Positions 1 through 64,000 of a stretch of DNA of 64,000 nucleotides are shown here, in pieces. The position numbers and the translations under genes are program-made. This stretch comes from Myxococcota bacterium (GTDB taxonomy: Bacteria > Myxococcota_A > UBA9160 > JAFDDA01): NCBI GenBank assembly GCA_965228475.1, contig OZ245817.1:4000001-4064000 (forward strand), given 5' to 3'. The notes beneath the pieces were generated by a model. It was not told where the DNA came from. It searched no databases and saw only the letters and a list, made by a program, of their open reading frames with translations. How positions within the stretch are numbered: the stretch's first letter is position 1; each line of letters opens with the position of its first letter.

Positions 1-804
1 GTTCGCGAGCTCGATCTCGAAGGGAACGGTGCGCGTCGCCCGATCCGCCGCCACGTCGACGCGCGAGATCGTCCCCGCGAAGCTCCGGCCGGGCCAGAGC
101 GGCGTGCGCAGCATCGCGGCACCGCCGACGACGAGCTTCGACGCCTCGGTGTCCGCCACCGCGGCCCGCACGTCGACCGGATCGAGCTGCACGAGCACGA
201 GCACCGGGCTCGCCGCCGTCGCGCTCTCGTGGGCTTCGAGGAGGCGCCGCTCGACCACGCCGGAGATCGGAGCGCGCAGGACCGCCTTGCCGTGACGATC
301 CCGGGCGGCTTCGAGGCGGACGCGCGCCTCCGAAAGCTCCGCCGAGGCCATCTCGGACGTGGAGAGCGCCCGGTCGTGGGCGCGGCGCGAGGTCGTGTCC
401 CGGGCCAGCAGCGCTTCCTGGCGCGCGAGGGCGCGCTCGGCATCCGCGGCGTGGGCCTTGGCGCGCGCGACGGCCGCCCGGGCGGCCCGCACCTCCCGTG
501 CGAGATCGTCGGCGTCGAGTTCGGCCAGGATCGCCCCGGCCTCGACGCGGTCGCCCTCTTCGACGTGAAAACGCTCGACGAAGCCCGCCACGCGGAAGGC
601 GAGCTCGATCCGCGCCCGCGCCTCGACGACGCCCGGCACCACGAGCACCGGGGTCACCGGGCGCACGGCGAGTTCCTCGACCGAAACGGCCGTGGCGGTC
701 TCCACGCGGGCGGAGACGGCCGGCGCGTCCTCGCATCCGAGCCCCCCCGCAAGCAACAGCCCGGCCAGGCCCCAGCGTGCGACGGCGGCGATTCTTCGAT
801 TCAT
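1..804 (-). CDS. Efflux RND transporter periplasmic adaptor (MFP) lipoprotein, runs off the window start
   Basis: Translated by hand (not in ORF track): MNRRIAAVARWGLAGLLLAGGLGC (lipobox-like) ...PGVVEARARIELAFRVAGFVERFHVEEGDRVEAGAILAELD, the lipoyl-like MFP motif. Confidence 0.85.
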   Translation of the reverse strand, partial: MNRRIAAVARWGLAGLLLAGGLGCEDAPAVSARVETATAVSVEELAVRPVTPVLVVPGVVEARARIELAFRVAGFVERFHVEEGDRVEAGAILAELDADDLAREVRAARAAVARAKAHAADAERALARQEALLARDTTSRRAHDRALSTSEMASAELSEARVRLEAARDRHGKAVLRAPISGVVERRLLEAHESATAASPVLVLVQLDPVDVRAAVADTEASKLVVGGAAMLRTPLWPGRSFAGTISRVDVAADRATRTVPFEIELAN

Positions 805-873
805 CTCTCGTTCTCCTCGGCTCGAGAGCCGGTGGATCGGACGGTTCGGAGAGGCCGCGGTCACGGGGACCTG

Positions 874-914
874 AAAAGAGAAACGGCCTTCCGGGTGGTG
901 CACCTGGAAGGCCG
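874..914 (-). terminator. Intrinsic terminator in the leader of the RND adaptor gene
   Basis: Minus strand CGGCCTTCCAGGTG-CAC-CACCCGGAAGGCCG (14-bp stem, one mismatch) followed by TTTCTCTTTT. Confidence 0.7.
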
Positions 915-938
915 AAAAAGACGAAAAGTCGGTTCTTC

Positions 939-1079
939 CTAGGTTGCCTCGGGCGTCTTCGCGTTCGGAGCGGCGACACGGAGCACGGCGCGGCAGACGA
1001 AACCCGTCGAGACGTGCATGGACGCAGCAACGCGCGGCGACGCGCAGAGCTCACGATGCGTTCGGTTCGGGTTGTTCAT
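939..1079 (-). CDS. Putative 46-aa leader peptide MNNPNRTHRELCASPRVAASMHVSTGFVCRAVLRVAAPNAKTPEAT
   Basis: GGAGG Shine-Dalgarno 6 nt before the ATG; TAG about 25 nt before the terminator stem. Confidence 0.5.
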   Translation of the reverse strand: MNNPNRTHRELCASPRVAASMHVSTGFVCRAVLRVAAPNAKTPEAT

Positions 1080-1106
1080 CAGGCACCTCCGGCAGGAAGT
1101 CGCCCG

Positions 1107-1156
1107 ACTCTATCCGACGCCCGGCGCGGGAGTCAACTGCCACTTTCCAGTGGCAG
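1107..1156 (-). promoter_or_regulatory. Sigma70-like promoter TTGACT-N18-TAGAGT with adjacent inverted repeat CTGCCACT-N4-AGTGGCAG
   Basis: -35 at 1131-1136, -10 at 1107-1112, palindrome at 1137-1156. Confidence 0.55.
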
Positions 1157-1212
1157 CGCCTCCGCCCGGCGGCGGCGCTCCGAGGAGCCTTCGCAGGCCC
1201 CGGGGCGGCCGC

Positions 1213-2076
1213 CTAGCGCCAGCAGGCCAGGTACGGGAGCCAGGAGTCCTCGGTCTCGTAGTGGTCGACCTTGTCGAGATCCGAGGAGGCCTCGCCGTCC
1301 TCGTCGAGATACTCGGCGTAGACGTCGACCCGGGAGAAACCGGCCTCGGCCGCGACGTCCCGCAGCTCGGGAACGCTCCACATCCGCCAGTCGTAGTGGA
1401 AGGCGCTCTTCAGCATCGAGCCATCGGGGAAACGGAAGTGGATCTTGCGCACGCCGCGGTGCGTGATGCCGTCGACCGGCTTCTGCTCCCAGATGTACGT
1501 GAACTTCTTGAGCTCGCGCTCCTCCCACTCTTCCTCGATCGCGCTCGTCCCGGCATGGTTGTCGAGGAAGAACACGCCGTCGTCGACGAGGCTCTCGCGC
1601 ACGGACCGGAAGTAGTCGAGCAGCTGCTGGCGCTCGTGGAAGACGCAGTAGGAGAAGTTGAAGGCGCAGACGATGTCGACCTTCGGCTCCACCACGTCGA
1701 GCACGTTCTTCTCGAGCAGGGTGATGCGCTTGGCCGCCTTCTTGATGCGGGCGAGGTTGTGCTCGCGGCCCCAGTCGAGCGTCGGCGCATCGAGGTCGAC
1801 GCCGATCGCCGTGCGGTCCTTGCGGGTCTTCACCCACTCGCAGGAGATCAGCGCCGTTCCGCAGAAGTCCTCCCGCAGGGAGAGCGCACGGCGGCCCGTG
1901 GTCTCCCGGAAGGCCCGGTCCATGAGCTCGATGTCGACGGAGGGCTCCTGCACGGCCTGCTGGTAGAGCACGTGCCGGTCGGCGGTCTCCGCCCGCGGTG
2001 TGCGCTTGCTGCGCCGCTCCTTGCCCTTGCCCTTCGCCTTGCGGCGCTTCTTGTCCTTCTTGCTGCGCTTCGCCAC
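1213..2076 (-). CDS. Class I SAM-dependent methyltransferase
   Basis: LREDFCGTA motif I-like, [15 protein letters not shown]; Lys/Arg-rich N-terminus; GTG start after GGAGGGG. Confidence 0.75.
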
Positions 2077-2152
2077 CTCACCCCTCCGCGATTCGCCGCA
2101 TCCTACAACGGATCCGTGGGATACTGCCGCCCGCTTCGTACGAGGAGGGTGC

Positions 2153-4279
2153 ATGCGAGGAATCGGATCGATCGGGTGGGCGGCCCTGTTCGCGCTGGCC
2201 GTCGCGGGCTGCGGTGGCGAGGAGGCCGTCGAGGCCCCGGCGGAAGGCGCGGCTCCGGCGGCAGTCACCGAGGGGTCCGAAGCGACCGATCCGGCCTCAG
2301 AGGAGCGTGCGGCCACGGGCCCGGCCGGGCTCGACGACGCCCGTCTCCGCGCGGCCGCCGGCGACGCGGACAACTGGCTGAGCCACGGGCGCGACTACGC
2401 CGAGCAGCGTTTCAGCCCCCTCCGCCAGGTCGATGCCGACAACGTCGGGAAGCTCGTGCGCGTCTGGAGCTTCGAGACAGGGCTCTCGCGCGGCCACGAG
2501 GCGACCCCCATCGTCGTCGACGGCCGCATGTTCCTGACGGGCTCCTGGAGCATCGTCTTCGCGCTCGATGCCCGGACGGGTGAAGAGCTCTGGCGCTACG
2601 ACCCGCAGGTCCCCCGCGAGACCGCCGTGAAGGCGTGCTGCGACGTCGTGAACCGGGGCGTGGCCGTGTACCGCGGCAAGGTCTACGTCGGCACCCTCGA
2701 CGGCCGCCTCGTCGCCCTCGACGCGGAGACGGGGGATCCGGTCTGGGAGACCGTGACCGTCGACCCCGAGAAGGACTACACCGTCACCGGCGCGCCGCGC
2801 ATCGTGAAGGGCCACGTGATCCTCGGCAACGGCGGCGCGGAGTTCGGCGTGCGCGGTTACGTCTCCGCCTACGACGCCGAGACCGGCGAGCTCGCCTGGC
2901 GGACCTTCACCGTGCCGGGCGACCCCTCGAAGCCCTTCGAGTCCGAGGCCCTCGAGCGCGCGGCCGGGACCTGGACCGGCGAGTGGTGGAAAGCCGGCGG
3001 CGGCGGCACGGCCTGGGACAGCATGGCCTACGACCCGGACCTCGATCTGCTCTACGTCGGCACCGGCAACGGCTCGCCCTGGAGCCGCTACACGCGCAGC
3101 CCCGGCGGCGGCGACAACCTCTACGTGTGCAGCATCCTGGCCCTGCGCCCGGACACCGGCGAGCTCGTCTGGCACTTCCAGACCACGCCCGGGGACACCT
3201 GGGACTACACCTCGACCCAGCACATGATCCTCGCGGACCTCATGATCGAGGGCCGGCTGCGCAAGGTGCTGATGCAGGCGCCGAAGAACGGCTTCTTCTG
3301 GGTGATCGACCGCGAGAGCGGCGAGTTCATCTCGGCCGAACCCTACGTGACGGTGACCTGGGCCGACGGCGTCGACCCCAAGACGGGCCGCCCGATCCCG
3401 AGCGCATCGGGGGAGTACGACCAGGGCCTCGCCATGGTCCAGCCGACGGCCTTCGGCGGGCACAACTGGCAGCCGATGTCCTTCAACCCGGTCACCGGGC
3501 TCGTCTACGTCCCGGCCCAGGAGATCCTCGGCGCCTACGCCCTCGACGAGGACTTCAAGCGAACGACGAACCACTTCAACACCGGCACCGATCACTCGGT
3601 GTTCGCGACGCTCACCCGCGAAGTCGTCGGCGGGCACCTGCTCGCCTGGGACCCGGTCGAGCAGCGCGAGGCCTGGCGCCACCCCTACGCCATGCCCTGG
3701 AACGGCGGCACGCTCACCACGGCCGGCAACCTCGTCTTCCAGGGCACCGCCGACGGCCGTTTCCTGGCCCTGCGCGCGGACGACGGCCGCAAGCTCTGGG
3801 AGGCCCACGCCGGCTCCGGCGTGATCGCGGCGCCGGTGAGCTATGCGGTCGACGGCGTGCAGTTCATCACGGTCGTGGCGGGTTGGGGCGGCGCCTTCGC
3901 CCTCGCCGGAGGCGACGCCGCGGGACAGGCCGGCGTGATCTCGCGCGGCATCGTCAACACCTACGCGCTCTTCGACCAGCCGATCACCTCCGCCGTGGTC
4001 CGTGCCCTGCTCGACGCCCGCCCCCCCGAGACGGCCCGCAACGAGGACCTCTTCCACACCTGGTGCGCCCGCTGCCACGGAGCCCGCGCCGTCGGCTCCG
4101 GCGTGATCTCGGACCTCCGGTACGCCATCGGCCGCCTCGGCGACGATTTCGACGTGGTGGTGCGCGACGGGCTCCTCGGCGCCGGCATGCCCGCCTTCGA
4201 CGGCATCCTCGACGAAGCCGAGGTCGCCGGGCTCAGGACCTACCTGCTGGAACGCGCCGCCGAGGACGGCCTTCGGTGA
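2153..4279 (+). CDS. PQQ-dependent quinohemoprotein alcohol dehydrogenase (type II-like), lipoprotein
   Basis: Lipobox LAVAGC; vicinal [26 protein letters not shown]-terminal heme motif CARCH; GGAGG SD. Confidence 0.93.
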
Positions 4280-4451
4280 GCCTGACTGAGGGCTTGCACA
4301 CCCACCCCCTTCTGCATTCGGACCTTGGGCTTTTTCGGGTTCGGGCCGATAAGGGAGTGCAACTCGGGCTTGGATGCCTTTGAATCTGCTTGAACTCGAT
4401 CGGCGCGGGCGTTATCAACTCCGTCGCGTGGACCGAACCACAGGAGTCTTC

Positions 4452-4949
4452 ATGAAGTTCGTTCGTATCGTCGGTCTCATCGGTGCCGCTGCCTTCCTGC
4501 AGGGCTGCGCCCAGCTCGGCTACGAGTGCCCGGAGTGCTGCCCGCGGCCCGTCATGGCCCAGGCGCCCGCGTACACGCCGCCGCCGGCCCCGGCTCCCGA
4601 CCCCTGCTCGGGCGTGATCCGGCTGCGAGGCGTCAACTTCGACTTTGACCGCGACACGCTTCGCCCCGAGTCGTTCCCGATCCTCAATCGGGCGGCCGAG
4701 CGCCTGCGTCAGTGCGGCAGCGAGCGCCTGCAGGTCGAGGGCCACACGGACTCGATCGGCAGCGACGCCTACAACCAGGACCTTTCGGAGCGCCGCGCGC
4801 GCACCGTGCGGGACTACCTCGTTTCTCGCGGTGTCGCGGGCAGCCGCATCACCTCGGCGGGCTTCGGCGAGAGCCGCCCGATCGCGAGCAACGACAACCC
4901 GGACGGCCGGTTCCTGAACCGCCGCGTCGAGGTCCGCTTCCTCGACTGA
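4452..4949 (+). CDS. OmpA-family peptidoglycan-binding lipoprotein
   Basis: Lipobox FLQGC; VNFDFD, VEGHTDSIGSDAYNQDLSERRA, GFGESRP, NRRVE. Confidence 0.93.
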   Translation: MKFVRIVGLIGAAAFLQGCAQLGYECPECCPRPVMAQAPAYTPPPAPAPDPCSGVIRLRGVNFDFDRDTLRPESFPILNRAAERLRQCGSERLQVEGHTDSIGSDAYNQDLSERRARTVRDYLVSRGVAGSRITSAGFGESRPIASNDNPDGRFLNRRVEVRFLD

Positions 4950-4972
4950 GCCACGGGCTCGACCGGAACCTG

Positions 4973-5012
4973 GAAGGGGCGTCGCGGATTCGCGGCGCCC
5001 CTTCTTCTTTTT
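4973..5012 (+). terminator. Intrinsic terminator after the OmpA gene
   Basis: GAAGGGGCGTCGCG-GATT-CGCGGCGCCCCTTC followed by TTCTTTTT. Confidence 0.8.
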
Positions 5013-5065
5013 GCGCGCTTTCTTCCGAACTTTCTTTCGGGCCGGTGCGTCTGCACACCGGGAGC

Positions 5066-5083
5066 CCGTGATCCGAATCACGG
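5066..5083. promoter_or_regulatory. Palindrome CCGTGATCCGAATCACGG, CRP/FNR-family-like site
   Basis: GTGA-N6-TCAC core about 150 bp upstream of the S8 protease. Confidence 0.35.
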
Positions 5084-5230
5084 CAGACCGGCAGTCGGCT
5101 CGCAAGCGCTCGGCATCCCCTCACGCAAGCCGGCCCCGCCCCAGCCGAAGCACCCGCCCCTCAAGGCCCGGTGCTTCTCCTCCGCAGAGCAGTGTGGAGG
5201 GGGCGGTACCCGCGGGAGGGGGTCGTCCAC

Positions 5231-7864
5231 GTGCATCGAGCGCAACGTTTCGCGAGCCGCGAGGCTCGTCACGGACATCAGGGAATCTCGAACCTCGGCG
5301 CCTGGCTCTGCGCAGCCTTGCTGCTGCTCGGCGGCCTGTCGGCCGGCGTCGCCCACGCCGAAGAGGGTGGCGCGGCGGTGGATCGCGTCGTGGAGCGCGC
5401 GGTCGAGACCGGCCGCGTGCGCGTGATCGTCCGCGTCCAGCCCGTTCAGGATTTCGAAGAGCGCTACGGCCAGTACTTCGGCCGTCAGGATCAGCGCGAG
5501 CGGATGCGCGCCCGCATCGGGATCGCCCAGCTCGACGTGCTCGGCCGCCTGCCCGGCGGAAGCCTCCACGACGCTCGCTCCTACCCGGACCTCCCCTACC
5601 TCGCGCTCGAGGTCGGCCTCGACGCCCTCGACGAGCTGGCCGTCGACCCGGACGTCGTGGAGGTCGAACTCGACGTCCCGGCCCGGCGGGCGCTCTCGAC
5701 GAGCAGTCCCGTCGTCGGTGCCCCGGACGCCTGGGCGGCCGGCGCGACGGGCGACGGCTGGAACGTCGCCATCCTCGATACGGGCGTCGACTCGAGCCAC
5801 GGCTTCCTTCCGGGCAAGGTCGTCGCCGAGGCCTGCTTCTCCACGACCACGTCCTTCTCTTCGAGCCTCTGTCCCTCGGGCGGCGAGGTCCAGGTCGGCC
5901 CCGGTGCGGGCGCGGCCTGCGACCCGGCGGTTGCCGGCTGCAGCCACGGCACCCACGTCGCGGGGATCGCGGCGGGCACCGGCGGCAGTTTCCACGGCGT
6001 CGCGCGCGAGGGCGGCATCATCGCGATCCAGGTCTTCTCCCGCTTCGACGACCCGGCGGACTGCTCGCCGGGCTCGGCACCGTGCGCGTTGGCGTGGTCC
6101 TCGGATCAGATCGCCGCCCTGCAGCACGTCTACGACCTGCGCAACGACTTCGACATCGCCTCGGTCAACATGAGCCTCGGCGGCGGCGTCTATTCGAGCC
6201 AGGCCACCTGCGACGCCAACAACGCCGGCACCAAGGCCGCGATCGATCAGCTGCGCTCCGTCGGCATCGCGACGGTGATCTCGAGCGGCAACAACGGCTC
6301 CTCGAGCGGCGTGAGCTCGCCGGGCTGCATCTCGACGGCCGTCGCAGTCGGAGCGACGACCGACAGCGACGCCATCGCGAGCTTCTCGAACAGCTCCTCC
6401 CTGCTCGACCTGCTCGCGCCCGGCGTCTCGGTGCGCTCCTCCGTCGCGGGCGGTGGCTACGGCACCTGGAACGGCACCTCGATGGCGGCGCCCCACGTCG
6501 CCGGCGCCTGGGCCGTGCTCAAGCACGCCAACCCCACGGCCTCGGTGAGCGACGTCCTCACGCTCCTGCAGAACACGGGCGTCTCCCTCACGGACCCGCG
6601 CAACGGCGTGACCCGGCCGCGCATCCGCGTCGGCGCCGCGGTCGCGAACGAGCCGCCCACGCCGGCTCCGGAAGCGCCGACCCTCGTCTCTCCGGCCGGC
6701 ACCGTCACCACGGCGCGGCCGACCTTCGTCTGGAACTCGGTCCCGGGCGGCGACGACTACCACCTCTTCGTGAGCGACGCGACGGGCACCGTCGTCGACC
6801 AGTCCTTCAGCGGCGCGAGCCTCGGTTGCGGCGGCGGCGGAAGCTGCTCGGTCGAATCCCCGGCGAGCCTCACGCCCGGCAGCGTCACGTGGTGGGTCCG
6901 TGCCACCAACGATGCGGGTCCGGGCGTCTGGAGCGAGGGGCAGGGCTTCAGCTACGTCCAGGAAGCGGTGGGGAACGTCACGACCGTCTCGCCGACGGGC
7001 CTGATCGCCACGGCGACGCCCGACTTCACCTGGAGCGCCGAGGACGCCTCGACCTGGTACCAGCTCTGGGTGAGCGACCCGAACGGCACCGTGGTGAACC
7101 GCTGGTACACCGCCGCCCAGGCCGGCTGTGCGGGCGGCGGAACCTGCTCCGTCAGCCCCGGCGCGAGCGTCGCCCCGGGCCAGAGCCGCTGGTGGGTGCG
7201 CGGATGGAACGCCTCGGGCGCCGGACCGTGGACCGCCGCGATCGCCTTCTGGCGCGACGGCGGAGCCCCGCCCGCCGCGACCCTCGTCTCGCCGAGCGGC
7301 GCGGGCACGGCAGCAACGCCGACCTTCACCTGGAACGCCGTGGCCTCGTCGACCTGGTACGAAGTCTGGGTCGACGACGGCTCGGGCCACCGCTTCGACG
7401 AGTGGTACACCGCCGAGGACGTGGGCTGTGGCGCCGGCGGCGGCAACTGCACCCTCGTCTCGCCGGTCGCGCTGGCGGCCGGAAGCGGGCGCTGGTGGGT
7501 CCGGACCTACAACGCCGATGGCAACGGGCCGTGGAGCTCGGGCATGGACTTCTCGCGCGCGGCCGCAACGCCGGCCGCTGCGACGCTCGTCGCGCCCGCG
7601 GGCGGTGGCACACCGGCGGTACCGACCTTCACCTGGAACGCGGTCGCCGACTCGACCTGGTACGAAGTCTCGGTGAACGACGCGACCGGCAACCGCTTCT
7701 CGACCTGGTACACCGCGGCGGAAGTGGGTTGCGACGGCGGCGGCACGTGCACGCTCACTTCGCCCGTCGGCCTGGCTTCGGGTGCGGGGGTCTGGTGGGT
7801 ACGGACGTACAACGCCGACGGCAACGGGCCGTGGAGCGACGCGGCCCACTTCGTCGTGCCCTAG
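5231..7864 (+). CDS. Secreted S8 (subtilisin) serine peptidase with four C-terminal ~100-aa repeats
   Basis: Catalytic motifs AILDTGVD, HGTHVAG, GTSMAAPHVAG; signal peptide; start position uncertain (GTG at 5231). Confidence 0.92.
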   Translation: MHRAQRFASREARHGHQGISNLGAWLCAALLLLGGLSAGVAHAEEGGAAVDRVVERAVETGRVRVIVRVQPVQDFEERYGQYFGRQDQRERMRARIGIAQLDVLGRLPGGSLHDARSYPDLPYLALEVGLDALDELAVDPDVVEVELDVPARRALSTSSPVVGAPDAWAAGATGDGWNVAILDTGVDSSHGFLPGKVVAEACFSTTTSFSSSLCPSGGEVQVGPGAGAACDPAVAGCSHGTHVAGIAAGTGGSFHGVAREGGIIAIQVFSRFDDPADCSPGSAPCALAWSSDQIAALQHVYDLRNDFDIASVNMSLGGGVYSSQATCDANNAGTKAAIDQLRSVGIATVISSGNNGSSSGVSSPGCISTAVAVGATTDSDAIASFSNSSSLLDLLAPGVSVRSSVAGGGYGTWNGTSMAAPHVAGAWAVLKHANPTASVSDVLTLLQNTGVSLTDPRNGVTRPRIRVGAAVANEPPTPAPEAPTLVSPAGTVTTARPTFVWNSVPGGDDYHLFVSDATGTVVDQSFSGASLGCGGGGSCSVESPASLTPGSVTWWVRATNDAGPGVWSEGQGFSYVQEAVGNVTTVSPTGLIATATPDFTWSAEDASTWYQLWVSDPNGTVVNRWYTAAQAGCAGGGTCSVSPGASVAPGQSRWWVRGWNASGAGPWTAAIAFWRDGGAPPAATLVSPSGAGTAATPTFTWNAVASSTWYEVWVDDGSGHRFDEWYTAEDVGCGAGGGNCTLVSPVALAAGSGRWWVRTYNADGNGPWSSGMDFSRAAATPAAATLVAPAGGGTPAVPTFTWNAVADSTWYEVSVNDATGNRFSTWYTAAEVGCDGGGTCTLTSPVGLASGAGVWWVRTYNADGNGPWSDAAHFVVP
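6670..7861 (+). repeat. Four tandem ~300-bp coding repeats (FN3/Ig-like modules)
   Basis: Recurrent TLVSPxG...PTFTWNAV...TWYxVWVxD...GCxGGGxC...WWVRxxN..GxGPWS. Confidence 0.8.
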
Positions 7865-7964
7865 GCGGTTCGCGAAGAGCGAACTAGAGCCGATCTCGAA
7901 CACTGTGAAGCGGGCTCGGCCCTCCTCGGTGGGCCGGACCCGCAGGACGTTTCTGAGACGGGCT

Positions 7965-8657
7965 CTAGTGCGAGCGGCGCAGGTTGTATTTGAGGATGCA
8001 CCACAGCGCGCGCACGCCGTCCGAGAAGCCGATCTTCTTGCCTTCTTCGTAGGTGCGGCCGGCATAGGAGATGCCGACCTCGTAGATGCGCGCGTCGAGG
8101 CGCGCGACCTTCGCGGTGATCTCCGGCTCGAAGCCGAAGCGATCCTCTTCGATGCGGATCTTCTGGAGGATCTCGCGGCGGAAGGCCTTGTAGCAGACCT
8201 CCATGTCCGTGAGGTTCAGGTTGGTCATCATGTTCGAGAGCAGGGTCAGCCCCTTGTTCGCCACCGAGTGCCAGAAATAGAGCACGCGGTGGGAGTCGCC
8301 GCCGGCGAAGCGCGAGCCGTAGACGACGTCCGCGCGGCCATCGGCGATCGGGCCGATCACTTTCAGGAGATCGTTCGGGTCGTACTCGAGGTCGGCGTCC
8401 TGCACGACCACGACGTCGCCCCGGGCGTGCTCGAACCCCGACCGAAGGGCCGCACCCTTGCCGCGGTTCTCCGGATGCTCGACGAGCTGGATCGCGCCGG
8501 TGGCCGCGATCTCGCGCAGGCGCTCACGGGTGCCGTCGCGGGAGAAGTCGTCGACGACGACGATCTCCTTGTCGAAGGGCACGGCCTTCACGCGGTCGAG
8601 GATCTCGTCGATCGTCTCGATCTCGTCGTAGGCGGGAATGACGACGGAAACCTTCAT
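7965..8657 (-). CDS. Glycosyltransferase family 2 (DPM1-like)
   Basis: VSVVIPAYDE, VVDDFSRDGT, NRGKGAALR, QDADLEYDP. Confidence 0.93.
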   Translation of the reverse strand: MKVSVVIPAYDEIETIDEILDRVKAVPFDKEIVVVDDFSRDGTRERLREIAATGAIQLVEHPENRGKGAALRSGFEHARGDVVVVQDADLEYDPNDLLKVIGPIADGRADVVYGSRFAGGDSHRVLYFWHSVANKGLTLLSNMMTNLNLTDMEVCYKAFRREILQKIRIEEDRFGFEPEITAKVARLDARIYEVGISYAGRTYEEGKKIGFSDGVRALWCILKYNLRRSH

Positions 8658-8703
8658 GGTCTTCCTTGCGCCGGCCGGGGCACCCTCACGGCGCCCGGGC
8701 CCG

Positions 8704-8746
8704 AAAACAGGGAAGCCCCCACGCCGGCTCGGCGAGAGGGCTTCCC
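8704..8746 (-). terminator. Intrinsic terminator after the coiled-coil lipoprotein gene
   Basis: Minus strand GGGAAGCCC...GGGCTTCCC hairpin followed by TGTTTT. Confidence 0.65.
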
Positions 8747-8765
8747 GAGAGCTTCGCGCGCGAGG

Positions 8766-9254
8766 CTAGTTGCGGCGCGACTGGCGCAGCCGCGTCACCT
8801 CGTTCTCGAGCGCGTACTTCTCCTTGAGAAGCTTGTCCCGGAGCGCCCACTTCTCCTTCATGAGCTGCTCGCGCTGCTCGTACTGCTGGGCGAGGAGCTT
8901 GTCCCGCTCGGTGACCTTCGCGGCCGCGAGACCGTCGCGCTCGGTGACCAGGGCGTCACGCTGCTTGATCAGGTCCGCGCGCTGGGCCAGCAGCGCCTCG
9001 CGCTGGGAGAGCAGCTCGCCGCGCTGCTGGAGTGCGGCGTCACGCTCCTGGGTGGTCGCCGCCAGCTGATTGCGCAGCCGGTTCAGCTCGGTCACGGCGT
9101 CTTCGCGCTCGCTGGCCATGCGATCCCGGTCGCTGACGACACTGTTCCGCTGGGAGACCATGTCCTGGTACTTGCCGTTGGAAACGCAGCCGGCGAGCGG
9201 AAGTGCCAGCGCCAGCACCAGGCCGTGGATCGTCAAATTTGCAGGGGCGTTCAT
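8766..9254 (-). CDS. Coiled-coil lipoprotein, hypothetical
   Basis: Lipobox LAGC, then VSNGKY and a long run of heptads of the type QRDALVT / ERDAALQ. Confidence 0.75.
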   Translation of the reverse strand: MNAPANLTIHGLVLALALPLAGCVSNGKYQDMVSQRNSVVSDRDRMASEREDAVTELNRLRNQLAATTQERDAALQQRGELLSQREALLAQRADLIKQRDALVTERDGLAAAKVTERDKLLAQQYEQREQLMKEKWALRDKLLKEKYALENEVTRLRQSRRN

Positions 9255-9373
9255 CGCGTTCCTTCCCTCAATTCCGTCGAATGTCTCGGTTCGCTCGCTT
9301 AGAGCGGTGCAAACCTCGACGGGCTCGTGCCCGGGTCGAAGCAGCAGCGGTTCGAAGCAGCAGCCGCCGGAGG

Positions 9374-9739
9374 TTACCACGATCGAGGCGGAAGGTAGAG
9401 GGCGTAGAGCACCGAGAATCCTAGGATCCACAACAAACCGGGCTCGGGCACGGAGGCGCCCGGGGGCGGGCCCGATGCGACGGGTGCGAGTTCCGAGCCG
9501 AGCTGCACGGGCGATGCCGCCGGTCCGGGCTCGGCTGGGCCTCCCGCGACCAGGCCCAGCCCGACCGGTACCCCAGCGCGCTCGGGCGGCGGCCCGAGCA
9601 GCAGCGCGGTCAGAAGCCCGCCCACGAGGGCCCCGGCCAGGGTGGCCCCGAGGCAGGCGGCGGCGAACGGGGCGGCTCTCCGGGCGGGACGCGGCATGCG
9701 TGGACTCGTTCTCGGCGGCGGAGGGGGCCCGCTCTCCAT
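9374..9739 (-). CDS. Small Pro-rich membrane protein with PEP-CTERM-like tail
   Basis: N-terminal hydrophobic helix; C-terminus SVPEPGLLWILGFSVLYALYLPPRSW; start uncertain. Confidence 0.5.
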   Translation of the reverse strand: MESGPPPPPRTSPRMPRPARRAAPFAAACLGATLAGALVGGLLTALLLGPPPERAGVPVGLGLVAGGPAEPGPAASPVQLGSELAPVASGPPPGASVPEPGLLWILGFSVLYALYLPPRSW

Positions 9740-9819
9740 CGTCCAAAGCGTGCCCGCGCCAGAGACCGAGCCTGGGGTGTGGTGAAATTCCAGCGAGACC
9801 ATGGGGGTATGCTCGGGGC

Positions 9820-10437
9820 ATGCGAACGCGGCCCCGACGACTCCCCGCCGGCTTCCTGCTCTGTGCCTTTCTGACCCTCGCCGGGCCCGCCGGACGGGCG
9901 GCCGCCGACGAAGCCCACGTCGCCCGCCGCGAAGCGATCGGCCCCTACCTGGCGGTCCGACTCATGGGTGGCGAAGAGCATCACCTGCTGCTGCCCGTGA
10001 GCGATGCGTGCCTCGCGCTCTCCAAGCCCGAGGGGCGCGTCACCTTCGTCGACCGCGGCTTCCCGGGCCGTCTCGAGCACGGCGACATGCGCTGCGAAGC
10101 TTCGGGCGTGATGGACCTCGCACGCACGCGGGACCGACGCCCCCGGGCGGGGACGCCCTTCGCCCCGCGCAAGACGGCGTTCTGGGAGACGGTCCACCGC
10201 GACGGCCGTCATGCGCTCTTGCGCGGACGCTTCCCGCTCTCGTTTCTCGTCGGCATCGGGGGCGGAGGCGACCTGGTCGCCGTCGTCGCGGACGACGCGG
10301 CGTGCGCCGCGGCCATCGAAGGCGAGCGCGGCTCGCTCGAATTCCGCGACACGGGCGCGCACGCCTTCTTCCTGCGTGCGGGCGAGCAGCGCTGCCCCAT
10401 CCTCGGTTTCGCACGGCCCCCGCCCGGCAAGCCATGA
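9820..10437 (+). CDS. Hypothetical secreted protein with internal duplication
   Basis: Signal peptide; two Cys-paired halves (DAC...RCEA / AAC...RCPI). Confidence 0.6.
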
Positions 10438-10465
10438 GTCTGGTAGATTTCGCGGCGGAAGCCGC

Positions 10466-11260
10466 ATGCAAGCCTATCTAGACCTGCTCCGACACGTGCT
10501 CGAAAAGGGCGTCGACCGCGACGACCGCACCGGCACCGGCACGCGCAGCGTGTTCGGTTGGCAGATGCGCTTCGATCTCGCCGCCGGCTTCCCGCTCGTC
10601 ACGACCAAGAAGCTGCACATGCGCTCGATCGTCCACGAGCTGCTCTGGTTCCTCTCCGGCGACACCAACGTGCGATATCTCCGCGAGAACGGCGTGAGCA
10701 TCTGGGACGAGTGGGCCGACGAGAACGGCGAGCTCGGCCCGGTCTACGGGCATCAGTGGCGCTCCTGGCCCGCGCCCGAGGGCGGCACCATCGATCAGAT
10801 CCAGGACGTCGTCGATCGCATCCGGCGCGACCCGGATTCCCGCCGCCTGATCGTCTCGGCCTGGAACCCCGCCGACGTCCCGCGCATGGCGCTCCCGCCC
10901 TGCCACGTCCTCTTCCAGTTCTACGTCGCGAACGGGCGCCTCTCGTGTCAGCTGTACCAGCGCAGCGCGGACCTCTTCCTCGGCGTGCCCTTCAACATCG
11001 CCTCCTACGCCCTGCTCACCCAGATGATGGCCCAGGTCTCCGGGCTCGAAGCCGGCGAGTTCATCCACACGCTCGGCGACGCGCATCTCTACCGGAACCA
11101 CTTCGAACAGGCGCAGCGCCAGATCGAGCGCACGCCGCGGGCGCTCCCGCGCATGCGGCTCGATCCGAGCGTCACGTCGATCTTCGACTTCCGCTACGAG
11201 CACTTCGAGCTCGAGGGCTACGACCCGCATCCCCACATCGCCGCTCCCGTCGCGGTATGA
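10466..11260 (+). CDS. thyA: Thymidylate synthase
   Basis: [41 protein letters not shown]. Confidence 0.98.
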
Positions 11261-11270
11261 GCCGGACGTC

Positions 11271-11771
11271 ATGGCTCTCGCGCTGATCGTGGCCTGCGCG
11301 GAGAACCGGGTGATCGGCCGCGACGGCGGCCTGCCCTGGCACCTTCCCGACGACCTCCGCCGCTTCCGCGAGCTGACGACGGGGCACGCCATCGTGATGG
11401 GCCGGCGCACCTGGGAATCGATCGGGCGGCCCCTGCCGAAGCGGCGCAACCTCGTCGTCACGCGCGCGCGGCTCGCCGTCGAAGGCATCGAGACCTTCAC
11501 GAGCTACGCGGCCGCCCGCGATGCGGCGTGCGGAAGCGGCGGCGAGGAGGGCGAAGCCTTCGTGATCGGCGGCGAGCGGCTCTACGCCGAGGCCCTGCCC
11601 GACGCCACGCGGCTCCACCGCACCCTCGTGCACGCCGAGCCCGCGGGCGACGCCTTCTTCCCCGAGGTCGACTGGGCCGAGTGGGAGCGCGTGGACGCCG
11701 AGCCCCACCCCGCCGACGAGCGCCACGAGCACGCGTTCACCTTCGAGACCTGGGAGCGGAGGCCCCGATGA
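11271..11771 (+). CDS. folA: Dihydrofolate reductase
   Basis: VIGRDGGLPWHLPDDL, MGRRTWESIGRPLP, VIGG; directly follows thyA. Confidence 0.96.
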   Translation: MALALIVACAENRVIGRDGGLPWHLPDDLRRFRELTTGHAIVMGRRTWESIGRPLPKRRNLVVTRARLAVEGIETFTSYAAARDAACGSGGEEGEAFVIGGERLYAEALPDATRLHRTLVHAEPAGDAFFPEVDWAEWERVDAEPHPADERHEHAFTFETWERRPR

Positions 11772-12661
11772 GCGCGGCCCAGCCGGAGCTCGGCGACCTG
11801 CTCGTGCGCACGCTCTCGAGCGACGGCGGCGTCACCGTGCGCGCCCTCGTCGCCACCGAACTCGTCCGCGAAGCGGCGGAACGGCACGGCACGAGCCCGA
11901 CGGCGTCGAACGCCCTCGGCCGCGCCCTGGTCGGGACGCTCCTGTTCGCCTCGGGCCAGAGCGAAGAGGAGACGGTGCAGGTCCAGTTCCGCGGCAACGG
12001 CCCCCTCGGCACGGTGACCGTGATCGCGGACGGCGGCGGCCGCGTGCGCGGCTTCGTCCACGACCCGCGCGCCGAGCTCCCGCTCCGCGACGGGAAGCTC
12101 GACGTCTCCGGCGCCATCGGCGAGGGCATCGTCACGGTCGTTCGCAATCACCCGGACTGGCGCGAGCCCTACAGCGGCATCGTCACCATCCAGACCGGAG
12201 AGGTCGCGAGCGATCTCGCGCACTACCTGGCCGAGAGCGAGCAGAAGCCCTCCGTCGTCGCGATCGGCGTCTCCCACGAAGAGGACGGCTCGGTCCGCGC
12301 CGCCGGCGGCTTCCTCGCCCAGGCCCTGCCCGATGCCGACGACGAAACCGTCGCCCGGGTCGACACGGTTGCCCGCGGGCTCCCGCCCGTCACGACGCTC
12401 CTCGACGAAGGGCTCTGCGCCCCCGATCTCGCCGAACTCGTGCTCGCCGGCGTCGGCGCGCGGGAGCTTCACGCCCAGCCGGCCCGCTTCTCCTGCCCGT
12501 GCACGCGCGAGCGCGTGCTCGAGGCGGTGGCTCTGCTCGGCGGCGAGGAGCTCCGCGAGGCCCAGCGCAGCGGCGAGACGATCGAGACGCACTGCCGCTT
12601 CTGCGCCGAGCGCTACCTCGTCGGCGGCGACGAACTCGGCGCCCTCGCCCCGGACGCCTGA
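11768..12661 (+). CDS. hslO: Hsp33 redox-regulated chaperone
   Basis: ALGRAL, GNGPLG, PYSGIV, AGGFLAQALP; C-terminal CPC...CRFC zinc site. Confidence 0.93.
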   Translation: MSAAQPELGDLLVRTLSSDGGVTVRALVATELVREAAERHGTSPTASNALGRALVGTLLFASGQSEEETVQVQFRGNGPLGTVTVIADGGGRVRGFVHDPRAELPLRDGKLDVSGAIGEGIVTVVRNHPDWREPYSGIVTIQTGEVASDLAHYLAESEQKPSVVAIGVSHEEDGSVRAAGGFLAQALPDADDETVARVDTVARGLPPVTTLLDEGLCAPDLAELVLAGVGARELHAQPARFSCPCTRERVLEAVALLGGEELREAQRSGETIETHCRFCAERYLVGGDELGALAPDA

Positions 12662-12730
12662 CCGGCCCGGCGCAGCACCGCGGCTGCAGCCGCAGCGCTC
12701 CACCTCGCCCGGGGGTGATACGATGGCGGC

Positions 12731-13198
12731 GTGTCCAAGGACGCCGACCACCCTGCCCCGCGGAGCGCACCGCCCCCCGCCCTGACGGAGGACTTCGGCG
12801 AAGACCGCGAGACCGTCGTCGCCCTGTTCGGCGATTCGGCGCGCTCGGGGAGCTGGCTCCCGCCGGAGCGGCTGAACGCCGTGGCCGGCTTCGGCAACGT
12901 GAAGCTCGACTTCACCCTCGCCGACCTCCCGCCGGGCCCCACCGAGATCCAGGGCTTCGCCGTCTTCGGCAACGTCGAGATCCTCGTGCCGCCCCACGTC
13001 GACGTCGAGCAGAGCGGCATCTCGATTTTCGGCAAGGTCACCCACCGGAGCTCGCGCAAGGCCGGGAAGAAGCTCCTGCACCGCGTGCTCGGCACGCCGG
13101 AGGCCGCCCTGCCCCCGGAAGACGGAGAAGAGCGCTGGCTCGTCGTACGCGGCTGGGCGGTGTTCGGGAACCTGCGCGTGACGGTGGTCGAATCGTGA
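12731..13198 (+). CDS. LiaF-C/DUF2154-like (DUF1707-associated) beta-helix protein
   Basis: Repeated AxFGxVxLD / AVFGNVEILVP / SIFG motifs. Confidence 0.65.
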   Translation: MSKDADHPAPRSAPPPALTEDFGEDRETVVALFGDSARSGSWLPPERLNAVAGFGNVKLDFTLADLPPGPTEIQGFAVFGNVEILVPPHVDVEQSGISIFGKVTHRSSRKAGKKLLHRVLGTPEAALPPEDGEERWLVVRGWAVFGNLRVTVVES

Positions 13199-13719
13199 GC
13201 CGGCGCTTCGGGCCGATCCGACAGAACGGCTACGTCGTGCGCGACATCGAGCGCGCGCTCGCGCACTGGACCGAAGAGCTCGGCGTGGGCCCCTTCTTCT
13301 ACTTCGAACGCGTGCCGATCGAGGACTTCCGCTATCGCGGAGAGCCCTCGGACGTCGAGGTCTCGATCGCCCTCGCGAACTGGGGAGACCTGCAGATCGA
13401 ACTCATCGAACAGCGCAACGACGCGCCCTCGATGTACCGGGACTTCCTCGCCGCCGGCCACGAAGGGCTCCAGCACGTCGCGTGCTGGTACGAGGACCTC
13501 GACCCCGTCTTCGAGCGCCTCGCCGCCGAGGGCACACGCATCGGCCAGCAGGGGAACATCGGCGAGCGTGGCCGCTTCGCGTACCTCGAGACCGAGGCCC
13601 ACCCGGGAACGATCGTCGAGGTCTCCGAGGTCGGAGGGGGCAAGGGGCGGTTCTTCGAGCACATCCGCCGCTGTGCCGCCGAGTGGGACGGGAGCGAGCC
13701 GATCCGCCCCGTCGGGTAG
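13195..13719 (+). CDS. VOC/glyoxalase family protein
   Basis: IRQNGYVVRDIE, QIELIEQ, GLQHVA, IVEV; GTGA overlap with upstream gene. Confidence 0.85.
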   Translation: MSRRFGPIRQNGYVVRDIERALAHWTEELGVGPFFYFERVPIEDFRYRGEPSDVEVSIALANWGDLQIELIEQRNDAPSMYRDFLAAGHEGLQHVACWYEDLDPVFERLAAEGTRIGQQGNIGERGRFAYLETEAHPGTIVEVSEVGGGKGRFFEHIRRCAAEWDGSEPIRPVG

Positions 13720-13755
13720 CTCCGACGCGGACCTCAGGCCCCTCCGACGCGGCCT

Positions 13756-14331
13756 TCAGGCCCGGAAGGCCGTCTCGAGGACCTTGTAGACCTGCTCTTC
13801 CTCGCGGGAGACCTTGTTCCCGATCCCGAGGAACCCGCCGGCCGCCTCGGCGACGTCGCGCGCGCGGGAAAGGACGTCGCGCTTGAGGGCCTTGCGCTGG
13901 TCCGGCTCCATCTCCTCGCACAGCACGCCCACGTACTCGCGCCAGGCGGCCAGGAGCCGCGGCGGCGGCCGGTGATCGAGCCAGTCCGCGAGCATCGTTC
14001 CCGAGGGCGAGTCCGGCGTGAGCCCCTGGGCATCCGCGGCCTTCTGGATCGCGGCGCGCTCCTTCTCGTCCACCTCGCCGTCGGCCCAGGCCACCTCGAC
14101 GAGCGGCACGATCGTCATCGCCGTCAGGGTCTCGGCGTTGATCCCGAGCTCGACGAGCTTGTCGAGGACCGCTTCGTCGTGGATGCCCGAGGCCGCCCCC
14201 AGCTCCGCCTTCGCTTCGGTCGTCATCTTCTTCTGCCGCAGCTCCGCCGCCAGCCGCTCGTTCTCCTTGCGGAAGAACTCCTCTTCGAGCGCCTGCCGGC
14301 GATCCTTCAACACACCACCGTCCTTGGACAT
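13756..14331 (-). CDS. Hypothetical TerB-like protein with charged N-terminal helix
   Basis: VEVAWADGEVDEKERAAI and VAEAAGGFLGIGNKVSREE, typical of TerB-like folds; GAGGAGG SD. Confidence 0.7.
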   Translation of the reverse strand: MSKDGGVLKDRRQALEEEFFRKENERLAAELRQKKMTTEAKAELGAASGIHDEAVLDKLVELGINAETLTAMTIVPLVEVAWADGEVDEKERAAIQKAADAQGLTPDSPSGTMLADWLDHRPPPRLLAAWREYVGVLCEEMEPDQRKALKRDVLSRARDVAEAAGGFLGIGNKVSREEEQVYKVLETAFRA

Positions 14332-14546
14332 CGAAACGCGCACCTCCTCTTGGGACGAGCATAACCGGGCACACCGCCGGGGAAAGCGAGCGCGGAACGG
14401 TGGCATTTCACCCCGAAACTGGGAACCGCACGGCCGGAGCTGCGCCTCAGGCGTCATTTTCTGCCGACCGCGTCCGCAAGGAACGTTAGGATCGCCGCTG
14501 TTGGCCGCGTTTCGCGCCAACGCCATGAGAGGAAAAGGGGGTCGAA

Positions 14547-14735
14547 ATGGCGGAAGACGTGCTGGTCGTGGCTTCGAAGCTCAAGGGCTACATCCGCGAC
14601 AAGTCCGGAATGAACACCTCGGCCTCGGTCCTGACGGCCTTGTCGGACCGGATCCGTGAGCTTTGCGATCAGGCCATCGAGAATGCCCGGAACGACGGCC
14701 GCAAGACCGTCAAGGATCGCGACTTCGGCGGCTGA
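14547..14735 (+). CDS. Bacterial histone-fold protein (Bd0055-like)
   Basis: 62 aa: LVVASKLKGYI...MNTSA...AIENARNDGRKTVKDRDF; RKTVxxxD loop-2/helix-3 histone signature; AGGGGG SD. Confidence 0.88.
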   Translation: MAEDVLVVASKLKGYIRDKSGMNTSASVLTALSDRIRELCDQAIENARNDGRKTVKDRDFGG

Positions 14736-14815
14736 GCTCGCTCGACGAGACGGGGCGCGTGGGGTCTCCCACGCCGTCCCGGGCTCGCCTCCCCTGCGCC
14801 CGCCGAGAATCCACG

Positions 14816-15568
14816 ATGCAGCTCCTTTCGGGCGCCCGCGCCGTCTTCTTCGACCTCTTCGACACGCTCATCCAGATCGATGAAGCGCGCCTGCCGCCCC
14901 TCAAGGTCGCGGGACGGCGTCTGCGCAGCACCGTTCCGATCCTCTACGAAGATCACGTGGCCGAACGCGGCATCGCGCGCGAGCGCTTCGTGGAAGCCCT
15001 GCGCGACACGATGATCGAGATCGGGCAGGAGAAGAAGCGCAACACCGACGAGGTGCCGGCGCTGGTGCGCTGGCAGCGCGTGGTCGCGCGGCTCGAGTTC
15101 GAAGACGGCGACGGCGGCGAAGCGCTCGCACACACCTTGACCGAACGCCACGCGCGCACCCTGGCCGAGGCGGCCATCCCGGTGCCCCGGGCACGCGAGG
15201 TGCTCTCGGCGGTTCGCGACCGCGGGCTCGACGTCGCCCTGATCTCGAACTTCGACCACACGCCCGCTGCGGACTGGATCCTCGAGGGCACCGGCCTCGC
15301 GGACCTGATCGAAAAGCGCGTGATCTCCGAGGCCGTCGGCGTCCGCAAGCCCGACGAACGCATCTTCCGGGAAGCGCTCGACCACTTCGAACACGAGCCG
15401 GCCGCCTGCGTCCACGTGGGCGACCAGGCCCGCGCGGACGCCTGGGGCGCGGGGCAGCTCGGGCTGCGCGGCGTCTGGATCAACCGTCACGAAGAGCCCT
15501 ATGCCGAAGAGGGCCCGCCGCCGGCGCTGGTGATCTCGCGCCTCGCCGACCTGCTCCAGCACTTCTAG
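14816..15568 (+). CDS. HAD-superfamily hydrolase
   Basis: FFDLFDTL, LISNF, KPDERIF, HVGDQARADAWGA. Confidence 0.9.
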   Translation: MQLLSGARAVFFDLFDTLIQIDEARLPPLKVAGRRLRSTVPILYEDHVAERGIARERFVEALRDTMIEIGQEKKRNTDEVPALVRWQRVVARLEFEDGDGGEALAHTLTERHARTLAEAAIPVPRAREVLSAVRDRGLDVALISNFDHTPAADWILEGTGLADLIEKRVISEAVGVRKPDERIFREALDHFEHEPAACVHVGDQARADAWGAGQLGLRGVWINRHEEPYAEEGPPPALVISRLADLLQHF

Positions 15569-15577
15569 CGGGAACCG

Positions 15578-16066
15578 CTAGGAGAAGATCGCCTCGTACT
15601 CGATGGCGACGATCACGTAGGTGGCGTCGCCCTTCGGCCGCTTCACGGTGACCTCGTCGTCGAGCCGTTTGCCGAGCAGCGCGCGGCCCATGGGCGAGTC
15701 CATGCTGATCTTCTTCTCCGAAGCGTTCGACTCGTCGGGGCCGACCAGCCGGTAGCGCTCCTCTTCGCCGGATTCCGCCTCGAGGGTGACCCAGGCGCCG
15801 AAGAAGACGCGCTCGGGGTCACCGGGCGCCTGGCTCACGACCTCGAGGGACTCGAGACGACCGTTCAGGAAGCGGAGCCGCGAATCGATCTCCCGCAGCC
15901 GCTTCTTGCCGTAGATGTACTCGGCGTTCTCCGAGCGGTCGCCCTGGGCCGCGGCGTCCGAGACCTCGCGGGTCACGCGCGGCCGCTCGACCCGCCACAG
16001 GTGTTCCGCTTCCTCACGCAGCTTCTCGTAGCCCTCGGGCGTGATGTAACGCTTGCGGTCCGCCAC
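15578..16066 (-). CDS. greB: Transcription elongation factor GreB
   Basis: YITPEG, AAAQGDRSENAEYIYGKKRLREIDSR, ISMDSPMGRALLGK. Confidence 0.96.
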   Translation of the reverse strand: MADRKRYITPEGYEKLREEAEHLWRVERPRVTREVSDAAAQGDRSENAEYIYGKKRLREIDSRLRFLNGRLESLEVVSQAPGDPERVFFGAWVTLEAESGEEERYRLVGPDESNASEKKISMDSPMGRALLGKRLDDEVTVKRPKGDATYVIVAIEYEAIFS

Positions 16067-16109
16067 CGCGGTTGGATAGCAAACGGGGCATGGAGAAGTT
16101 CTTCCGGCC

Positions 16110-16847
16110 ATGACCAGCGGACTCGACGGGAGGCAGCGGGCCGGGGTCGGCGCCATCGAGGCGGCGCTCGACGGGGGGGAGCCCGTCACGCAGCTCCTGG
16201 TCGCGCGCGACACGGAGCGCGCGGACGTGCTGGCCCTGTGCGAGCGGGCACGGACGGCCGGGATCCCGGTCCGGCCCGCGAGCGCGGGAGACCTTCGGCG
16301 CCTGTCGCAGACGGACCCGCCCGAAGAAGTGCTGGCCCTGCTCGAGCGGCAGCCCGACGCGACGGCCGAAGCCGTCTTCGAGCGCGGCGGCGCGACGTGG
16401 CTGCTCGTCGGCGCGGCCTACCCGGGCAACGTCGGGGCGGTCCTGCGAACGGTCGAGGTCGCCGGCGCCGAAGCCGCCTTCGTGGATGCGGAGCTCGACC
16501 GGGCGGGCCGCCGCGCCGCGCTGCGCACCTCCATGAACGCCGAGCGCTTCATGCCCGTCTTCTGGCGCGGGGCCGAGGAGGTGATCGGCCTCGCCCGCGG
16601 CGCCGGGCACGCCGTCCTCGCCATCGAGGACGTCGGCGACGCCGCCCCGTGGCAGCTCGACCTCACGAGGCCGACGCTCTTCCTCGCCGGCGGCGAGGAC
16701 GCGAGCCTCCCGCCGGACCTGCTCGCGCGCTGCGACCGGGTCCTGCGGCTTCCGATGCGCGGCTTCATCCCCTGCTACAACCTGCAGGCCGCCGTCGCCG
16801 CGGTCGCCGGCGAGCGCCTCCGGCAGCTCGAGACGGGCGCGCCCTAG
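16110..16847 (+). CDS. TrmH/SpoU family RNA methyltransferase
   Basis: PGNVGAVLRT, GGEDASL, LPMRGFIPCYNL (SPOUT motifs). Confidence 0.85.
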   Translation: MTSGLDGRQRAGVGAIEAALDGGEPVTQLLVARDTERADVLALCERARTAGIPVRPASAGDLRRLSQTDPPEEVLALLERQPDATAEAVFERGGATWLLVGAAYPGNVGAVLRTVEVAGAEAAFVDAELDRAGRRAALRTSMNAERFMPVFWRGAEEVIGLARGAGHAVLAIEDVGDAAPWQLDLTRPTLFLAGGEDASLPPDLLARCDRVLRLPMRGFIPCYNLQAAVAAVAGERLRQLETGAP

Positions 16848-17009
16848 CCCCGAAAAGCGCTGGTTTCGCGGCAGGTTCGGGCCCTCCGGGCGTTTTACCG
16901 AAGTTTGACACGGAAACGCTCGCAGCGGCCGAGCGACTCCTTATCTTGCCGCCGTTCCGCGCCCCCGCCCGAGCGTGGGGGAACCCACGGCAAGCACGAG
17001 GAGTTCGCC

Positions 17010-17909
17010 ATGTCGGCCCAGCCGATCGAGACCGCCCAGGAAGTCGAATCCCACTCCGAGGCCGACGGCCGCTGGCGGGACATGCCGTGGATCCCGACGG
17101 TGCTCTACTGGGGCATCCACGTGCTGGCGCTCGGCGTCTTCTTCGTCGGCCCGAGCGCCGCGGATCTCGCGCTGTTCGCGCTGTGCTTCTGGCCGCGCAT
17201 CTTCTTCATCACGGGCGGCTACCACCGCTACTTCTCGCACAAGACCTACAAGACGAGCCGGCCCTTCCAGGCCTTCCTCGCCTTCATGGGAACGACCTGC
17301 GTGCAGAAGGGGCCGCTGTGGTGGGCGTCCCTGCACCGCCACCACCACAAGCACTCGGATCAGCCCGACGACGTGCACCCGCCGCACAAGGGCTTCTGGT
17401 ATGCGCACCAGTCCTGGATCGAGGACCCGAAGTGGCTCGCCACGCGCCTCGAGTACGTTCCGGACCTCGCGAAGTACCCGGAGCTCCAGTTCCTGAACAA
17501 GTATCACGTGGTGGGCCCGATCGCGTTGATCGCCTTCTGCGTGGCCGTTGGCGGATGGTCGGGCTTCCTCTGGGGCTTCTGCCTCTCCACGACCCTGCTC
17601 TGGCACTCGACCTACACGATCAACTCCCTCTCCCACCGCTGGGGCCGCGTCCGCTACGAGACCGGCGACGACAGCAGGAACAACTGGGTGCTCGCGCTGC
17701 TCACGCTCGGCGAGGGCTGGCACAACAACCACCACCGCTACCAGGCCGCGGCCCGCAACGGCTTCTACTGGTGGGAGGTGGACATCACGTACTACGCGCT
17801 GCTCGGGCTCGAGAAGGTGGGGTTGGTCTGGGACCTGCGGCAGCCGCCGGCTTCGGTTCTTGCGGAGGGGCGGGGTGAGGCGCCGGCTTCTCTGCGGAAG
17901 GCTGCGTGA
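17010..17909 (+). CDS. Acyl-CoA / delta-9 fatty acid desaturase
   Basis: His boxes GYHRYFSH, HRHHH, GEGWHNNHH; GAGGAG SD. Confidence 0.95.
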   Translation: MSAQPIETAQEVESHSEADGRWRDMPWIPTVLYWGIHVLALGVFFVGPSAADLALFALCFWPRIFFITGGYHRYFSHKTYKTSRPFQAFLAFMGTTCVQKGPLWWASLHRHHHKHSDQPDDVHPPHKGFWYAHQSWIEDPKWLATRLEYVPDLAKYPELQFLNKYHVVGPIALIAFCVAVGGWSGFLWGFCLSTTLLWHSTYTINSLSHRWGRVRYETGDDSRNNWVLALLTLGEGWHNNHHRYQAAARNGFYWWEVDITYYALLGLEKVGLVWDLRQPPASVLAEGRGEAPASLRKAA

Positions 17910-17920
17910 TCCTCTGCTCG

Positions 17921-18279
17921 CGCGGGGCGTCGAGGGCGGGAAGGGGTTCCGCTCATGGCTCGCCCTGCCGAACATCGGAGCCCCATGAACAGCCGAGTGC
18001 GGGCTGCGCTTTACTTCGCTGAACCCCTTCCCGCCCTCGCCGCCCCGCGGTTTGGGTGGCTCTCTGGACGGACTATTTGAAACACAGAAACGCCGGCGCA
18101 AAGCGCCGGCGTTTCTGTTTTAGCCACCCCGTGGGCGGTGAGGTACTCACGGCTTCGATCGCGGGCGGGGAGGGGTGGGGTTCGGCGAAGTAAAGCGCAG
18201 CCCGGACTCCGCAACCCCAGACATCCCCGATGCCCGGCCGGGCGAGCCATGAGCCGAACCCCACCCCTCCCCGCCCGCG
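17921..18279. repeat. Nested palindromic element: two inverted copies of a ~125-bp self-complementary unit around a central hairpin
   Basis: 17921-17949 pairs with 18021-18049; 18160-18186 pairs with 18253-18279; 18001-18027 is nearly the reverse complement of 18177-18203; perfect central hairpin at 18084-18118. Confidence 0.8.
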
Positions 18280-18292
18280 CGCGCCGCCTCTC

Positions 18293-18326
18293 CTGACACC
18301 ACGCCGTCAGCAACATCGCCTATTCT
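18293..18326 (+). promoter_or_regulatory. uvrA promoter candidate: CTGAC-N8-GTCAG-N10-TATTCT
   Basis: Palindrome at 18293-18310, -10-like hexamer at 18321-18326, ATG at 18336, no SD. Confidence 0.5.
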
Positions 18327-18335
18327 GAGCCGTCC

Positions 18336-21185
18336 ATGGAACTCGACCACGTCCTCATCCAAGGCGCCCGCGAACACAACCTGAAGTCCGTCGACGTGCG
18401 CATCCCGAAGAAGAAGCTCGTCGTGTTGACGGGGGTTTCGGGGTCGGGGAAGTCGTCGCTGGCGTTCGACACGCTCTATGCGGAGGGGCAGCGGCGCTAC
18501 GTGGAATCGCTCTCGGCCTACGCGCGGCAGTTCCTCGGGCAGATGGAGAAGCCGCGCTACGACCACATCCGCGGGCTCTCGCCGACGATCTCCATCGAGC
18601 AGAAGACGACGGGGACGAACCCCCGCTCCACGGTCGGGACCATCACCGAGATCTCCGACTACCTGCGCGTCCTCTACGCCCGCATCGGCATCCAGCACTG
18701 CCACCGCTGCGGGCGCCGGGTGGCCGGCCAGACCGCCGAGGCGATCGCCCAGGAGCTCGCGAGCCGGCCCTCGGGAACGCGGCTCTGGCTTCTCGCTTCG
18801 CTGCTCGTGAACCGCAAGGGCGAACACCGCGAACTCCTCGAGGACGCCCGCGTCCAGGGCTTCACCCGCCTGCGCGTCGACGGGGCCTTCCACCCGAGCG
18901 AGGAGGTCGAGGCGCTCGACAAGCGCCGGAAGCACACCGTCGAGGCCGTGGTGGACCGCGTCGTCGTGAAGAAGGGCATCGGGAGCCGGCTCGTCGACTC
19001 CGTCGAGACGGCGCTCCGCGTCGGCAAGGGCACGCTCATCGCCTGGACCGAAGAAGGTGGAGACGAGGTCTTCTCGGAGCACCTGGCCTGCTCGTCGTGC
19101 GGCATCTCCTTCCCCGAGCTCACGCCGCAGGCGTTCTCCTTCAACAGCCCCCAGGGCATGTGCGTCGAGTGCAACGGCCTCGGCACGACCGTCGCGATCG
19201 ACCCGGACCTCGTGATCCCGGACGAGACGCTCTCCCTCGCGGAGGGAGCCATCAAACCCTGGGGCGAGCTCACCGACGAGCGAACGGGCTGGTCGAGCCA
19301 GCTCCGGCTCTCGATGTGCCAGGACAACGCGATCCCCCTCGACCGCCCCTGGCGGAAGCTCTCGAAGAAGCACCGCGAGCAGCTCCTGCGCGGCACCGGA
19401 GAGCGCCGCTACGAGATGAAGTGGGAGAACGGCCAGATGCGGGTGCGCTTCGAGGGCGTCATCCCGCGGCTCATGCGCGTCTTCCAGAAGACGAAGTCCG
19501 AGCGGATGAAGCGCTGGTACCAGCAGTTCCTCGCGACGACGCCGTGCGATGCCTGCACGGGCTCCCGGCTCCGGCCGGAGAGCGCCGCGGTGCTCGTCGA
19601 CGGGCGGAGCATCATCGACATCTCGAAGCTCACGATCGACGAGGCCCACGCCTGGATCGCCGGCATGAAGCTCGCGGGCGCGGACAAGAAGATCGCCACC
19701 GAGCTGCGCAAGGAGATCGCCAACCGGCTCGAGTTCCTCGTCTCGGTCGGCCTTTCGTACCTCTCCCTCGAGCGGCCGGGGCCGAGCCTCTCGGGCGGCG
19801 AAGCTCAGCGCATCCGGCTCGCGAGCCAGGTCGGCTCCGAGCTCACCGGGGTGATCTACATCCTCGACGAGCCCTCGATCGGGCTCCACCAACGCGACAA
19901 CCGCAAGCTCCTCGACACGCTCTGCCGGATGCGCGACATCGGCAACACCGTGGTCGTGGTCGAGCACGACGAAGAGACGATCGCGATGGCCGACCGCGTG
20001 ATCGATTTCGGGCCCGGGGCGGGCGTGCGCGGCGGACACGTCGTCCACTCGGGGACGCCGGCGAGCCTCGCCAAGAGCCGGAAGTCCCTCACGGGAGCAT
20101 TCCTCTCGGGCCGCGAGCGGATCGAGGTGCCGGGCGAGCGCCGCACGGCGAGCGGTGCGCTCAAGATCCTCGGCGCCCGCGAGAACAACCTGAAGGACGT
20201 GGACGTCGAGATCCCGCTCGGCGTGCTCACCGCCGTCACCGGAGTTTCCGGGGCGGGCAAGTCGACCCTGGTGAACGACGTGCTCTACCCGGCGCTGCTG
20301 CGCCAGATCCACGGCTCGACGCGCCGCGCCGGACGCCACCGCTCCGTCGACGGCACCGACGCGATCGACAAGGTCGTCGGCATCGACCAACGGCCGATCG
20401 GGCGGACGCCGCGCAGCAACCCGGCGACCTACATCAAGGTCTTCGACGAGATCCGCGCCTTCTTCGCACACCTCCCGGGCGCCCGCGTGCGCGGCTACAA
20501 GCCCGGCCGCTTCTCCTTCAACGTGAAGGGAGGCCGCTGCGAGGCGTGCCAGGGCGATGGCGTGCGCAAGATCGAGATGCACTTCCTCTCGGACGTCTAC
20601 GTGCGCTGCGAGGCGTGCAACGGCCAGCGCTTCAACGAGGCCACGCTCGAGGTCCGCTTCAAGGGCAAGTCGATCGCGGACGTGCTCGACCTGACGGTGG
20701 CCGAGGCGGCCGAGCACTTCGCCGCCCACCCGAAGGTGCTCGCCCCCCTGAAGCTCCTCTGCGAGGTCGGCCTCGACTACCTGAAGCTCGGCCAGCCCTC
20801 GCCGACGCTCTCGGGCGGCGAAGCCCAGCGCATCAAGCTCGCCCGGGAGCTCGCCCGCCGCGCCACCGGCAAGACCTTCTACATCCTCGACGAGCCGACC
20901 ACGGGCCTCCACTTCGACGACGTCCGCAAGCTGCTCGGCGTGCTCGACCGTCTGGTCGAAGCCGGCAACAGCGTGCTCGTGATCGAGCACAACCTCGACG
21001 TGATCAAGACCGCCGACCACGTGATCGACCTCGGGCCCGAGGGCGGCCCGACCGGCGGCCGGATCGTCGCGCGGGGCACCCCCGAAGAAGTCGCACGCGT
21101 GAAGGGCTCCCACACGGGCCGCTTCCTCGCCCCGCTGCTGAGACCGCGCCGAGCCCGTCGAGCCCCCCGGGCGGGAAAACGCTAA
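18336..21185 (+). CDS. uvrA: Excinuclease ABC subunit A
   Basis: GAREHNLK, GVSGSGKSSLAFDTLYAEGQRRY, two ABC domains with LSGGEAQRI, zinc fingers. Confidence 0.99.
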   Translation: MELDHVLIQGAREHNLKSVDVRIPKKKLVVLTGVSGSGKSSLAFDTLYAEGQRRYVESLSAYARQFLGQMEKPRYDHIRGLSPTISIEQKTTGTNPRSTVGTITEISDYLRVLYARIGIQHCHRCGRRVAGQTAEAIAQELASRPSGTRLWLLASLLVNRKGEHRELLEDARVQGFTRLRVDGAFHPSEEVEALDKRRKHTVEAVVDRVVVKKGIGSRLVDSVETALRVGKGTLIAWTEEGGDEVFSEHLACSSCGISFPELTPQAFSFNSPQGMCVECNGLGTTVAIDPDLVIPDETLSLAEGAIKPWGELTDERTGWSSQLRLSMCQDNAIPLDRPWRKLSKKHREQLLRGTGERRYEMKWENGQMRVRFEGVIPRLMRVFQKTKSERMKRWYQQFLATTPCDACTGSRLRPESAAVLVDGRSIIDISKLTIDEAHAWIAGMKLAGADKKIATELRKEIANRLEFLVSVGLSYLSLERPGPSLSGGEAQRIRLASQVGSELTGVIYILDEPSIGLHQRDNRKLLDTLCRMRDIGNTVVVVEHDEETIAMADRVIDFGPGAGVRGGHVVHSGTPASLAKSRKSLTGAFLSGRERIEVPGERRTASGALKILGARENNLKDVDVEIPLGVLTAVTGVSGAGKSTLVNDVLYPALLRQIHGSTRRAGRHRSVDGTDAIDKVVGIDQRPIGRTPRSNPATYIKVFDEIRAFFAHLPGARVRGYKPGRFSFNVKGGRCEACQGDGVRKIEMHFLSDVYVRCEACNGQRFNEATLEVRFKGKSIADVLDLTVAEAAEHFAAHPKVLAPLKLLCEVGLDYLKLGQPSPTLSGGEAQRIKLARELARRATGKTFYILDEPTTGLHFDDVRKLLGVLDRLVEAGNSVLVIEHNLDVIKTADHVIDLGPEGGPTGGRIVARGTPEEVARVKGSHTGRFLAPLLRPRRARRAPRAGKR

Positions 21186-21194
21186 GCACGACGC

Positions 21195-21920
21195 GTGGCG
21201 CATCTCGAACGGCTCGCCATCACGGTGGCGTTCCTCACGCTCACCTTCATCGGCTACTTCTGGATCGGACTCACCACCGATCCGGGCGAGGCCCGCTCGC
21301 TCGCGACGCCCCTCGACGCACGTATTCCGTTCGTTCCGGCCTCGATCGTGGTCTACGCGGGCGTCTACATCCTGATCACGCTGCCCGTGTTCCTCGTCGA
21401 GAGCCGGGCGCTGTTCGCCCGGATCGTCGTCGCGTACCTCTTCGTGGTCTTCGTCTGCCTGCTTTCCTTCGCCCTGTTCCCGGTGAGCGGCGCGGCGCTC
21501 CGCCCCGACCTCTCCGAGCTCGAGATCCATCCGTTCCTGCTCTGGGGTCTGAAGACGAACTACGGCCTCGACCCGCCGGTGAACCTCTTTCCTTCGATGC
21601 ACCTCGCCGGCGCCACGATCGCCGCGCTCGCGGTCGGCAAGGCCCGGCGCCGCGATGGCTGGATCGCGGGGGCCGCGGTCGTCCCCGTCGCCATCGCGGT
21701 CTGCACGGTGAAACAGCACTTCTGGGTCGACGCCGTCGCGGGCATCGCGCTCGGCTTCGCGGGCTTCGCCCTGCTGCTCCGGCGCTTCGAGCTGCCGCCC
21801 GGCGAACGAGCCTCGCGCGGCCCGGGCGGCTGGGCCGCCTTTGGCGCCCTCGCGGCATCGCTCTACGCCGGGCTCTACGCCGCCTACCGGGTGGGCATCG
21901 AGCCCTGGGGCTGGCTCTAG
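21195..21920 (+). CDS. PAP2-family membrane phosphatase/phosphotransferase
   Basis: Multiple transmembrane segments; NLFPSMH and KQHFWVDAVAG motifs. Confidence 0.85.
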   Translation: MAHLERLAITVAFLTLTFIGYFWIGLTTDPGEARSLATPLDARIPFVPASIVVYAGVYILITLPVFLVESRALFARIVVAYLFVVFVCLLSFALFPVSGAALRPDLSELEIHPFLLWGLKTNYGLDPPVNLFPSMHLAGATIAALAVGKARRRDGWIAGAAVVPVAIAVCTVKQHFWVDAVAGIALGFAGFALLLRRFELPPGERASRGPGGWAAFGALAASLYAGLYAAYRVGIEPWGWL

Positions 21921-22969
21921 CCGACGCCCTCGGCGAGCTCCGGCCGGGCCGGCACGCAGGGCGTTCCACCGCTGCGAGTGAGCATCTCGCTGAGCGCGTG
22001 GACGGTCGCGGCGGCATCGTTCTCGGCCCAGCGCTCCGGGTCGATCGGGTTCGCGACCGAGAAGACGTGGAAGGTCCGCCGCGGGTCGAGCAGGCGCAAG
22101 CCCGGCCGGCTCACCTCGACCGTGACGCTCGGCGTCCCGAGGCCGTGCATCAGGTACGGGTCGAGCTGTCCGACGATCGCCGCCGAGCGCTCGCGGATCG
22201 GCCGGTAGCGCCGGTGCGGCTGCCGCGATTGGAACGGGCCGTCGAAGACGTCGAGCAGGGCGCGCGCCTTCTTTTCGTCCGTCGGCAGGATCTCGGGCAT
22301 GAAGACGACGCAGCCGAAGCTGTGGAAGTTCACGGCGGCACAGAACGCCTCGCGTTTGGCGAAGCGGGCGAGCGCCGCGCACTCGGACTCCGAAAGCGGT
22401 TGCGGCCCCTTGTAGTAGGCCGAGCCCGGCTTGTCGCGCCCGGTGTTCCAGGCGCCCTTGCCGGCGGTCGCCGGGAGATACGGGAAGTTCCGGTTCGGAT
22501 CGACGCCGCCGGCGGTGAAGCGGGAGCCGCCGATGCTCGTCCGGCCGTCGTTTCGCCAGATTCGCGCCGCACCGTCGGGGTTCAGCAGCGGAATCACCAC
22601 CACCTCGGCCGCATCGAGGAGCGCGCGCGCCTCCGCGTCCCGTCCCGAAAGGAGACGTTTCGCGACCCGTCGCGCGACGTAGCTCCCGATGTACTCGACG
22701 GCGTGGATGTGCGCCGTGACGAGCAGGCGCGGCTTGCCCTCGGCGGGGCCGCGGGAGAGCCGGAAGGCGCGGATCGGCCGTCCTTCCTGGGAGCGGCCGA
22801 TCTCCTCGACGCGACACGTCTCGGGGTGCCCCGCCGCCAGGGCATCCATCTCCGCCTCGGCTTCGTCGGGCGAGGGGTAGCGCGAATCCTCGAGACGATG
22901 CGGGAAGAGCATGCCGATCGCGGCGGCACCGAGGAACACGAGCAACCCGCAGAAGAACGTTCCGATCAA
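21917..22969 (-). CDS. M14-family zinc carboxypeptidase-like protein
   Basis: IGRSQEGRPI, HIHAVE (HxxE), NPDG, DPNRNFP, NFHSFG; start inferred at a TTG overlapping the upstream stop. Confidence 0.85.
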   Translation of the reverse strand: MIGTFFCGLLVFLGAAAIGMLFPHRLEDSRYPSPDEAEAEMDALAAGHPETCRVEEIGRSQEGRPIRAFRLSRGPAEGKPRLLVTAHIHAVEYIGSYVARRVAKRLLSGRDAEARALLDAAEVVVIPLLNPDGAARIWRNDGRTSIGGSRFTAGGVDPNRNFPYLPATAGKGAWNTGRDKPGSAYYKGPQPLSESECAALARFAKREAFCAAVNFHSFGCVVFMPEILPTDEKKARALLDVFDGPFQSRQPHRRYRPIRERSAAIVGQLDPYLMHGLGTPSVTVEVSRPGLRLLDPRRTFHVFSVANPIDPERWAENDAAATVHALSEMLTRSGGTPCVPARPELAEGVG

Positions 22970-24081
22970 AGGGTGAGCTCCGGGTCGAACCACTCGAGGA
23001 TCTTCGGGTTCTCCTCGCGCGGGTAGGTGTGGGAGAGATCGTCGATCTCGCGGAACCGGACGTCCGCCCCCGCTTCGCCGAGCACGCGCGCAGCCTCCCG
23101 CGCGAGCGCGATGGGAAACATCCAGTCGAGGGCACCGTGAACCAGGTAGATGCGGCGGCCGCGCACCCGCTCGAGGTTGCCGTTCGCGAAGTTGGCGGGA
23201 TGGAGCACGCCGGAGATCGGCGCGAGGGCCGTGAAGGGAGCGTCTTCGGCCAGGCCCGTGAGCAGCGTGTAGGTCGCGCCGTCCGAGAGGCCCGTCAAAA
23301 GGATCCGCTCCGGGTCGACCCGCCAGCGTTCGCGCACCCAGGCGACCATCGAACGCAACGCCGGGCCGTCGCGGTCCGGGCCGTTCATGGACCAGGTCGT
23401 TCCCTGGGACGTCGGCGCGAGCAGCAGACAACCCCGGCTTCGGGCTTCGCGCAGCCACGTCCAGAGGAAATCCCTGCCGTGGCCGAAGCCGCCGTGCAGG
23501 GCCACCACGAGCGGCCACGCTTCGTTTCCCGCGGCGTCGTAGCGCTCGGGAACGTAGAGGCGGAAGCCGCCGCGGCCTTCCGGGTCGCCGGCCACCTGAA
23601 GTCCGGTCGGTTCGGATCCCGCATGGGCTTCCAGCGCTTCGCGCGACACCCGGGCGCCGGGTTCGAGGAACCAGTCGCTGACGGGCGGGAAGACGCGGCG
23701 CAGCGGGTAGAGCGCCTCCTGCGCCCGGGCATGCTGACTCATGGCCTCGAGCATTCGTGGCGCAGCCTCGTGGGCGGGCGCCGGCGCAACGAAGGTCTCG
23801 AGCGCCCGGTCGCCGAGGCCCACCGCCTCGGACCAGTGGCGGTGGAGTTCGAGAAGATCGGAAGGCGGCGACGCGGTTTCGAGCGCCTCCCGTGCGGCCG
23901 CGAGGCGCTCCCGGAAGGGCCGGAGCTCCCCCCGGAGGCCTGCGATCTCCGGTGGGTGGAGACGCCGGAGCGCCGTCTCGAGCGCCGAGAGCGCGGCCAG
24001 CAACGCGCCGCCCGAACGGGCGAGCCGCTCGCGGTATTCGTCCGAGCCGGGCTTGCCGGGGGAGTTCGATGGTGCCGACAT
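22966..24081 (-). CDS. Phospholipase/carboxylesterase (alpha/beta hydrolase)
   Basis: PLVVALHGGFG, GLSDG nucleophile elbow, HGALDWMF, LSHTYP. Confidence 0.85.
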   Translation of the reverse strand: MSAPSNSPGKPGSDEYRERLARSGGALLAALSALETALRRLHPPEIAGLRGELRPFRERLAAAREALETASPPSDLLELHRHWSEAVGLGDRALETFVAPAPAHEAAPRMLEAMSQHARAQEALYPLRRVFPPVSDWFLEPGARVSREALEAHAGSEPTGLQVAGDPEGRGGFRLYVPERYDAAGNEAWPLVVALHGGFGHGRDFLWTWLREARSRGCLLLAPTSQGTTWSMNGPDRDGPALRSMVAWVRERWRVDPERILLTGLSDGATYTLLTGLAEDAPFTALAPISGVLHPANFANGNLERVRGRRIYLVHGALDWMFPIALAREAARVLGEAGADVRFREIDDLSHTYPREENPKILEWFDPELTL

Positions 24082-24101
24082 GGAGCCGGGAAGGATACGG
24101 C

Positions 24102-24416
24102 CTAGTGCCGCGTCGCGCCCTCGTCGGGGACGGTGGCGAGGTAGAGCCCGTAGAGCGCGTCGATCATCTCGCTCTGGCGCCGGGCGAGTTCGGCGAGCGC
24201 CTGGGTCGCCCGCTCGCGGCCGGCATCGACGGCCAGCTGGCGATCGAGCGCAGCTTCGACCTCGGCTTCGAGACGCCGCCGCGTCTCGCCCTGGAAGTCG
24301 GCGCGGATTCCGGCCAGCATCTCGGCGAGCTTTCGCGCGAAGGGAGCGAGGTGGCCACCCTCGAGGGCGGCGAGGCGGGCATCGAGGGATTCTCCGGAGC
24401 GGTCGTCGGCGGCCAT
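24102..24416 (-). CDS. Hypothetical small helical protein (104 aa)
   Basis: Compact ORF MAADDRSGESLDARL... filling the gap in a minus-strand gene run. Confidence 0.55.
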   Translation of the reverse strand: MAADDRSGESLDARLAALEGGHLAPFARKLAEMLAGIRADFQGETRRRLEAEVEAALDRQLAVDAGRERATQALAELARRQSEMIDALYGLYLATVPDEGATRH

Positions 24417-24431
24417 CGGAGGCCGACGATC

Positions 24432-24447
24432 TGCAATCCGCGTACCC
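24432..24447 (-). promoter_or_regulatory. Possible sigma54 promoter GGGTACG-CGGA-TTGCA
   Basis: GG-N10-GC spacing and close match to TGGCACG-N4-TTGCW, 15 nt before the ATG at 24416. Confidence 0.45.
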
Positions 24448-24582
24448 CAGCCCGTGCAGCCCCGGTTTCCCACGGCCCGGCGGGCGCCGCGGAGGGCAAT
24501 TGCCGTCGGGCTGCGCGTGCAGCGCGCCCGCACGGAAGTGGAAGGAAGGAACGGCGGGTTCCATCGGAGGGAACCCGACTGC

Positions 24583-24629
24583 CACGAGCCCTAGAAGCCG
24601 GCGCCTCACGAGCCCTAGAAGCCGGCGCC
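24583..24629. repeat. Tandem 23-bp direct repeat CACGAGCCCTAGAAGCCGGCGCC
   Basis: Exact copies at 24583-24605 and 24607-24629, spanning the stop codon of the YdgA-like gene. Confidence 0.85.
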
Positions 24630-26075
24630 GGTGTCCACCACCCGCCCGTTCACGCGAAGCGCACCGCCGCGCATGCGCAGGGAGGTCACGTAGCTCTCGC
24701 CGTGCCGTTCGACCCAGCCGCGCGCGATCCAGTCGGCCGGCCCGCCCTTCGCGAAGGGCAGGTCCGGCATCCCCATGGGTCCGCTCCCGGCGTCCGGCCG
24801 GTCCGTGCGGTCCGTGAGTTCGAAGCTCGGAACGGACGGCGCCGTCCACGCTTCGAACACCGGCACGGGAAGCGCGAGCTCGAGATCGAGCTCGACGGCC
24901 GGGATCGTCATGAGCGGGTGGACGAGCAGGTTCGGCTGGGAGCCGTCGACGCCGATGCGGGCGCTCGCGCGGATCTCCCCCTCGGGCGTCACGAGCCGGA
25001 AGCGCGGGACCTCGGCCACCGGCCCCGCCGCCATCAGCTTCGGCCACAGGGCGCCGAGCGCCCCCACGAGCTCGGCCTTCATCGCCTCCGCGACAGCCGG
25101 GCCGGCGGTGGGCGCGAGCTCGGCGGCCTCGTCCTCCTGGAGGTCGGCCGCGAGCGTTGCGAACTCGACGAGGGGCTCGAGGGCGAGGCCGGCCATGCGG
25201 TAGTCGAGCTCCATCGGTCCGTAGGGCCGGGACGGATCGCCGACCCGGTCGAGCGAGGCCTCGACCTCGATCTCCCAGGCGCCCTCGACGACGTCGCTCG
25301 AATCGCTCCAGGCGAGGTCGTGCAGCTCGAAGCGGCCGTTGCGACCGTTGCGGCCTTCGAACACGAACGTCCGCAGCGCAAAGTGACTTCCGCCGACGAA
25401 GAACGGTGCGTTCGAGAGGTCTCCGACCTCCGGATCGCGCTCGTAGGCAAAGCCGTACTCGAGGCCCGCGAGCCGGAGCTTCTGCTCCTCGCCGTCGAAG
25501 CGCACGAGCGGCACGGCGAACCGGCCATCGAACTGACTTCCGTCGCCGTTGAACGCGAGCTCCGCCTCGGTGCCGTCCCAGTCGACGTGGAGCTCCGGGT
25601 CCTCGAACAGCGCCGCCTCGGCGTCCGGTCGGAGCCGGATCGTACCGTCGCCGCTGCGAGAGACGTGGCTCTCGACGACCACCGGAAGCTCGACGACCTC
25701 GATCGTTTCCTCGTCCTCGAACTCCAGGGTGACGCGAGAGGTCGCCCAGGCGAGCGCCGGGGTTCCGTCGAAGGCCGCGGCGCGCAGCCAGGCCAGGGGG
25801 TACGGCCCGTGGAAGATCCGGTGTTCGAGCACCATGCGCACGGCCTCGTCGGGAGCGCTGGCCGGCGGGGTTTGCAGGACGGGCTCGACCACGGTCGTCG
25901 CCCGCGACGAGAAGAAGCCGCGCTCGTAGCGGGTCGTCTCGAAGGCGAACGCCGGAGGCGACTCGGCGCTCTCGAGCAGGGCTTCGTAGCGCGCCTCGAT
26001 CTCCCGCCCGGCCCACCAGGGGACGAGCGTCACGAGGGCCCAGGCGATGCCCAGGGGCAGGAGCAGACGGCGCAT
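24615..26075 (-). CDS. YdgA/DUF945-family protein
   Basis: PWWAGREIE, YERGFFSSRATT, HRIFHGPYP and C-terminal G.L.VNG are typical of DUF945. Confidence 0.8.
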   Translation of the reverse strand: MRRLLLPLGIAWALVTLVPWWAGREIEARYEALLESAESPPAFAFETTRYERGFFSSRATTVVEPVLQTPPASAPDEAVRMVLEHRIFHGPYPLAWLRAAAFDGTPALAWATSRVTLEFEDEETIEVVELPVVVESHVSRSGDGTIRLRPDAEAALFEDPELHVDWDGTEAELAFNGDGSQFDGRFAVPLVRFDGEEQKLRLAGLEYGFAYERDPEVGDLSNAPFFVGGSHFALRTFVFEGRNGRNGRFELHDLAWSDSSDVVEGAWEIEVEASLDRVGDPSRPYGPMELDYRMAGLALEPLVEFATLAADLQEDEAAELAPTAGPAVAEAMKAELVGALGALWPKLMAAGPVAEVPRFRLVTPEGEIRASARIGVDGSQPNLLVHPLMTIPAVELDLELALPVPVFEAWTAPSVPSFELTDRTDRPDAGSGPMGMPDLPFAKGGPADWIARGWVERHGESYVTSLRMRGGALRVNGRVVDTGAGF

Positions 26076-26216
26076 GAGAGGTCTCCTCGCGCGGGGCAGG
26101 ACGCCCGATCCCTTGCGATTCGACCGATCCGGCCCGCCCCTTGACCGCGCGGAGTTGCCGGTGCGGTGCGTGCGCGATGCGCAGGCATGTCGTCAGGGGG
26201 AGCGGGGCCGCGGGCG

Positions 26217-26942
26217 TCAGGGCTTTCGGCGGCGGCGCGTCACGTCGCGCAGGTCGTCGGGGAGCGCCTTCTGCATCTCGCGGAAGGCCGCGGTGCGTTC
26301 GACGTCGATGCGCCCCTTCTCGTCGATGCGGACGAGCTGCGCCTCGCGCGTCCCCTCGCGGACCCAGTAGACGTGCGGGACGATCGGGTCGCCGCCGTCC
26401 AGGAGGATCTGGACCGAGAGCGTGACGAGAGCGTGGAAGCCGGGAATCGCCCGGGACGACTCGACCGGGTAGCAGAGCGTGGCGTTCCGGTTCGGGATCG
26501 CGAGCATCGTCCCCTGGCTCCCGGCGCAGGTGGGATGGCGCGCTGCCGCGAAGACGTAGGCCGCGCCGAAGGGGTGGTCGCCGTAGAGCAGGGTCACCTG
26601 CACGCCGCCGACGAGCTTCGGGGTCTGCCGGAGCAGCGGGGGCTGAGCGTGCTCGAGGTTGGCGAGGCCGAGCGCGAAGAGTTCCTCGGGCGACCGGCCC
26701 CACGCCTGCGCTTCGCCCACCGTGACGTCGACGGGCGCTCCGTCCACGAGGCGCACGAGGACGGTGCGTGTCTCGAAGAAGTCCTGACGCCAGACCGCGC
26801 CCGGGGCGACGGGGTCTTCGAGGCCCCGGACCTGGACGCGAAGGCGCTCCCGGACCGATTCGAAGGCAGCGGCAGACCGGCCGGGGCCGTCGGCCGGCGC
26901 GGGCCCGGCGAGCAGGATGGCCAGCGCGAACGTCCACGCCAT
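26217..26942 (-). CDS. Hypothetical exported protein
   Basis: Signal-like N-terminus MAWTFALAILLAG; WGRSPEELFALGLANL; in operon after arfB. Confidence 0.6.
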   Translation of the reverse strand: MAWTFALAILLAGPAPADGPGRSAAAFESVRERLRVQVRGLEDPVAPGAVWRQDFFETRTVLVRLVDGAPVDVTVGEAQAWGRSPEELFALGLANLEHAQPPLLRQTPKLVGGVQVTLLYGDHPFGAAYVFAAARHPTCAGSQGTMLAIPNRNATLCYPVESSRAIPGFHALVTLSVQILLDGGDPIVPHVYWVREGTREAQLVRIDEKGRIDVERTAAFREMQKALPDDLRDVTRRRRKP

Positions 26943-26947
26943 GGCCC

Positions 26948-27370
26948 TCAATCGTCGGCTCCCGGCCTGCGCCGGCCGGCCTTCACCGCGGAGCGTTTGC
27001 GCTTCTGCTCGACGCGACGCTCGCGGCTCGCCTTCGTCGGCTTCGTCGCGCGGCGTTTGCGCGGGGCCACGGCCACCTCGTCGAGCAGGGCGTGGAGCTT
27101 CTCCATGCAGTCCGCGACGTTGCGGGCCCGGTCGCGAAAACGCTGGCTGGTGAGGACGAGCTCGCCGTCCTGGGTGATGCGCCGGGCGTGGCGCTCGAGG
27201 AACCGCGCGCGCACCGCGGCGGGAATCGCCGTCGACTCCGCCACGGGCCAGCGCAGGATCGCCTTGGTCTCGACCTTGTTCACGTTCTGGCCGCCGGCGC
27301 CCGAGCTCCGCGCATACTGGAAGCGGATCTCCCGCAGCGGGATGGCGATGCGTCCGGCCCGGGCGGCCAC
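26948..27370 (-). CDS. arfB: Alternative ribosome rescue peptidyl-tRNA hydrolase ArfB
   Basis: RSSGAGGQNVNKVETK (GGQ motif); basic tail RRATKPTKASRERRVEQKRKRS. Confidence 0.93.
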   Translation of the reverse strand: MAARAGRIAIPLREIRFQYARSSGAGGQNVNKVETKAILRWPVAESTAIPAAVRARFLERHARRITQDGELVLTSQRFRDRARNVADCMEKLHALLDEVAVAPRKRRATKPTKASRERRVEQKRKRSAVKAGRRRPGADD

Positions 27371-27381
27371 GGCGAAGGGCC

Positions 27382-28605
27382 CTAGCGGGAGAGCAGATCC
27401 CGCGCGATCGCACGGATCTGCATCTCGTCCGTGCCCGCGTAGATCTGCATCACCTTCGCGTCGCGCGCGAGCTGCTCGACCTTGTACTCGGCCATGTAGC
27501 CGTTGCCGCCGAAGAGCTGCACCGCCTCGAGACAGACCTCGGTGCAGATTTGCGCCGAGTAGAGCTTCATGGCCGAGGCCTCGGCGAAGGTCATGGACTT
27601 GCCCTGCTCGCTCATCTCGATCTGCCGGAAGATCATGTTCTGCACGTTCATCCGGGCGACTTCCATCTTCGCGAGCTTCAGCTGGATGAGCTGGTACTCG
27701 CCGATGGGCTTCCCGAAGGAGACGCGGTTCTTCGCGTAGTCGATGCTGTACTCGAGGCACTGCTCGATGATGCCGAGGGCCATCGCCGCCACGCCCGAGC
27801 GCTCGATCGAGAACGTGTCCTTCGCGCCGGACTTGCCCTCGGCCCGGTTCTCGGACTCCCCGATCAGCCGGTCCTTGCCGACGCGAACGTCCTGGAGGAA
27901 GAGCTCTCCCGTCGGCGAGGAGTGCATGCCCATCTTCTTCATCGGCTTGGTCTGCTCGAAGCCGGGCATGCCGCGGTCGAGGATGAAGGAGACCATCTTG
28001 CGGTCTTCGGGCTCGACCCCCGGCTCGTCGAGCTTGCAGATGAAGACGGTCGTGTCCGCGTAGGGCCCGTTCGTGATGAAGGTCTTGTTGCCGTTCAGCA
28101 CGTACTCGTCGCCGTCGCGCCGCGCCGTGGCCTTCATCCCGCCGAAGGCATCGGAGCCCGAGCCCGGCTCGGTGATCGCCCAGGCGCCGATCTTGTCGAG
28201 GGTGAGGATCGGAAGGGCCCACTTCTCCTTCTGGGCCGTCGTCCCCTTCGAGAGGATCGCGCCGGCCGTGAGCCCCACGGAGACGCCCATGGCCGTCACC
28301 ATGCCCGGGCAATAGCGGCAGAGCTCGATGATCGGGATCAGCATCATCGCGCCCCCGCCGCCGCCTTCCTTGCCTGCGGACTTCGCGTCCTTCTTCGACT
28401 TGCCGGCCTTCTCGGCCGCGATCTGCTTCTCGAAGCGGGTGCGCGCGAGCTCGTCCATGCCGAAGGTCGAGTACATCTTGCGCAGGATGTCGTAGGGCGG
28501 GAGATCGCCGTGCTCGAGCGCCTCCTGGTTCGGCTTGATCTCTTCCTCCACGAAGCGCTGGAACGCGTCGCGGATCATCAGGTGCTGCTCACTCCACTCG
28601 ATCAT
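27382..28605 (-). CDS. Acyl-CoA dehydrogenase
   Basis: AWAITEPGSGSD, LNGNKTFITNG, QLFGGNGY, IYAGTDEMQ; TATAAT at 28638-28643 and AGGAG SD. Confidence 0.96.
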   Translation of the reverse strand: MIEWSEQHLMIRDAFQRFVEEEIKPNQEALEHGDLPPYDILRKMYSTFGMDELARTRFEKQIAAEKAGKSKKDAKSAGKEGGGGGAMMLIPIIELCRYCPGMVTAMGVSVGLTAGAILSKGTTAQKEKWALPILTLDKIGAWAITEPGSGSDAFGGMKATARRDGDEYVLNGNKTFITNGPYADTTVFICKLDEPGVEPEDRKMVSFILDRGMPGFEQTKPMKKMGMHSSPTGELFLQDVRVGKDRLIGESENRAEGKSGAKDTFSIERSGVAAMALGIIEQCLEYSIDYAKNRVSFGKPIGEYQLIQLKLAKMEVARMNVQNMIFRQIEMSEQGKSMTFAEASAMKLYSAQICTEVCLEAVQLFGGNGYMAEYKVEQLARDAKVMQIYAGTDEMQIRAIARDLLSR

Positions 28606-28638
28606 CGGGGTCTCCTGGACGGGATGGGCGGATCCGCA

Positions 28639-29106
28639 TTATAGGAGGTCTTCGAGCCGCGCCCGCTGCCAGTCCGCGCTGGTGACCGTCCATTGCCCCT
28701 CGCGCAGGGCGAACTCGAGGTCCACCCAGAGGAGGTCCGCGGCGGCGTCCGCGAGGGCTTCGAGGGCCGGGATGGGGCGGCCGGCGGTGCCGACCAGGAC
28801 GTGCGCCCGGGCGCGGCCCTTCGGGTCGACCTCGATCTCCGCCACGCGGACGAGCAGGTGGATGCGCTCGTTGCGCAGGAAGTGCAGCCGCAGGAAGCCG
28901 AGGAGCTCCGCGCGGTCCCGGCCGAAGCGATCGCTGTAATCCGGAGCGATGCGCGCCTTCAGCGCGACGAGGTCCTTCGCCTGGGCCTCGAGCTCGGCGG
29001 CGGTGATCATCGCGCGCACCTGCTCCTCGGGCGAGAGTTCGTTCCGGCCGCACGCCCCGAGCACGAGGGCGAAGGCGACCAGCCCGCACGCCGCGAGCCG
29101 CGTCAT
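28639..29106 (-). CDS. Hypothetical lipoprotein (NTF2-like)
   Basis: Lipobox LGAC; IAPDYSD...W.V..ADW pattern. Confidence 0.65.
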   Translation of the reverse strand: MTRLAACGLVAFALVLGACGRNELSPEEQVRAMITAAELEAQAKDLVALKARIAPDYSDRFGRDRAELLGFLRLHFLRNERIHLLVRVAEIEVDPKGRARAHVLVGTAGRPIPALEALADAAADLLWVDLEFALREGQWTVTSADWQRARLEDLL

Positions 29107-30272
29107 GCGGACGCCCGCCGCAAGGTGAGCTCGCTGATCTCCGCCGGAGCGAGCAGTCGGATCGGCGGGCCCCAGAAACCGGTCCCGCGGCTCACGAAGC
29201 AGTGCGCGGCGCCGTCGCGGTAGAGGCCGGCCACCCACGGGATGACCGCGCGCACGAGGTAGACGAAGGGCCAGATCTGGCCGCCGTGGGTATGGCCGGA
29301 GATCTGCAGGTCGATGCCGGCGCGGCGCGCCTTGCGGAACGTGCTCGGATCGTGGGCGAGGAGCACGCACGCCCGCGAGGCTTCGCGGCCCGCGAGCGCC
29401 GCCGGCAGGTCCTCGCCGGGGCCGCGCGTGTAGCCGCCGGAGCGGTGGTCCTCGACGCCGGCGAGGTCGAAGGCGGCGTCTCCCTCGCCGAGGGTCACGT
29501 GCTCGTTACGCAGCACGCGCCACCCGAGGCCGCGCACCTCCTCGACCCAGGGGTCGACGCCGGAGAAGTAGTCGTGGTTGCCGGTGACGAAGAAGACGCC
29601 GTCGCGTCCGCGCAGGCCGGCGAAGGGCGCGACCTCCTCGGTCAGGCGCTCGACGCGCCCGTCGACGAGATCGCCCGTCACGACCACGAGGTCCGGGTCA
29701 AGCGCGTTCACGCGGTCGACGAGGTGCTGCGAGAAGCGGCGGTCGAGGATCGGGCCGATGTGGATGTCGGTGATCTGGACGATGCGGTAGCCGTCGCGCG
29801 CCGCGGGCCAGCGCGGGAGCGGGACGTCGACCCGGTTCACGGCCGGCGGTGCCAGGGCGCCGCGCATGCCGGCCGCGGCGGCGAGCCCCGCGACGCCGGC
29901 CACGGTGAAGGCGCGCAGCCGGGCCGCGCCGACTTCGTCTCCCCCCGCGGCACCGAGCAGGCCCATCACCAGCTCCGAGGCCCCGAGACCGACGAGCAGC
30001 AGGAACGCCACCCCCATCCACACGGCCGCCGGCCAGGCGATGGCCCGGGAAACGGCGAGCGGCGCCGTCCGCTGGGCGATCGGCTCGGCGAAGATGCTCG
30101 CCGCGCAGAGCGCCATCAGAACGAGGAGCCCGGTCTCGAGGGCCGGCGGGAGCGCCGGATCGAAGATCAGCCGCTGGGCGAGGTAGAGGTGTCCGCCCAC
30201 GAAGACCGTGGACGCCACCGCCAGGAACACGAGCCCGATCACGATTCGCTTCAGGACCTTGGATCGCTTCAT
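29103..30272 (-). CDS. Membrane-anchored metallophosphoesterase (YkuE-like)
   Basis: TDIH, TGDLVD, GNHD, LAHDP, SGHTHGGQ; N-terminal transmembrane segments. Confidence 0.93.
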   Translation of the reverse strand: MKRSKVLKRIVIGLVFLAVASTVFVGGHLYLAQRLIFDPALPPALETGLLVLMALCAASIFAEPIAQRTAPLAVSRAIAWPAAVWMGVAFLLLVGLGASELVMGLLGAAGGDEVGAARLRAFTVAGVAGLAAAAGMRGALAPPAVNRVDVPLPRWPAARDGYRIVQITDIHIGPILDRRFSQHLVDRVNALDPDLVVVTGDLVDGRVERLTEEVAPFAGLRGRDGVFFVTGNHDYFSGVDPWVEEVRGLGWRVLRNEHVTLGEGDAAFDLAGVEDHRSGGYTRGPGEDLPAALAGREASRACVLLAHDPSTFRKARRAGIDLQISGHTHGGQIWPFVYLVRAVIPWVAGLYRDGAAHCFVSRGTGFWGPPIRLLAPAEISELTLRRASA

Positions 30273-30396
30273 TGGCCTTCTCGATGGCGCCCGGGGCCGG
30301 CGCGAGGGCTGCCGGGCCCCGTCTGTTTAGCCTAGCTTCCGGCGGCGTCACGTCGGGCCCTCGCACGGGCTCCGCGCGCGTCTCGCCGGGGGAGCC

Positions 30397-31881
30397 ATGG
30401 GCCAGAACATCGACCAGGAGGAGTTCAGCGCCGAAGACTACGAGCGCTACGCCCAGCGTCTCGAAGACGGCCTGGCCGCCCTCCAGAGCGTCCTGTCCCG
30501 GGCGACCTTCGGCCACGGCGAGCCCTCGATCGGCGCCGAGCTCGAGCTGAACCTCGTCGATGCCAAGGGCGACCCGCTCGGCGAGAACCAGGCCGTCCTG
30601 GCGGCGGCCGACGACCCGCGCCTGACCGTCGAGCTGAACCGCTTCAACCTGGAATGCAACGCGAGCCCGCAGCCCCTGGCCGGGCGTCCCTTCCAGGCGA
30701 TGCGGGAGGAGTTCGAACACCTGCTCGGGCGCCTGCGCGGGGGCGCCGCGCGCAGCGACGGCCGACTCGCCATGGTCGGGATCCTGCCGACGCTCCGGGA
30801 GAGCGACTTCTCCGCCGGCAACCAGACGATGACCGACGTCGCCCGCTTCCGCGCGCTCTCGGCCGGCGTCCGCCGCCTTCGCCAGCAGGCCTTCGAGATC
30901 AAGATCGACGGCGACGAGCCCCTCGAGTTCGAGGCCGAGGACGTCACCGTCGAAGGCGCGAACACGGGCTTCCAGGTCCACCTGCGCACGGAGCCCGGCG
31001 AGTTCGTCGACCTCTACAACGCCGTGCAGATCGCGACGGCGCCGGTCCTTGCCGCCGCTTCGAACTCGCCGATCTTCCTCGGCCACCGGCTCTGGCGCGA
31101 GACCCGCATCGCCCTGTTCAAGCAGTCCGTCGACGAGCGCCACGAATCCTGGGACGCCTGGCGGCCGCCGCGCGTCTCCCTCGGCAACGGCTGGACGCGG
31201 GAGGGCGCCTTCGAGCTGTTCCAGGAGACCGTCGCGCTGCACGCGCCGCTGCTGCCCGTGGTCGGCGACGAAGACCCGCTCGAGTGCATCGCCGCCGGCG
31301 GCGTCCCGCGCCTCGACGAGATCCGTCTGCACCACGGCACGGTCTGGCGCTGGAACCGCGGCGTCTACGACCCGAAGGGCGGCGGCCACCTGCGCATCGA
31401 GATGCGCTCGCTCCCGGCCGGGCCGACCGTGACGGACATGCTCGCAAACGCCGCCCTGCACATCGGCCTCGCCATCGGGCTGCAGGAAGAGTCGGACTGG
31501 ATGACGACCGCCCTCCCCTTCAAGTACGCCGAGCGCAATCTCTACCGGGCGGCCCAGTCGGGTCTCGGCGCGATGCTGCTCTGGCCCTCGCGCAAGCCGC
31601 CGTCGCCGAAGCCCGTTCCCGTCTCGTCGCTGATTCTCGAACTGCTTCCGGTGGCGCGGCGCGGGCTCGAGCGCGGCGGCGTCGATGCGAGCGAGATCGA
31701 CGAGGCCCTCGGCGTGATCGAGGAGCGCGTGCGCAGCCGGCAGACCGGCGCGGACTGGCAGCTCGCCCGCCTCGCCCACTACGACGAGCGCTTCGACCGC
31801 AAGGACGCGCTCCGGGCGATGCTCGCGGAATACCTCGAGCTCCAGGATTCGGGGCGTCCGGTCGCCCACTGGCCGGCCTGA
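30397..31881 (+). CDS. Glutamate--cysteine ligase family 2 (GCS2) protein
   Basis: IGAELELNLVD, FQVHL, NSP, HHGTVWRWNR, HLRIEMRSLPAGPT. Confidence 0.85.
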   Translation: MGQNIDQEEFSAEDYERYAQRLEDGLAALQSVLSRATFGHGEPSIGAELELNLVDAKGDPLGENQAVLAAADDPRLTVELNRFNLECNASPQPLAGRPFQAMREEFEHLLGRLRGGAARSDGRLAMVGILPTLRESDFSAGNQTMTDVARFRALSAGVRRLRQQAFEIKIDGDEPLEFEAEDVTVEGANTGFQVHLRTEPGEFVDLYNAVQIATAPVLAAASNSPIFLGHRLWRETRIALFKQSVDERHESWDAWRPPRVSLGNGWTREGAFELFQETVALHAPLLPVVGDEDPLECIAAGGVPRLDEIRLHHGTVWRWNRGVYDPKGGGHLRIEMRSLPAGPTVTDMLANAALHIGLAIGLQEESDWMTTALPFKYAERNLYRAAQSGLGAMLLWPSRKPPSPKPVPVSSLILELLPVARRGLERGGVDASEIDEALGVIEERVRSRQTGADWQLARLAHYDERFDRKDALRAMLAEYLELQDSGRPVAHWPA

Positions 31882-31908
31882 GCGGCCGGAAGAGCCGGGG
31901 CGCGCCGC

Positions 31909-32907
31909 CTACCAGCCGCGCAGATCGACGGGCCAGGTCTCGAGGACGGTCTCGCCGTCGACGACGTGCATCGCTTCGTGCTTGGCGACGGTCGGGTCGA
32001 TGTGGGCGGGGACGACGCGCACGAGATCGCCGACTTCCGGCTTGGGCTGCCCCTCTTCCGCGTTGAAGGTCAGGTGCTCGTCCGAGCAGAACCAGACCTT
32101 CGCGCCTTCGATCGTCGGGTTGCCGTGGTCGAGCGCCAGGGACTTCAAGCCCGCGTTCGCGACGGCCCACGCCGGAGAAACCGAGACGACCGTCGAGAGG
32201 ACCGTGAGCGCCTGGCGGAACCCCTGCCCGAGCTTCTGGTAGTCCGTGTCCATCAGCGAGTAGGAGCCGGCCTGGATCTCGTTCGCCCAGGTGTTGATGT
32301 CGTAGGTGCCGGTCCCGCCGGCGGAGATGACGTCGCCCCCGGTCTCCTTGTGGGCGGCGAGGAGCTTCTCCATCGCCACGCGCGTGGCCTCGACGCGATC
32401 GTTCCGGTCCTGGACCGGCATCACGTGCCCCTCGTAGCCCATCACCCCGCGCACCTCGAGGCCGGCCTTGCGGGCGCGGTCGGCGATGCGTCCGGCGTCC
32501 TCGGGCGCACAGCCGCAGCGCGGCAGGCCGACGTTCACGTCGACGAGCACCTCCCGAACGCCCCCGCGCGCCGCGGCATCGACCGTGGCGTCGGAGTCGA
32601 CCGCGACGGTCACGCGCGCGTCGATCTTGCCGAGGCGCGTGGCGTCGAGCACCTCGTTCGCGAGCAGCAGGTCCTCGCCGAGGCCGGCCTCCGCCATGCC
32701 TTCCATCTCGCGGATCGTCGCGCAGCAGAAGGTCTTGTGGCCGAGCTCGGCCTGACGCTTCGCCAGTGCGGTGCACTTCGTGGCCTTCACGTGGGGACGC
32801 AGGCGGGCGCCGGGCAGGGCTTCGCTCATGGTCCGCAGGTTGTGATCGAATGCAGCGGCATCGACCAGGAGCGCCGGGGTCACGAGGTCGTGGATGGTGG
32901 TCGCCAT
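31909..32907 (-). CDS. DSD1/alanine-racemase-fold PLP enzyme (D-threonine aldolase-like)
   Basis: TPALLVD, LRPHVKATKC, MGYEGH, SAGGTGT, EIQAGSY, SDEH. Confidence 0.88.
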   Translation of the reverse strand: MATTIHDLVTPALLVDAAAFDHNLRTMSEALPGARLRPHVKATKCTALAKRQAELGHKTFCCATIREMEGMAEAGLGEDLLLANEVLDATRLGKIDARVTVAVDSDATVDAAARGGVREVLVDVNVGLPRCGCAPEDAGRIADRARKAGLEVRGVMGYEGHVMPVQDRNDRVEATRVAMEKLLAAHKETGGDVISAGGTGTYDINTWANEIQAGSYSLMDTDYQKLGQGFRQALTVLSTVVSVSPAWAVANAGLKSLALDHGNPTIEGAKVWFCSDEHLTFNAEEGQPKPEVGDLVRVVPAHIDPTVAKHEAMHVVDGETVLETWPVDLRGW

Positions 32908-32916
32908 GGGCGGAGC

Positions 32917-33525
32917 TTACACGTCTCCGAGGCCGCCGATGCACGCTCCACAGCGATAGCGCTCGACGAGGCCAGCGGTGGTCAGGGCGACGTGGGCCTG
33001 ACTGCCCGCCGCGAGGGCCTCTCCGCAGTCACAGCGCTGGTTCGCCGCCAGCACCAGGGGCTGCCAGCCGAGAATCGCCGGCTCCGTCGGGGATGCCGGC
33101 CGCGGCTGCGGACGCTCCGCCGCCTCCGGGGCACGCGTGGCTTCCGGCCGCTCCGACCTCGCCCTGGCCGCCCGCGCTGCGGACGTCCAGCGCCCGCGGC
33201 CCCGCTCGGGCGCCGCATCGCGGCGGAGGCGTTCGGCCACCTCCTCCGCCCCTTCGACGACGTCGTCGATCAGCTCGCCGAGATCCCCGCCGACGGCCTC
33301 ACTGACCGCGTCCGCGACGGAGACGGCTTCCTCGAGCACGTTGCGCACGAGGTTCGAGACCGGGACGCGGAGCTCCTCGGCCGCCCGGCGCAGGTCGGCT
33401 TCGAGGTCCTCGGAGATGCGGGTATGGAGGATCCGCTCCTTGCGGCGACGTCGGCGCTCCCGGCGCCCCTCACGGTCCGCCTGGTCCGTCCGCCCCCTGC
33501 CCTCTCCGCGCCCTCGCTCGCTCAT
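32917..33525 (-). CDS. Hypothetical protein: ribbon-helix-helix-like N-terminus plus C-terminal CxC...CxxC
   Basis: KERILHTRISEDLEADLRRAAEELRVPVSNLVRNVL; RCDCGE...RCGAC. Confidence 0.65.
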   Translation of the reverse strand: MSERGRGEGRGRTDQADREGRRERRRRRKERILHTRISEDLEADLRRAAEELRVPVSNLVRNVLEEAVSVADAVSEAVGGDLGELIDDVVEGAEEVAERLRRDAAPERGRGRWTSAARAARARSERPEATRAPEAAERPQPRPASPTEPAILGWQPLVLAANQRCDCGEALAAGSQAHVALTTAGLVERYRCGACIGGLGDV

Positions 33526-33548
33526 GGTCGAGAATGTATGACAATGTA

Positions 33549-34211
33549 TTACGCTTTCCAAGGCCCCCGGAGCTCGGGACTCGTGAGCACCCGGTGGAAG
33601 GGCCCGCCGCCGCTGGCGGCGACCGCCCTCAGCAGGTCTTCCGGGGCGAAGCCGGGGCCGGAATCCTCGTGTTCCCAGGCGTCGCGCCCGGCCTGGGCCA
33701 GGAGCCACGGCGCCCAGGCCGCGAGACGGCGCTCGAGCCGCCGCTCGCAGAGCCAGCCCGGGGACACCACCTCCAGGGCGATCGCCCGGTCGTGCAGGGA
33801 GAGCACGAAGCCGACCTGCCCCTCCTCGGGACGAAACGCCGCGACCAGCGCTTCGACGCAGTGCGGACACGGCCGCTCGCTCGACGCCGCGGCCAGGGAG
33901 AGGCTCACCGCGCAGTGCGGCGGGATGAGCCGGCTCTCGGCGGCCACCCCTGCCCCGCCGAGCGGCTCCCCGGCCAGGAGGACGACCGGCAGCGCCGCCC
34001 GGTTCGTCACACGGACCGCCTCGGCGGGGGCCGCGCCGGCCGCGCCCTCCGAAGTCTCCCGCGACAGGCTCGCGACGGAGAGGAAGCCGTCCTCGAGGGC
34101 CGTCTCGACGGGCCAGACCTCGAGCGGCGAAACCGCACTCGACTCCGCCACGAGGGGCCAGAGCGTGACCTCCTTGTCCACCTGCCGCCGCGCGAGCCGA
34201 ACACCCTGCAT
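33549..34211 (-). CDS. Divergent ARPP-1/DUF6569-like protein
   Basis: TLWPL, VRVTNRAALPVVLLAGEPLGG, GQVGFVL; AGGAGG SD. Confidence 0.5.
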   Translation of the reverse strand: MQGVRLARRQVDKEVTLWPLVAESSAVSPLEVWPVETALEDGFLSVASLSRETSEGAAGAAPAEAVRVTNRAALPVVLLAGEPLGGAGVAAESRLIPPHCAVSLSLAAASSERPCPHCVEALVAAFRPEEGQVGFVLSLHDRAIALEVVSPGWLCERRLERRLAAWAPWLLAQAGRDAWEHEDSGPGFAPEDLLRAVAASGGGPFHRVLTSPELRGPWKA

Positions 34212-34429
34212 CGATTCCTCCTACTCCTGCGTCTGCGCAACGTGGACCCGAGGCCGGGCCCACGCCGCCGCGAATGGCTGGGGCAGCGGGGGAAGCCCTC
34301 GCGTCGCAACGGCACGACGCCGCGGACGCTGCGCGCGCGGGGCGCTGCCCACGAACCAGAACATGGAGGGGTGCTGTGACAAGGGCGGTCACGCCGGCGA
34401 ACCGACAGGACCGCGACGGGGCCGGGCGC

Positions 34430-35347
34430 CTACAGATAGGTCAGCCAGTCCTCGTACTTGGCGTCGCGGCCGGCGACGATGCCGAAGAAGGCATCCTGGA
34501 GCGTCTTCGTGATCGGCCCGCGGCTCCCGCTGCCGATCGCTCGCCGGTCGAGCTCGCGCACGGGCGTGAGCTCCGCGGCCGTACCGGTCAGGAACATCTC
34601 GTCGGCGACGTAGCACTCGTCGCGCGTGATCTCCGCCTCGGTGACCTCAATGCCCCGATCGCGCGCGATCTTCATCACGACCTCGCGCGTGAGACCGGCG
34701 AGGATCGTCGGCAGCGGCGGCGTGCGGATCGCGCCGTCGCGCACGATGAAGACGTTCTCGCCGCTGGCCTCGGAGACGCGGCCGTCGGTATCGAGCATCA
34801 CCGCTTCGTCGTAGCCGTCGAGCAGCGCCTCGCGCTTGGCGAGGATCGAGTTCACGTAGTCGCCGCAGGTCTTGCCCTTGGTCATCTTCGCTGCGGGGTG
34901 GTTGCGCGGGAAGGTCGAGACCTTCGCCCGGATGCCGCGCTCCATGCCTTCCTCGCCGAGATAGGCGCCCCAGGGATAGGCGATCACCGCGAGCCGGATC
35001 GGGTTCTCGGCGGGGTTCAGGCCCATGGCGCCGTCGCCGACGAAGACGAGCGGCCGCACGTAGCCCTCGGTGAGCGAGTTCGCGCGGATCGTCTCGAGGA
35101 TGGCGTCGTTGACCTGCGCTTCGCTGAACGGGATCTCCATCAGGTTGATATGGGCGGAGTCGAACAGGCGCCGGGTGTGGTCCTGCAGGCGGAAGACCGC
35201 CGAACGGCCATCCTCGGTGGCGTAGCAGCGCAGCCCCTCGAAGACGCCGAGGCCGTAGTGGAGCGTGTGCGTCAGGATGTGGACGTTGGCCTGGTCCCAG
35301 GCCACGAGCTCGCCGTCGAGCCAGATCTTCTCACCGGTGATCGCCAT
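34430..35347 (-). CDS. ilvE: Branched-chain amino acid aminotransferase
   Basis: HTLHYGLGVFEG, EASGENVF, ILAGLTR, GTAAELTP. Confidence 0.96.
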   Translation of the reverse strand: MAITGEKIWLDGELVAWDQANVHILTHTLHYGLGVFEGLRCYATEDGRSAVFRLQDHTRRLFDSAHINLMEIPFSEAQVNDAILETIRANSLTEGYVRPLVFVGDGAMGLNPAENPIRLAVIAYPWGAYLGEEGMERGIRAKVSTFPRNHPAAKMTKGKTCGDYVNSILAKREALLDGYDEAVMLDTDGRVSEASGENVFIVRDGAIRTPPLPTILAGLTREVVMKIARDRGIEVTEAEITRDECYVADEMFLTGTAAELTPVRELDRRAIGSGSRGPITKTLQDAFFGIVAGRDAKYEDWLTYL

Positions 35348-35460
35348 GGGAGCCTCCGACGAAGGAACGATCGCAGCGGCGGGAACCGGCCTCGTCCGCA
35401 GCGGAGGTGGATCCTACCGCGTTCGAGTCGAGCCGGGGCTGCGTTCGGGGCGAGCCGAGG

Positions 35461-36510
35461 CTACCCGGACCGGCCGAGTTTCGCGGCGTCGAAGGGGGGC
35501 CGAAGCAGGCCGCGGTCCGTGACCCAGGCCGAAACGAGACGGGCCGGCGTGACGTCGAAGGCCGGGTGCCGGACGGGGACGTCGGCCGGCACCAGTTCGT
35601 TGCCGCCGAGCTGCGCGACCTCTGCGCGCCCCCGCTCTTCGATGGGAATCGCGTTGCCGTCGGGCGTATCCGGGTCGAAGGTCGCGACGGGCGCGGCGAC
35701 GTAGAACGGGACGTCGTGGGCGCGGGCCAGCACGGCCACACCGTAGGTCCCGATCTTGTTCGCGACGTCGCCGTTGCGGGCCACGCGGTCGGCCCCGACG
35801 ACGACGAGGTCGACCTCGCCCCGCGCCATGAAGTGGGCCGCCATGCCGTCGGTGATGACGGTGACGGGGATGTCGTCGCGCGCGAGCTCCCAGGCGGTCA
35901 GCCGCGCGCCCTGCAGGAAGGGCCTCGTCTCGTCCGCGAGCACCGCCGGCTTGCGGCCCGCCGCCGCGGCCGCGCGAACGACGCCGAGCGCGGTCCCCGA
36001 GCCCGCGGTCGCGAGCGCCCCGGCGTTGCAGTGGGTGAGGATGCGCGCGCCTTGCGGAACGAGCTCGAGGCCCGCCTCGCCGATCTGCCGGCAGGACGCC
36101 ACGTCCTCGGCAACGAGCGCCTCCGCTTCCGCGCCGAGCGCCGCACGGACCGAGGCCAACGTCGCGCCCTCGGCTCCGACGGCTTCGCCGAGACGCCGGC
36201 GCATACGGTCGATCGCGTAGAAGAGGTTGACCGCGGTCGGGCGCGTGGCCTCGAGCCGCTGGCAGGCCGACTCGACGTCGCGAACGAGGCCGGGGACGTC
36301 CGCCGCCTCGCTCCGCCGCGCCGCCAGCGCGACGCCGTGGGCCGCCGTACAGCCGATGGCCGGCGCGCCGCGGACGACGAGATCCTCGATGGCCCGCGCC
36401 ACCGCCTCGGCATCGTGCAGCTCGAGGATGCGCTCCTCCGCCGGAAGGAGGCGCTGGTCGAGCAGCTCGACGGCGTTCTCCCGCGCGCGCAGGGTGAACC
36501 ACTCGGCCAC
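35461..36510 (-). CDS. mtnA: S-methyl-5-thioribose-1-phosphate isomerase
   Basis: LDQRLLP, VRGAPAIG, RPTAVNL, LTHCNAGALAT, ETRPFLQGARLT, NKIGTY. Confidence 0.96.
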   Translation of the reverse strand: MAEWFTLRARENAVELLDQRLLPAEERILELHDAEAVARAIEDLVVRGAPAIGCTAAHGVALAARRSEAADVPGLVRDVESACQRLEATRPTAVNLFYAIDRMRRRLGEAVGAEGATLASVRAALGAEAEALVAEDVASCRQIGEAGLELVPQGARILTHCNAGALATAGSGTALGVVRAAAAAGRKPAVLADETRPFLQGARLTAWELARDDIPVTVITDGMAAHFMARGEVDLVVVGADRVARNGDVANKIGTYGVAVLARAHDVPFYVAAPVATFDPDTPDGNAIPIEERGRAEVAQLGGNELVPADVPVRHPAFDVTPARLVSAWVTDRGLLRPPFDAAKLGRSG

Positions 36511-36512
36511 GG

Positions 36513-38660
36513 TCAGCGCTTTCCGCCGAAGAGCCCTTCGATCAGCTCACCGACCTGCTCGCTCGCACCCTCGCCGAGCTTCTCGTCGAGCTTCTCGCCG
36601 TACTTGCGGCGGACCTTGCTGCGCGCGTAGCTCCCGGCCAGGCTGCGCGCCTCGGCGGAGGAGATCTCGACGTCGGGCTCGGCGAGCGTTCCCTTCACGC
36701 GCGCCAGCTCGATCACGCGCTCGCGGGATTCGCCGGGCTCCGGCTCCCCGGAGGCATCGGCGAGATTCTGGTCGACCTCGGGCTTGAGCGTCAGCTTGCC
36801 CGTGAAGTCGAGGAGCTGGTCGAAGAGCCGCAGGCCGCCGGCCAGATCGACGCGGTAGCCGTCGTAGACGAGCCGCAGGTCTTCGGTGCGCGCCCAGCCC
36901 TGGGCGACGTCGAAGGTGCCGGCGAGCGCCTCGAACTCGTCGCCGTAGTAGCGCTCCATCTTCTTGGCGCGCTCGGGCTTCTTCAGCGTCGCCACGAGCA
37001 GCGCCGCCTCGCCGACGTCGCCGAGCCGCAGCACGGTCTGCTCGAGGAGCGAGACGTCCTTCCACCGGCCGGGCGTCACTTCGAAGGCCACCCGTCCGGT
37101 CAGGTCCTCGAGCTTTTCGTCGCCGGTCACGCCCGAGAGGTCCGTCGCGAACTGGAGCGGGCCGAAGACCTGGTCCGAGACGCCGGCGAACGCGGAGAGC
37201 AGGGTGTTGGTCTCCGCGCCGTCGGCGCCGAGCCGGACCTTGTACCGCATGCGCTCCTTCGAGAGGCCGTCGACGCGGCCGGAGATACGCAGCGCTTCCC
37301 CGCCCGTCTCGAGCACGACGTCGACGAGCTCCGCCGCATCGCCCTTGCCCTCGACGGCGCCGCGGACCACCACGGGCGGGCCGTCGGGCAGCACGGCCTC
37401 GACGCCGTCGAGGCCGATCTTGCCGTGGAAGGAGAGCGGCTCGGTCGTGAAGGCCAGCGCCTCCGGGCGAACCGTACCGCGGAGCCCGTACTCGGCGAGG
37501 GCCGGAACCAGCTCGTCCCAGCCTGCAAGGTCGAAGGGCTCGGCGTTCAGGGACGCGCGCACGCGCTCGCCGTCGACGTCGACCTTCCCGCGGGCGTCGA
37601 CGTTGTGGATCTTGAGCTCCACGTCGTCGACGGTGAGGCCGCCGTCTTCGCGCGGGACGAGCCGGCCCTTCACGTTGGCGGAGCGGCCGGCGGGTTTGCG
37701 GTAGGCGCCCTCGAAGGCGTCGAGCTCGGCGGCCGTGGCATCCACGTCGAACGTGCCCGAGAGCGCATCGCCGCCCCGGAGGTTCGCCCGCAGTGCCAGA
37801 GGCCCGCGCAGGTCGACGTCACCGATCCGCACGACGCTCTCCGCGACGTCGAGGTCCGCCGCGATCTCCGGCGTGGCGAAGGCGCCGCGCACGCCGACCG
37901 TACCCGAGAGCGCACCGGCGACGCTGCGGCCGTCGTCGAGATAGGGAGCGAGCGCCGCCAGACCGATGCCGTCGAGCTTCGCTTCGAGGTCCGCCGTCGA
38001 GGCCTCGAGATCCGCGGTGCCGTCGAGCGCGAAGCCGCCGCCCTCGACCCGGGCATCCACGTCGATCTCCGCGGGGCCGGTGAGCGAGAGCCGGGCGGTG
38101 GCGTCGAGGTCCTCGATGTCCCAGGTCGCCGCCGGGGCGACCGTCCGATCCTCGAGCACGATGCGCGAACCGCGCAGGGCCACCTCTTCGACGGCGAGGG
38201 AGACGCCGGAGTCCTCTTCCTTGCCGCTGGAAGGTCCACCCTCCGAAGGGGCCGGATCGGCCGGCGCCTCTTCCGCGGGCGGCTCGGGCAGCCGGATCCC
38301 GTCGGCGTCGCGCACGAGGCGGAGCGTCGCCTCCTCGACGACGAGGTTCTCGAGCACCACGCTGCGCGCGAGCAGGGGCCAGAGCGCGAGCTGGAGCGAG
38401 ACCTCCCGCGCCTCCATGAAGGGCGGGTCGCTCGCAGCCTCGCCGGAGAGACTCGGTTCGGAGAGGCGCAGACGCGGCGGGAAGAACCCGAAGCCGAGGT
38501 CCGCGTAGCGGAACTCGCGCCCGGTCGCCTCGCGCGCGGCGTCGGCGATGCGGCCCTGCACCGCCTCGCTCGAGACCAGGCCCGGCAGCACGAAGGCGAG
38601 CCCGGCCACGGCGAGGAGGATCAGCACGACGAACGCGACGAGCACCTTCCGCAATGTCAA
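36513..38660 (-). CDS. AsmA-family protein
   Basis: N-terminal transmembrane helix, AAREATGRE, LWPLL, beta-rich body, AsmA-like C-terminus; TTG overlaps the gatB stop. Confidence 0.8.
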   Translation of the reverse strand: MTLRKVLVAFVVLILLAVAGLAFVLPGLVSSEAVQGRIADAAREATGREFRYADLGFGFFPPRLRLSEPSLSGEAASDPPFMEAREVSLQLALWPLLARSVVLENLVVEEATLRLVRDADGIRLPEPPAEEAPADPAPSEGGPSSGKEEDSGVSLAVEEVALRGSRIVLEDRTVAPAATWDIEDLDATARLSLTGPAEIDVDARVEGGGFALDGTADLEASTADLEAKLDGIGLAALAPYLDDGRSVAGALSGTVGVRGAFATPEIAADLDVAESVVRIGDVDLRGPLALRANLRGGDALSGTFDVDATAAELDAFEGAYRKPAGRSANVKGRLVPREDGGLTVDDVELKIHNVDARGKVDVDGERVRASLNAEPFDLAGWDELVPALAEYGLRGTVRPEALAFTTEPLSFHGKIGLDGVEAVLPDGPPVVVRGAVEGKGDAAELVDVVLETGGEALRISGRVDGLSKERMRYKVRLGADGAETNTLLSAFAGVSDQVFGPLQFATDLSGVTGDEKLEDLTGRVAFEVTPGRWKDVSLLEQTVLRLGDVGEAALLVATLKKPERAKKMERYYGDEFEALAGTFDVAQGWARTEDLRLVYDGYRVDLAGGLRLFDQLLDFTGKLTLKPEVDQNLADASGEPEPGESRERVIELARVKGTLAEPDVEISSAEARSLAGSYARSKVRRKYGEKLDEKLGEGASEQVGELIEGLFGGKR

Positions 38661-40129
38661 TTCCCTCCGACCTTGCGCGCCAGGATCTCGCGGACGGCGC
38701 CCGGGTCGGCCTTGCCCTGGGTCCGCTTCATGACCTGTCCCATGAGCGCGTTCAGGAGCTTCTTCTCTCCGCCTCGGATGCGCTCGACCACGTCGGCGTT
38801 CTCGGCGAGCACGGCGTCGACCGCCTCGTCGAGCACGCCGGTGTCGGACACGGCTTCGAGGCCGCGCTCGGCGACGAGGCCCGCCGGGTCCGCCCCCGTC
38901 GCAACCAGCTCCGGCAGCAGCTCCCGCGCCACGGACGCCGTGATCTTCCGCGCGTCGACGAGCCCGACGAGACCCGCGAGGCCCGCGGGCCCGAGCTTCA
39001 CGCGCGGGTCGTCGATCTCGGCGTCGAGGTCGTTCAGCACCCGCGCGACATCCCGCAGCAGCCATTTCGACACCGCGGCCCCGTCGCCGTGTTCCCGCGC
39101 CGCCGCCTCGAAGAAGTCCGCGAGCTCCCGGCTCGCCGTCAGGGCGGCGACGTCCTTCTCGGAAAGCGCGTACTCGCTGGCGAAGCGCTCGCGCTTTTCG
39201 GCGGGCAGCTCGGGAAGCGCCTCGCGGGCCTTCTCGATGCGCGCCTCTTCGACGATGAGCGGGATCAGGTCCGGGTCCGGGAAGTAGCGGTAGTCGTCCG
39301 CGTTCTCCTTGAGCCGCATCACCGAGGTCGTGCGCGTCCGCGGGTGGTAGCGGAGCGTGCACTGCTGGACCGCGCCGCCGCCATCGATCAGGTCGGCCTG
39401 GCGCTCGATCTCCGCTTCGATCGCTTCCTGGATGAAGCGGTAGCTGTTCAGGTTCTTCAGCTCGGCGCGCGTTCCGTACGTCTCCGAGCCGTGGGGCCGG
39501 AGCGAGACGTTCACGTCGCAGCGGAAGTGACCCTTTTCGAGGTCGACGTCGGACACGTCGAGGAAGCGCAGGAGCGAACGCAGGGTGCGCAGGTAGGCCA
39601 CGGCCTCCTCGGCCGAGCGCATGTCCGGCTCGGTCACGATCTCGAGCAGCGGCGTGCCGGAGCGGTTCAGGTCCACGAGCGACCCACCGCCCTCGCCGTG
39701 CATCGACTTGCCGGCGTCCTCTTCCATGTGGATCCGCGTGAGCCGCACGCGCTTCGTGCCGGATTCGAGCGGCACGTCGACGTAGCCCGCGGTGCAATAG
39801 GGCTCTTCGAACTGGGAGATCTGGTAGCCCTTCGGCAGGTCCGGGTAGAAGTAGTTCTTGCGCGCGAAGATCGAGTGCCGGTGGATCTCGCAGTTCGTGG
39901 CGAGGGCCGCGCGCAGGGCGAAGTCCACCGCCTGCTCGTTCAAGACGGGCAGCGCGCCCGGCAGCGCGAGGCACACGGGGCAGGTGTGGTGGTTCGGGTC
40001 GTCGCCGTAGGCGAGTTCGCAGCCACAGAAGAGCTTGGTGCGCGTCTTCATGTGGACGTGGGTCTCGAGACCGATCACGACCTCGTAGTCGGGGTGCGGG
40101 GAGCTCGGGCTCGAAGCCTGGGCGCTCAT
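38657..40129 (-). CDS. gatB: Asp/Glu-tRNA amidotransferase subunit B
   Basis: [41 protein letters not shown]. Confidence 0.98.
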
Positions 40130-41613
40130 CGGCCGGGCTCGGGCGGGCGCGCCGCGTGGTGGTCCGTCGCACGCTGATAGGCGTCGGCGACGGCGAGGAG
40201 CCGCTCTTCGCCGAGCGGCGGCCCGAGCAGCTGCAGCCCGACGGGCAGGCCGTCGGCGAAGCCGCAGGGCGTCGAGATTCCGGGGATGCCCGCGAGCGGC
40301 GCGGCCACCGTGTAGACGTCGGCGAGGTACATGCGCAGGGGGTCTTCGGTGTTCTCGCCGAGGCGGAAGGCCGGCTCGGGGGCCGTCGGCGTGGCGATCA
40401 GGTCGCAGCTCGCGAAGGCCTCCTCGAAGTCGCGCCGGAGGAGCGTCCGCACCTGCTGTGCCTTCTTGTAGTAGGCGTCGTAGTAGCCGGCCGAGAGCAC
40501 GTAGGTGCCGAGCAGGATTCGCCGCTTCACCTCGGCCCCGAAGCCTTCGGAGCGCGAGCGTTCGTAGAGTTCGCGCAGGTCCCCGGCGCCGGCGGCGCGG
40601 TGCCCGTACCGGACGCCGTCGAAGCGCGCGAGGTTGCTCGACGCCTCCGCCGTCGCCACCAGGTAGTACGTCGCGACGGCGTAGCGCGTGTGCGGGAGCG
40701 AGACCTCCTTCACCTTGGCCCCGGCCGCCTGGAGCGTTTCGACCGCCTCGCGGACTCGGGCCAGCACGCCGGGCGAGACGCCCTCCTCGACGAAGTACTC
40801 GCGCGGCAGCCCGACGGTGAGCCCGGAGACGTCGCCGTCGAGGGCCGCCGCGTAGTCCGGAACCGGGTCGGGCAGCGACGTCGAATCCCGCCCGTCGTGT
40901 CCGGCGACGGCGGCGAGTCCGATCGCCGCGTCCTTCGCCGTGCGCGCGAAGGGTCCGATCTGGTCGAGCGAAGAGGCGAACGCGACGAGGCCGTAGCGCG
41001 AGACGCGGCCGTAGGTCGGCTTCATGCCGACGACACCGCAGCAGGCCGCGGGCTGGCGGATCGAGCCGCCCGTGTCGCTGCCGTAGGCGAGCGGCACGAT
41101 GCCGGCGGCGACGGCGGCGGCCGAGCCGCCCGAGGAGCCTCCGGGAACGCGCTCGGGGTCCCACGGGTTGCGCGAGGGCCCGGCGGCGGAGTTCTCCGTC
41201 GAGGAGCCCATCGCGAACTCGTCCATGTTCGTTCGGCCGATGATGACGGCGCCGGCGGCCTTCAGGCGCTCGACGGTGTGGCCGTCGTAGGGCGCCAAGT
41301 AGCCCGTGAGGATCTTCGAGGCACAGCCGTTCGGCTCGCCGGCGTGCGAGAAGTTGTCCTTGATCGCGATCGGGATCCCGTCGAGGGGGCCGAGCGGCTC
41401 GCCCGCCGCGCGGCGCTCGTCGGCGGCGGCGGCTTCGGCGCGGGCCGCCTCCGGGCGGAGCGAGGTGAAGACCCCGAGGGCTTCCCCTGCGCCCGCGGCG
41501 CGAGCGAGGGCGCGTTCCGTCAGCGCGGCAGCGGTGGTCCGGCCCGCGGCGAGCGCTTCGCCCAGCTCGTCGAGCGTCCCGAGCGGCTCCGCGGCTGCGT
41601 TCGGCTCGCTCAC
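40126..41613 (-). CDS. gatA: Asp/Glu-tRNA amidotransferase subunit A
   Basis: [42 protein letters not shown]. Confidence 0.98.
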
Positions 41614-41921
41614 CCGCCCTCCTCCTCGTCCCCGTCCATGACGGCCGGGACGGCGAAGGCGGAACCCGAGGCCTCCGGGGCGTTCGCCACGGCGCGCTCG
41701 GGGGCCAGGCTCGGGCGGGGCTCGTCCGCCCGGTAGGGCGTCGGCAGGGCTTCGATGTGGGCCGTCGGCGGGACGCCCTCGGTATCGAGCCCCTCGAGCA
41801 TCTCGACGTAACCGAGAATGGTGTCGAGGTCCGCGGCCATCGCGCGGGCGTCCTCCGGCGAGAGCGACAGCCGTGCGAGCCCGGCGATGCGGGCGAGTTC
41901 CTCCTCGGACAGGTGCGCCAT
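41610..41921 (-). CDS. gatC: Asp/Glu-tRNA amidotransferase subunit C
   Basis: IAGLARL...[17 protein letters not shown]...ANAP...FAVPAV; first gene of gatCAB. Confidence 0.93.
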
Positions 41922-41996
41922 GGCCGCGACGGTAGCGCAGGCGCCCTGCGGCGGACTCGGCGAAACCCTCGCGGTTTCGATACCTTCCGCCGCCAC

Positions 41997-43483
<1,487 letters not shown>

Positions 43484-43487
<4 letters not shown>

Positions 43488-43969
43488 GCGCTCGGCCCCT
43501 CCACGTCGCCGACGGGCGCCTTTCCCTCGAGCACCGCGGGCAAGAACACTTCGGGGTGCGCTTCGACCACGAGGCGCATCTCGAGTTCCCCGCCCGGTGT
43601 GATCCGATCCACGAGCCGCGCGATGCGGCCCTCCGAAAAGTGCGCGGTCTCGGTCATCGTGAAGTGGCAGCGCTCGCCCGAAGCCATCGTGTAGAGCGCG
43701 AGGCCATGCACCTCGACCTCGTCCCCCTCCGCGCGCGGCGCGCTCAAGGGCACGACCCGGCGGGAGGCGAACTTCCGGTCGAACTCCGCGGTGATCCATT
43801 CGAAGAAGCCGAGCACGGCCTCGCGGCCTTCGTACCGCAGGGTCGACCGGGCCGGACGATGGATGACGTACTCCGCCTCCTCGGTGAAGAACGGAGCGAG
43901 GGCGGCGTAGTCGGCGCTGGCGTAGGCCTTCTCGAAGGCCGCGGCGTACTGGACGAAACGATCGAGCAT
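43484..43969 (-). CDS. NTF2/SnoaL-like protein
   Basis: LAPFFTEEAEY, YEGREAV, FSEGRIARL. Confidence 0.7.
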
Positions 43970-43990
43970 CGGGTTCTCCCTGGCGCGCTT

Positions 43991-44008
43991 ACTTTGAGTA
44001 GTCTAAGT
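43991..44008. promoter_or_regulatory. Probable TetR operator (imperfect palindrome ACTTTGAGTAGTCTAAGT)
   Basis: 14 of 18 positions symmetric; AT-rich patch between the divergent tetR and NTF2-like genes. Confidence 0.55.
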
Positions 44009-44016
44009 TAAGGATC

Positions 44017-44628
44017 GTGGCAAGAGAACGGCCGAGAGAGCGCCGGAGAAGGCCGGCCGCCGAGGCCCGGCGGCGGATCCTCGAGGCGGCGGAGAAGCAC
44101 CTCGTCGAACGCGGTCCCGAGGGCGTCCGCGTCCAGAGCCTCGCGCGGGAGCTCGGCATCACCGACGCCGCGATCCATTACCACTTCGGGTCACGCGAGG
44201 CGCTCCTCACGGCGCTCCTCGAGTTCGGCGGGCGGGAGCTGCGCGCGGCCCTCGAAGCGGCGGTCGGCCCGAGCCTTTCCGAGGAGCTCGACCTGCCCGC
44301 CTTCCTCTCCGCCGCGACGTCGATCTTCCGGGACCGCGGCTATTCGCGCCTGGCACTCTGGCTCTCGGCTTCGGGGTGGCGCAGCCGGGGGTCCGGCCTC
44401 TTCGACGATCTCGTCGGCGGAATCCGGGCCGCGCGTCCCGGGCGGAGCCTCGAGGAGGCTCGCCACCTCGGCGCGACCATCGCCCTCCTCCTGATGGCCG
44501 AGCCGATCTTCGGGGAGGCCGCACGCCGAAGCGTCTCCCTTCCCGCCGGGCCGGAGGCGGGCAGGCGCTTCGAACGCTTCCTCGCGCGAAACCTGACGAG
44601 CTGGGTGGAGGGGGAAGTCCCCGGCTAG
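44017..44628 (+). CDS. TetR/AcrR-family transcriptional regulator
   Basis: RRRILEAA...LARELGITDAAIHYHFGSREAL helix-turn-helix. Confidence 0.93.
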   Translation: MARERPRERRRRPAAEARRRILEAAEKHLVERGPEGVRVQSLARELGITDAAIHYHFGSREALLTALLEFGGRELRAALEAAVGPSLSEELDLPAFLSAATSIFRDRGYSRLALWLSASGWRSRGSGLFDDLVGGIRAARPGRSLEEARHLGATIALLLMAEPIFGEAARRSVSLPAGPEAGRRFERFLARNLTSWVEGEVPG

Positions 44629-45425
44629 CCGAGCACGATGCGGTGCCCGGGGGCCTCGAGCGTCTTCGCGGCCGGGTCGAGCGTCACCGTCGCGGAGCCA
44701 TCGGCGGCGAGGGGCTGCGGCTCGCTGCGCGTGCGCTTGTCGCCCTCGATCGTGATCGCGGCGCGCCGGCCGGCGGCGTCGCAGAAGAGAAGCTCGGCAT
44801 GCCCTCCGCTCGGACGGCTCTCGCACCACTCGGCCGCACCGTCGACGGAGTCGAACTGGTGGAGGCAGTTCTGCAGCAGCAGGAAGGCCGGGCCTTCGCA
44901 GGCATCGGGCTCCGTCCGCCCGGGCGAGCGCGCCGCGCAGGCCAGGCCGCCCGCGTTCACGCCGGCGTAGGCGCCCGGGAGCCAGGGCAGCGTCCACTCG
45001 ACCGAGGGGATGTAGGCGTCGGGCTCCGCGCGGCGCAGGAGGCCCGGTTCCTCGGGCGAGGCCAGGGTGATGCGTCCGTCGGGACCGAGCCCGACCCGAA
45101 GCGTCGCGCCGACGCCTTCCGGCGTGCGCTCGCGCGCGAGCAGGTAGTGGAGACCGAGTTCCGAGACGTCGGCGCCTCGCGAGAGGCCGATCACCCGCTC
45201 GTCGAGGTGCGGGAAGTGGCGTCGGACGTCGCGCGCGGTGCGCTGCGCACGGCCGTGGCCACGCGGCCCCTCGAACGGGCGCCAGCGGCCGAGCCAATCC
45301 CCACGGCCGCCGACGCGGCGCACGCGCTCGGCGATCTCCGCTTCGAAGGCACGGCCCTGCGCGAGCCCCATGTCCCGCGGCGCGCCTTCGCAAGCCAGGA
45401 GAGGCAGGGAACCGGACTCGGTCAT
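44625..45425 (-). CDS. Degenerate C45/AAT (Ntn-hydrolase)-like protein
   Basis: EGAPRDMGLAQG, GVNAGGLA, LLFCDAAG; ATGA overlap with larE. Confidence 0.55.
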   Translation of the reverse strand: MTESGSLPLLACEGAPRDMGLAQGRAFEAEIAERVRRVGGRGDWLGRWRPFEGPRGHGRAQRTARDVRRHFPHLDERVIGLSRGADVSELGLHYLLARERTPEGVGATLRVGLGPDGRITLASPEEPGLLRRAEPDAYIPSVEWTLPWLPGAYAGVNAGGLACAARSPGRTEPDACEGPAFLLLQNCLHQFDSVDGAAEWCESRPSGGHAELLFCDAAGRRAAITIEGDKRTRSEPQPLAADGSATVTLDPAAKTLEAPGHRIVLG

Positions 45426-46288
45426 TCGGCCTTGGCCCGGTCGTCCGCGGAGAGCACGGCGTTGAGCGAGCCCGTGCGGTAGCCCTCGAGGTCGAGCGAG
45501 ACCCAGCGGAAACCGAGCGGCTTGATCTTCGAAACCATGGCTTCGACCATCGCCGGGTCGAGCGCGCGCGCCATCTCGGCCGGGTCGATCTCGATGCGCG
45601 CGACGTGGCCGTGGTGGCGCAGCCGGATCTGCCGGAAGCCGAGGGCGTGGAGCGCGGCCTCGCCTTCCTCGACCTGGCGCAGGCGTTCGGGCGTGACCTC
45701 GAGACCGTAGGCCAGCCGCGAACTCAGACACGCCGAGGCCGGCAGGTCCGCAGTCGGCAGCCCGGCCGCGCGAGAGAGCGCCCGGATCTCCTCCTTCGAG
45801 AGGCCCGCATCGACCAGCGGCGAGAGCACGCCGTGCTCGCCGGCGGCGCGGTGGCCGGGGCGGAAGTCGCGCTTGTCGTCGGTGTTGATGCCGTAGGCGA
45901 CGGCGGCGAAGTCGAGCTCGCCGGCGACGTGGTCGAGCACGTCGAACAGTTCGTTCTTGCAGAAGTAGCAGCGGTCCGCCTGGTTCCGGCGATAGCCCTC
46001 GTGCTCCATCTCCCGCGTATCGACGAAGCGGTGCGCGAGGCCGTTCTCGCGGACGATCCGCTCGGCCACGGCGCGGTGGCTCTCCGGGTAGGAGGGCGAG
46101 ACCGCCGTCACCGAGAGGGCGTCTTCGCCGAGGGCGCGGTGGGCGGCCCAGGCCAGGTAGCTCGAATCCACGCCGCCCGAGAAGGCCACGATCACGCGGC
46201 CGGCCTGGCGGAGGGTCTCGAGCAGGGCCTCCTGCTTGGCCGCGAGCTCGGGCGCGAGCGTCGTCTGTGAGGGGGAAATCGCTGCCAT
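45422..46288 (-). CDS. larE: LarE-family ATP-dependent sulfur transferase
   Basis: PP-loop SGGVDS, RCYFCK, FRPG, ACLSSR, RLRHH, YRTGSLN. Confidence 0.92.
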   Translation of the reverse strand: MAAISPSQTTLAPELAAKQEALLETLRQAGRVIVAFSGGVDSSYLAWAAHRALGEDALSVTAVSPSYPESHRAVAERIVRENGLAHRFVDTREMEHEGYRRNQADRCYFCKNELFDVLDHVAGELDFAAVAYGINTDDKRDFRPGHRAAGEHGVLSPLVDAGLSKEEIRALSRAAGLPTADLPASACLSSRLAYGLEVTPERLRQVEEGEAALHALGFRQIRLRHHGHVARIEIDPAEMARALDPAMVEAMVSKIKPLGFRWVSLDLEGYRTGSLNAVLSADDRAKAE

Positions 46289-46356
46289 CGCGGCAGGGTA
46301 GCCGCTCCGCCCCGCGAAATCCTATGCTCCCCGGGGCAAGCAGAGCTGGGGGGCTC

Positions 46357-47442
46357 ATGGACAAGCTGCGCGTGGGATTGCTGTTCGGGGGCCGCTCGGT
46401 CGAGCACGAGGTCTCCCTGGCCTCGGCCGCATCGATCCTCCAGGCCCTCGACCCGAACCGCTACGACGTTCGCCTCCTGTGCGTGGACCACGACGGCCGC
46501 TGGCACCTGGCCGCGCCGGGGGCGCTGCCCGAGACGGCCGTGCGGGGCGAGGAGGTCCACCTCCCGGCGGCCCCCGGCGAGGGCGCGCTCCAGGCCGCGA
46601 GCACCGGCGCGCCGGTCGCGAGCCTCGACGTCGTGATCCCGATGATCCACGGCACGGGCGGCGAGGACGGCTGCGTACAGGGCCTGCTCGAACTCTCGGG
46701 CGTCCCCTACGTCGGCTCGGGCGTGCTCGGCTCGGCGATCCAGATGGACAAGGAAGTTTCGAAGCGTCTGCTCGCGGCGGCGGGCCTGCCGGTGGTGCCG
46801 GGCATCGCCGTCACCCGCTACGACTTCGAGCGCGACCGTGCCGGCACGGTCGAGCGCGCCCTGCGTGAGGTGGGCCTGCCGCTCTTCGTGAAGCCCGCGA
46901 ACCTCGGCTCCTCGGTCGGCATCAGCAAGGTCGAAACGCGCGAGGCGCTCGAGCCGGCCCTCGCCGAGGCCGCACGCTACGACGCGAAGTTCCTGGTCGA
47001 GCGCGCCGTCAACGCGCGGGAGATCGAGGTCGGCGTGATCGGCCACCACGCGCCCGAAGCCTCCGTGCCGGGCGAGATCGTCCCCAAGCGCGACTGGTAC
47101 GACTACCACGCCAAGTACGCCGACGACGAGACCGAGCTCAAGATCCCCGCGGACCTCGACGAAGCGCGGACCGAAGAGATCCGCGCGCTCGCCATCGAAG
47201 CCTACCGCTGCCTCGAAGGCAGCGGCCTCGGCCGCATCGATTTCTTCCTGTGCCGCGACACCGGCCAGTTCTACGTGAGCGAAGTGAACGCCCTCCCCGG
47301 CTTCACCGAGATGAGCATGTTCCCGCGCCTCTGGCAGTCGACCGGCCTCCCCTACACCGCGCTCCTCGACCGCCTGATCGAGCAGGCCATCGAGAGCCAT
47401 CGCGAGCGCGAGGGGCAGGAGACGGTCTACCGGGCCCCGTGA
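46357..47442 (+). CDS. ddl: D-alanine--D-alanine ligase
   Basis: FGGRSVEHEVSL, HGTGGEDG, KPANLGSSVG, YDYHAKY, EVNALPGFT. Confidence 0.97.
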   Translation: MDKLRVGLLFGGRSVEHEVSLASAASILQALDPNRYDVRLLCVDHDGRWHLAAPGALPETAVRGEEVHLPAAPGEGALQAASTGAPVASLDVVIPMIHGTGGEDGCVQGLLELSGVPYVGSGVLGSAIQMDKEVSKRLLAAAGLPVVPGIAVTRYDFERDRAGTVERALREVGLPLFVKPANLGSSVGISKVETREALEPALAEAARYDAKFLVERAVNAREIEVGVIGHHAPEASVPGEIVPKRDWYDYHAKYADDETELKIPADLDEARTEEIRALAIEAYRCLEGSGLGRIDFFLCRDTGQFYVSEVNALPGFTEMSMFPRLWQSTGLPYTALLDRLIEQAIESHREREGQETVYRAP

Positions 47443-47861
47443 GCAAGCCTGCGCACGCCATCGTCGGCCTCGACCACGTCGTCCTGCGCGTCGCCGACGT
47501 CCCGCGCGCCATCGCCTTCTACTGCGACGTCCTCGGCTGCAGCGTCGAGCGCGAACTCCCGGAGCTCGGCCTCCACCAGCTCCGCGCCGGCAGCGCCATC
47601 ATCGACCTGGCCGGCGTCGATACGCCCATCGGCAAGGCCGGCGGCGGCCCGCCGGCCCCGGACGGCAAGAACATGGATCACTTCTGCGTGCGCGTGGAGC
47701 CCTTCGACGAGGATGCGCTGCGCGCGCACCTCGGCGCGCACGGCATCGAGGTCAGCGAATCGGGCATCCGCTACGGCGCGGAAGGCAACGGGCCCTCGAT
47801 CTACATCCAGGATCCGGACGGGAACACGGTGGAGCTGAAGGGGCCGCCGGTCGGCGACTAG
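47439..47861 (+). CDS. VOC/glyoxalase family protein
   Basis: LDHVVLRV, FYCDVLG, DHFC, DPDGNTVEL. Confidence 0.9.
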   Translation: MSKPAHAIVGLDHVVLRVADVPRAIAFYCDVLGCSVERELPELGLHQLRAGSAIIDLAGVDTPIGKAGGGPPAPDGKNMDHFCVRVEPFDEDALRAHLGAHGIEVSESGIRYGAEGNGPSIYIQDPDGNTVELKGPPVGD

Positions 47862-47871
47862 CCACTGCCAG

Positions 47872-50175
47872 TCACTCGAAGACTCCATAGCTCTGACAGG
47901 TCACGAAGTTCCGATCGTCGGGGCCCAGGAGATCGATGCAGAAGCTCAGGTTGCAGAAGCCGACCAGCCCGGGGACCACATCCAGCTGAGCGGTCATGGT
48001 CCGCACGAGGTCGGAGTCGTCTCCGTCCTCGTCGAAGAATGCCGACACGTCGAGCTGGCGCGCCTCCGCGTCGATTGGAACGCCGCCGAACGAGACCTCT
48101 TCGCACCGGAACGAGCTCATGGAGATCGAGCGCTCATCGGGATCGGTCTCGGTGTCGTCCTGGCTGGTCAGCACGAACTCGATCGGTGTCGGGACCGAGA
48201 TCGTTCCGCTCGGTGGCGTGAACGTCAGGAGAAGGCCGGCGTTCACCACGCGAGCGAACTCCTCCCCGAAGGCGGGGTTTCGGTTTCGATCCTCCCCGCT
48301 GGCGTGGATGCTGAAGGGACAGAACCAAGGCGCGTCACACGCGATCCGTCCTTCGAGAACGACATCTCCGTTCGACTCGATCGTGAGATCGAAAAGGTGC
48401 GTGACGTCGACGCCCTCGTAGTAGCCGTTGGAGGCCGGCTCGGCCGAGAACAGGAAGATCGGGGGAGGAAACTCGGGGAACGGAGGCGGGCTGGGCGGAG
48501 GGGCCGGCAGTCCGTTGATGGTGAAACCGGAACCGCCTCGGAACATCACCCGCACCGAGCCGGGGTCGACACCGGACCCTTCGTCGCGCAGCCGGATCTC
48601 GACGTCCGAGAAGTCGAAACTCTCCGGCTCGATCGAAACGATGATCTCTGGCGGATCCGTTTCGAAGACGCAGGCCAGGTCCTCGAAGGAGAAGGGCGTG
48701 AGGGTGCCGCCGAAGGTCGTGTCGGGAATCAGGTCGTAGTCGGCCTGGTTGCCGGTGAACGGCGGAAGCAGGGATCGCGGGGAGACCTCGAAGAATGCGC
48801 CCGCATCCAGGAACGGTTCACCGCAGACGAGGAGCTTCGGGAACCGTGTCGGTCCGAGCAGGGAGTCTTCGAGCCGCTGGAGACGCATCCGCAGGGCCTG
48901 CTCGTCCGCAGGCGTCTCGAAGACGAGGGAGAGCAGGTCATCGGAGGGATCGTCCGGCTCCGCGAGAGCGCTGTCGACGGCGGCCTTCGCCAGGGCCGTG
49001 GTCCAGAGGAACTCGTCGACCGCGGCGACGGCCATGGCCTGGCCATCCTCGAACTCGAGCAGGTTCGGATGGTCGGCGAGGATCTGCTCGACGCCTCCGA
49101 GCGGGCCGAGCCGGATCGACTCGCAGATGTCCTGGAGATCGACCTGCGCGTCGTAGGACATCAACCAGATCAGGATGCCTCGCAAGAAGTGGAGCCCCGC
49201 ACGAAGCGCGAGTGCATCCGTCTCGTCGAGCTCTACGGACATCGGGGGTCCGAGAGCCGCGGGCATGTCGCAGCTTCCGTCCCAGACCGGCTGCAGGGCC
49301 TCGAGTGCTGCGAGCTCCGCCAGGGCCTGATCCAACGCCGGGAGAAGCTCGGTCTCGATCGCCGCCTGGAAGGCGGAGACATCGAGCGGGCCGTCGACGA
49401 AGCAGCTCTCCTTGGCTTCGTCGCGAGAGGCGAACCACATGAAGGGGTTGCGCCCAAGCTCGCTGAAGCCGAGTGCGTCGAGCACCTCCCGGATCGTGTC
49501 CACCCGGCTCGGGTCGCCGTCGTCCGCCTGCTCCAGGAAGGGACGCAGGGAGCGCGTGAAGCCACGGAAGAGGGTCGCCGCCCCGAAGGTCAGTCCGGAG
49601 CCGGCCGGGGGCATGCCCGGGTCGTCGACGTTCAGGCCGGCGAGGCACGCGTCGAGAAGATCGTCGGCCGCGAGGAGGTCGCGGTCCACGCAGAGCGCAT
49701 CGGCCGCCGCGGCGCAGACGGCGTTGGGCCCGGGCGGACACGCGGGGCCACTGCAGCCGAGCTGGAGGGCTCCGCACGCCGGCCCGCAGTTCGCTCCCGG
49801 GGCGCCCAGGTGGAAGCCCGGAAAGAACGCCAGGAAGTCGTCGATGTTGACGAAGCCATCACCCGTCATGTCCGTGCCGCTGCCGGGCTCCGGCACCCCG
49901 ACGATGAACTCGGGCAGGAAGGCGTTGAAGTCTTCGACGTTGCAGAACCCGTCGCCGGTAAAGTCACAATCGCAGGCGTTCCCCGTGCCGTCCGCATCGT
50001 CGTCCGGCTGGCCGCCGACGGTCGTCTGGCCGGGAAGCGGCGGAACCGTCCGCGGGTTCGGAACCGAGGGGCAGTTGTCCACCAGGTCGTCGACACCGTC
50101 GAGATCGCTGTCGAGGGCAATGGCTGGGGATGAAGTCAGCAGGAGCCCAAACACTACCAGGAGCGAAACTCCCAT
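47872..50175 (-). CDS. Secreted protein with N-terminal TSP3 and dockerin/EF-hand-like motifs (paralogue B)
   Basis: Signal peptide; DSDLDGVDDLVDNCP, DFTGDGFCNVEDF, DMTGDGFVNIDDF. Confidence 0.75.
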   Translation of the reverse strand: MGVSLLVVFGLLLTSSPAIALDSDLDGVDDLVDNCPSVPNPRTVPPLPGQTTVGGQPDDDADGTGNACDCDFTGDGFCNVEDFNAFLPEFIVGVPEPGSGTDMTGDGFVNIDDFLAFFPGFHLGAPGANCGPACGALQLGCSGPACPPGPNAVCAAAADALCVDRDLLAADDLLDACLAGLNVDDPGMPPAGSGLTFGAATLFRGFTRSLRPFLEQADDGDPSRVDTIREVLDALGFSELGRNPFMWFASRDEAKESCFVDGPLDVSAFQAAIETELLPALDQALAELAALEALQPVWDGSCDMPAALGPPMSVELDETDALALRAGLHFLRGILIWLMSYDAQVDLQDICESIRLGPLGGVEQILADHPNLLEFEDGQAMAVAAVDEFLWTTALAKAAVDSALAEPDDPSDDLLSLVFETPADEQALRMRLQRLEDSLLGPTRFPKLLVCGEPFLDAGAFFEVSPRSLLPPFTGNQADYDLIPDTTFGGTLTPFSFEDLACVFETDPPEIIVSIEPESFDFSDVEIRLRDEGSGVDPGSVRVMFRGGSGFTINGLPAPPPSPPPFPEFPPPIFLFSAEPASNGYYEGVDVTHLFDLTIESNGDVVLEGRIACDAPWFCPFSIHASGEDRNRNPAFGEEFARVVNAGLLLTFTPPSGTISVPTPIEFVLTSQDDTETDPDERSISMSSFRCEEVSFGGVPIDAEARQLDVSAFFDEDGDDSDLVRTMTAQLDVVPGLVGFCNLSFCIDLLGPDDRNFVTCQSYGVFE

Positions 50176-50178
50176 CCG

Positions 50179-50571
50179 CTACTCCACGGCCTCCAGGACC
50201 GATGCAATCAACTCGTCGATCCCGGCAATCTCGAACTCCGAGCCTGACGCGCCCAGCTTCGGGATCATGAGCTGATCCTCATCCACGAGCAACTCTCCAC
50301 CCACCCAGATACGGAGGTCGTGCATCACCGTCCCCGCCAAGAGCGGAGAACGAATGACCCCGCGCTGCCCCGAGCGCCGCTCGATCTCACCGACTTGAAC
50401 GCGGACCCTCCGGCCCTCGCTCGTCACATCGACCAGGTCCACGGAACTCGCAATCGAAGAAGACACCTCCCTCTCGGAGTGTCTGCGGTCCGACGGCAAG
50501 AACGTCACGCCAGACAGGCCGATCCAGCCCAGAACTGCGAGCGCCGTTGCGACCCGTACCCAGCCACTCAT
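50179..50571 (-). CDS. Hypothetical membrane-anchored protein (130 aa)
   Basis: N-terminal transmembrane helix; ATGA overlap with paralogue A; GGAGG upstream. Confidence 0.5.
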   Translation of the reverse strand: MSGWVRVATALAVLGWIGLSGVTFLPSDRRHSEREVSSSIASSVDLVDVTSEGRRVRVQVGEIERRSGQRGVIRSPLLAGTVMHDLRIWVGGELLVDEDQLMIPKLGASGSEFEIAGIDELIASVLEAVE

Positions 50572-52838
50572 CGCGCCACCCTCAACGGAGGTGCACAAAC
50601 CCGCGGGAACGGGCCACCCACGCCAACAGGATCGACGCAGAAGTGCATGATGCAGGCGTACTCACTTGCTCCCAGGTCGACCGTTGCGGACAGCGTTCTC
50701 ACCTCGTCAGATGGGTCTCCGTCTTCTTGGAACAGTGTAGTGACAGGAATCTCGAACGGACTCGCATTCGCCGGCTGACCGTTCAGTGTGGTCCCTTCCG
50801 GGCACGGCGCGAACAGGGTCACGGTCTGATCGTCCGGGTCCAACACCGCGCTGTCGCGGCTTCTGATCTCGAGCGCGAGTTCCAGGGGTGCGAGCTCGAG
50901 TGAGAAGATGCTCCCTGGAGGACTGATCCGAAGCAACAGATCGTCGTTCACCACTGCGATGAAGCTTGCCCCCCTGAAGGCTTGGTTGCCGTTGCGATCC
51001 ACGATACGAGTACTCCCGGCGGCGCCACACCAAGATGCTCCATCCGCCGTCAGTCGAGCCGAGAAGATCGTCGCTCCATCCGAAGCGGTGCTTGGTGAGA
51101 ACAGATGACCCACTCCTCCGATCGAGCCGACTGGTACTGGAACGCCCTCGACTGCGTAGTCGCACTGGAACGGCTGAAGCCAGAATTCGAACGACGCGAT
51201 GTCTATCCCGCTGCCGTTGGCGGGCTCATCGACCGCTCGAACTTCGATGTCCACGAAGTCGAAGCCGACGGCGCTGAACCCATCCGAAGTTCCGATCGCC
51301 ACCGTCGGACGCTCTGCTTCGAACGAACAGGTCGCGTGCTCGGCCGTGAATCCCGGAATCGTTTGCCCGAAGGTGAAGTCCGGAAACAGACTCCCGTCGG
51401 CCTGATTTCCTTGGAACGGGGGAAGCAGCGCCCGGGGAGCGGTCTCGAAGAACGCACCTACGTCCAGAGGTGGATCGCCACAAAGGCCAAGGTTCGGGAA
51501 CTGAGTTGGACCGAGCAGCGTGTTCTCCAAGCGCTGGAGACGCTCGCGCAAGGCCTGTTCGTCCTCGTTCGATTCGAAGGCGAGCGAGAACAGGTCGTCG
51601 CCCTGGTCATCCGTTTCGGCTTTCCAGCTGTCGAACGCTGCCCGGGAGAGTGCCGCTGCCCAGAGGAAGTCGTCGAGGGCGGGCGCGGCACGGAGGTCAT
51701 CATCGCGGAACTCGAGCAAGCCGGGTCGATCCACCAGAAGCTGCTCGATCCCACCCAGGGGTCCGAGCTGCAACGTCTCGCAAGCGAGTTCGAGATCTGA
51801 TTCGACGTCGTAGGCGAGCAGCCAGCGCAGAAGGCCACGGAAAGAGTGAAGAAGAGCTCTCAGTGCAAGGGCATCAGTTTCATCGAACTCGATTCTCATC
51901 GACCCGAGGGTCGTCGGAACGTCGCATGCGCCATCCCATTGCGGCAGTTGCGCCTCGAGCGCCCCGAGCTCGGCGAGGGACTGATCGAGTGCGGGAAGCA
52001 GCTCGAGCTCTAGGGCCCGCTGGAAGTCCCCTGGGTCGAGGCCTCCGTCGACGACGCAACTGTCGGCGAGAGTGCTCCGCGTTGCCATCCAATCGAGCGG
52101 ATCACGTCCCAGCTCCGAGAAGCCGAGGGCATCGAGCACTTCCCGGATGCTATCGGTCGCGGACGGATCCCCATCGTCCGGCTGCTCGAAGAACGGCCGC
52201 AGTGCGCGGGTCAAACCGCGGAACCCCGTGGCCGCGCCGAAGGTGAGGCCCGAACCGGCGGGCGGCACGCCCGGGTCGTCGACGTTCAGGCCGGCCAGGC
52301 AGTTGGCCAGCAGATCGTCCGCCGCGACGAAGTCGCGATCGACGCAGAGCGCGTCGGCCGCCGACGCGCAGGCGGCGTTCGGGCCGGCCGGGCATTCGGG
52401 GCCGCTGCAGCCGAGCTCGAGGGCGTCGCAGGCCGGGCCGCAGCTCGGACCGGGGAAGCCGGACTGGAAGCCGACGACGAAGCGGAGGAAGTCGTCGATG
52501 TTGACGAAGCCGTCGCCGGTCATGTCGGTGCCGCTGCCGGCGCCGGGCACGCCGCTGATGAAGTCCGCGATGAACCCGTTGAAGTCGTCGACGTTGCAGA
52601 AGCCGTCGCCGGTGAAGTCGCAGTCGCAGGCGTTGCCCGTGCCGTCGAGGTCGTCGTCGGGCTGGCCGCCGACGGTGGTCTGTCCCGGAAGCGCCGGGAT
52701 CACGCGCGGGTTCGCGACGAAGGGGCAGTTGTCGACGAGGTCGTCGACGCCGTCGAGGTCCGAGTCCGCGGCCTGGGCCGGAAGGGAGAGCGAGAGCGCC
52801 GCGAGCAAGAGGAGCCAGATCCGCAAGAACGCCTCCAA
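50568..52838 (-). CDS. Secreted protein with N-terminal TSP3 and dockerin/EF-hand-like motifs (paralogue A)
   Basis: Signal peptide ending AQA; same motifs as 47872-50175; the two align by eye over roughly 500 aa. Confidence 0.75.
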   Translation of the reverse strand: MEAFLRIWLLLLAALSLSLPAQAADSDLDGVDDLVDNCPFVANPRVIPALPGQTTVGGQPDDDLDGTGNACDCDFTGDGFCNVDDFNGFIADFISGVPGAGSGTDMTGDGFVNIDDFLRFVVGFQSGFPGPSCGPACDALELGCSGPECPAGPNAACASAADALCVDRDFVAADDLLANCLAGLNVDDPGVPPAGSGLTFGAATGFRGLTRALRPFFEQPDDGDPSATDSIREVLDALGFSELGRDPLDWMATRSTLADSCVVDGGLDPGDFQRALELELLPALDQSLAELGALEAQLPQWDGACDVPTTLGSMRIEFDETDALALRALLHSFRGLLRWLLAYDVESDLELACETLQLGPLGGIEQLLVDRPGLLEFRDDDLRAAPALDDFLWAAALSRAAFDSWKAETDDQGDDLFSLAFESNEDEQALRERLQRLENTLLGPTQFPNLGLCGDPPLDVGAFFETAPRALLPPFQGNQADGSLFPDFTFGQTIPGFTAEHATCSFEAERPTVAIGTSDGFSAVGFDFVDIEVRAVDEPANGSGIDIASFEFWLQPFQCDYAVEGVPVPVGSIGGVGHLFSPSTASDGATIFSARLTADGASWCGAAGSTRIVDRNGNQAFRGASFIAVVNDDLLLRISPPGSIFSLELAPLELALEIRSRDSAVLDPDDQTVTLFAPCPEGTTLNGQPANASPFEIPVTTLFQEDGDPSDEVRTLSATVDLGASEYACIMHFCVDPVGVGGPFPRVCAPPLRVAR

Positions 52839-52911
52839 GTGAGGCTTCCTTCTACCACACCGCGATGCGTCAGATGCGGCCGGCCGGCGCTCGCCGGCGA
52901 GGCGTCTCGCC

Positions 52912-55083
52912 TCAGGCGGGCTCGAGGTTCGCGAACTTCAGCACGAGCTTCTTCACGCCGGCGCGGTCGAAGCGGATGTCGATCTTCGTCCCGGGCCCCT
53001 CGCCGGTGACGCGCACGACGCTGCCGACGCCGAAGACGGGATGCCGCACGCGGAGTCCGGGCTGGAGTTGCCCTTCCCCGCCGTCGGCCTCCTGGCTGTA
53101 GCTGTAGTCGACGCGCGGGCCGTCGGCGAAGTCGTCGCCGTCGGGCGGGTCTCCCTCGAGGACGTGGGGCGGGATCTCGCGCAGGAAGCGCGAGGGCACG
53201 CTGAAGTTGGTCGAGCCGAAGCGCCGCCGCTCCTTCGCGAAGCTGATGGTGAGCTTCTCCATCGCTCGGGTCATGCCGACGTAACAGAGGCGTCGCTCCT
53301 CCTCGACGCCATCGGGATCGCGCGAGGAGGCCTGGTGCGGGAAGACGCCTTCTTCGAGGCCGCCGAGGAACACGACCGGGAACTCGAGCCCCTTCGCCGA
53401 GTGCACGGTCATGAGCGAGACGCGATCGCCGTCGTCCTCGTAGCCGTCGAGGTCGGAGACGAGGGCGACCTGGTCGAGGAAGAGCTCGAGCATGCCGCGG
53501 TCTCCGGTGTCCTCGGCGTTCTGGGCTTCGAAGTCCTCGGCGCCGGCCAGGAGTTCTTTCAGGTTCTCGATGCGCGCCTCGGCCTCGGGGGAGCCGTCAC
53601 GCTCGAGGGCGCGCAGGTATCCGGTGCGATCGAGGATGCGCGCGATGGCGTCCGCCGGCGGCAGCAACCGCACGTCGTCCCGCAGCCCCGCGATCAGGCG
53701 CACGAAGTCCGCGATCTTCGCCGCCGACCGTCCGGCCTCGCCGCGTTCGAGGAGCCGCTTGAACGCCTCGAGCAGCGAGATGCCGTCGCGCACCTGAAGC
53801 TCCGCCGCACGCTCTACGCTCGTCTTCCCGATGCCCCGCGCGGGGACGTTGACGATGCGCCGAAGCGCCATGTCGTCGGTCGGGTTCACGAGCAGGCGGA
53901 GGTACGCGAGTGCGTCCTTCACCTCTGCGCGCTCGTAGAACCGCACGCCGCCGACGATCACGTAGGGAACGTCGTACTTCAGCAGCTCGTCTTCGTAGGG
54001 GCGCGATTGGGCGTTCGTTCGATAGAAGATCGCGCAGTCGCGGTAGTGGCGTTCCTTCTGCCGCACGGCGCCGAGGATCTGGCTCACGGTGAACATCGCT
54101 TCGTCGCGTTCGTCGTGGGCTTCGTAGAGCAGGATCTTCTCGCCGCCGTCGCGGTCGGTCCAGAGCCGCCGCTCCTTGCGGGCGGTGTTGTTCTCGACGA
54201 CGGCGGAGGCGCCCTCGAGGATCGGCTGCGTCGAGCGGTAGTTCCGCTCGAGCTTCACGACCCCGGCCTCGGGGTAGTCCTCTTCGAAATCGAGGATGTT
54301 GCGGATGTCCGCACCGCGCCAACCGTACACAGACTGATCGGCATCTCCGACCACGCAGATGTTCTTGTGCTCCGCCGCGAGCAGCTTCAACAGCCGGTAC
54401 TGGACGCGGTTCGTGTCCTGGTACTCGTCGACGAGCAGGTACTGCCAGCGCTGGCGGTAGTAGCGCAGCACCTCCGGGAACTCTTCGAAGAGGCGAAGGG
54501 TCAGCAGGAGGAGATCGTTGAAGTCGAGGGCGTTCTGGTCCGTCAGCAGGCGCTGGTAGGTGCCGTAGAGCTCGACGGCCTGCTCCTCTTCGAGATCGCG
54601 CGCGACGACGTCGGCGGGCCGGAGCGCCGCGTTCTTCCAGCCGTCGATGCGCCAGCGCAGGCGCCGCGGGTCGTGGGCCTTCGGGTCGAGGCCGTGGCGT
54701 CGGAGCGCTTCCTTCAGCGTGCCGAGGGTGTCCGCGTCGTCGTAGATGACGAAGCCGCGCGAGATGCCGAGGTGGCTGATGTCCCGACGCAGGATGCGCA
54801 CGCAGGCCGAGTGGAACGTCGTCACCCAGAGGCCTTCCGCGGCGTTCCCGAGGATCTTCTCGACACGCTCGCGCATCTCGCCCGCGGCCTTGTTCGTGAA
54901 CGTGACGGCGAGCACCGCTTCGGGCGCGATGCCGCACACGCCCACGAGGTAGGCGACGCGATGGGTCAGGACGCGCGTCTTTCCCGAACCGGCGCCAGCC
55001 AACACGAGCAGGGGGCCTTCGGTCGTCTCGACCGCGCGCTTCTGTTCCGGGTTCAGTCCGTCGAGGATCTGCTCGCCGAGCAA
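52912..55083 (-). CDS. pcrA: PcrA/UvrD ATP-dependent DNA helicase
   Basis: AGAGSGKT, TFTNKAA, DEYQD, NYRST, HSAKGLEF, EERRLCYVGMTRA; C-terminal Tudor-like domain. Confidence 0.96.
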   Translation of the reverse strand: MLGEQILDGLNPEQKRAVETTEGPLLVLAGAGSGKTRVLTHRVAYLVGVCGIAPEAVLAVTFTNKAAGEMRERVEKILGNAAEGLWVTTFHSACVRILRRDISHLGISRGFVIYDDADTLGTLKEALRRHGLDPKAHDPRRLRWRIDGWKNAALRPADVVARDLEEEQAVELYGTYQRLLTDQNALDFNDLLLLTLRLFEEFPEVLRYYRQRWQYLLVDEYQDTNRVQYRLLKLLAAEHKNICVVGDADQSVYGWRGADIRNILDFEEDYPEAGVVKLERNYRSTQPILEGASAVVENNTARKERRLWTDRDGGEKILLYEAHDERDEAMFTVSQILGAVRQKERHYRDCAIFYRTNAQSRPYEDELLKYDVPYVIVGGVRFYERAEVKDALAYLRLLVNPTDDMALRRIVNVPARGIGKTSVERAAELQVRDGISLLEAFKRLLERGEAGRSAAKIADFVRLIAGLRDDVRLLPPADAIARILDRTGYLRALERDGSPEAEARIENLKELLAGAEDFEAQNAEDTGDRGMLELFLDQVALVSDLDGYEDDGDRVSLMTVHSAKGLEFPVVFLGGLEEGVFPHQASSRDPDGVEEERRLCYVGMTRAMEKLTISFAKERRRFGSTNFSVPSRFLREIPPHVLEGDPPDGDDFADGPRVDYSYSQEADGGEGQLQPGLRVRHPVFGVGSVVRVTGEGPGTKIDIRFDRAGVKKLVLKFANLEPA

Positions 55084-55177
55084 TCCGCACTCCGCACTAG
55101 AGGATCCGCTGGGTTCGATCGGGGGGATCGAGACCGGTGGAATCTAGCAGAGTCGCTCGCGCCCCGAGGGACGCCGG

Positions 55178-56173
55178 TCAGTACAGATCGCGGAAGTAGG
55201 CCTGACGGCGTTTTCGGATCTTCAGCTGGTAGCGAAGCGTCGTGCCGGGCGAGATGTTCCAGTTGTAGGTCGGCTGCCATTGGTGGGCATCCTTCGGCAC
55301 GGAGGGGGACGGGAAGAGACCCGTCGCCTCGACCCGCTCGAAGACCCAGTCGTCCTTGAGCCGGATCAGGTACTCGTCACGCCCCGAGTCGTTCCCGACG
55401 GCGCCGGTGCAGTTGTGGTGAACGCCGTGAAGAGCGGCGTCCGCCGACGCGGAGAATCCCTCCGTCGGGAAGACGTGCTCGAATCCGCACTTCCCCGCCT
55501 TGTAGTCGTCCTCCGACGAGAACGGATCGTTCCGGACGCTGCACCAGTAGCTGTTGGAATCGTGGCCGCACGAGAGGAGCTCGACGTCGGAGCGAGAAAC
55601 CCAGGCCGACTCGCTCGGCACCTGGAACTGCGCGGGATACGGCGTGCCGTTGACCCCGTCCTTCGTCCGCACCACGACGCTCACGTTCACCCGATCCATC
55701 GGCTTGGGCACGTTCCACGGGATCCAGCCGTTGACCTTCTCGGGGCTTTCCCAGACGACCCCGTTGAGCTTGATCTCGTACGGATAGTCGGGGCCGAAGG
55801 CGTAGTTGCTCGGCGCCTTGATGAAGATCTCGCCGTAGCCGGAGCCGAAGTAGCGCCCCACCAGGAACACCCTCGCACCCGGCGCGAGGATGCCCACGTC
55901 GGTGAGCTTGTCCGCCGTGGCGGGGATGATGATCATGTTCTGGATCATCGGCTTGGCGGAGATCGCGGTCTGCGCCGCCCCCTCCCGGTGCAGCTCCATC
56001 TTCCGCTGGATCTGACCGGGCGTGGCTCCCTCCGCCACCGGCCCGTCGGGCTGGACCCGCTGGAGCCCTCCCCGCTCGTTGGTCTTCTTCTTGAGCAGCT
56101 GCGCCGATGCGGGCACCGCCGGCACGGCCAGCGCCAGGATCAGCGCCAGGAATCGCCATCGTACGCGGTCCAT
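55178..56173 (-). CDS. Hypothetical secreted protein (possible IPT/Ig-like region)
   Basis: Signal peptide ending ASA; PGARVFLVGRYFG...WESPEKV pattern; GGGAGGG SD. Confidence 0.65.
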   Translation of the reverse strand: MDRVRWRFLALILALAVPAVPASAQLLKKKTNERGGLQRVQPDGPVAEGATPGQIQRKMELHREGAAQTAISAKPMIQNMIIIPATADKLTDVGILAPGARVFLVGRYFGSGYGEIFIKAPSNYAFGPDYPYEIKLNGVVWESPEKVNGWIPWNVPKPMDRVNVSVVVRTKDGVNGTPYPAQFQVPSESAWVSRSDVELLSCGHDSNSYWCSVRNDPFSSEDDYKAGKCGFEHVFPTEGFSASADAALHGVHHNCTGAVGNDSGRDEYLIRLKDDWVFERVEATGLFPSPSVPKDAHQWQPTYNWNISPGTTLRYQLKIRKRRQAYFRDLY

Positions 56174-56296
56174 CGTTCCCTCCCGGATTCCAGGATCCCG
56201 GCCGCCGCGGGCGCCCCGGCCGCAGGGCGCACCTCGAGCGCGGCTTCCGATCTTACGAGAGGACGCCCTGGCGGGGCGGCTTATTCGAGGGGCGAT

Positions 56297-58132
56297 CTAC
56301 TCGACGGTGACCGACTTCGCGAGATTCCGCGGCTGGTCCACGTCCGTGCCCTTCAGCACGGCCACGTGGTACGCGAGCAGCTGGAGCGGGACCGAGACCA
56401 GGATCGAGGTCAGGAAGTCCCCGAGGTCCGGGATCCGGACCACGTCGTCGGCGTTGCCGTCGATGGCCTCGTCGCCCTCGCTCGCCAGGGCGATGATCTT
56501 GCCCTCGCGGGCGCGGACCTCTTCGAGGTTCGAGATGACCTTGTCGTAGACGGGGCTTCGGTTCGCGATCACGACGACGGGCATGCTCTCGTCGATCAGG
56601 GCGATCGGCCCGTGCTTCATCTCCCCCGAGGCGTAGCCCTCGGCGTGGATGTAGGAGATCTCCTTCAGCTTGAGCGCGCCCTCGAGGGCGGCCGGGAACA
56701 TGATGCCCCGGCCGAGGAAGAGGAAGTCGCTCGCGTGGAAGTACTTCTGGGCGATCTCGCGCACGGGCTCGTCGAGGGCCAGCGTCTCGTCGACGAGGCG
56801 CGGCAGCCGGCGCAGGTCGCCGAGGTGCTTCTGCATCTCCTCGGGCGTGAGTCGGCCGGCGACCGAAGCGAGCTTCAGCGCGATCAGGTAGAACGCGACC
56901 ACCTGGGTGGTGAAGGCCTTCGTCGAAGCAACGCCGATCTCCGGGCCCGCGTGGGTGTAGAGCACGTCATCGCTCTCGCGCGGAATCGAGGAGTCGCGCA
57001 CGTTGCAGATCGAGAGGATGCGCGCGCCCTTCCCCTTCGCCTCGCGGAGCGCGGCGAGCGTGTCCGCGGTCTCGCCGGACTGGGAGACGGGGATCACCAG
57101 GCAGCGCTCGTCGATGATCGGCTTGCGGTACCGGAACTCGCTCGCGAGGTCGACCTCCACCGGAATCCCGGCGAGCTGCTCGATCATGTACTTGCCGACG
57201 AGGCACGCGTGCCAGGAGGTGCCGCAGGCGATCAGGCCGATGCGCGAGAGCCCGAGCACCTCTTCCTTCGTGAAGGCGATGCCGTCGAGGTCGATCTCGC
57301 ACTCTTCGTCGAGCACGCGGGCGCCGATCGTGTCCGTGATGGCGCGGGGCTGCTCGAAGATCTCCTTCTGCATGAAGCGGTCGTAGCCGCCCTTCTCCGC
57401 CGCGACCGGGTCCCACTGGATCGTGCGCAGCTCACGCTCGATCGGGTTGCCCTCGGCGTCGCAGATCTCGTAGCCCTCGCGGGAGAGCATCGCGAAGTCG
57501 CCGTCCTCGAGGAAGATCATGCGGCGCGTGTAGGGGAGGATGGCCGGGATGTCGCTGCCGAGGAACGCCTGGCCGTCGGCCACGCCGACGATGATCGGGC
57601 TGCCGCCGTTCTTCGCCGCCATCAGCTTGCCGGGCTCGCGGTCGCTGATCACGCCGAGCGCGTAGGAGCCGACACACTGGGCCGTCGCCGCGAGCACGGC
57701 GTCGCGCAGGCCCTTGCCGGCTTCCATCTCCTCGTTGATCAGGTGGGCGATCAGCTCGGTGTCCGTATCCGAGAGGATCTCGTGGCCGCGCGCGCGCAGG
57801 GCGTTCCGCAGGTCCGTGTGGTTCTCGATGATGCCGTTGTGCACCACGACGACCGAGCCGGCGCGGTGCGGGTGCGCGTTCGCCTCGCTCGGCCGCCCGT
57901 GGGTGGCCCAGCGCGTGTGGCCGATGCCGGCCGTCCCCTCGAGGGGGTCGTCGCGCAGGATGCCGTCGAGGTTCACGAGCTTGCCGAGGGCGCGCCGTAC
58001 TTCGATCTGCGAGCCGTCGGAGATCGCGACGCCCGCCGAGTCGTACCCGCGGTACTCGAGGCGGCGCAGGCCGTCCATCAGGACGTCGATGGCCCGGTAC
58101 TCATCTCCGATGTATCCGACGATTCCGCACAT
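56297..58132 (-). CDS. glmS: Glutamine--fructose-6-phosphate transaminase
   Basis: MCGIVG, LEYRGYDSAG, HTRWATHG, SQSGETADT, PRNLAKSVTVE. Confidence 0.99.
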   Translation of the reverse strand: MCGIVGYIGDEYRAIDVLMDGLRRLEYRGYDSAGVAISDGSQIEVRRALGKLVNLDGILRDDPLEGTAGIGHTRWATHGRPSEANAHPHRAGSVVVVHNGIIENHTDLRNALRARGHEILSDTDTELIAHLINEEMEAGKGLRDAVLAATAQCVGSYALGVISDREPGKLMAAKNGGSPIIVGVADGQAFLGSDIPAILPYTRRMIFLEDGDFAMLSREGYEICDAEGNPIERELRTIQWDPVAAEKGGYDRFMQKEIFEQPRAITDTIGARVLDEECEIDLDGIAFTKEEVLGLSRIGLIACGTSWHACLVGKYMIEQLAGIPVEVDLASEFRYRKPIIDERCLVIPVSQSGETADTLAALREAKGKGARILSICNVRDSSIPRESDDVLYTHAGPEIGVASTKAFTTQVVAFYLIALKLASVAGRLTPEEMQKHLGDLRRLPRLVDETLALDEPVREIAQKYFHASDFLFLGRGIMFPAALEGALKLKEISYIHAEGYASGEMKHGPIALIDESMPVVVIANRSPVYDKVISNLEEVRAREGKIIALASEGDEAIDGNADDVVRIPDLGDFLTSILVSVPLQLLAYHVAVLKGTDVDQPRNLAKSVTVE

Positions 58133-58150
58133 GGCGCTCTTCCTTCTGGC

Positions 58151-59515
58151 TTACTTCCGCGGGCGCTTGCGCGCGCGCCAGCCTTCGATGTTCTTCTGCT
58201 TGGCCCGCGCGACGGCGAGCGAATCTTCCGGAACGGACTGCGTGACCGTCGATCCGGCCGCCACGACGGCGCCGTCCTCGAGCGTCACCGGCGCCACCAG
58301 GTTGGCGTTGCAGCCGACCTTCACCTGGCTCCCGACCGTCGTGCGGTGCTTCTCGTCCCAGTCGTAGTTCACGGTGATGGCGCCGCAGCCGAAGCTCGAG
58401 CCCGGCCCGACGTCCGCATCCCCGACGTAGGCCAGGTGGTCGACCTTCACGCCCTCCGCGAACTTCGAGTTCTTCACCTCGACGAAGTTGCCGACCCGGC
58501 AACCATCGCCGAGCTCGCAATCCGGCCGCAGGTGGGCGGAGGGCCCGACGACGACCTCGTCCCCGAGCCGCGAGTCCTCGATCGTGCAGTGCGGCTTGAT
58601 GTGGCAGCCCTCGCCGATCACGCTCCGGCCCGTGATCACGCAGCCCGGCTCGACGAGCGTGTCCCGCCCGATCTCGACCTCGACGTCGATGTAGGTGTTC
58701 GCGGGGTCGACGATCGAGACGCCCTCCGCCATGAGCGCTTCGCACTTGCGGCGGCGCGCCACGGCGCCGGCGGCGGCGAGCTCCGCCCGGGTGTTCACGC
58801 CGAGGCAATCCTCCGCGCTCTCGAGCTTCAGCGCTTCGACGCGCATGCCCTCGGCGCTCGCGAAGCCGACGACGTCGGTCAGATAGATCTCGCCCTGTGC
58901 GTTGCGGTCGTCCACCTGGGCCAGTGCCTTCCAGAGAAGCTCGGGCTTCATCAGATAGACACCGGTATTGCCCTCCTGGATCTCCGCTTCTTCGGGCGTG
59001 GCGTCCGTGAGCTCGACGATCCGGTCGACGCGCCCGTCCGGCCCGCGCACGACCACGCCCGGGAGCTGCTCCGGCGAGGTCAGCATCACGAGGTCCGCCC
59101 CCGCGGCGAACATCGCGGCCATCTCGCGCAGGGATTCGAGGCGGATCAGCGGCGTGTCGCCGTAGAGGACGAGTATGGCGTCGGTCGCGTCGGCCAGGGC
59201 GTCCTGGGCGCACAGCACCGCGTGGCCCGTCCCGTTCTGGGGCTCCTGGAGGACGAAGCGCGCCTGGCCCTCGAGGGCGGCCTGGACGTCCTCGGCGTCG
59301 CGCCCCACCACGACCACCGGCTCGCGGGGCGAGAGCTCCCGGGCCAGGGCCACGGGGAAGCCCACCATGGGCCGGCCGGCCAGCTCGTGCAGGACCTTCG
59401 AGCGCCGCGACTTCATGCGCGTGCCCTTGCCTGCCGCGAGGATCACGACGGAGACGTCGAGCCCCCCGGAGGCGCTCGGGTTTCCGGAACCGGCGTTGTC
59501 GCTTGCGCTGCCCAT
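58151..59515 (-). CDS. glmU: Bifunctional GlmU
   Basis: ILAAGKGTRMKS, LYGDTP, EIYLTD, hexapeptide repeats, GNFVEVK. Confidence 0.97.
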   Translation of the reverse strand: MGSASDNAGSGNPSASGGLDVSVVILAAGKGTRMKSRRSKVLHELAGRPMVGFPVALARELSPREPVVVVGRDAEDVQAALEGQARFVLQEPQNGTGHAVLCAQDALADATDAILVLYGDTPLIRLESLREMAAMFAAGADLVMLTSPEQLPGVVVRGPDGRVDRIVELTDATPEEAEIQEGNTGVYLMKPELLWKALAQVDDRNAQGEIYLTDVVGFASAEGMRVEALKLESAEDCLGVNTRAELAAAGAVARRRKCEALMAEGVSIVDPANTYIDVEVEIGRDTLVEPGCVITGRSVIGEGCHIKPHCTIEDSRLGDEVVVGPSAHLRPDCELGDGCRVGNFVEVKNSKFAEGVKVDHLAYVGDADVGPGSSFGCGAITVNYDWDEKHRTTVGSQVKVGCNANLVAPVTLEDGAVVAAGSTVTQSVPEDSLAVARAKQKNIEGWRARKRPRK

Positions 59516-59785
59516 GGACTCCTTCTCATCGGCCCGAAACCGGCCGACCTTCGGGTCCTTCGGGCCAGTGAGTGGTGCGAAGGACCGGGTAGGTTACCTG
59601 CGCTCTCCGCCCTTCGTAAGGATTTGGGGCCGGTCTCCGGGGAACCCCTGATCCCCGCGGGGACCGGCCGCCGGGGGTGCTTTCCCTTGCCCGGGGCGGT
59701 GCCTAACATGGCCAAAGCGCCCCGCGCCGCCCCGCCCGCGCCCATCCAGCCGCTCGGCCCGCACGGGCCATCGAAGGAGCCCACC

Positions 59786-61495
59786 ATCCAGGTCTTCGGC
59801 AACACCCAGGGTCTCAAGGCCAGCCAGGCCCGTGCCCTCGAACGCCTCTATCGCCGCCGCCTTCCCGCGGAACGCATCCTCACCCAGGAGATCGCTCGCG
59901 AGCTGACCGAGCTCTCGCACGAGATCCGCCGGGTGGTCGGGATCCTCGCGGACCGCCGCGGCGAGGTCACCCACGTCATGGTGGGCGACGCCCAGGGCAT
60001 CGAGCTGCCGGACTGGGGACGTCTGCGCGCCGGCCGCGGCCGGCTCCGCGGTCTGCGCTGCATCCACACGACGCTCGGGGGCGAAGAGCTCTCGCGCGAC
60101 GACCTGACCGACCTCGCGTGCCTGCGTCTCGATGCGATGGTGACCGTCGCGCTCGACGGCGACGGCCTGCCGACGCTCGCCCACGTCGCCACGCTCAAGC
60201 CGGCCGGGAGCGAAGGCGACGGCATCGACCGCCTCGAGCCGACCCCGCCCGCGCGCCTCGACACCGACTTCCGCGACTGGATGCGCGCCCTCGAAGAGGA
60301 GCTCGCGCGCTCGACGAAGGCGAAGGAGGTCGGCGAGGGCGAGCGCGCGATCCTGGTCTCGGTGCAGTCGCGCCGTCGGGCGAAGGACAAGAACGAAGAG
60401 GACTACCTCGACGGCGACGCCGTCATCGCGGAGCTCGAAGAGCTCGCGCGCTCGGCGGGCGTCACCGTCGTCGACCGCATCGTGCAGCATCGCCAGCGGC
60501 CGGACCCGAAGACCCACCTCGGCTCGGGCCGCCTGCGCGACCTCGTGATCCACGCCTTCCAGGAAGACGTGGACCTCGTGATCTTCGATTCGGACCTCAC
60601 GCCGACCCAGGCGCGCAACCTCGCGGACCGCATGGAGCTGCGCGTCATCGACCGCACCCAGCTGATCCTCGACATCTTCGCCCAGCGCGCCCAGAGCCGG
60701 GACGGCAAGCTCCAGGTCGAGCTCGCGCAGCTCAAGTACCGCATGCCGCGCCTCGCCCAGCGCGCGGACGTTTCGCTCTCGCGCCTGGCCGGCGGGATCG
60801 GCGGACGCGGCCCGGGTGAGACGAAGCTCGAGGTCGACCGCCGGCGCGTGCGGGACCGCATCGCGCGCTTGGAACGGGAGTTGCAAAAGCTCCGCAAGGA
60901 ACGCGCAGGCCGCCGCCAGCGCCGGCGCCGCCAGGGCCTGCCGGTGCTGTCCATCGTCGGCTACACGAACGCAGGAAAGAGCACGCTGTTACGAGCACTT
61001 ACCAAGACCGAGGCCCACGTCGAGGACCGCCTGTTCGCGACCCTCGATCCGAGCTCGCGCCGCCTCCGCTTCCCCCAGGACCGTGACGTCATCATCACGG
61101 ACACGGTCGGATTCATCCGGGATCTGCCGACGGACCTGGTCGAGGCCTTCCGCGCGACCCTCGAGGAGCTCTCCGAGGCCGACCTCTTCCTCCACGTGGT
61201 CGACGCCGCGACGCCGGAGGCCGAGCGCCGCATGGCCGCCGTCCACAAAGTGCTCGACGAAATGGAACTGCGAGGCACGCCGGAGCTTCTGGTGTTGAAC
61301 CAGATCGATCGCCTGCCGCCCGGCGAAGGACAGGCCCTGGCCGAGCGGCTCGGCGGCGTCGCCGCCAGCGCGATCACGCGAGAAGGGCTCGCGGAGGTGC
61401 TCGACCGCGCCGCCGCCGTGCTCTTCGCCGAAGAAGCGCCGCAGAACGCACACGACCGGAGACGGCTCGCGGCCGTCTCCTCCGGGGGGAACTGA
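59786..61495 (+). CDS. hflX: GTPase HflX, long form (start ATC at 59786, or ATG at 59708)
   Basis: FGNTQGLK N-terminal extension; [41 protein letters not shown]. Confidence 0.95.
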
Positions 61496-61497
61496 AG

Positions 61498-62508
61498 ATG
61501 GCCGGGATTCGCCGATCGAAGATTGCAGGGACCGGGATGTACGTGCCGGACCGCGTCGTCACGAACCACGATCTCACGCAGTGGATGGACACGAGCGACG
61601 AGTGGATCCAGCAGCGCAGCGGCATCGTCGAGCGCCGCTGGATCGAGGAGGGCCAGACGCCGGCGGACCTCGCCGAGGAGGCGACCAAGAACGCCCTCGA
61701 GAACGCCGGCCTCGACGCGAGCGACATCGATTGCATCGTGCTCGCGACGCTCTCGCCCGAGCACCACTTCCCGGGCACGGCCTTCTTCCTGCAGTCGCGC
61801 CTCGACTTCGGCGACGCGCCCTGCTTCGACGTCCACGCCCAGTGCAGCGGGTTCCTGTTCAGCCTGACGACGGCGGATTCCTTCATCCGCGCCGGCCAGT
61901 TCGACCGCGTGCTCGTGGTGGGCTGCGAGGTCCACAGCACCGGCCTCGAGCTCGCCGACCGCGGGCGCGACGTCTCGGTCCTGTTCGGCGACGGCGCAGG
62001 GGCGGTCATCCTCGAGGCCAACGAGGACGAGAGCGATCCGGCCGGGATGATCGAGAGCCGCATGCACGCCGAGGGCGAGCACGCCAAGCGGCTGTGGGTC
62101 GAAGGCCCGGCCTCGGCGCAGAATCCTCGGCTCACGCCGGAGATGTTCGAGAACGGAGCGATCTTCCCGCACATGGAAGGCCGGTTCGTCTTCAAGCACG
62201 CCGTGACGCGCATGCCCCAGGTTCTTCAGCAGGCGCTCAGCGCCGCGAGCCTCAAGCTCGACGACGTCGATCACTTCCTCTTCCACCAGGCGAACTTGCG
62301 GATCAACGAGTTCGTCGCGAAGGGGCTCGAGCTGCCCGCAGAAAAGTGCCCGAGCAACATCCAGAAGTTCGGCAACTGTTCAGCCGCCTCGATCCCGATG
62401 CTGCTCGACGAGTGCCGCCGGGACGGCCGCATCCAGCCCGGCCACGTCGTGGCGATGACCGGCTTCGGCTCCGGCTTCACCTGGGGCAGCGCGATCGTCC
62501 GGCTCTAG
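61498..62508 (+). CDS. fabH: 3-oxoacyl-ACP synthase III
   Basis: DTSDEWI, AQCSGF, LFGDGAGA, HQANLRI, GNCSAASIP. Confidence 0.92.
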   Translation: MAGIRRSKIAGTGMYVPDRVVTNHDLTQWMDTSDEWIQQRSGIVERRWIEEGQTPADLAEEATKNALENAGLDASDIDCIVLATLSPEHHFPGTAFFLQSRLDFGDAPCFDVHAQCSGFLFSLTTADSFIRAGQFDRVLVVGCEVHSTGLELADRGRDVSVLFGDGAGAVILEANEDESDPAGMIESRMHAEGEHAKRLWVEGPASAQNPRLTPEMFENGAIFPHMEGRFVFKHAVTRMPQVLQQALSAASLKLDDVDHFLFHQANLRINEFVAKGLELPAEKCPSNIQKFGNCSAASIPMLLDECRRDGRIQPGHVVAMTGFGSGFTWGSAIVRL

Positions 62509-62570
62509 AGCCGCACCCTGACCGCGAGCGAGGTTGACGCTGCCGCGGCTTCGGTGATATCGCAGGGACC

Positions 62571-63809
62571 ATGATGCGACGAATCGTGGTCACGGGGCTC
62601 GCTTCCATCGTGCTCGTCGGCGTGCTGCTGGCGGTGACCCAGCCGCGCGCCGTGCGGCGGGCCGTCTTCATGGGGACGATGTTCCAGGGCGTCGACATGA
62701 CGGACGAGTTCGCGGACATGGCGTCGCTCTTCCCGACGCACCCCGTCCGCACCACGCGGCCCGAGCCGCTCCCTACGGCCGCAACACGGCTCGAGCTTCC
62801 CGAAACCTACGATTGGAACGGCGAGCCCGCCGACCTCCGGGCGTTCCTCGAAGGAACGGACACGAGCGGGCTGCTGGTGCTCGTCGATGGCGAGATCGTC
62901 CACGAGGAGTACCGGCTGACCTCGGGCCCCGAGGTCACCTGGATTTCCTGGTCCGTCGCGAAGAGCTTCATCTCCGCGCTGGTCGGGATCGCCCTCGCCG
63001 AGGGCCGCTTCGAGAGCGTCGAAGAGCCCATCACGAAGTACGTGCCGGAGCTCGCCGGCTCGGCCTACGACGGCGTGCGCATCAAGGACGTCCTGCAGAT
63101 GTCGAGCGGTGCACGCTGGAACGAGGACTACGGCAGCCCGACGAGCGACATCACGCGATTCGGCGCGGCGATCGTCTTCGGCGGTTCCCAGGACGACTTC
63201 AGCGCCAGTCTCGAGCGCGAGTTCGAGCCGGGCACCTACAACCGCTACAACAGCACGGACACCCAGGCCCTCGGCATGCTGCTCGTCCGCATCACGGGCC
63301 AGACCATCGCCGAGTACATGGAAGCCAGGCTCTGGCAGCCGCTCGGCATGGAGCAGGACGCCTACTGGATCACCGACGACCCGGGCATGGAGCTCGCCTT
63401 CGGCGGCCTGAACGCGACCCTCCGCGACTACGCCCGCTTCGGCGAGCTCTACCGCCGCGGCGGCGAATGGAACGGGAAGCAGGTCGTTCCCGCCGATTGG
63501 GTGCGCGCCTCGGTCACCGCCGACGCGCCGCACCTCCAGCCCGGCGAGAACCCGCTCTCCGGGTGGGTGCTCGGCTACGGCTACCAGTGGTGGCTCCCCG
63601 AGACCGACGAAGGCGAGTTCTCGGCCATCGGCGTCTACAACCAGTTCGTGTACGTGAACCCGGCCCGGGGCGTCGTGATCGCCAAGACCTCGGCGAACCG
63701 GGCCTACGGCAAGGACGAATCGACGGACCGGGAGATGGAGACCTTCGCCGCCTTCCACGCCATCGCCGAGCGCGCGGCGCCGCGCCGGGACGGAGCCGCC
63801 GCGCGCTGA
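62571..63809 (+). CDS. Serine hydrolase, beta-lactamase class C/NylB-like
   Basis: SxxK (WSVAKS), YNS, LLVL, GYGYQWW; N-terminal anchor. Confidence 0.9.
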   Translation: MMRRIVVTGLASIVLVGVLLAVTQPRAVRRAVFMGTMFQGVDMTDEFADMASLFPTHPVRTTRPEPLPTAATRLELPETYDWNGEPADLRAFLEGTDTSGLLVLVDGEIVHEEYRLTSGPEVTWISWSVAKSFISALVGIALAEGRFESVEEPITKYVPELAGSAYDGVRIKDVLQMSSGARWNEDYGSPTSDITRFGAAIVFGGSQDDFSASLEREFEPGTYNRYNSTDTQALGMLLVRITGQTIAEYMEARLWQPLGMEQDAYWITDDPGMELAFGGLNATLRDYARFGELYRRGGEWNGKQVVPADWVRASVTADAPHLQPGENPLSGWVLGYGYQWWLPETDEGEFSAIGVYNQFVYVNPARGVVIAKTSANRAYGKDESTDREMETFAAFHAIAERAAPRRDGAAAR

Positions 63810-63819
63810 TCCCGGCCCG

Positions 63820-64000
63820 CTAGTCGAGCGGAAGGATGATGTTGCGGAGCTTCCAGGAGAGCCCGTACCGCGCGAGCACGAAGTGGAGTTCTTCGCCGTC
63901 CTCGGTCGGGACGTAGATCGAGAACCGGTCGAAGGAGTCGCGCTGGTGGCGGGCGTTCGCGAAGAGCTCGGGCTCGTCTTCCTCGCCGGCGCTCCCGGTG
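63820..64000 (-). CDS. 3' end of a DUF2939-like protein (partial)
   Basis: Translated by hand: ...FDRFSIYVPTEDGEELHFVLARYGLSWKLRNIILPLD*. Confidence 0.55.
   Translation of the reverse strand, partial: TGSAGEEDEPELFANARHQRDSFDRFSIYVPTEDGEELHFVLARYGLSWKLRNIILPLD

Follow-up and report, generated by a model that had tools for sequence, protein, structure and literature searches.

A 62-residue HBb-type histone in an uncultured Myxococcota genome with two further histone-fold genes

Among described bacterial histones, the closest to the protein considered here is HBb (Bd0055) of Bdellovibrio bacteriovorus HD100, for which both crystal structures and DNA-binding studies exist (Hocher et al., 2023, PMC10627809; Hu et al., 2024, PMC11317129). 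Like the present protein it stands alone, with no further domain; its solved chains (8fvx, 8fw7, 8cmp, 9ezz, and 9f0e) are 58-66 residues long, and are deposited in the PDB under the name "CBFD_NFYB_HMF domain-containing protein." Simulations of HBb gave a DNA bend of 84 degrees across 36 bp (PMC11317129). Schwab et al. (2024, PMC11390915) used sequence clustering to set up a "bacterial dimer" category of histones, for which they report no confident multimer above the dimer, and catalogued such proteins for Myxococcota_A and Myxococcota. Face-to-face (FtF) histones have been catalogued for Myxococcota, and Schwab et al. show a Haliangium ZZ histone (D0LYE7, Haliangium ochraceum) as a figure example; the C-terminal domain of ZZ histones is described there as "bacterial-dimer-like." HLp of Leptospira perolatii (9qt0-9qt2), an FtF histone, forms tetramers that wrap ~60 bp of DNA (PMC12701072). 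In a full-text search on HBb-type or bacterial-dimer histones of Myxococcota, the matches listed were these papers and their preprints; supplementary tables may list the present lineage.

The gene described here occupies positions 14547-14735 on the forward strand of the window, a stretch of 64,000 nt from the genome of an uncultured Myxococcota bacterium (contig OZ245817.1). This genome consists of one contig of 5.0 Mb with 70.5% GC, and its ribosomal protein L2 has its closest matches, at 79-83% identity, among proteins labelled by NCBI as from Myxococcota or Deltaproteobacteria MAGs. Unlike that of HBb, the host is not a predatory Bdellovibrio. The protein is an intact member, by sequence and by structure model, of the HBb/Bd0055-type bacterial dimer histones. 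As the family was characterised and catalogued between 2023 and 2025, Myxococcota included, it is an ordinary further member, and its value lies in its context: a single complete genome in which each of the three alpha3-truncated histone types of bacteria occurs beside HU/IHF proteins. Probably, it is a dimer that bends DNA in the manner of HBb and serves as an accessory nucleoid protein.

The 62-codon gene and its product

Read from the sequence, the ORF at 14547-14735(+) comprises 62 codons between an ATG start and a TGA stop. An in-frame TGA at 14526-14528, six codons 5' of the ATG, makes a longer form impossible, and the product is therefore the histone fold alone, with no extra domain. 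Its computed mass is 6.8 kDa and its computed pI 7.9 (11 K+R vs. 10 D+E), against a median pI of 8.89 in 51 aligned relatives. A stretch of 10 kb contains 69 ORFs of at least 40 amino acids; chance alone gives many short ORFs in DNA of 70.5% GC, so the case for a gene rests on homology, third-position GC, and conservation across phyla. GC3 is 0.86, with codon position 2 at 0.43. In a collection of 5.8 billion proteins, all 1271 scored candidates are homologues at E ≤ 0.001 (best E 1.4e-29); among clusters at 50% identity, 605 match at E ≤ 0.001, 272 of them at E ≤ 1e-10. The ORF proposed in an earlier, sequence-only reading of this DNA is accordingly real, and its translation agrees letter for letter. 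That reading had also supposed that gene callers would easily miss so small a gene; the identical 62-residue sequence is already present in the public protein collection, with cluster mates named "histone H3/H4" (JGI) and "hypothetical protein [Myxococcota bacterium]" (NCBI), so this one was not missed.

A phmmer search against every PDB chain puts HBb/Bd0055 entries first (8fvx, 8cmp, and others; E 1.6e-12); the alignment spans 57 residues, of which 29 are identical (51%, by count). The next is HLp of Leptospira (9qt0, E 3.6e-7), and archaeal histones are marginal (HMfB, E 0.11); the alignment to Bd0055 and HMfB that had been proposed as a check is thus strong to the former and marginal to the latter. 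Three stretches given in the earlier reading as shared with Bd0055, LVVxSK, MNTSA, and DGRKTV, do all appear in the alignment to 8fvx/8cmp. A second proposed check, a search with histone-fold profiles, weighs against the reading: Pfam CBFD_NFYB_HMF (PF00808) and NCBIfam archaea_histone (NF043032), which derive largely from archaeal and eukaryotic histones, both match only over the alpha2-L2 half of the protein and stay below their curated cut-offs (16.7 bits vs. 21.4, and 26.4 bits vs. 50, respectively).

An AlphaFold2 monomer model built from an alignment of 51 sequences (pLDDT 90.1) has helices at residues 2-20 and 26-49 and a three-residue helical turn at 57-59. The top five Foldseek matches of this model in the PDB are all HBb (TM 0.80-0.83, rmsd 1.8-2.4 Å), followed by HLp (TM 0.78), HTkC, and archaeal and eukaryotic histones, HMfB among them (HMfA/HMfB TM 0.69). 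Together with the phmmer result, this upholds the identification of a stand-alone Bd0055/HBb-like histone. The features by which the family is recognised are found one by one. For the clustering-based "bacterial dimer" category, there is the phmmer match to HBb at E 1.6e-12 and a place among stand-alone forms on a tree branch labelled 98/90 (see below). The AlphaFold2 model has the alpha3-truncated fold, in which alpha2 is shortened and alpha3 is 3-4 residues long. The RKTxxxD motif and the RD clamp are present as R52-K53-T54-V55-K56-D57-R58-D59, and the basic residues and S-K motif of alpha1 as S10, K11, K13, and R17, the logo's K17 being replaced by Arg, if the numbering of the family logo (K11, K13, K17) is assumed to equal that of the 62-residue protein.

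Residues for DNA contact and for multimer formation

HBb and the Myxococcota protein share the single-turn alpha3, the S-K motif of alpha1, the MNTSA sequence in L1 and DGRKTV in L2, and the RD clamp with its additional Asp. By the phmmer alignment, a position in the 62-residue protein is the HBb position plus one. In the simulations of Hu et al. (2024, PMC11317129), DNA is contacted most by HBb residues N22, R57, S9, T53, T8, S24, K10, K12, K52, and K16; their equivalents here are N23, R58, S10, T54, A9, S25, K11, K13, K53, and R17. Eight of the ten are therefore identical, one is a conservative change (K16 to R17), and one is altered (T8 to A9); these two substitutions, the lower pI, and confinement to two families of its order (see below) set the protein apart from HBb. 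The HBb clamp, R51/D58 with the extra D49, corresponds to R52/D59 with D50, and the dimer-core residues L31, I35, and L38 to L32, I36, and L39. S10, A43, A47, R52, and T54 are the same in all 51 homologues, which come from many phyla, and L6, V8, K11, K13, T24, L32, K53, V55, D57, R58, and D59 are conserved in at least 90% of sequences.

By analogy with HBb, two chains would pair through antiparallel alpha2 helices into a histone-fold (handshake) dimer. Such a dimer would bind DNA without sequence preference, touching the backbone and the minor groove with residues at the N-terminal end of helix 1 (S10, K11, K13, R17) and in the L1/L2 loop pairs (N23, S25, K53, T54, R58), which the R52-D59 clamp and D50 would presumably fix in position. 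Its expected effect would be to bend the DNA, with neither tetramer formation nor nucleosome-like wrapping.

Homology, fold, and the conservation of contact and clamp residues are matters of observation, as is the absence of tetramer residues, which the protein has in common with HBb. In HLp tetramers, R49, S52, and N53 contact F63, T61, and R55, and R49, N53, and R55 are conserved in tetrameric forms (PMC12701072). Of these three, only R55 is present here, as R52. In place of R49 the protein has N46 (S45 in HBb), and in place of N53 it has D50 (D49 in HBb); the dimer-dimer residues of FtF histones, R48/N52 in the FtF logo and R49/N53 in HLp, are accordingly absent. Hocher et al. (PMC10627809) introduced S45F, A48H, and I61L into Bd0055 to give archaeal-type contacts, and the three positions are N46, N49, and G62 in the Myxococcota protein. 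HMfA and HMfB (1a7w, 5t5k) resemble it in the histone fold, the RxTxxxxD loop, and the clamp, at the sequence and structure scores given above for archaeal histones (E 0.11, TM 0.69), but its alpha2 is shorter, its alpha3 is a single turn, and the His-based contacts of the archaeal four-helix bundle are absent; hypernucleosome formation is therefore not expected.

Two other modes of DNA binding have to be weighed against bending. In the first Bd0055-DNA crystal structure (Hocher et al., 2023, PMC10627809), dimers bind end-on through L1-L2 contacts, one per 2.5 bp, in a nucleohistone filament, and the Myxococcota protein could likewise coat straight DNA without bending it: the L1/L2 residues are conserved, as is the hydrophobic N-terminus (AEDVLVV here, AEVL... 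in Bd0055). The same authors state, however, that filament formation in vivo is not established (PMC10627809), and bending by HBb in solution has since been reported from TPM, ligase circularisation, and molecular dynamics (Hu et al., 2024, PMC11317129); filament coating is accordingly rated unlikely. Less likely still is the wrapping of ~60 bp by HLp-like tetramers. HLp and the 62-residue protein do have in common a truncated alpha3, a shortened alpha2, the RD clamp, and the RxT loop in L2, and HLp is the next-best structure match (TM 0.78) and a significant sequence match (E 3.6e-7), but of the tetramer residues just the clamp arginine is in place, the bacterial dimer category is reported without confident multimers beyond dimers (Schwab et al., PMC11390915), and the R-x3-N-K-R pattern, with a basic tail, is already found in a separate gene of the same genome (C1:4526890-4527108(-)). 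It is because the interface residues are missing that tetramer wrapping is unlikely. The sequence-only reading had argued against tetramers from the shortness of helix 3. Its conclusion agrees with the absence of interface residues, but the reasoning is incomplete, because HLp-type histones have an equally short helix 3 and yet form tetramers (PMC12701072).

Histone-fold paralogues and the rank of the 62-residue protein

A count of paralogues, also proposed in the earlier reading, gives three histone-fold genes in the genome, of stand-alone, ZZ, and FtF type, beside two HU/IHF-family genes. Genome scans with PF00808 and DUF1931 yielded no further histone-fold paralogue. The ZZ-type gene (C1:2359416-2359934, forward strand, = L002:1165-1683) lies outside the window and encodes 172 amino acids: an N-terminal domain with six Cys and two His (pLDDT 84-98), a low-confidence or disordered linker, and a C-terminal HBb-like histone domain. 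The last is 57% identical to the 62-residue protein over 56 residues, and superposes on HBb with a target-normalised TM of 0.87-0.92. Pfam does not recognise the N-terminal domain; among the Foldseek matches listed, the non-histone ones are all p62 ZZ domains, and these are weak (E 0.2-0.27). The gene fits the published "ZZ histone" type. Compared with ZZ histones, the 62-residue protein has neither the N-terminal zinc-finger domain nor the linker.

The FtF-type gene (C1:4526890-4527108, reverse strand, = L126:1498-1716(-)), likewise outside the window, encodes 72 amino acids with a basic, Lys/Arg-rich N-terminal tail (pI 10.9). It was found only with a profile of the 51-sequence alignment (A1; E 0.002). 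Its R-x3-N-K-R-K-T pattern agrees with the tetramer residues of HLp at each position. Among PDB chains it is matched best by HTkC, a face-to-face histone from archaea (E 0.002), and 1205 of 1207 candidates are homologues.

The three types are unequally spread. In a set of 41 genomes of the same order, its own included (G000), representing 12 families, the 62-residue query matched 33 genomes at 41 places, all of which were classed by the in-frame upstream sequence, with a zinc-finger pattern devised for the purpose. The stand-alone type is found at eight places in eight genomes, belonging to just two families, f1 (three genomes) and f10 (five genomes); a further place is a contig-end fragment of this type (L121). 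ZZ-fused forms account for 30 places in 28 genomes, and two places are unclear, one apparently frameshifted and the other cut by a contig end. FtF-type genes occur in 39 of the 41 genomes, and in 29 of the 30 of those that are at least 90% complete. This uneven distribution (FtF 39, ZZ 28, stand-alone 8 of 41 genomes) offers a natural comparison of how bending, wrapping, and zinc-finger-fused histones might share the organisation of a nucleoid. Two places in two genomes of one family, L117 (G025:C86:1316-3105) and L119 (G018:C87:4885-6671), have a ZZ frame that contains two tandem HBb-like folds joined by a short Pro-rich linker, which would be a ZZ-plus-doublet architecture. In the search of representative sequences, too, many proteins matched over two stretches.

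A search of public sequencing data for the locus returned three DNA or contig sets from two studies and no RNA run. Codon usage was compared as a log-ratio between eleven ribosomal-protein, elongation-factor, and rpoA genes and 2336 long ORFs, a proxy that discriminates weakly at 70.5% GC, is noisy for 62 codons, and can serve as a hint only. Scored as whole genes, the 62-residue histone falls between the distributions for background and ribosomal genes, at the 79th percentile, the ZZ gene at the 6th, the HU/IHF genes at the 55th and 92nd, and the FtF gene at the 99.7th. Of background segments of 62 codons, 36% reach or exceed the score of the stand-alone gene, and only 7.7% of those cut from the highly expressed genes are as low. 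The FtF gene thus has ribosomal-protein-like codon usage and the stand-alone gene is unremarkable; the ZZ value is in keeping with a report that the ZZ histone of Bdellovibrio is expressed at a low level (PMC11390915).

From the presence of this one gene, the sequence-only reading had concluded that the organism has histone-based chromatin. In its strongest form this would make the 62-residue protein the principal chromatin protein, as Bd0055 is in Bdellovibrio. It has a good Shine-Dalgarno sequence and stands alone among housekeeping genes, it is strongly conserved between members of its family (84-85% identity to two relatives), and its codon score exceeds the genome median. Weighing against this are the restriction of the type to families f1 and f10, in eight of 41 genomes of the order; the small share (7.7%) of 62-codon ribosomal and elongation-factor segments with scores as low; the two HU/IHF genes; a pI of 7.9; and a tailed FtF-type histone with ribosomal-protein-like codon usage, its type present in 39 of the 41 genomes. 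A principal role is therefore doubtful, and the distribution, the codon usage, the HU/IHF genes, and the FtF histone taken together mean that the 62-residue gene does not demonstrate histone-based chromatin, which is not to be read from a single small gene. Phyletic counts and the noisy codon measure suggest that it is most likely an accessory nucleoid protein, and weakly favour the FtF-type histone as the more likely main histone of the lineage.

Genomic setting and origin of the stand-alone type

On its 5' side the gene has a divergent intergenic region of lower GC (63.5-65.5% across 14200-14800). A Shine-Dalgarno-like sequence, AAGGGGGT, at 14535-14542(+), already noted in the sequence-only reading, lies 4-5 nt before the ATG and would by its position be a ribosome-binding site; in an alignment with two relatives of the same family, a G-rich block is found in the same place. 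Further upstream, the alignment of the three family genomes has a conserved block (...CGACCGC... / ...GGTAGGAT) that includes a weak candidate -10 element, TAGGAT, at 14487-14492(+). As a consensus sigma-70 scan of 13600-15000 returned no promoter-like sites, this is a lead only. Starting 16 nt 3' of the stop codon, a GC-rich hairpin without a T tract (14751-14781(+)) has a 13-pair stem in the minimum free energy fold; it could be a terminator or a stabiliser, although it is not significant against shuffled sequences (z-score -0.28) and was not reported by the terminator scan. The single terminator-like site which that scan did report, a short hairpin followed by CATTTTCTGC at 14442-14454(+), is ~95 nt 5' of the histone start, and sites of its type are no commoner than in shuffled sequence.

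On the 5' side are thyA, folA, and genes for Hsp33, a LiaF-like protein, and a glyoxalase, followed by a divergent TerB-like gene; on the 3' side are genes for a HAD hydrolase, GreA, a SpoU methylase, a desaturase, and UvrA. With housekeeping neighbours such as these, no tRNA in the first 30 kb of the window, and no match to integrase, transposase, or other mobile-element families among the window ORFs scanned, the gene does sit in core genome, as had been supposed. The order TerB-like/histone/HAD/GreA recurs in just two other genomes, both of the same family (L003/L086 and L004/L087), and was not found at the other loci fetched; because synteny is limited to one family, the neighbours give no clue to function.

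The nearest relatives outside the family are many stand-alone HBb-type genes at 69-79% identity, in MAGs whose records are labelled Gammaproteobacteria or Chromatiales; the closest of all carry Gammaproteobacteria labels and are 74-79% identical. The loci with these labels are L006-L020, L024, L025, L033, L036, L042, and L046; Gammaproteobacteria are not among the phyla in which Schwab et al. describe bacterial dimers as "predominantly found" (PMC11390915). Stand-alone genes of f10, within the order, are 65-70% identical to the 62-residue protein. A tree was made from 118 rows and 58 columns, with the contig-end fragment L121 left out and the duplicate rows L003 and L004 dropped (L003/L086 and L004/L087 are pairwise identical in the histone domain). 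In it, a branch labelled 98/90 holds 79 rows, stand-alone forms plus five flagged as ZZ by the pattern, apart from most ZZ forms of the order. The 62-residue protein groups here with stand-alone forms of many phyla, in what is internally a polytomy. A single clade of f1 and f10 is not rejected by an AU test (p 0.466), the group having been named after the tree was seen. Vertical descent with losses and horizontal transfer are both possible origins for the stand-alone type in these two families.

If the three histones work together, one could picture a nucleoid with a wrapping core of FtF-type histone, a ZZ-fused paralogue, and an HBb-type bender that joined the set in two families only, perhaps through transfer; this picture is improbable. 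The 62-residue protein might also pair with the ZZ paralogue's histone domain in a heterodimer that would anchor the zinc-finger domain on DNA; alternatively, it might modulate the putative wrapping by the FtF-type histone.

One of the same-family genomes that shares the TerB-like/histone/HAD/GreA neighbourhood (G002, L004/L087) carries the record label "uncultured Spirochaetales bacterium," and is probably a mislabelled MAG.
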